The notes under the pieces: model-generated
The model's database searches: none
What the model saw: only the letters and a program-made list of their open reading frames with translations
What the model was told of the DNA's origin: nothing
Assembly: GCF_009914755.1 (NCBI RefSeq)
Contig: NC_060933.1
DNA length: 64,000 nt
Source of the DNA: the human T2T-CHM13v2.0 reference genome, Homo sapiens
Direction: 5' to 3' (one strand)
Made by a program: the position numbers and the translations under genes
Shown: one piece after another, positions 1-64,000 of the stretch
How the letters are laid out: every line of letters begins with the position of its first letter
Numbering within the stretch: position 1 is the first letter of the stretch

Positions 1-72
1 AGGTTTATAATTTTTATACCTTCTTGATATATTGTCTCTTTAACATTACAGCATGTCCTTTTTTATCTCTGA

Positions 73-253
73 TGTATCAGTCTGTTCTCACAGTGCTAAT
101 AAAGACATACTTGCGACTGGGTAATTTATAAACGAAAGAGGTTTGACCTGGCTAGGGAGGCCTCACAATCACGGTGTAAGGCAAGGAGGAGCAAAGTCAC
201 ATCTTACAATCATAGCGGCACGCAAGAAAGCATGCTTTATAAAAGCATCACAT
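73..253 (+). mobile_element. THE1/MST (MaLR) LTR, truncated
   Basis: tgtatcagtctgttctcacagtgctaataaagacatac...gggtaatttataaacgaaagaggttt. Confidence 0.8.
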
Positions 254-582
254 GGCCGGGCGCTGTGGCTCACGCCTGTAATCCCAGCACTTTGGGAGGC
301 CGAGGCGGGCGGATCATAAGGTCAGGAGATCAAGACCATCCTGGCTAACACGGTGAAACCCCGTCTCTACTAAAAATACAAAAAAATTAGCCGGGCGAGG
401 TGGTGGGCGCCTGTAGTCCCAGCTACTCGGGAGGCTGAGGCAGGAGAATGGCGTGAACCCCGGGGGGCGGAGTGTGCAGTGAGCCGAGATCGCGCCACTG
501 CACTCCAGCCTGGGCGACAGCGAGACTCCGTCTCAAAAAAACAAAAAAAAACAAAAACAAACAAAAACAAACAAACAAACAA
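254..582 (+). mobile_element. AluY (Ye5-like), full length
   Basis: ggcgaggtgg and gaaccccggggggcgg variants; 13-bp TSD aaaagcatcacat (241-253 and 583-595). Confidence 0.85.
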
Positions 583-595
583 AAAAGCATCACAT

Positions 596-1366
596 AACTG
601 GTCTGAGATAGTATCTCATTGTGGTTTTGATTTGCCTTTCTCTAATGACCAGCGATGATGAGCTTTTCTTCATATGTTTGTTGGCTGCATAAATGTCCTC
701 TTTTGAGAAGTGTCTGTTCATATCCTTTGCCCACATTTTGATGGGGTTGTTTGTCTCTTGTAAATTTGTTTAAGTTCCTTGTAGATTCTAGATATTCGCC
801 TTTTGTCAGATGGACAGATTGTAAAAATTTTCTCCCATTCCGTAGGTTGCCTGTTCACTCTGATGATAGTTTCTTTAGCTGTGCAGAAGCTCTTTAGTTT
901 AACCAGATCCCATTCGTCTATTTTGGCTTTTGTTGCCATTGCTTTTGGTGTTTTAGTCATGAAGTCCTTGCCCATGCCTATGTCCTGGATGGTATTGCCT
1001 AGATTTTCTTCTAGGGTTTTTATGGTTTTAGGTCTTATGTTTAAGTCTTTAATCCATCGTGAGTTAAATTTTGTATAAGGTGTAAGGAAGGGGTCCAGTT
1101 TCAGTTTTCTGCGTATGGCCAGCCAGTTTTCCCAATACCATTTATTAAATAGGCAATTCTTTCCGCATTGCTTGTTTTTGTCAAGTTTCTCAAAGATCAG
1201 ATGGTTGTAAATGTGTGGTGTTATTTCTGAGGCCTCTGTTCTGTTCCATTGGTCTATATCTCTGTTTTGGTACCAGTACCATGCTGTTTTGGTCACTGTA
1301 GCCTTATAGTATACTTTGAAGTCAGGTAGCATGATGTCTCCAGCTTTGTTCTTTTTACTTTTGCAT
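596..1366 (-). mobile_element. L1PA fragment (ORF2 3' region)
   Basis: ORF 718-1482 contains ORF2p sequence ([30 protein letters not shown]). Confidence 0.92.
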
Positions 1367-1725
1367 CTTTTAAAGAAGCTGAGGAAGAAAGGAGGGCAAG
1401 TATACATTTGTAAAGTTTGTGATATTAATCTTCTTATCTGCCATTTCTGGTTCTCTTTATTTTTGTACACCTGAAAAACCATCTGGTGTCAACCTCTTGG
1501 TTGGTCCAATATAGATTTGCTTCTGCTCATATCCTTTGTGCCATTATTGTCAAATATATTACATTTCCATAGGTTACGAATCCAACAATCTGTGTATATA
1601 CATATCATTTTATGCAATTGCATTTTAAATCATTTAAGGAAAGAAGACAAAATATCCAATTATACTCTAACAATTATCTACATAATTCAATTTACCAGCC
1701 TCTTTGTTTTCTCATATGGGGTTGA

Positions 1726-2132
<407 letters not shown>

Positions 2133-3744
2133 AGAAAATGTCTATTTAATCTTAAGTCTTAGCATATAGTTTTGCTAGATATAAGATTCTTGGTCTCTTA
2201 TTTTCTTTAATCACTTTTAATATGTCATTCCACTTTCTTCTGCCTTCTATTACTTATGATGAGCAATTAGTTTTTAATCTTATTGGAGTTTCCTTTATGT
2301 GATAAATCTATATATGAATATCAATTGGATCCTGTTGGTGAACTGTGTAGTTCATATTTTTCTATATCTATGCTAATTTTCTGACTAGTAATTCTGTCAG
2401 CTAGTGAGAAGGTTGGAATCCCCAACTATAATTGTAGATTTGTCTATTTCTTCTTTCAGTATTCTCTGCTTTTGTTCCATGTATTTTAAAATTCTGTTGG
2501 TTTATATACATTTAGGATCATTGTGTCTTCATAGTAGCTTGGCTTTTAAAAATATGTAATATCTTTCTTTGTCTTTAGTAATTTTCCTTACTCTGAAGTC
2601 TCTCCATCAGATATTAATATAGCAATTCCTGCATTATTTTGTTAATATTTGCATATTATGTCTTTTTCATGCATTTAATTTCAATTTACCTATTTTATTA
2701 AATGCAAAGTAGGTTTCTTATAAACAGCTTATGATTAGGATATTTTGAAATCTACTTTGCTAATCTCTCACTTTTTATTAATGTATTTAGATAATTTTAA
2801 AAAATAAGATGCTTCATTTTTTCCTAAGTTTTAGGTTTACAGAAAAAAAGATGAAAGAAAAAAACAGTTCCCGTATACCTCCCTGCAGTTTCTCCTATTT
2901 TTAGCATCTTACATGAGTGTGGCACATTTGTTAGAATCGATGACCCAGTATTGATACACCATTAGTTACTAAAGCCCATAGTTTATATTAAGCTTCACTC
3001 TTTGTGATTGACGTTCCATGGGTTTGGACAAATATATAATGGCATGTATCCAAAATTACTGTGTCATACATAACAGTGTTACTATTCTGAAAATCTCTTG
3101 TGTTCAATTTACTCCTAGTCCCCTTTCCCTCAAACTCCTGACAATCACTGAGCTATTTACTGTGTCTGTAATTTTTCATTTTCCAGAATGCCATGTAGTT
3201 GGAATCATAGAGAAATTAGTTCGTTAGACCTCGAACTTCGTTCTTCTCCTTCAATATTATGTTGGCTGTTCTGGATCTTTTGTCATTTCATATAAACTTT
3301 TGAACCAGTTTGTGGATATCCACTTAATAATTTGCTGGAATTTTGATTGGGGTTCCATTAAATCTACAGATCAAGTTTTGAAGAAATGACATTATGACAA
3401 TATTGAGTCTTCTTATCCATGTACATAGAATATCTCTCCATTTATTTAGATCTTCTTTGATTTCTTTCATCAGTTTGTAGTTTTTTCTCACATAAACTTT
3501 GTACATATTTTATTCTATTTATACTCCATTTATTTAGATCTTTGATTTCTTTCACCAGAGTTTGTAGTTTTCTCATATAAACCTGGTACGTATTTTATTC
3601 AATTTATGCCTAAACATTTCTCTTTTCAATGCTAAAGTAAATGGTATTATGCTTTTAATTTCAAATTCCAATTGCCCATTGCTGGTATATCAGAAATCAA
3701 TTGACTTTTGTACATTAACATTATACTCTACAACCTTACTATAA

Positions 3745-4234
<490 letters not shown>

Positions 4235-6055
4235 GAGCAGGCATTCTTGCCTTGTTTTTCATCTTACCAGGAAAGCATCTAACTTCTTACCAGGGAATAT
4301 GATGTTAGCTGTAGGTTTCCTATAGACATTGTCACTTTGAGGAAGTTTCCCTCTATTCCTAATTTCCCGAGAGTTATCGTTAATGGATGTTGGATTTTGT
4401 CAAATGTTTTTCTGCATCTGGTGATGTGATCTTGTTTTTTTTCTTTTTCTTGTTAATGTGATGAAATATATCAGTTTATTTTCAATTGTTGAACTAGCCT
4501 TTCATAATTAGGATAAGGTCCACTTCATCATCTTTTTACACATTATTGGATCCAATTTGCTAATACTTTGTTCAGGATTTTTGCTTAATGAAAGATAGTG
4601 CTCTTTGTTTTTTCTTTCTTGTAATGTCTTTGGTTTTGGTGTATGGTAATAATGACCTCATAGAATAACTAGGGAAGCATTCTGTATGCTTCTGTTTTTT
4701 GGAAAAGATTCTGGAGAATTGTTATAATTTTTCTTTTAAGTGTTAGAATTTACCAGAGAACTCTCTGGGGCTTGGTACTTTCTATTTTATCAGCTTATTA
4801 ATTATTGATTCAGTTCCTTTGATAGATATAGGACAACTCAGATTGTCTTTTTCTCCTGGTGTGAATTTTAGTAGATTGTATATTTCAAAGAAGTGCTGCA
4901 TTTTATGTCGGTTATCAAACTTATGAAGTTGTTAATAATATTTCTTTATTTTTTTAAATGTTTTAATGTCCATAGTATCTATAGAGGTGGTTCTTCTTTA
5001 AATGTTGATATTAATAATTTGTATTCTTTTTCTCTCTTACTCTGGATAGAGATTTACCAATTTTATTTATCTTTTCAAAGAATCAGATTTTTATTTGTTG
5101 ATTTTTTTCTATTGATTTTTCTGTCTTCAATTTTATTGATTTTTATATTTTTCTTCTCCTTATTTTGAGTCTAATTTGTTCTTCCTTTACTAGCTTCCTA
5201 AGGTGAAAAGTTAGATTATTAATTTTAGACCCTCCTTGGGATGCAACATGTATATTCAATGCTATAATTTTGGTCTAAGCATTGTTTTACTGCATTTCAC
5301 ACTTTCATAAGATGTAAGCAAAAATGAAAAGCTATGACCACCCTCTATAACTTACCGCAGTAGCTTTTCCATCCCCTTAATTTTTATCTCTATGGGTCTT
5401 CAAATTTAAAGTTGTATTTTCATTTTCATTTAGTTCAAAATATTTTACAATTCCTCCTGAGACTTCCTTGATCCATTTTTTATTTAGAAGTGTGATGTTA
5501 CGCCTTCATGTATTTTAAAGTTTTCCAGTCATCTTTCTGAATTTGATTTCTAGCTTAATTTCACTGTAGTCATAGAGCATAATTTGCATGACTTACATGC
5601 TTTTAAATAAGTTGCTTTTTAATGGCCTAGATAGTGATGTGTCTTTGTGAACATTCCATGGGAGCTTCAGAAGCATGTGTATTCTGCTGTTGGGTGAATT
5701 ATTCTACACATGTCAATTGGATTAATGTCACTGCTGACTTGAATTACAATATGTCTTCCCTAATTTTTTGCCTGCTTAATCTGCTAATTACTAGTAGAGA
5801 GATGTTAAAGTCTCAAAGTACAGTAGTAAATTCATCTATTTTTCCTTGAAGTTCTATTAGTTTTTGCCTAACATATAGTGATGCTCTGTTTTTAGGTGTG
5901 TAAACACTAAGGATTGTTATGTCTTCTTGGAGAACTGACCGCATTTTTATTATGTAATTACTCTCTTTATTTCTGATAATTCTTCTTGTTCTGAAGTGGG
6001 ATGTGTCATTAATAGAGCTACTCCTGCTTTCTTTGGATTACTGTTAGCATGCTAT

Positions 6056-6627
6056 TGTTGCCAGTGGGCTGTTTCAGGTTCTTGACTTTGCTGCACAAAA
6101 AACTTTGAGAACGAGTCCAAAGTAACAGTAAGCAAAAGAGTTTATTGCAAAGCAAAAGTACACTCTGATAGCTGATCAGAGCAGGCTGCTCAAAGGTGAG
6201 ACAGCCCTGTCTGATGCAGGGGGATCGCCCTTTATGGGAGATTTACATGATTATTCATGGAGGGGTGGGAAGGGGTGTTCTGATGAGTATGTTATGGGTA
6301 GTCCCCTGGCTGCACAGGTGCTGTGGTTGTACATGCTAGGACTTAACATTGCATGTATCATTAGCATCTTAAATCTCCACCCAGGGGTGTTTTTCTTTTA
6401 CTATTATAGTGAATATAGGTCAGTCCAAGGACACTAATCATGGGTTTCTGTGCTTGTGTGAATTTGGGAATTCTCCCTTCTATTTTTCTACCTCCTTGCT
6501 GCAGGATGTTCTAACCCTGAGCCCATGATGTGATTTGTGCACTGTCGGGTAGTTTATTCTCTCCATCTATTTAGCAAGTTTGTTCTCCTTTAAGGGAGGC
6601 TATGACCACCCTTTATAATTTACCTCA
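6056..6627 (-). mobile_element. ERV1-class solo LTR (MER4-group-like)
   Basis: TG...CA termini, near 4-bp TSD ctat/gtat, interrupts L1. Subfamily uncertain. Confidence 0.7.
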
Positions 6628-8909
6628 GTATCTTTTCCATCCCCTTAATTTTTATCTCTATGAGTCTTCAAATTTAAAATGAGCTTCTTGTAGACAGCTG
6701 GGTCTTGTTTTTTGATTTACTATGACAGTCTCTGTATTTTAATTGGTGTGTTTTAGACCATTGACAGTTAAGATGATTATTGATATAGCAATTAATATGT
6801 ACCATCTGTGTTAATGATTTTTCTTTGCCGTCCTTGCTCTTAGTTATTTTTGTCGCGCATAGTTTTCTACTTTTTGTGTTTTAATTGAGCACTTTATATA
6901 ATTTCATTTTCTCTCCTCCCTTAGCATATCAATTATACTTTTTTAAAGTTTTAAAACATTAGTCCTAGAGTTCGCAGTATATTTTTACAACTAATCCAAG
7001 TACACTTTCAAATGACACTATACCACTTCACAGGTAGAAGATATATTAATAACACAATATTCCTAATTCTTCCTTCCTTTCCCTTTTATCATTGCTATCA
7101 CTCACTTCATGTCTACAAAAGTATACAAAAGCATATATATATGCATACATAACCATATATTGTTGCTGTTATTATTTTGAACAAACTATTATGTCTTTGA
7201 TCAATTAAGAACAAAAAAAGAATGTTTTACTTTACTTTTACTTATTAATTCATTGACTCTCTTCTTTTATTTATGTAGATTGGAGTGTCTGACCTACATC
7301 ATTTTCTTTCTGAACTTCCGTTAACATTTCTTGCAAGGTAGGTCTACCAGTAACAATGCCTTCAGGTTTTATTTGTCTGAGAAGAACTTTAGTTCTTATT
7401 ACTTTTGAAGGATAATTTTACAGGGTGCAGAAATCTAGGCTGGTGGTTTTTCTCTCAACCTCACTCTTCTTGCTTGCATGGTTTCTAAGAAAATTTAAGA
7501 AGTAATTCTTATTTTTGCTCCTTTATATGTAAGGTATTTTTCCTCTCTGGCTTCTTTCAAGACTTTTTTTTTTCTTATTTTTGATTTTCTGAAGTTGAAT
7601 ATGAAATGCCTAGGTGTAATTTTTCTTTTCATGTATCCTGTTTGGTGTACTCTGAGCTTTCTTGATCTCTGGTTTGGTGTCTGACACTAGTTTGGAAGGA
7701 ATTTTCAGTCATTATTGTTTCAAATATTGCTTCCATTTTTTTCTCTCTTTCCTGTCCTTTTAAAATTCCCAATATATATATTAACTCCTTTTGTAGTTTT
7801 GTTACTGTTCTTTGATATTCTATTCTGTTTTTACTGAGTAATTTTTTTCCTTGCTCTTTAGTTTTGGAAATTTCTATTATCATATCATCAAACTCAAAGA
7901 TTCTTTTCTGGCTATGTCCAGTCTATTAATGAGCCCATCAAAGCCCTTCTTTATGTCTATTACAATGTCTTTGATCTCCAGCACTTCTTTTTTGATTTTT
8001 TTCTTTGTATCCCCATCTCTCTGTTTACATAATTCATCTGTTCTTGCATGTTGTCTGTTTACTAGAGTCCTTAGCACATTAATCACAATTATTTAAAATA
8101 TCTGCTTTGATAATTCCAACATTCCTGCCATACTTGACTCTGCTTATGATGCTTGTTCATACTTTTCAAACCGTTTTTTTCTTTGCATTTCAGTCTATCT
8201 TGGAATTTTTTTTTGTTGAAAAGTGAACACAATGTACTAAGTAAAAGCAGCTATAGTAAATAGGCCTTTAGTAATGTAGTGATAGAGTGTAAGGGGAAGG
8301 GGAGCATTCTATAGTCCTATGATTACGGCTCAGTCTTTTGGTGAGACTGTGCCCCTTGACTGTGAACTTCATCAGTGCTTCTCAGTTCCTCCCCGACTTT
8401 AGATGAGACATAATGGCTGAAGGGAGGACGAAGTTGTATATTTCCCTTTTTCCATGTGGAAATCTAAAAGGGATTGTAGTTGAGTGTTTCTCTTCCCCCA
8501 CATGAAAGGCCAGAAGGAGATGGAGTTATTTATTCCCTTTTGTGCATGTGGAAGGCTACAGCCAGTTGAGTATTTTCCTTCTGTCACATATAGTAGGCTC
8601 TGATAAAACCCCAGCAGATTAGGCCCTAGTAAAATAGTTTCTCCTGGTGCAGGTCTTGTGAAAAAGAACTGAATACTCCAGCATGTTTCCAAATGGTTCC
8701 TTTCCCCTTCCTCCTGCCAGAAGCATGAGGACATTTTTTCCAACATTCACTGAGAACCTAGTAGAGTTTCTGGAGGCATAATTCACAAAAGTATGGAGAC
8801 CTTCAATGAGTGTACCCACTTGAAGTTTTTAACTTTCAGAGTTGTTCACATTGAGCTCCAGCAATTTGTTAATTACAGTTTCAGGTTTTTCTACTTCAGC
8901 ACTGGTGAT

Positions 8910-9227
8910 TTTTTTGTGTGTGTTTTTTTGTTTTTTGTTTTTTCTTTGGTGGAGTTTTGCTCTGTTGCACAAGCTGGAGTACAATGACATGATCTTGCCT
9001 CACTGCAATCTCCACCTCCCGGCTTTAAGCAATTCTCCTGCTTCAGCCTCTTGAATAGCTGGGATTACAGGTTCCCGCCAACATGCCCAGCTAATTTTGG
9101 TATTTTTAGTAGAGATGGGGTTTCACCGTGTTGGCCAGGCTGGTCTTGAACTCCTGACCTCAGGTGATCTGCCCACCTTGGCCTCCCAAAGTGCTGGGAT
9201 TACAGGCGTGAGCCACTATGCCCAACC
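8910..9227 (-). mobile_element. AluS
   Basis: Antisense Alu consensus. Confidence 0.88.
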
Positions 9228-9626
9228 CAGCACTGGGTCTTATGGAGATTTCTGCTCATCATTTCTGCATGAGTTAAGTTTTGCTTCTATGTATCTGCCT
9301 GTCTGTCTCTCCAATTTGGGGGTCCTTGGTTTGCTCTCTGATCTCATTTCCATGACAGATCTGAGAAGAGGTGTTGAGTTTTTTGTTTGTTCAACTTTTT
9401 ACTAGTTGTTAGGATAAAGTATGACTATCAAGCTCCTTACATACTGGTTTAGAACCAGAAGGTTTTCCTCTCATGTTTGAAGGACAGTTTTGCTAATTAT
9501 AAAATTTCCAGTTGACAATTTTGTTCCTCTGCCTACACTCCTTTTGTTTTATCATACTTGGTGTTCATTGAGATTCTTGGATTTGCATATACATGTCTTA
9601 AAAATTTGGGAAATTTTTGATCCTTA

Positions 9627-10131
9627 TGTTACCAGAAAGGAGTCCCGATACAGACCCCAAGAGAGGGTTCTTAGAGCTTACACGATAAAGAATTCAGGGC
9701 GAGTCCACAGTGCAAAGTAAAAGCAAGTGGTGAAAGAACAGCTACTCCATAGACAGAGTAGGACATTCCTGAAAGTGAGAGGAAGAACACATCCATCCTA
9801 GGTACGATGGTTGCATATATGGGGAGATGTGCTCTCCTACAAGAGTTTTTGATAAAGGATTAATTTTCTTAATTACCATATTTTGCAAGAATCAATATTA
9901 TTATCTTTAATGCAAAATTAGGAATGCCCTTATTCTCCAGATATTGAGATATCTGGACACTCCCAAGTCTGGGTCTGTTTTAGTAAGCATCATTAATTTG
10001 TTCACTGATTCATAAACATCTAGAAGCTAGGAAAATGCCTAATTTTCTGAGAATGCAGTCCAGCAAGTCTCTGCCTCATTTTCCTAGCCCTCACTCAAAA
10101 TGGAGTCGCTCTGGTTTGAACGCCTCTGACA
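9627..10131 (-). mobile_element. MER41-family solo LTR
   Basis: tgttaccagaaagg...cagaccccaagagagggttctt...caaaatggagtcgctctggtttgaacgcctctgaca; perfect 4-bp TSD ctta. Confidence 0.85.
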
Positions 10132-10655
10132 CTTATGTTGTCATATAAATCACTGCCTCCTTCTTTCTCTCTTCTGTTTCTGGAACTTCTGTAATGAATA
10201 ATTGGACTACTCAATGATGACTCTTAAATACCTTAGACTCTATTCACTTCTTTTTTTTTTTTTTTTTTCCTTTTTGGTCCTTAGACTCACTACTTTTAAA
10301 TAATCTTTTTTTTTGTTTGCTGCTTCTTTCCACTGCCTGCTAAAGTCTTCTGTTAAAGCTGTCTCATAAATTTTTCAATTCACTTACCATATTTTTCATC
10401 TCCAGAATTTCTTGTTGGTTCTTTTAAAATAATTTCTGTCTCTTTGTTGATATTCTCCTTTTGTTCATATATTATTTTCTTCACTTTTTAGTTATTTGTC
10501 TATGTTTTTCTTTAGATCCTTGAGCATAAGATAGTTGTTTAAAAGTCTTTGTCTAGTATTTCAAATGTCAATGTTTCTTCAGGGACAGTTTCTGCAGCTG
10601 TATTTTCTTCTTTGCTTGGGCCATGGCTTTCTTGTCTCTTTGAACACCTTGTAAT

Positions 10656-10694
10656 TTGTTATTGTTATTGTTATTGTTATTGTTATTGTTATTG
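10656..10694. repeat. (TTGTTA)n microsatellite
   Basis: About 6 tandem hexamers. Confidence 0.9.
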
Positions 10695-11645
10695 TGGAAA
10701 ATGGGGCATTTAGAAAAAAAGGCATTTCCTCTCCCAATGTTTGCAGACTGAGTCTGTGTAGGAAAAGCTCTTCAATAATTAGAAGGGCATGTTCTTTGAC
10801 TTTAGATCAGCCTGGTCTGAAGGCTTTCATCTTCTGTGGTCTTTTATCAGACTTCATTTTCTCTGGGCCTGTGTGTGCTTTTATTTATTTTTTCCTTGTG
10901 TATACAGCCTTTTAGAAAATGTCTTAATTTCCCTAGGGGTCATAGCCCTGCTTCTTCTCAGAGTCAAGAATATTCTATTTTATTCCTCTATCTGTAATCT
11001 CATGCTCCAGGCATTTGCAGGTCTATCATGCATCTCACAGCAGCATTCACGAGCTATGTCTGTTGTCTCTCATTGGTTTTCATAGCCTGAGATCTGAGCT
11101 GTTCTGATCTTTGCTGTCTGACCTATGAGTTAGAAACAACAGAGACTAATCCAACATGGAGCTCCCAGACAGGTTAGAACATTTCAAATAAAGTCTGGTT
11201 TACCCTTCCAGTTCCAGGGAAGGAATTGGAAGCTCAGCTATCACTTTCCTAAGACCATTCTGTGCAGTTCCAGGGATGGGATGTGGCAAAGCCAAGTAAA
11301 AATGCCACACAATTTTCAACTGCTTTGGAAGTGGCTCCGTTTTGTTTGGATGTTCATGTGTTTTCTGTAAACCTTGAGCTGTTTTCCATAGTTCTTAAAT
11401 GTCAGTTTAACCAATTTGTAGTTTTTTCTTTAATGTTTCCATGGGGGACAAAGTTCTAAAGTTTTCTAGTCTGCCATTTTTCTGACATCACTGAGATTAA
11501 TTTTATGCCCCAGCATATGTTTTTTTCTAGGTAAATATTCTGTGTACATTTAAAAAAAATGTGTATCTGACAGTTGGTATTTGAAATTTTCTATACATGT
11601 CAATTAGGTCAAGTGGTAATGCTGGTCAAATCTTTTACACTCTTA

Positions 11646-12041
<396 letters not shown>

Positions 12042-13409
12042 TTATTTTTCTTATAATCTTTATATTTTGCTTCATGTATATTGAATGTACATGACTTGTT
12101 ATATAAACATTTAGGTTTTTTATTTCTCTTGACAAACTGACCCTTTTGTTATTTTGAAATGACTTTATCTCTAGTAATACCCATTCAACTGAAATTTACT
12201 TTGTGTGATACTACTATAGTCACTCCAGATTTCTTTGAGGTAGTGTTTATTATATATTTTTTCGTCTTTTTACTTGTGTTTTTCCATTTAAAGTATGTTT
12301 TTTTGGAGGCAGAATACTGTTAGCTTTTGCTTTCTTTGAATCTAATCTGTCAATATTAGAGTTTTTGGGCAATTGATACTAATGTGATTATTAATATGGT
12401 TAGATTTAAGTTTATTTTCTTAAAATGGTTTTTCATTTGTTCCCTCTGTGCTTTGTTACTTTTTCTCTTTTTTAGCCCTTTTTAAAGGATAATTGAGAAT
12501 TTCTTTAAGAATTTCATCTTATCTCTTTGATTGGCTTATCAGCCTTTACTCTTTGTTGGCATATTTTAGTGGTTGGTTTAGGGTATGTAGCATATATTTT
12601 TAACTTTTCACAGTGTATATTCAAGTTATAGTATATTACTTCACATATAAAATTTTTGAATAGCATACTTCCATTTTTCTCCTCATAGGCATTGTGCCAT
12701 CACTGCCATAAATTTGACTTCTACATGTGTTATAAACCTCATGCTATATTGTTATTACTGTTACTTAGACAATTATATTTTAAAAATACTTAAATAATAA
12801 GAAAAACATTCCAGAATTTTATTCATGTAGTTACCATGTCCAGTGTCCCACAGTCCTTTGTATGCATTTATATTTGCATCTAGTATCAGTTTTTCAATTT
12901 TCTTCTGCCTAAAAACTTTCTTTAACATTTATTGTAAAGTGGCTATGTTGGAGATGAATTATTTCAGGTTTTCTAAGTCTGAAAAATGTCTTTATTTTCA
13001 TTTTTTAATGTTTTTTTCACTGCTTCTAGAATTTTAAGTAGAAATATTCTTACTTTAAGTACTTAAATAAAATTTCTAGTTATATCATACAATGATTAGA
13101 TTTTTTAAAAATATTTTTTCACATGTACTTTGAAGTTTTTAATTTCTGTTCGTACAATGCTGCCATTATAATGGCACTTAAATATCACTACAACCCAAGC
13201 ATTTTTCTGAGTGTCCAGTACGTATCCATTCACTTAATGTTCACAGGAAGATTTGGAGGCATGCCCTGTTATTATCCCCACTTAAGAGGCCAAGAGAGTA
13301 CTTGCCCAGAGTTGCTCAGTTAGTAAAACATGTTCCATAGGTGAATAAAACTTTGCCTTTGCAAACTTTAAATGTTGAAAGATAGGTTTAAAGGGTGATT
13401 ATTGTTATT

Positions 13410-14323
<914 letters not shown>

Positions 14324-14335
14324 CAAAATGGTGAC

Positions 14336-14662
<327 letters not shown>

Positions 14663-14858
14663 TAAAATACATCAAAATTAACTTATATCTGAAAAAAAGA
14701 AACTTAATAGACCAGTACTTTGATATGTGATTCAACTAGAGCTTTCATAAAAAAACTTTAGGCTCCCTAAAATGGCTCTTTATTGGATTAGTACAATTGG
14801 CTGAATTTTTGTTTAAGGGTAAAATTTGCCCAAGAATGTAGGGCTTTAAAATTTATTT

Positions 14859-15460
<602 letters not shown>

Positions 15461-17273
15461 CTAACATGAATGTGAATCTGTATTTAATGGCAACTACACT
15501 TAGGTGTTTATGAGAGAATATTACAATTTCATAAATTTACATTGAACACTTAAGAAAAGAAACATATTGGCACAAAACTCTTTGAACCATGAAAAGTCCA
15601 CTTTATTCAATATTTATGTGGAAATTATTCTGGCATAACTTCATTCTACACTGCTACAACAGGAAACTATAGGAACATAAGGACAAAATGCCAACATTTA
15701 ACTGCAGCCTTTCCTGGGAAACATAATATGTTTAAATAGCCTTTAGAGACAAAGAAAAGTCTATTTAATTTATGGCATGAAAAGAAATGTGACAACAAAG
15801 CATTTTGTAGTCATGGTTATCAGTCTTTGAAAAAGTTCTTAATAGGATTTGGGTTTATTTTAATTAATGAAAATAAAATATGAATAATTTATTGAACTCA
15901 GTATATTATAGCAGTGGGAACTTCTCATAAATTATTCTCAGATAATTTTCACAAGCTAATCAAAAAAGACATAATTCTGTTTATTATGAAAAATGGGATC
16001 CAAGGTTTCGAGAGAACTTTCGTGTCTTGCTATTGTTTCTAAAGTCTCCCTCCAGACCATCTCATTTCTGAGTCACAGACTTTCCTAAATAACAAGTGCA
16101 GCCAAATATGTTATCACTTCAGGGTCATTTTTGTTTGTTTGTTTTCTCCCTTTCTCTCTCTCTTTTTTTGTATCCTTATACCCGGCAGCAGTTTCTTTGA
16201 AAATTTGGACCAGAAGGTGCATAACAAGTTGTTCTGCAGAAGTTCTTATCTGATATTCTTAGGGAGCTATCCTGCATGTAATCTTCATTTTTTTTTTCTC
16301 TACCATCATGTAGGCATACTCAGTGTAGACTACCACAATCCTGGATACCTCTCTGCTTAGATTTACAATCTCTGCTAAGATTTGCCACTGCAGAAAGTGT
16401 AGTAGTTTCACTACATATGAAAAAAAAGACTGCCTTCTAACTGCGTACTTATTTCTAGCTTCTAGATTGCACATTTACAGTGTTTGCAAAAGCAATAACT
16501 ATTCTTACCGGTAGGAGATGAATTACACACTCCTTCTTCTTCTATAATAAGAGTTATCTACCTTCTGGTCAAAGTGCTTCCTTAAGGCACTTCGAAGCTC
16601 ATCTGCTGGCAGGCATGAAGCATGCTGTTCCCCTGAGCCTTCACGAACTGGATCTACTCAAGACAAAACAGTCTCTGCTTCATTATATTCAGAAATTCAG
16701 GCTTGCCATGAGGCTGTTTAGTGTTCTGAAACACAAATGCTGGCAAATCAAAAATTCTCCCAAACACGTATCTACCAATTTTTGCTCCGTAAATAGGAAC
16801 AGTATTTTCTCATATCCTTAGATTAGCTGAGTTAAAAAGATGCCCCAAACATTGAGTCCCATTATTTTAAGCTTGAAGTTTTATAATTATAGCTTTATCC
16901 TTGCCCCATGAGAGACGCATTCTCTATCAAGCCATTCAAGCAAGGATCAGTTTTCAGTTTAGATAAAACTACAAAATGAATAAATTCACTTCTGACATTT
17001 AATTAATGCCTTTCTTTACTCTCTCCTACCCCTACACTCCACCCCTTATAGTACTTGCCTCCTCTCATTCTCCCCATCTCCAGCCCAAATCCAGATGACT
17101 TCTGCTATATTAAAGTTTGCTTTCAGGAAAAGATCTGAAATCCGTAAGCGGTTTCATACTAAATATTAGCACACTTCAATGGTAGAACATTGATTTGCTG
17201 AAGTCTGGGGTTGATTTCCTAGCCCCTAAAATCACATTCTAACTGTGACTACGTGTTCTTTCTATAAGTTTAA

Positions 17274-17650
<377 letters not shown>

Positions 17651-18463
17651 AAGAATGTTTCTTTCATACGTGAGCACATAGGGTATTTCATGTATTAGCA
17701 TTAATGTTCCTTATCAAATATGCAATCAGGGGCTCTCTATAGAATCAATTTCAATAAAACAGTTAAGCAATTTTTTAATGGAGTAGGCATTGATTATAAT
17801 TTTCTCCTCTTCTGACTTTTCAATTCTTCCCAATTAGCCAGTGATAAGAAACTGGAAAGAAAATTTCAAATTGTTTACCATTCACTTGTTTTTTTTAACC
17901 TACTGTAGTTTGGAAGGATTAAATTTTAGGCTAGCTGATTCATTTCACAAAAAAATTTATAAAATTTATAATTCATTTCACACAAAAAAAGTTTTAATAA
18001 AAAATATTTCCCTTTGTATTTGAGCTCAACTTAATTCTCAATTGGCCCTGAAATGTGAGAATTGTTTTCCTAAAATATTGATGGATGTCAGAAGGCCACA
18101 AGAAGTGAGACCTCATCTTTTTTGCTCTATGAGAACATCAATCTTTCTATTTCTGTGAAAAATAAGGAAAGGTAGGTGGACTCTGGTGATTTCCTGATGT
18201 TGAAGTTAATAAAAAGCTCCATTCAAAACTACGATATTCGGCACAATTAATCTTCCCTGTTAATATAAACAGAAGAAAGAGTAAACTATTTGATCTCAAA
18301 GCTCTGGTTTAATTTCTAGCAAGTACGATTACTTCGGTTCATAATTTAAAAAATGAAAGCTTTAGATTTCTATTCCAAGCCATTACTTGATAAATCATTC
18401 ATTAAAGAACATGAATGCACAAAACAAAAATAAACTTTTTTTTTAAAATTTGGTAAGTGTCAG

Positions 18464-18955
18464 TGTTCTAGGATGTGCTGGCCATTCTTTGTGGAGGTCC
18501 TCAGAACCACCCTCTACCCTTCCAGCCCCAGTGTCACCCTTCCTGCCCGAGTGTCACCCTTCCTGCCCGAGTGTCACCCTGCTCCCCTCCCAGCTGACTT
18601 CCAGTTGGTTTTGGCTAATGAGAGACACCCACAGAAACAGTAAGGTTTCAGAAGTCAGAGCTCAAAAAGTTTCTTCCCTACTCACTCCTGTTTCCAGGTT
18701 CTGACAAGAAATTCTTTTACTTCTATGACTGTGGCTCCTGCCAGACCTTTGTGTTCCCCGGCTGCTGCCTTCTGGGGATCTGGCAGCAACCGTTCCTCCC
18801 TCTGCGCCTCTGCTGTAGGTAGTAAAGGCTTTCTGCTAGTGCTTGTCTTTGGTTGCCACAACGTCACCTGGTGGGTCCCTTCACTTTTCTTTACAGCCTG
18901 TTCCTTTAAACTATCTGAGCAAATCATGCTTTCTTTCTGGGCCTTGACTAATGCA
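18464..18955. mobile_element. Old LTR-like fragment containing a 20-bp tandem repeat (agtgtcacccttcctgcccg x~2.5, 18530-18580)
   Basis: GC-richer block resembling an ERVL/MaLR LTR; the tandem repeat is seen directly. Confidence 0.45.
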
Positions 18956-19294
18956 GTAGTGCATTTTAAAAATCTGACTAATATCACATTGCATTGCTTA
19001 GAAAAATATCATAAGAAAAATAATTCTTTGAGAAGTAGCATATTTGTGAAAGTAGATCTATTTAGGAATTAAAATGCTATTAGATTGGCAGGCAAATGTT
19101 ATATTTTTGTATTCTCACTCTATTTTCTAGAACTGAAAACTAAGTTCTAGCTTAGACTGCAATGCACACGGTATACTACAAAGAGAGACGATAAAATTGC
19201 AGGATGAGAGTATAAAGTACAAGGTAAAACCTTATTGAAACAAAATAAGCACAACTCTATGTACAGGTTGTATGTGTTTATATATAAGAGCCAA

Positions 19295-19605
19295 GGCCGG
19301 GTGTGATGGCTCACGCCTGTAATCTCAAGACTTTGGGAGGCCAAGGCGGGTGGATCACTTGAGCTCAGGAAGTTCGAGACCAGCCTGGGCAACATGGAAA
19401 AACCTTGTCCCTACCAAAAATACAAAAACTTAGCCGGGTGTGGTGGCACTCACTTGTTCTCCCAGCTTCTCAGGAGGCTGAGGCACAAGAATTGCTTGAA
19501 CCTGGGAGGCAGAGGTTGCAGTGAGCGAAGATCACACCACTACTGCACTCCAGTCTAGGCGACAGAGCGAGACTCTGTCTCAAAAAAAAAAAAAAGAAGA
19601 AGAAG
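19295..19605 (+). mobile_element. AluJ/S
   Basis: Full Alu; TSD aagagccaa. Confidence 0.9.
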
Positions 19606-20776
19606 AAGAGCCAAAACAAGGATACATAAGGATACATACCAGCCTGTCAGCCTGTTATGTATCATTGGTTACCTCAGTGAGGTTGGGGTGATGGTAGTGG
19701 CAATTATTAACATTTTCTTTATACAATTCTTTTAAAAATGTTCCTTTTGTAATTCAAAATATTCAAGAACAAATTTCAAAAGAGTCTGTCTTAACAAACA
19801 TTTACATTCTTATAATCCAGAAGCTAGTCATCAAACACACCTCAGTATCATCATTTGTTCCAATATAAATATACTCACTTCCTAAATATGTGCTACTGCA
19901 AAGTAGATCTTATTCCTTTCTTATTCTGGTTGAATCATACAACCATTATCCAGATTGAAATAAAAAATATAATTGTATTTATTATCCATGTTAAGGTTAA
20001 ATAGAAGGTAAGAAGTTTCAAAGTTTAAATTGCATTATCATGGAAAGTAGGGAAGAAAGGAAATAAAGCAGCAACACATAAAACATTTATATTTGTGATA
20101 TTCGATATTTTTTCTGGGACATCCAGTGTTCTAGTTACATCGGCCATCTCGAATTCATGCCTTCATTTGTTCAGTAAGTGTGTAGTGTGTGATGATTGTG
20201 ACGGATGCTTCTCTACTAGGCAAAGTAATTTTTAGAGCCTCACTACTCTTAGTCTGCAAAGTTCATTGCCAGCATTATCACCACAGCAAGTGTCTATGCT
20301 GATTTAAATAATAACCATATAGCAGCAATTATAGCCACATAAAATGCATTTCAAGACACACATTTATGTCTAAGGACTTCAAGTCCCCTAACCAAACAAC
20401 TTAAGTAGAATAAACCTAAATAAGTTTTAAGTCAAAAGCAGGGGAATCAAAACAATTACAAGCCTCCTGTCTTAGAAGAAAATGCTGATGCTTATTGGCT
20501 TAACCATATAAAATAGTGTATATACGTTTACTAGACATGAACAATTTGGAACAAATTTTGAGTGTACCTATAAGTGTGTAAAATGTATATTTTATGTATT
20601 GGGAATAATATTCATAAATATATTCCTCCAATGTTGTAAAAAATGCATGCACCCTCACTACGCTAGTGATTTTACAGTTTAATGAAGCCATTTTGTTTTA
20701 ATTGCAAATGTCTACCACCGTAGAAGTTTCTTGGCTTTTCTCCATTAAGCCTAACACTTTGAACACCCAAGTTCAC

Positions 20777-21068
20777 TTTTTTTTTTTTTGTCTTGAGACG
20801 GAGTCTGGCTCTGTCGCCAAGCTGGAGTGCAGGGCGCAATGTTGGCTTGCTGCAACCTCTGCCTCCCGGGTTCAAGAGATTCTCCTGCCTCAGCCTCCCG
20901 AGTAGCTGGGACTACAGGCAGGCACCACCACGCCCGGTTAATTTTTTGTATTTTAATAGAGACAGGGTTTCACCGTGTTGGCCAGGATGGGCTCCATCTC
21001 CTGACCTCTTGGCCTCCTCGGCCTCCCAAAGTGCTGAGATTACAGGCATGAGCCACCGCACCCGGCCA
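20777..21068 (-). mobile_element. AluSc-like
   Basis: Antisense Alu; TSD aagttcac. Confidence 0.9.
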
Positions 21069-21599
21069 AGTTCACATTTTTAAAGACTCCATCTGATGCC
21101 TGACAAATTGCTATAATAATAGATTGACATTTGTTGTTTTACTCTAGGTCCAATTTAGAAGATGATTTCCATTTTCTCTCTTTCTGTCTCACTGAAGGCA
21201 ACTGATCTGTCAATCAAAACTTTAGATTTATAAGATTTATAATTTTTTCTGTAATAAAAGACGTGCTATTTACAGAGTTCTTGTGCAAAAGTAGTTTAAG
21301 TGAACCCAATTAATAATTCAAGAATGACTTTGTAAGATTCTTCATCTATTACATTTGAATTCATTTTACATTTTACATTTTACATCTATTACATTTGAAT
21401 TCATTTTAATGAAAAAGCCTTTCAAAGTTGTCTTTCCAAAGGGAAGATTAATACACTATTTCTTAGAGATACCATCTAAAAAAGTTAGTATCTTTCTTTC
21501 TTTTTTCTTTTTTGGAAACTCGCGGTGGTGGTAATGTGAGTGAGTTTGTCAATCTTTGCCCCTACTGTGAATTTGAGAAGCAGAGGAAGAGAAAAAGAG

Positions 21600-21670
21600 A
21601 AAGACCCCCCCGCCCCCTGCCTCCCGCCTCCCGCCTCCGCCCCTCCCTCTAGCACACAGCAGGCGCGCAA
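21600..21670. promoter_or_regulatory. Upstream GC-box (Sp/KLF-type) cluster
   Basis: cccccccgccccctgcctcccgcctcccgcctccgcccctccc in otherwise AT-rich sequence. Confidence 0.45.
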
Positions 21671-22029
21671 GGAGTGCAGTGTTAGCTGCTGCTGGACTGA
21701 GCTCCTCATCCTACACTTGCAGGGGTTGCTCTTTTGGACAGAAAGCTGGAATAAAACGTAAATTTTAGACATCCACCAAGGCCAGGACTAGGGTGAAGGG
21801 ACTAACGCACTAGTCTCAGGAGCAACTGTTAAGTAACGCTAATCCTGAATGAATGAAATAGTTTTAAAATTGAATGTAATCGCAAAGAAAAAAAAAACCC
21901 ATGATAGACAAAATATTAAAACTTTAAATAAAGGCTTGCACTCGCACAACCCAGGCTCACCGGCCTCTCCCTGCTCCTGGCCCGGTTTCCCAGCTTGGTT
22001 CTCTACAAGTCAGAATTCCTAGCAAAATC

Positions 22030-22876
<847 letters not shown>

Positions 22877-24893
22877 TAAAAAAATATTTGGAATTGCAAC
22901 CCGAAAAAGACGATTTTGTTTACAATAGACTTTCCTCTTGTGGGGGAGTCTAAGATATACCATGCATGTTTTGACTTTTTAATCGATGTACTTGAATATT
23001 CATTGAGAAAGTGGACGTTTCTGTAAAACCTGAAAAGAGCATCTTAATAAGAGATTAGCCTGCAAATGCTGTCATTTATTCCTTTTTAGGATTGTAATAT
23101 TTTGTAGGAATTAAGTCTAACAGGGAAAAAACTGGCAGACATTACATCATACTGCATCAACTTAGATGTTAGCAGCTTACAGTTTTGCCGACCTTGGCAG
23201 CTTCAGAGTTAAAATGCTAATTAACTTCCATGCAGTATAGGGACAGAGCGCCTGTAGGCGAAACTAAATTAATAACCTGCCCTAACTACTAAGGGAATAA
23301 CACTTGAACACCCCTGTCAGGGGCTTCGTTTCTCATAGTAGAAAGTTCTTGCTTAAAGACAAAACTCAGCCAGTCATTTAGGTGATCTTGAAAATGATTC
23401 CTCTCTGGATGCTAATATTTTACATTATTTAATTTGCCATCAGGTTCCCTGTTTTTTATTTTCCTTAATTTGGTAAACACCTAGGAAGCCTTTATTTCTA
23501 GAATGGGCTATGATTCTAATGTAATGATGATATTCCAGACCGATGAGCAAAACATAATGTACCCATATTTTATCACACATAAAAATGTTTACACAACATT
23601 GCACATTTTTTTTTGGCTTGGAGTAAATCTCTATCAGAGAGCTTTCTTTCTTGATTAATCAAACCATGAGATTAGAATTTTTAAAATGTCTTCCTCTTCC
23701 TTCTCAAATCACTTTTATTTTTCTTTCAGTGGCATCTCCCCGCTGTCAGCCTCAGCCCTCTCCTACCAAAATCTCTTTCGAAATAAGTTCCAATAAACGC
23801 CAGTGGCCATGTTTGGAAATTTAGATTATTGCAGGATAACCAAGGGTAGCTTTCAGCAGTTCTCCTAAACTGTCATGAAAAGTTTGCCGTAGCTCAGTGC
23901 TGTTCTGCCCGCGGGCTCAAGGGTGGGTTGGTTCTTCACACACAGGGCACGCACATGGGTTCATGAACTCACTGTGCATCATGATTCAGTTGCGCCTCAG
24001 TTAATCCTACACTTGGTGTGCCCTTCCAAAAAACAAGCTCCGGATTCCTTTGGTCAGATGCTGTACCGTGTTTCAGATTCAACTTTAATCTGCTTTTGTG
24101 AGAAGCCTTTGTGAATAAAACGTTGTTACTTAAATCAAAATCCTTGGGTCTTGTAATGGAAACTGCCGTTTGGCTTAAATAAACATATAAATGAGTTACT
24201 TATAGAAAGGCATGCTAGAGTAATTGACCAATCAACTGGCAAAATACAACAACAAAAAAAGTCACTAGAGGTCACTCTTACTATTGAATAAACAGGGCTT
24301 CAAAAAGACCTTCCTGGAGAAAAGCAAAGCAATGAAATCTGAGTGAGACCCTGCCACCACCTTTCCTGTTTTTGTTGCATAGTTGTGATTACTTTTTATT
24401 CTCAGGATTAGTTGTATTGATAGTTATTTTGCTTGGAATCCAGTGGAAGGATTACAAAGCCCATAGAAATTAAGCTCTTCTCGTTTATAGTGAACATTCT
24501 TTTTGGAGGAGGGGAGGGCAGGGACAGATATTCCAAATGGACTCAGCACCAGACGGGACTCTCGCGAGTTGCTGAGTGACACGTAAAATTTCAATACTAC
24601 TACTGTGGGTGTTTTCAGTCTTCTTTCGTTGATGAAACTTAGTATCCTCATATCTAATAAATTTTACTAATTTTAAATTACCTTTTAGATCAAGTAATTC
24701 TTCCAGATAAAACTATGTAACTGTAATAATTATACCACCTTCAATACCAAGAAGAAAGTCAATAAGGACATCTAAAAGTTTCCTTCTCATGTAGACACCA
24801 TGAGTTGCTCACGTTATTCACAGCTGGTTTTCGAGAAGCACATTGGCCACCCACGAAGGCAGCCTGTTGATGATGGCATGAAATGGCTCTTCA

Positions 24894-25256
<363 letters not shown>

Positions 25257-25866
25257 TTATCTGAATGTTATTTGACCCGACAAATACATGGAAAGCTTTG
25301 TTAGGAAGATTCTGCATGAAGGGAAATATTTTCCTAACTTCAGTGCCCATAGACTTGCAGTGAGTGAAAGGTCACTTACTGCTCTCATTGAGTCCCTGAA
25401 AACAGCAGGAAGCATCAAGAGAAAGATTGAACTCTGGGCACTGATCCCAGGGATACACAAACAAATGGCTGGGCAGATTTTGCAGAAATTCCTGTAATTG
25501 GTAAAATGCTGAGTAATAGCCTTTGATGTAACTTTTCAGTGGGTTAATTTATTCATTACTTAGCCTAAAACACTTTTAATTTTAATTGCCTCAATTTTTT
25601 CCCCTAAATGGTTATGTTTTGCAAGTTCGCCAGCCAGCCTGGGGAAAGACGGGTAAGCCTACTATAGAGTGTGTGTGGGTTAGTTAGGAAACTCACTTAG
25701 ATGTGAAATGTGTCAGGAAAGAGATCTCACAGAGTGTAGGAATAATTATTTTTACAGATGTTTCATTTTGGACCTTTTAGTAATACCATTTAAAGAGAGA
25801 TTCTGCAGATGAGTAACAGACTCTTAATTTTAGTGTCAAATGGTACTCTATAAAAAATGGAGTTCA

Positions 25867-26122
25867 GGCCGGGCGCGGTGGCTCACACCTGTAATCCCAG
25901 CACTTTGGGAGGGTGAGGTGGGTGGATCACTTGAGGTCTGGAGTTTGAAACCAGCCTGGACAACACGGTGAAACCCCGTCTCTACTAAAAATATGAAAAA
26001 ATTTCAGGGCATGGTGGCAGGTGCCTGTGAGGAGGCAGTGAGCTGAGATCGTGCCACTGCACTCCAGCCTGGGTGACAGAGTGACACTCTGTCTCAAAAA
26101 AATAACAAAAAAAACCCAAAAA
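25867..26122 (+). mobile_element. AluS with an internal right-arm deletion
   Basis: gcctgtgaggaggcagtgagc junction lacks about 50 nt of the right arm. Confidence 0.85.
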
Positions 26123-29100
26123 ATGTAGTTCAGTTGCCTTTATTCATTTTCACCAAACTCTACACAAACAGTACGGAGCATAAGTAGCCCATGGAAATGA
26201 TAATCAATTCCAAGACATTGGTTTGGTCCTGAAAAAAGAAAAATCAAATTACTTGGCATTCTTCTTCCTCTTCCTCTCCCCTTCTCTTTTTGAACAATTC
26301 AGTCCAAGGTCATTCAGTTCAGCTTAGGCATCCATGCTGGGTAGTGGGGAGGCCCAGGACCATGGCAGAGCATTCAGAAACCAGCAGGGTAAGGAAAGCA
26401 TCCACAGTGTAGCAAGGGTGGGGACCTGGAGAGACAGGAGACAGCACTGGTGGTGACCTATAGCAAGTTGTCAGAGGTTGAGTGGAGTGAGGAAAGAGGC
26501 ATTGGAATGATTGACAGAGGCTAAGAAGACAAGGCAACTAAATACTATTCTGCATTAAATGCTTATGTTATAAAGGACATGATTGGAAATTGGTGAAACT
26601 TGAACAAGATTGGGGATTAAATATTGGAACTTTATCCATGATGACTGTGATGATCATATTATGGTTATATAGGAGAACATCTTTGTTGTAGGAAATGTAC
26701 ATTGAAGTATTCAGGGGTGATACAGCATATTAGCATAGTTCTTCCATGTTTTCTGTAAATTGGTTTCAAAATCAAATGGTTACTTTAAAAAACCATTCAA
26801 AATTGTGTTTAAAGGAAACATGGACCAATAGAAAAACTCAGAATAAGTAAATGTAGTTAAATTGATGCATTTTACCTAAGAGATGTAGATTAAAAATAAA
26901 GAGGCTGAAAAAAAACAATTATGAGAAATAACAGTTCGTTTATGTATGTCTCTAAATCAAATTAGCCTGGATTTCTGAATGACAAAGATGTAATTGGCAC
27001 TGGGATTGTTCCCCATTCTTTTTGGGACGTTTATTGCCTAGGACATCTGTATCAGTCTTCGAAGTACTTTTTAAAGCTTGAATATCTGAATGAACCCGTC
27101 AGACTGACTGTTATCTGGTCTTCTGTAATGGGCTTCCTCACCTTTGACGAGACTCTTAGCTGAAAGGTTGCTTGTCCCTAGGCCCGGTTGCTCCACGTTG
27201 TAAGAGCATTTGCAAACGCTTGGTTTTACATGATTGTGCACATGTCAAGTCTGCTCTGTCACTGTAGAAAAAATATTCCTTTTCCACTTGACATATAAAG
27301 CATGGAATTGTTTGTTTTAAATGTCTTTTGTCAAGGATTTCATATATCTGCTTGACGTGTTGTGGTACTGTATAAAAGACAAGTGTGAAATTCATTGCTT
27401 ACTATGATAGCCTTAACACGACTACAGTAAATCTAGTTTTCTAAAAAACGGAGTATATGCTTAGCTTGGTTAAAATTTTATAATGAAATGACTACTCTGG
27501 TAATAAATATTAAAAAATATCATAAAGTGGGGGCTAAAAAATGATACTGCATGTGTTCCAGTTAATGAACATTTTTGTTGTAATAATACGAAGAGTGATT
27601 GAAATCTGAAAACATTTGAGATTTTAAAATAGTTTTAACCTTGTAACTACAGGATTGTAATTTAAGTAGCATACCTACTTAATAAGGCAGCAATTAAAAT
27701 TATTGCTAAGAATTAAATTACCAAGAAGACATGGTCTAGTATGTATTGCCTGGGCTGTGGTTTGAATTACTTTTGATTAAGTATAATCACATTTTTTGAG
27801 AGTATAAAAACAGAGGATATTACTTGCTTCTAATTCACAGATGTGTTTATGAACCATTGGCAATTACAGCATTTGCAATTGAGGGCCTAAGAAAATTTTA
27901 GGTTAAAATAACATGTTGAGTTATGCCTTATAACTCAGTATATGCTTATACTTTATATGCTTTATGGAGTTTTGAATATATAATATATATGTATAATAGT
28001 ATATTTTTCCAGGAAATATATAACTTGTAGTTCCTTGACTTATTTTGTAACTAAATCCCATGGAAAAAAGTTTATTGAATGTCATTGTTTCTCAGGCAAA
28101 TGTAGAGTTAAGAGAATGATATATATATACATATTGGGAATCTTTTAGAAGGCTTGGACTTGGTAGCTCAAATCTTCTACAACCTTGAGCTTCAACTTTC
28201 TGGCCGGTTCAAGAGATCTCTTCACTGTCCTTTTCATGTAAAGTCAATGTTTATGGAACACTAGACCAAAATGGAAGGATTCCTTTGGAAACTGAACAAA
28301 CAGTTGAATTAGTCTTTGACTTGATGGAGTGATTTGATCTAAAATATTACCTAACCGTTTTAGATATCTGTTCAATCAGAGCTGCCTCCATATACGCAAA
28401 TGATAATTTGTCTTGGATTTTTAGATATCTTAGCCCTCAGACAAGCTAATAGAGTTTAAATTGAACCTGGTGTTTTAGGGACAGTTGAATTGTTGGGATG
28501 CCCAGGAAAACAGTCACATTTTTCTACAAGTATGTGTTTATTTGGCTGGAATGTGGGTGAGGAAGAAGTTATATGTGAATTAAAAGAAAGATTGTCTCAA
28601 TGTCACATGTTAAATTAAATTACAGACAGAACTAAGCGAGTTTACGATTGCTGCCGCTGGGAGCAGAGACTATTTTCAGCTTACATTTATAACAGAAGGA
28701 GGGATTTAAAATATAGTATTATGCCTACCCTGATACAGCTAACCTCTTCCACCCGCCCCTCCATGCACATACAGCTACATGCTTACCCTCGAACTATGAA
28801 AGAAGGGTGTCTCTCAGACATCCTATATTTAACCCAGCTTTGGACACGTCCCTGGAGTCTAGTCTTTTTGAACACAGCAGTGAAGATAAGGAATGGGGAG
28901 GGGGCTTTGATTTCAAGACCACTAGATATAGTAGATTCCTAATTTAATTTCAAAGACAAATCAATTATTAACACAAATACAAAGAGAACAGTATTTTAAA
29001 CAAAGCTTCTGTTGTGGCAGATAAACTTTTAAGGTGTCTCCCAGTTGGGTTTCTATTTTAGATGACTTTTTGAAGAATATATCTCTGTAATAGAAATATG

Positions 29101-29624
29101 TTTGATGATTCTCATCTTTAAGAACTTCACATTTGCTATAATTAAGATATTTATGAATTTATTGTAAGAAGGTTGGTAGAAAAAGTAATGCAACATCAAA
29201 TGGGAAAATAAATATATAATATTATATAGCTGTTCAAATATAGGGTTTATGATTCTTGAGCTAATTTGAACTGCTGTACAACACCAGGAGAAAAGTCCAC
29301 AGCTGTGTTAAGAAAGCTCTTATAAGCTTATGAAATTTTATAGCACAGGCTGTCACAGAACCTACAATTTACAAACATTTGTAAAAGTTAGGAAAGTTTT
29401 GGGTTCCTCAATAGAAAATGATGTTGCTTAGCTTTAAGAAAGTAACTAATTTATCTCTTTTTATTCTTGTCCACTAACAAAGGAACCCAAATGGTCTTTT
29501 AAAATTATAATAAAACTAAGCTAGTAAAATATCACATAGATTTTGAGATACTGTGAATAACCATAGAAAATAACAATTTGTTGTTCTTCATGTATAAAAA
29601 TAAGCTTAACATGCTTATCAATAC

Positions 29625-29957
29625 ATCTTGAACTATAAGAGATTTATTTCAGCAGTGTTGCCAAAGGGCAAGCAATGCCTGCTGCCTGTAGAAAACTTTG
29701 AATTCCCTAAGCTCAGGGCTCCTCACTTGTCATGTAACCCACTGCGTGTGCACACATCCATCTGTGCCCATCCATATTCCCCCAGAGGACTTGGAGGCAA
29801 GGAAATTGATGCAAATATGCTGATGCTCACATTGTTTGCTATGCTGTAAGTAATACAGTCCTTTGCTTTGACCCAGGAGTCTTCTGCCGCAACCATGAAA
29901 CAAACTGGCAGACTCATTTGTTAGCTTGCAAGTAGGGTAAAATCTCTCCTCACGGTT
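29625..29957 (+). mobile_element. Old ERVL-type LTR, 3' terminus clipped
   Basis: ttagcttgcaagtagggtaaaatctc...cacggttct resembles an ERVL LTR 3' end lacking the terminal tgaca. Subfamily uncertain. Confidence 0.55.
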
Positions 29958-29965
29958 CTCATGAT
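29950..29965. other. Candidate breakpoint of the deletion removing exons 2-9
   Basis: An LTR ends just short of its terminus and abuts a 67-bp Alu 5' stub, followed by only the 3' part of a MER58-like element. Confidence 0.7.
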
Positions 29966-30024
29966 CCGCCCGCCTTGGCCTCCCAAAGTGCTGGGTTTAC
30001 AGGCGTGAGCCACCGCGCCCAGCC
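29958..30024 (-). mobile_element. Alu 5' stub (first ~67 nt only)
   Basis: ctcatgatccgcccgccttggcctcccaaagtgctgggtttacaggcgtgagccaccgcgcccagcc; no right arm or A tail. Confidence 0.9.
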
Positions 30025-30145
30025 CTGCTTTGTATTTTTAAAGGGTTATAACAAGAAGGACATGCAACAGAGACCAGGTGTGACCCACAAAACCAAAAGT
30101 GTTTACTATCTGCGTTTTACAGAAAACCTTTGCAGACTCCTGACT
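30025..30145 (+). mobile_element. MER58-like (hAT-Charlie) 3' part
   Basis: agagaccaggtgtgacccacaaaaccaaaagtgtttactatctgcgttttacagaaaacctttgcagactcctg matches the MER58 terminus. Confidence 0.7.
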
Positions 30146-31255
30146 TAGACAAATGCCTTATGATTTTATTCTGAATTAATATGACCCTTTCTACAAACAG
30201 TTGTCTTTAAATAAAAAGATTTTACAATTATTGTGTTTTCTTTAACTAGAGTGTGTACTTTCATCCTTTTCCTTACTTTTCAAACTTAGAGTTCCATTAT
30301 TAGGTTATATATTGTAACTCAAGAGGGTGGGAGTAAGTTCAAGACACTACTTTCCTATATGCTTGGACTGGTGTGGAGTAATACTGCTTACGTCAAAGTC
30401 AGGCACTCACCACTGCTTCTTATAAGTACTGTTCTTGTTTCACAAAACAAGCCCACATAGTAAAGGGAAGTGATGTCATAAGCATTGCCATTTGTAATTT
30501 AGGTGAAATTAGCTGACGATTGTAGTGAAACTTTTAATATTTAACTTCTACTATTGGAAATAAATGTCTATTTTATCTCTTTCTATTCATAGAACATTCT
30601 GGACTGCAAATTTTTATCCTTATGTACCCTAACAGTGTGTTATGTCCTGTTACTTTTTGTGTTGTTGTTAACATTAGAATTTAATCTTTAGTTATATATT
30701 TGACTAAAGTACCTAATACCAAAGAAAGTGTTACTAGAAAAGCAAATCTAGGTATTTCCACCCAGTCAGTATAAAAAAATACGTTTTTAAATACTCCCAA
30801 ATATACATACATCGCAACACACAAAAACACCTATAGGGTAGATATTTAACATATTTTAGATAAATGGTAGTACACAATTATATTTTCAGGTAGCATTTTT
30901 CACACTTCACAGCATATCCTAAATAAAATTTGGGCTATGATTTCATTTATTTTAATTTAACCTCCACTTTAATTTTTTTCACTTATACTACATAATGCTA
31001 AAATGCATGCTTATTTCTTAGATGAGATTTCACAAAAGAAGCCAAACCTCTTTTCACTTGGTTGGGAAATAATTCCTGTTATAGGAATTTTAGATCTGAA
31101 TTTTCCCCCGTAATTTCTTATTCTGAATTCCAGGTATTATCTTAAATTTGATCAGTTCTAACCTTGCCCCTTCTCACCTCTCTAATGAATGGTGAAGCTC
31201 ATCGCATCATACCGATGTCCATAAACAAGCGGGAGCAGCAGTCTTCATATAGTAA

Positions 31256-31489
<234 letters not shown>

Positions 31490-31651
31490 TAAGGGCCATC
31501 CTAGGTCACTTTAGCTTGCCTGTTTTCAAAGTTGAAGAAAGCAAATGTAGACAGCTGGAAAAAGGCATTCCGTTCTCTTTTTTGTTGTTGTTATCTTTCG
31601 AGAGGGAATGAAATAGTCATAATTACTATGAGGATTAGAAAACTTCATCTT

Positions 31652-32005
<354 letters not shown>

Positions 32006-32465
32006 TTATGAATTTTACCTTAATATGATCCCGAGTTGCTCAGCTAATAGTTATAAAGCTCGCTTTTGCAACCACACACCCATCAGTTGGATGATATTTT
32101 TCCAGGCAGAGGAATTTGCCAGGTTACTATTCATCAGCCACCCAACCCCACATGTTCTGCAGAGAAAATAAAAAGTAATTTCTGCTAGAAAAGTTTGAAT
32201 CATAAAGACGGATGAAGATGTGTGCAGAAGGACATACTCAATGAAATATGGAGGTTAGACAAGAAAAACATTTAATTCAAATAAGTATTACAACCACAGT
32301 TATGCTAGTTGTGCCATAATTTTACAAAGATTTTGGCTGAGAAGAATCATAGGGTCACACCTGGAAAAATAATATTTCTACATACAATTTGCCCCAGTAC
32401 ATTTGGTATTTACTTTCAGTGAATAAATAAATGCTACAGATTTAAAAATTAAAAAGCGATAATCT

Positions 32466-32764
32466 GGCCCAGCGCGGTGGCTCACGCCTGTAATCCCAGC
32501 ACTTTGGGAGGCCGAGGCGGGCGGATCACGAGGTCAGGAGATCGAGACCATCCTGGCTAACATGGTGAAACCCCGTCTCTACTAAAAATGCAAAAAATTA
32601 GCCAGGCATGGTGGCGGGCGCCTGTAGTTCCAGCTACTCGGCAGGCTGAGGCAGGAGAATGGCGTGAACCCGGGAGGCGGAGCTTGCAGTGAATGAGATC
32701 GTGCCACTGCACTCCAGCCTGGGCAACAGAGCCAGACTCTTCTCAAAAAAAAAAAAAAAAAAAA
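32466..32764 (+). mobile_element. AluY
   Basis: Full Alu with poly-A. Confidence 0.92.
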
Positions 32765-34054
32765 GTTATATCTGCATCTGGTAGAACTTTCAAAACCTGC
32801 CTTCTTCATGGAGTAAATTCAGTTAGTCAATTCTGTTTTAAACATTAACTGTAAAATTATCCTCTCTGGCTAAACAGGTTTTAATTTATAACTCACAGTT
32901 AGTGACATACTAAAAAAACGCAATTACTACTAAATGAAAAGTTCATTCATATGGACTTTATTTATTCAGCATGGAATAATTTCCCCCTGTGAACATTCTG
33001 TTGATTTGTAGGAAAAATGAATTAATTCAAAGATGAGGAGTATATGAAGTGTAAGAATTTGTCAAGTACCTCTCATTCTTGACCTTGAGATTTGAATTCT
33101 TGGCACACAGCTGGGACTGCATTTACATCTCAACACCAGCTCCAGAACCCCACTCTGTAGTCGTGGGAAGGGTAGTTGGGAAGGTTTCTGGCCATTTGCT
33201 CACTTAATATAATCCCAAGTTGCTCAGCTAACTAGCCAGGGAGCTCAGCTCTCTCTGAGTTAAGGGGTAATGTCCCATGGGCCCACACTGTGAGTGACAA
33301 CAGCTGTCAGCTCAACTGTGATGCAAGTGTGATTTTCTTCACTTGTATGACATTATTTTGATACCTTGTTAATTACTCACAAAATATGATCCATTTGCAG
33401 TGTTTCTGTTATGAGATATATATTGTGAGGCTGCCTCTTTTCAGAGATGATCCATGTTGCCTGCTTTGTGCATGTAGCTCCCAAAGTACAAAACTATTGT
33501 TTTTACTGTTATAGGCTGTTTTGTTTTAACCTTAAAGTCCCAAGAGTTACATTGGTGCCTAACTTGGTCTCTAAGATCCCACATTTTAAAAAGCCCTCCA
33601 AATTGTACCCCAAAGTTACTTGTAAACATGCTCAACTAAGCATGTATGTGTGAGCCACACTTAAACTTCAGCCATGATGTGTACAATAATCATTGCAGAT
33701 AAGGATTTTAAGAAAGCACTTTTAAATCATTTTCAAATAGGGCTACAAATAAAGGCTATTTACTATTTCATTCCCAAATTCAGTAACGTAGAAGACTAGC
33801 TCCTCTGAGATTATTTTGAAAACCTGAATTTTATAAAGCAATAAAATTAGAAAACTTTGGGGACACAAAATGACATCCTACAGAGTTAAAATTAAAGACC
33901 TTTGCTGTTCCCTTTACATAAAGTTTTGAAAACCTGAAAATACTGAAAATTCACTTTTAAGTATCCTGAAAACAGGCCTGTAAGCATCTATCAGCCTTTC
34001 TTTGTTGTTGTTAACAAACAAACAAACAAACAAACAAACAAACAAAAATCTAAT

Positions 34055-34417
34055 TGTATTAGTCTGTTCTCATGCTGCTAATAAAGATATACCCAAGACT
34101 GGGTAATTATAAAGAAAAAAGGCTTAATGGATTCACAGTTCCACATGGCTGGGGAGGCCTCACAATGATAGCAGAAGGTGAAGGAGAAACAAGACACGTC
34201 TTACATGGCAGCATGCAAGAGAACCTGTGCAGGGAAACTCCCCTTTATAAAACCATCAGATCTCGTGAGACTTATTCACTATCATGAGAAAAGCCTGAGA
34301 AAGATCTGCCCGCATGATTCAGTTACCTCCCACAGGTTCCCTCCCATGACACGGTGGGAATTATGAGAACTACAATTTAAGATGAGATTTGGGTGGGGAC
34401 ACAGCCAAACCATATCA
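34055..34417 (+). mobile_element. THE1 (MaLR) solo LTR, complete
   Basis: tgtattagtctgttctcatgctgctaataaag...gggacacagccaaaccatatca; 5-bp TSD ctaat/ctaac. Confidence 0.9.
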
Positions 34418-34595
34418 CTAACTCACAAAGTAGAAACATATGTTACTCAAATACCAGACCTAAAAATCCTACTTAGGGACAGATAAGGGGTATGAAGTTA
34501 TCTTTTTTAGTCAAAATTTTAAGCTACGCAAAAAATAGCAATGGGCACTTTGGATGACAGAGTCACAAATAATGGATGTTTATGTTTGGATAGGT

Positions 34596-34896
34596 GTTTG
34601 TTTGTTTGTTTTTTTGAGACAGAGTCTCGCTCTATCGCCCAGGCTGGAGTGCAGTGGCACGATCTCGGCTCACTGCAAGCTCCGCCTCCTGGGTTCATGC
34701 CATTCTCGTGCCTCGGCCTCCTGAGTAGCTGGAACTACAGGCGCCCGCCACCACACCTGGCTAATTTTTTGTATTTTTAGTAAAGACGGGGTTTCACCGT
34801 GTTAGCCAGGATGGTCTCGATCTCCTGACCTCGTGATCCACCCGCGTCAGCCTCCCAAAGTGCTGGGATTACAGGCGTGAGCCACCACACCCGGCC
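34596..34896 (-). mobile_element. AluY
   Basis: Antisense Alu; TSD ggataggt. Confidence 0.92.
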
Positions 34897-36893
34897 AGGA
34901 TAGGTTTTAACTTCTTAATCACCTCTTACATCAAATTCCTATACTGTTTTAAGGTTTGCCCTGTATACCACATGGCAGAGCTTCCAGTGGAGTCCTGTGC
35001 TGCGTTCCAACTGGGGCTCCCTGAGCAGGGAGGCCTCCGTCACCTCCTCACCTGGCTGTGCTGACCAGGCTGCTGACCCCACTCCTGCCCTCCCTCTGCC
35101 ATCTTCCCCTCTGTTGGTCTTCTGCATGCTAGCTACTTCCTCTATTATTTGTAATACATGTAAATTTTTCACAATTGATGTTGTGTTTAGTTGAAGAAAA
35201 ATAGTGTATACATGTTGATAGTCTCTAGATCACTTAAATAGTTCTTATTTCCAAATATTTTGAACTAAAGTTATTCTCTCCCTGTTGATATCAAACAGCA
35301 GTGGTTTTTAATGTTTTTTAAAATTTGTGGAATCTTCAAGTCAGGTATGATCTTAAGATGCTCCATTATATTAAGAAGGAAGGGGAGGAGAGGGAGAAGG
35401 ATGTGGGGGAAGAGGAACAGCTGCTCTTTTAAAAATGGTATGAGGGTGGGCCCCCACCCCAGCCAACCTTGCCTGTCGCTCCAGCTCCCCCTCTTCTGAT
35501 CAGTTCACACAGGCTTTTCCATGCCTTGGCCTTTGAAATACTTGAAAAGTTGTGATTCTCATGGCCCCTAACTCTTCTCTGAATGCAGACTAAATGCTCA
35601 TTAACACCATGTAATTATGGAAGTCTTGGCCCTAAGCTGGTGGTGCAGTGCTGGAGAGCCAGGATAGGGGGCTGGGGGCATGGGGAGGGGAGGGAATGCT
35701 GCGGATTCTTCCCAGCCCCTCAGGTTCCCCTCAAAGGATCTCTCCCGAGGCCAAATACAGGCCCCTGGGGCTTTCTGTCAACTTCATACCCCAGTTCTCT
35801 GCTGGTCGTCCTTCCACCACAGCCAGGAGGCCTGTCACAACCTCCCGGCCCCTCTTCTGTTACTTCTCTGGGTCCCATGGTGAGGGGCACTTGGGTGCTC
35901 CCCGCCTCTGCCGCTCCAGCGTGGACTATGATGTCCCTCACGGCCTGGAAGGTCAGTGTCCTTTAGAATCTTCACTCTTTACCAGGTCCTTAGCTGTGTA
36001 CTCAGCAGTGGGAGACAGCGGCCAGAGGCTGAGATCCAACCCTGCTCAAGGCAGAGGTGGGTCATGGTATTCAGGCCAGGCCTCCAGAAGGTCACACTAC
36101 CTCTTGGTGACACTCTGTGTCAGGTGCTGGTCAGTTTCCATAGTGTACCCTGCTCCCTGTTCCCCTAACAATCCTGAGAGGCAGGCATGCTAGGCCCCCA
36201 ATATTATAGTGGGCGGCAGCAGATTCCAAGAATTCTGAAAGTGTGAGACCTCCAACTGTTCTTTTTCAAGATTGGCTGGTTCAGGGTCCCTTGAGGTTCC
36301 CTATGAATTTTAGGATGGATTTTTGTTTTCTGCAAAAAAAGGCATTGGGATTTTAATAAGAATTGTATTGAATTTGTAGATTGCTTTGGGTCATATTGAC
36401 ATATTACCAGTGTTAAGATTGCTTAAAAAGCAATAACCGACTGCTTATTGCAAATCTAAAAGGTGACAAGATGACCTAAATTAAATGTTCTTCAAAATTT
36501 CTGAACCTCTGTCACTATGTGACTGAAGCTGTTCCTGTTTCTTTCTTCTCCCCTCTGTATCTTCCTCCCTGTTTCCCCTTCTTTCTTTTAAAAATGACCA
36601 CAATATAGTAACGGAGCATGCCATATTTCATAGTTTTATGTATGTAATTGGTTTTGCTAGCCACATGTCAAGTTATTGTGTCACTTGGGACAAAGAAAAA
36701 AAGAAATGTGTTGAAAATTCAGCTGTCTCAGAAACCTAATAATCAGCTGCATGCTAATGGATATATTTATCTAAAGTTTGTCAATATAATTAGAGAACCT
36801 TGATGGCAGACCCAGTAATCACGTCATGTGGGGTTATCTTGCGTATGCTGCTCTTTCACATTAACCTGTTTTTGGTTAACCTGTTTTTGGTAA

Positions 36894-37190
<297 letters not shown>

Positions 37191-37639
37191 TAGTTTACTT
37201 TTAATCCACCTTATTTAATACAAGGGTGTTGAGACAGTGCACAGAAATACGTGGTACACATAGGATTGAAAAAAGAAACTGGCAAGCAATGGGGAAATAA
37301 GTCTAGGAGAATCAGATATAGTAAAAGGTAGAAACTAAATTAAATTAAAAATGCATGATGTTAACAGCTTGTTCCATTACTTGAGTTGGACCATAATTTT
37401 AATTCTGAGAATCTTCTCAGTCAAAGAAAGGTGGAAAAACAACCCCTTGCCAGGCTGTCAATGTTGCATTTAAGGTATTTAAAGATTTTTTAACAATCAC
37501 TGGGATGATGCAATCATGGGATTGTACATGGCAAGATTTTTGAAGAGGTAATGGGATATCAGCTAGAAACTAGAGGACATTTAAGATCTCTTACAATGAC
37601 TGTGATTTTCTTTGGTGGTGGTGATGATGATTGTAAAGT

Positions 37640-38035
37640 GAATAATTGTAAAAGTATTAATGTATTGAGTACTTATGTCAGCCCTCTGCTATTGCTTTGC
37701 ATATATTAACTCATTTAACCCTAAAGCAGCTGGAAGAAAGTACTATTATCTTCATTGCAGAGTTGAGGACAGAAAGAGGTTAAGTAACTTGGCCCCCAGC
37801 TAGTTTGTGGGAAGATGAGGAGTTGAGCTAAGGAGGTTGGCTCCACAGCCTTGGCTCCAGGATGCCTGATTGGTGGTCCATGCACCAGCAGCACCCACAG
37901 CCCCTGGGAACCTGTTGCAAGTAAAGACTCTCAGGCCTTACCCAAACCTACTAAATCAGAATCGCTGGAGATGGGGCCCCGAGTCTCTTGTAACCAACCT
38001 TCCTCATGCTTCTGGTAGACATTTAAGTGTAAGAA
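37640..38035. mobile_element. MIR followed by a MER5A-like fragment
   Basis: tattaactcatttaaccct...tactattatc...gaggttaagtaacttg (MIR core); ctcaggccttacccaaacctactaaatcagaatc (MER5A). Confidence 0.65.
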
Positions 38036-38547
38036 CAATGTCTAAGGGATGGCATATTCTAACACTTCTCAACTGCCTCTGCCATATTAAAAATCATCTG
38101 TCTTTACTGAAGAATCACCCTCTGTGAATTTCAAAGGCCATGCCGTTTTATTGACCTCTAACCTGTTATAATTAGAACATCACAGAATCTGAAAAGCCTT
38201 TTTTTTCTTATTTGTTTTTAACTTTTAGAGTTTTCTTTCTGTATATCTCTACTGACGTTTCTGAGCAACTTCTCCTCAGGAATATTTCGCCCATCCCTGG
38301 GTCTTCAAGGAAACAGAGATGCAAAGTCCTCAGTTCCACTTGCTCATCCTGAGTTCCTAATTGAAACTTTTAAGAACTCTTCCGTGAGACATTTGATTTT
38401 CACAAAAGCCACAGGAGAAAGGCAGGCTGTGGAGTGTTAAAACCACACTTCATACTTGCAATGAGAATTCTGCGCTCCCAGTCCTGAGGTTCTGTAAAGG
38501 ATCTGGGCAAAAGAGGAGACAGTCCAGGAGTGACTCTCACAGATTGA

Positions 38548-39070
<523 letters not shown>

Positions 39071-40529
39071 TAATCTTGTGTGTTACCTGGAAAATTTATA
39101 TCTGCCACCACACTCAGCATTGTCTGATTGCATTTAATATTGCAATTAATCAATGAGTTATATTAGTCCATGGTTATTCACTGCAATCAAAATATAACTC
39201 CAAAAACTTCTGAGGGAAAATATCAGGAGATTGAAAAAGTATTTCAAGTGTCAGTCTCATCTAATAATTGATGGCTATAGGTAGAAATTTGCCAAGCCCA
39301 CAGTCATTCACTGTGAGACTAGACTGCCACACCTAGTTGAATAGGTTATTTTGTATTTCTAATTGTATAACATGTATCAATTATGTGCAACTAATTAATT
39401 GTATATAATTATTAATTGTATATAACTCATTGTATATAATTAATTATACAATTAAAATCAATTGTATTCAATTAATATATACTATACATTAATACATGTA
39501 TACATTATCATTTAAAAAGCCAAACAGTTCACATAAAGCACAAGTTCTAGTCACTTTCCTCAATATTTGTCTCCATTCCAAACCTAGTCTGTGCCCTATA
39601 TTTAAGTATTGTTATTAATTTGAGTGAATCCCACCAGACATATACAAATATATGTATCTATTTAAATCAATATGCCATAAGTGGCAAAAAAATAAAGATT
39701 AGCAATGTCCATCTCCTGCAGATATTAATTCCATACCTTGTACTTGGTAAAACATTTACTTGCACAAATGAAAATACTCAATTATGCTAGAGTAAATTTA
39801 CATTATATAGGGATGTCTTTCAAAAAAGTTTCTCTCCTGTTTTGAATTTCGGCTGTCTTGAATTGTCACTTGCAAAATACTTAGGGATGTTTCTTTTTTA
39901 AATCAGCTTTAATTATTTTTTAATGACGAGAAGTTGATAGCTTATAAATTCCATTTATCTCTTTAAAATGCTCATTCATATTGTTTTAAAGGAAGCAAAG
40001 GGTATAACTGCCGCATAGCTTAAGAAAAACTTTACAGAATGCTTATGGGAAAATACCAGATTATTTAGGCATTTTAATGTGCTTAGGTATTCAGTTATTA
40101 CAGGGAGAATGAGGGTTTCTTCCTTAATTATAGAGTTTAATTCTGAGGTATAGTTGCCATGAGTTTGGAAAGAACCATGCTTCAATAGCACGCAGAATTC
40201 AGATTCACAAAGTTTTCCTCTCGTATCTCTTCAAGTGTTTTACACTGTGCTTCAGAGTTTGCATGCTTTCTTGCCTAAAAGCAAAAGAAAACATTTATGT
40301 AGAGAAAGTACAGTCTCTAGACATTGCCAAAAGATTGTCTATTGAAGATAGTATCGCATTCCCACTGTAAGCACATCTTCATGTTTGAACACCAACACAA
40401 TCTTTCCTTCTTCCTCAAAATAGAAATACACTGTGACCGAATATTTATTCAGCATCTAACAACATCCAACCTTTGAATGTATTTTGACTAGGTAATTTTT
40501 TTCTCCTTTGTTAATAAAAATAGATTTAA

Positions 40530-40892
<363 letters not shown>

Positions 40893-41295
40893 TAAAACAT
40901 GCAGTTTGATAGTGTGTACTTGCTAAGTAGAAGCATTAAATATGTATTTATTAATTTTGTTGTCAACAAAATTTTCTTGTATTTCTTCTTTGCCTGGATT
41001 GGATTATAGGCAAGATTCAATGCTCTGCCAAGGCATCTCTCTAGCTCCTACACTCCTCATAATACATCTGTTCATGTGCATCATGATAAAATACAAACCT
41101 CTGATTCGGTGATTTACATGCTTTTTGTATTTAGAAAAAACAGAGGTGTTTAAAAATGCTAAGAAATAACATAGATATGTTAATGTTCTATGTGCATCTT
41201 AAATAATTTAGTGATTTTTATGTCATATAATTTTTTCATAACCAAAGAAACTTGATTATTTCTCGTGCTTTAGATATTAGAAATGAACACTGCTT

Positions 41296-41664
<369 letters not shown>

Positions 41665-42379
41665 TTACAGAAATTTGTTGTCACCTAGCTCTTCCAACTC
41701 TCTGCAAAGTGGAAATCTGGAATAAACTGTTCTCATTTATTGTGCTGACAAAAGGTTTCAAAAGTTTCATAAATTTGGACAATAACCAAATGGGTCAGCA
41801 AGCATCAAGGAAAAAGAAAAAAATAACTGAAATTACATGGGCATTTAAAGTGCCTTAGCAAAGATTGTCAAAAAATAGTAAAACTTTACAGGGGATGTTC
41901 AGAAGATTCAGAGCCACCTGCACAGCAATGTGCTGAAGATAAAGAAACACAGGCGTTCTGCCATAAGATACCAATTACCTCCAAAATCCCGACTCAAACA
42001 ATGAAAGCAAAGTGAGAAATCCCATAAAAATGGTCTTGGTGGATATCAAAAGACTCAACCAAAGTCACAACCAGGAAGGACCTTGGTTGTCATCATTTTA
42101 AGATGAGGAAACCAAGGCTCAGAAAAGTTGGTTAGGGAAGTATCTACTGACAAAATCTAGCTAATGATAGGGGAATCACTAAACTCTGGTCTCTTTTCTG
42201 CCCTAGAAAATGTCACCTTCTCTTTAGATGCCGCATTGCTCTATAGCCAGTAATAAATTCTCTAGTTGTACAAATCAAGCAATAATGATTATAAAATGTG
42301 CAATTTCAAACTACTCTAATAGCTTGAAATGTATATATCGTAATAACCTTCAAAAAGCAGTTGCTTCAGAGCTTGGAAG

Positions 42380-44950
<2,571 letters not shown>

Positions 44951-45087
44951 AAAAGAGATAACCTTAATATGTATGCTCCTGACAACAGAACACAGTGGAT
45001 CTTATTTTCTTTTTTCTTCTGGGACATATAGGAATGGGTATACCAGATGCTGGGGATTTCATATGATATACTGAGTAAATTTTAAGT

Positions 45088-45772
<685 letters not shown>

Positions 45773-46559
45773 CTGTTAATTCCAATCAAAATCATGAAGT
45801 TAAATTAGCTTAATTTTCAAAGTTGGATATTTATTTGAGCAACAGGAGTGGAACAGGGATCAACGTGTTACAGTTACCCTCTTTCTGGGCTGGTGAGACG
45901 GCCTCCAGTGTGTTCTGACTCAGCCACACCTCTGAACCCCTTTCCACATTTAGCCACTGTTATAATTAATCTACTCAGGTCCAATTCACTTGAGCCCAGG
46001 AGGTCGAGGCTGCAGTAAACTATGAAGGTGCCACTGCACTCCAAGCTGGGCAACAGAGGGAGACCCTATCTCTAATAAAAAAGAAAAAGAAAAATATAAG
46101 GGTTATATTAGATGCTCTTTAAGATCCTTTCCAGTTCCAATATGCTTATAATCAATTGAAATAAGTTACGAGCAATTAGGGAAACCACAATGGTCTGTGT
46201 CCTTCTTTGGGTCTTTTACTACTGATATTATAAGGAGAAGTGAGTCAAGTGGAATTTTATAAACACAAATGCATATCCTATAATGTCCCTGGTTACTATT
46301 CTACTCTTCAGAAAAACAAGTTTTACAGATGTATTCTCAACAGTTCCCTTCTCAGTACTGAGGGCATTTCTGTGATTACATCTTAACCATGGGTGACTGC
46401 AAATCTATCATACTGCCCACCAGCCTATGTGAACTACTCCGGACCATCATTTCTCTCCCATTGTACAACAAATCATGAACACATGGCCAAAAATGGCATG
46501 TGGTTGATCATCTTCAATGCCCAACTTAGTGTTCCATAGGTTTTTCTATATTTGATTCA

Positions 46560-46945
<386 letters not shown>

Positions 46946-48189
46946 ATCTAAAATAAAAAAATAGAGCAATATTAAAGGAAGAACCCATGGAATTGAAATT
47001 ACCATAGGCACACTTAGAGCCTCCTTTGGTGAGTACAGTGAGTGGAGTGATAATTTAATTTAAAATTGCATTCGTTATTTAAATTTGCAGATTTTTTTCT
47101 GTACTTGTGGCTCATTTGTGGATATCACACCTTTGCTCTCCATGGGTTCTGTGACTAAAGAGATATTTCAGTAGCATGGCTGGTTTTCTTTTCCTTCTTT
47201 CCTCTGATCTCTGTTGTTAGGCATGTGTAAGTAACAGTAAGGCTGTGAAATTTGTCTTACGCACAAGCCATTTAGCCATTTAGCAGCCAAGCCATGAAAA
47301 ATCCTGAGATGTGAAGGGCTGGGAGGGTGATTTCTCAAGGTAAAATGTATCACATTGTTTTGTTTCGTAGTTCTTAAAAAATCCCCATACAAATGTTTCT
47401 TCGTTTCTCCAGTTCGGAAAATTTTTATGTAAAATGTCCATTATTCTAAATATATCTTATTAGAGGTTAAAGGACCAGACAGCACCAGCATAGTAGAATT
47501 AAAGTGACTTCAAGTCTGGTGGGAGGTCCATTGTTGGGAACACTAAAGAACTCAAGATGCACTTCTTCCCTTTTGAGATTGTGGAGTCATTTTGTTTTTA
47601 TTTCATCAAAACAATATAAGTAATCAAGTGACAGAGATACATCAGAAATGATGTCAGCAGGCAGTCAGATGCTCAGGGTCACCGCCTGGAAAGTGCTGTT
47701 AGAAGCTCAAGGCCTCTGATTCCTCTGGGCTTGGTCACTGATGGAGAAGCTGACATAATTAAACCACTTTATTTTAATAGAGCTGCTTCCTATCATACCT
47801 GTGAGTATGTGCGTCACAACGTCCCAATATGTATCTTTTATAAATTTATTCGATAATGAAAGAAATAGAGGCACATACAGATGAGGAAAATGCAGATGAG
47901 TTTAAAAAGATAAAGGTCCAGGTAGTAACAGTTTGGCCCCATGCTTGTGTTGATATAAAAAAATGGTTTTAACAACTAAAAAGTCATTGCTTACATGATA
48001 CATTTTTAGGCGTGACGTCGCAAAAGTTTGGTCATCAGTTCTTCCAATATGCTTTCTCTTAGAGGCTGAGTTCTGGCTCAGTACATTGTTACACAGGTCC
48101 AACTCCTCAAATCGCGGCAAACATGCAGTAATGTAAATTTCAATTAAACGTTAATTCACATAAAAGACAGGTCTGCTTTGCCTCTTGCT

Positions 48190-48560
<371 letters not shown>

Positions 48561-49559
48561 CCCTGACCGCTCTCTCCTTCTCTTCGCGCTCTTGGTTGGA
48601 CCAAAGAGCATTCAAGAGCGCCTTCCTGACCATTGAGAGACGTTCAGCGCGTTCATATGCAGGACTAGTGACTTGTCCTTTCTTAATCAAGGGAAATTTT
48701 GCTAATAACTTATGCCTTAGCTTTCCGTTCACACTGAGGAGATAATGGCTGTAGGGCAGGCTGGGTCTAACAGTTCTTCATGAAGACCAGTGGGAACCGG
48801 TAACCTCCTTACTCTTCTCAAAGTCTTCCTCTAAATCTACTTGGAACCTTTGTTTCCTCCCTTTAGATTAACTGAATATGCCCTTCCTCAGCCCCGCCAC
48901 TTTCACTGTGGTCTAGGATGAAATAATGACTAGGGTTATTAAAACCTTTTGTCAGTGGGTGTCTCATTTTTTTGAAATTATATCTTGAGAAATGTATACC
49001 TTAATCTTCATATATGGAAGTAATGTTTTGGAAACTCTGCCTGCATCAAAACCGTCTTCTCCTAAGTTAAAGACCAACTTCCCCCTCCTTTCCAGAATCC
49101 CCACAGTCCCCTGCAGGACTCACCGCTGCTCTCCAACAGTTTCCATATAGTTTCTTGAAAGCACTTTATTGCTAATTATAGTTAAATACTGAAATTTGCC
49201 TTTCATTTTTTTAGTTTTAGCAATCCCAAATAGTATATAGGTGGGAGGATCACTGGAGCCCAGGAAGTCCAGGCTGCAGTGAGCTGTGATTGCTTCACTG
49301 CCTCCAGCTTGGGCAGCAGAGCAACACCTTGTCTTAAAAAAACAAAAACAGTGTATGTCGGTAGCATAATAAAGCCACTTAAATTAAATTTCACTCTTAA
49401 ATTTTCAATACAAAATCTTTAAGTTGGAAAGTGGTGTATGACTGTCATCTGAAGGTGGTTTGCGCTGATCCACTAACCCATACCTGCATTGCCTTCCCTA
49501 ATCCGTCTGGCCAATCAGCCCCTGGAATATGCCAGACCATTTCCTCTGCCTGGATTGGC

Positions 49560-49831
49560 CTCTCTGTCACCCAGGCTGGAGTGCAGTGGCACGATCTTTG
49601 CTCACTGCAACCCCCTCCCCTCCCGGATTCAAGCGATTCTCCTGCCTCAGCCTCCCGAATAGCTGAGAATACAGGCAGGTGCCGCCACACCCGGCTAATT
49701 TTTGTATTTTTAGTAGAGACGGGGTTTCACCGTGTTGGTCAGGCTGTTCTTGAACTCCTGACCTCAGGTGATCCGCCCGCCTCAGCCTCCCAAAGTGTTG
49801 GGATTACAGGCGTGAGCCACCGCGCCTGGCC
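49560..49831 (-). mobile_element. AluS lacking its 3' end and poly-A
   Basis: Begins abruptly at ctctctgtcacccaggctgg. Confidence 0.85.
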
Positions 49832-50379
49832 CTCACACTCTTAAATCTTACCCACTGTGCTAGACCTGTGCAGTCGGCATCTGGGTCCCTTCCCAGGGTG
49901 ATCCCTCTCTCCCCTGGATGCCTGCCAGCCAATTTGGTCTAGTAGAAAGAGCAAAGGTCTGGTTGCATTCAAAGTTTGAAGTTCAAGTGCTAAGTCTGTC
50001 ACTTAGCAGTTGTGGAAGTTTAGGCCATTCCTTAATCTTTTTCAGACTTTGTTTCCTCTTTGATGAAATGGACCCTGTAGTACTGATCTCATGGGGTTTC
50101 TTTTATAAATGAGATATCTTACATAAGTTCAGTAAGTAAGAAACTCTCCTTCCCAGTTCTCCAGTTTTTTAAAGTTGGCATTACAAAACTTAATTATTTG
50201 TTAGTTCATTGCTGTTGAATGAAGTGTAGCCTTGGCTTTGGAATTGTTTAAAAAAAAAATCCCCAGGTGATCTTTTGGAAACTACTGGGCTAGGGGCTAA
50301 AATAACACAAGAAATGGAATATTCTACTCCCATCAGTGAGAATTTCCCTATTTCTCCTCTTTTGAAAAGATAATTTAAA

Positions 50380-61760
<11,381 letters not shown>

Positions 61761-63151
61761 AATAGCAGGGATAGACAAGTCTACAAGATCTTTTATCAGT
61801 CTAGAAGTTCACCCACTTACATCTTTTTGTTACTGTTTCTAAAAAAATACATTTTTACTACTTTATGGGGAATATGGGAGATTTAGATGTAAATTTACAC
61901 TTGTACATTAGGATATAATGAGTGTTTTGCTCTTTAATCTGCGACAGTTTAATGGTGAAGTCGGTAACTTTTAAAGTGGCATTCCGAGAAGAGTGTATTA
62001 ATTTTTAAAAATATCTTTTACGTTGTAGTGACAAGCTTTTAGCACATTTTTAAAAGATTCCTGGTACTAATCCCTCTTTAAATTTTCCCAGATTGCCTTT
62101 TTTTCGTTGTTTTTTTTGTTTTTTGGCAGAGGGGCAGGTGATAGATAGTGGTGGTGGTAATGAATGCAGAGATCTTATCTATGAATGAGTTATAATTGAG
62201 TTGTAATAAGCAGTAAGGTAGAAGCTAAGTTCCAGATCTCGATTCATATTCCAATGGTAACAACCTATTGAAATTTGAAAAACAGCACCACATGATCAAG
62301 CATGTTTAAAAAACTGGTTGAGTTAATCCAATTTCATTTTCCTCATGGCCTAATCTGTGATGACTGCAACTTGTGGCCTCTGACCCCTTTCCTTTTTTAA
62401 GATAGGTGGCCTGACACCTGCTTTTTAAATTATCCTAACTTTACTGTGATGTGCTGTCAGTCCATCACCCCAATCTTCACTCCCAACCCCTGGCAGCATC
62501 CCTTGTCCTAATATGCAGTTCTATAGATCTGAGTTAGTGTCTGACTCTATCATTTAATCATTGTCAGTGCTGAGAAGGAGGCGCACTCCTCAGAGCTGTA
62601 GTTGACCCAGGGCACTTTGTTTCTTTGCATGAGAAATCTCTAACCTCAGAGATGAGAAAAGCCTATCAATGTCATTCCTTAACCTCCAAATAAAGAGTCA
62701 GGACATCCAATGCAATAAAAACAAATACCTCCAAAAATTAGTAAGTACTGACAGAGAGTACGTGTATCTTTCCAAATGTGTAATATACAGGTAGTTAGCA
62801 AAAAGATGGGATGAGATAAATCAATGTCTTTGTATAATATTAAACTTTCTCAATGAACATTTCATAATTTCAAATAGATTTTATCTTTAGTGTGCAAATT
62901 ACTCTGGTATTTATTTTAATGGTGAATTTTTTTGAATGTTATTTCTATAGAAAGTATGTATCACATGCAACTGACTGATTTCTAATAGAAGAAAAATAGA
63001 TGGAATCATTTAAGCCTAGATATTGAAATATTGGGGGAAAAACATTGGTTAGGCTTAAAGAAACATTTCAGAGGTAAAATACAAGTGTTTAAGTATAGTT
63101 TCATTTTCTCTCTCTCTGCCTCTCACACATACACTTTACACCTGGGAGTAA

Positions 63152-63379
<228 letters not shown>

Positions 63380-64000
63380 TGATTTCCACATGATTTCCCT
63401 GCACAAAAATGTGGTTTTTATTCTTTAATTATGCATAGTTAATTAAATGTCAGACAAGCTGGTACAATAAGGTAACTAGATTAAAGTATGTTCAAGCAAG
63501 CTGAAATACAAGTTTTGATGAAATATGATCAGTTAATCTAAGGATTAAATTTTATGACCAAAGATTTACTAATTCATTGTGAATACTATATAATGTGTTT
63601 TTTATTTTTCATAAAAGAGAAGCAGCTGTTAAGTTTTCCACTCACTGGAAATCAAATATCATTCTCTGCGAAGTTTAGTTAATTAATTAACGTAGTATTC
63701 ATGTGGCAATTCAAAAAGCAAATTCCTCCAAATCTTTGTCTTAAATTGATTTGGGATATAATGCTGCATATTCTGTCTTTCTTTTAGAAATTAACATTAA
63801 CACAAGAAACTCTGAGAGGTCCTGCATAAAAGGACTGTGTTTATTTTGTAGAAGCAACAATTTCCCACACTCATTGAAATCTTCAGTGCAATAGCAAAGC
63901 TTCAAGCACCAACTGTTCTGTAGACCATACTTTGAAACAACTAACATAGAATTTCCGGAATTTGAAAATTATTTTGTAAGCTTTCTTTTGAGCAGAAACA

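What the first reader, a model, noticed from the sequence alone, without database searches (positions are those of the whole stretch)
29930..30145. Deletion breakpoint located by three repeats truncated at one spot
Seen: an LTR stops at ...cacggttct just short of its terminus and runs straight into an antisense Alu that keeps only its 5' 67 nt. The next element is only the 3' part of a MER58-like transposon. Known: retrotransposition truncates the 5' end of an Alu, not the 3' end, so this stub implies a later deletion. Inference: intron 1 sequence (left) is joined to intron 9 sequence (right) at ~29958-29960, with at most ~2 bp microhomology (ct). That suggests end-joining rather than Alu-Alu recombination.
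Basis: partly seen in the sequence, partly recalled or inferred. Interest (0 to 1): 0.72.

Follow-up and report, generated by a model that had tools for sequence, protein, structure and literature searches.

The report
Hybrid CNTNAP3 pseudogene with deletion junction
In one of four copies of the nerve-cell adhesion gene CNTNAP3 on human chromosome 9, the first intron runs straight into a much later intron, so the exons for 464 amino acids are missing, likely through ordinary DNA end-joining; the copy has further breaks and is likely a hybrid of two sister genes, an ordinary scar of gene duplication.

Summary
The junction is real. Window 29959 and 29958 match places 129.5, 150.3 and 150.4 kb apart in the three other chr9 CNTNAP3 copies, overlapping by 2 bp (CT), with no inserted bases. 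Those copies hold the uncut LTR end and a full Alu (15-bp target duplication) nested in a MER58-like element. No Alu lies at the left break, so Alu-Alu recombination is out. The copy keeps its CpG island, exon 1 and exons 10-24, though RefSeq lists two exons. The loss is in frame (464 codons), but the exon-1 donor reads AT and exon 13 has a stop. New here: affinity switches at the junction. The left side is closer to CNTNAP3, the right to CNTNAP3B (44:33 versus 25:115 diagnostic sites, p = 7e-9). Most likely an unequal crossover made a hybrid copy and end-joining later deleted its middle; a direct join of two paralogs fits too. None of nine literature searches listed a description of it. A well-resolved but ordinary duplication scar; population status untested.

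The parts
22001..22666 (+). CpG island and 5' untranslated region of the copy (promoter function not tested)
   Evidence: GC 0.68, CpG observed/expected 0.99 at 22001-22500; 1 of 72 CpG shows a private transition
22667..22751 (+). Coding exon 1 (85 nt), 28 of 28 residues identical to CNTNAP3
   Evidence: tblastn with P0007; boundaries
22752..22753 (+). Dead exon-1 splice donor: AT where the 3 other copies have GT
29662..29959 (+). LTR-like repeat cut about 5 bases before its 3' end (start approximate; family not tested)
   Evidence: 36 dispersed matches at 69-82%; pairwise comparison of ends
29958..29959 (.). Junction: 2-bp overlap CT, no inserted bases; joins intron 1 to the intron before exon 10
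29958..30025 (-). 5' 68 nt of an antisense Alu that is full length in the paralogs
30026..30040 (+). Surviving copy of the Alu's 15-bp target-site duplication
   Evidence: present twice in 3 of 3 paralogs
30026..30142 (.). Remaining 117 bp of a 171-bp MER58-like DNA transposon (name recalled)
   Evidence: in the intact paralog the termini match as inverted repeats at 10 of the first 14 bases and the flanking 8-mers at 6 of 8
31317..31488 (+). Exon 10 (172 nt), first exon after the junction, in phase with exon 1
36953..37059 (+). Exon 11
40702..40821 (+). Exon 12 (not in the RefSeq model)
48240..48443 (+). Exon 13 with a premature stop at 48389-48391 (codon 676), absent from the 3 other copies
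63222..63378 (+). Exon 14; exons 15-24 follow beyond the window, to window-equivalent 107629, all internal splice sites AG/GT

Best explanation
This copy of CNTNAP3 has intron 1 joined to the intron before exon 10 over a 2-bp overlap and lacks 464 codons, likely because a large internal deletion was sealed by end-joining in a copy that was likely already a CNTNAP3/CNTNAP3B hybrid. Shown: the junction, the three damaged repeats, the in-frame loss, the dead exon-1 donor, the exon-13 stop, and the switch of paralog affinity at the junction. Inferred, step 1: unequal crossover between the directly oriented CNTNAP3B and CNTNAP3 copies made a copy with a CNTNAP3 5' end and a CNTNAP3B 3' end, the crossover lying somewhere in the 130-150 kb now gone. 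Inferred, step 2: two breaks, one at the LTR end and one inside the Alu, were joined without long homology. Inferred, step 3: the copy decayed; any RNA from its promoter would be non-coding or degraded. The junction being real and non-homologous: about 0.95. This order of events: about 0.5.
For: Junction resolved to the base against 3 paralogs. Interior exons appear 3 times in the genome, exons 13, 17, 18, 19 and 22 four times (stricter first look, 36 of 273 candidates scored). At sites where the 39.3 Mb copy differs from the other two, the window sides with it at 44 of 78 left and 25 of 141 right (p = 7e-9); within about 3 kb of the junction 15:5 versus 8:31 (p = 7e-5). The distance between CNTNAP3 and CNTNAP3B stays level (1.61% left, 1.69% right) while the window's distance to CNTNAP3B falls from 1.85% to 0.87%. 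Against CNTNAP3: 318 differences in 39,467 columns left, 1,228 in 82,745 right. The change-point interval 29,688-31,661 holds the junction. The window scores nearer CNTNAP3 than CNTNAP3B in 3 of 3 left samples and the reverse in 4 of 4 right samples. Three residues (Y1032, S1051, V1230) are shared with CNTNAP3B and absent from 3 chimpanzee, 1 gibbon and 1 macaque protein. Left distance to CNTNAP3 (0.81%) about equals right distance to CNTNAP3B (0.87%), as one time of hybrid formation predicts. A CNTNAP3-5'/CNTNAP3B-3' polarity is what a duplication between these two same-strand copies gives (inference from coordinates).
Against: No undeleted hybrid parent was seen, so step 1 is unobserved. The window copy is on the + strand and both supposed parents on the - strand, which needs a later inversion (not tested). 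Affinity switches also occur away from the junction: at 4300-6700 the nearest copy is the 78.8 Mb one. In the 8 kb left of the junction the distance to CNTNAP3 is 1.28%, higher than 0.87% on the right. The best single change point is 30,830-30,905, about 0.9 kb right of the junction; the junction interval is 1.5 log units lower. No outgroup DNA was available; only the protein sites are polarised. One haplotype only.
Confidence: 0.5

Rival explanations
1. One event joined two different genes: a broken end in CNTNAP3 intron 1 was joined, or switched template, to CNTNAP3B intron 9. The junction is then a duplication breakpoint and no intact parent copy ever existed.
For: Explains the junction and the affinity switch at once. 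An 8-of-9 match lies 4 bases out of register before the overlap; 4.0% of 20,000 random intron pairs and 1.0% of random left 20-mers score as high, weakly suggesting imperfect priming.
Against: Both ends of a non-homologous event must fall, in gene order, within two paralogs, whereas unequal crossover and intragenic deletion are each common (general knowledge). The 8-of-9 match was noticed after the fact.
Confidence: 0.28
2. A plain deletion in a uniform copy came first; afterwards each flank was overwritten by gene conversion or crossover with its nearest inverted neighbour (CNTNAP3 on the left, CNTNAP3B on the right), the junction acting as a boundary.
For: Exchange is evident: the bit deficit to CNTNAP3B shrinks to 11 bits over 3 kb at the 3' end, and the distance to CNTNAP3 is lower 10-30 kb left of the junction than next to it. 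The copy is inverted relative to both neighbours, each about 2 Mb away.
Against: The switch is already sharp within 3 kb of the junction, where 43 left and 35 right private variants show long independent evolution; conversion would have had to cover more than 80 kb up to the break.
Confidence: 0.15
3. Assembly error: two partial copies were mis-joined.
For: The region is a high-identity segmental duplication; a neighbouring pair, CNTNAP3/CNTNAP3C, is suspected to be a false duplication in GRCh38 (PMC11890787, passage). No reads were seen.
Against: Both flanks carry private variants found in no other copy, and both the dead donor (left) and the stop (right) are private. Flank copy numbers match (4 and 4) while interior exons number 3. 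Mis-joins favour long shared repeats, and there is none here.
Confidence: 0.04
4. Alu-Alu recombination made the deletion.
For: The right break lies inside an Alu.
Against: No Alu in the paralog DNA from 2 kb before to 1.5 kb after the left break (one alignment per left locus, none to either Alu of the query); the product is LTR-Alu, not a chimeric Alu.
Confidence: 0.01

Closest known systems
Non-recurrent deletions sealed by end-joining or microhomology-mediated template switching (NHEJ, MMEJ, MMBIR; recalled)
   Same: Unique breakpoints, 1-2 bp overlap, no insertion, no long homology, one end in an Alu.
   Different: The two sides belong to different paralog lineages, which such deletions do not require.
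RefSeq CNTNAP3P4 (annotation given with the finding)
   Same: Same locus, called a pseudogene; its two exons are exons 10 and 11 here.
   Different: The model covers 2 of 16 retained exons and omits the CpG island, exon 1, exons 12-24, the junction and the hybrid state.
Hybrid or truncated paralogs in human segmental duplications (for example GYPA/GYPB hybrids, SRGAP2C, ARHGAP11B; recalled, not tested)
   Same: A duplicate of a neural or surface-protein gene with a changed exon set; the loss keeps the reading frame.
   Different: In this haplotype the copy is disabled twice (donor, stop), so no new protein is expected.

Membership tests
Microhomology or blunt end-joined deletion | Flanks are distant in an intact counterpart | tested here: met
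   129.5-150.4 kb apart in 3 of 3 paralogs
Microhomology or blunt end-joined deletion | 0 to a few bases of overlap, no long homology, no insertion | tested here: met
   2 bp against 2 paralogs, 1 bp against the third
Microhomology or blunt end-joined deletion | Overlap longer than chance (to call it microhomology-mediated) | tested here: not met
   17% of 20,000 random joins reach 2 bp
Microhomology or blunt end-joined deletion | Both ends come from one molecule (deletion, not duplication junction) | tested here: inconclusive
   the sides come from different lineages; the parent is unseen
Alu-Alu mediated rearrangement | An Alu at both breakpoints, product a chimeric Alu | tested here: not met
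Unprocessed (duplicated) pseudogene | Introns kept, collinear with the parent | tested here: met
   three alignments cover window-equivalents -9929 to 114000 at 97.7-98.8%
Unprocessed (duplicated) pseudogene | Disabling lesions | tested here: met
   donor AT at 22752, stop at 48389-48391; the 3 nearest GT sites give frames of 40-44 residues
Unprocessed (duplicated) pseudogene | No functional product in cells or in other haplotypes | not testable with these tools
   no RNA or population data
Paralog hybrid | Diagnostic sites switch from one paralog to another | tested here: met
Paralog hybrid | Crossover point found in continuous homology | not testable with these tools
   it would lie in the deleted interval
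hAT-type MITE (MER58-like) | Terminal inverted repeats and 8-bp target duplication | tested here: inconclusive
   10 of 14 and 6 of 8 matches, no chance control; the family name was not tested

The most novel reading that the evidence does not exclude
The junction created an in-frame chimeric gene on the human lineage: CNTNAP3 promoter and signal peptide on CNTNAP3B exons 10-24, an 824-residue Caspr3 without its discoidin domain and first laminin-G domains. It is dead in this haplotype but survives, with an intact donor and no stop, in some people, as a copy-number-variable short Caspr3.
Probability: 0.06. Interest if true: 0.7.

Novelty: new member of a known kind. Interest (0 to 1): 0.3.

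Why it matters
It gives a base-exact, PCR-able marker for one copy in the hard-to-map chr9 duplications and corrects that copy's annotation (16 exons and a CpG island, not 2 exons). Because its exons 10-24 are nearly identical to CNTNAP3B, reads from it, including the stop in exon 13, would be expected to mis-map and could pass as CNTNAP3B or CNTNAP3 variants or expression. The affinity switch is a dated trace of how the 9p copies arose. The mechanism itself is well known.

Tried and rejected
Two 20-kb DNA searches meant to rank the paralogs returned only dispersed repeats and were not used. The first donor look-up for two copies and the first target-duplication scan had script errors; they were redone. 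A protein of the exon 1-to-10 form was sought among 121 stored proteins (120 of 385 hits were listed): none from a primate had exon 10 within 200 residues of its start. The only open frame across the junction is 30 codons on the minus strand and half Alu; it was not pursued. A second Alu, inverted, lies 1.7 kb right of the break at 81-82% identity; judged too diverged and distant to explain the break (general knowledge). CpG decay as a sign of promoter silencing: 1 of 72 in the island, 3 of 58 and 6 of 116 in introns; too few to decide. The deleted interval was not read, so exons 2-9 were not each located: 4 interior exons were found and the count of eight rests on the gaps between them and on recall.

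Full report
Question.

The junction. Each flank was searched alone in the window's genome. The left flank has 4 copies at 98-100% on contig C9 and so has the right. I call the others A (39.1-39.3 Mb, minus), B (43.4-43.7 Mb, minus) and C (78.8-79.1 Mb, plus). A matches the CNTNAP3 protein P0007, and B shares residue R21 with the CNTNAP3B protein P0005; that C is CNTNAP3P2 is recalled. In A, B and C the left match ends at window 29959; the right match starts at 29958 in B and C and at 29959 in A. The two points lie 129.5, 150.3 and 150.4 kb apart. The overlap is CT and nothing is inserted. A 121-base junction query gave one full-length match, the window itself, among 40 scored of 1313 candidates.

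The repeats. Dispersed copies of the LTR keep their likeness to the intact paralog for about 18-22 bases past a shared anchor (5 of 10 clear by eye), so the cut falls about 5 bases before the end. In 3 of 3 paralogs the Alu is a 305-306-bp insert between 15-bp target duplications; the window keeps its 5' 68 nt and one duplication. The Alu sits inside a 171-bp element with imperfect terminal inverted repeats; 54 bp of it left with the deletion. So two repeats are cut at the junction and the third lost its front part. Family names are recalled.

How it was joined. No Alu lies from 2 kb before to 1.5 kb after the left break, which excludes Alu-Alu recombination. Two bases of overlap are common by chance (17% of 20,000 random joins). 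An 8-of-9 match 4 bases out of register is reached by 4.0% of random pairs; it was noticed after the fact and is only a hint. End-joining and a replication template switch cannot be told apart here.

The gene copy. It aligns to A in three blocks from window-equivalent -9929 to 114000. It keeps a CpG island, exon 1 and the 15 exons for residues 493-1288. The missing part is 1,392 nt, 464 codons, including the discoidin domain at 46-174 and, by recall, the first and most of the second laminin-G domain. Exon 1 and exon 10 are in phase; spliced, they would give 824 residues. But the exon-1 donor reads AT where A, B and C read GT, the three nearest GT sites give frames of 40-44 residues, and exon 13 has a stop at codon 676 that A, B and C lack. 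Four more residue changes are private (R598Q, E677G, R683L, R693Q). In this haplotype it is a pseudogene. RefSeq's model holds 2 of the 16 exons.

The two sides differ in ancestry. Over 6,649 columns left of the junction the window differs from A, B and C by 1.28, 1.85 and 1.70%; over 9,833 columns right of it by 1.58, 0.87 and 0.84%, while A to B stays at 1.61 and 1.69% (columns within 3 of a gap were dropped). At sites where A differs from B and C, the window sides with A at 44 of 78 left and 25 of 141 right (p = 7e-9; non-CpG sites 28:18 and 14:83). Within about 3 kb the counts are 15:5 and 8:31 (p = 7e-5). Against A over the whole span: 318 of 39,467 left and 1,228 of 82,745 right. The change-point support interval is 29,688-31,661, with its best point at 30,830-30,905. 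Bit scores put A above B in both further left samples and B above A in all three further right samples. Three residues shared with CNTNAP3B are absent from five ape and monkey proteins. Against a simple picture: C is the nearest copy at 4300-6700, so switches also happen elsewhere, and near-identity to B at the 3' end shows later exchange.

Reading. Three histories fit. (1) Unequal crossover made an A-5'/B-3' hybrid and a later deletion removed the crossover with exons 2-9; both steps are common, the deleted stretch is more than half the gene, and the left distance to A (0.81%) matches the right distance to B (0.87%). I give it 0.5. It needs a later inversion, since this copy is on the other strand. 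(2) One event joined A to B directly: 0.28. (3) A plain deletion, then conversion of each flank: 0.15. Mis-assembly is unlikely (0.04) because both flanks carry private variants and interior exons number three against four. Taking about 1.2% for human-chimpanzee divergence (recalled), 0.8-0.9% would put the hybrid at roughly 4-5 million years, on the human lineage; this is an inference without outgroup DNA.

Literature. Nine searches listed no paper on this junction; most were seen as listings with abstract starts only. CNTNAP3P4 appears in one paper, as a row in a table of differentially expressed genes in corneal endothelium (PMC11682284, passage); mis-mapping is possible. PMC11890787 (passage and one supplement row; one supplement was unreadable) treats CNTNAP3/CNTNAP3C, not this copy. 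PMC11576641 and bioRxiv 10.64898/2026.07.02.735893 (passages) concern CNTNAP3B. Structural-variant tables in supplements and subscription papers that I could not see may list the event.

Verdict. The added points are the under-annotated copy, the in-frame loss that was later disabled, and the hybrid ancestry. The kind of event is well known. Interest 0.3; new member of a known kind.

Noticed in passing
window 22001-64000 and L033-L037: RefSeq CNTNAP3P4 lists 2 exons, but the copy holds a CpG island, exon 1 and exons 10-24.
   Followed up: yes
G000:C9 39.16-39.29 Mb against 43.52-43.67 and 78.84-78.99 Mb: The 39 Mb copy is about 21 kb shorter between the two breakpoints than the other two: about 3 kb before the exon for residues 64-130 and about 18 kb between that exon and the one for residues 179-250 (places).
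   Followed up: no
L041 (window-equivalents 23519 and 23983): The 78.8 Mb copy lacks 463 bp and 654 bp of intron 1 that the other three copies have.
   Followed up: no
window 4300-6700 against 17700-29936: The 78.8 Mb copy is the window's nearest relative far upstream but groups with the 43.7 Mb copy nearer the gene, so it is itself a mosaic.
   Followed up: partly
L037:3300-6300 (exon 24 and 3' end): Nearly identical to the 43.4 Mb copy (11 bits below the self score over 3 kb), a sign of recent exchange between these inverted neighbours.
   Followed up: partly
L034, window-equivalent 77698-77705: The exon-16 donor differs from the 39 Mb copy at +4 (GTAGGC against GTAAGC), possibly weaker.
   Followed up: no
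window 59237-59292: The alignment to the 39 Mb copy breaks here with about 135 extra bases in the window, inside a masked repeat.
   Followed up: no
window about 3930-4240: An Alu 98-99% identical to many dispersed copies, so a young insertion; its presence in each paralog was not checked.
   Followed up: no
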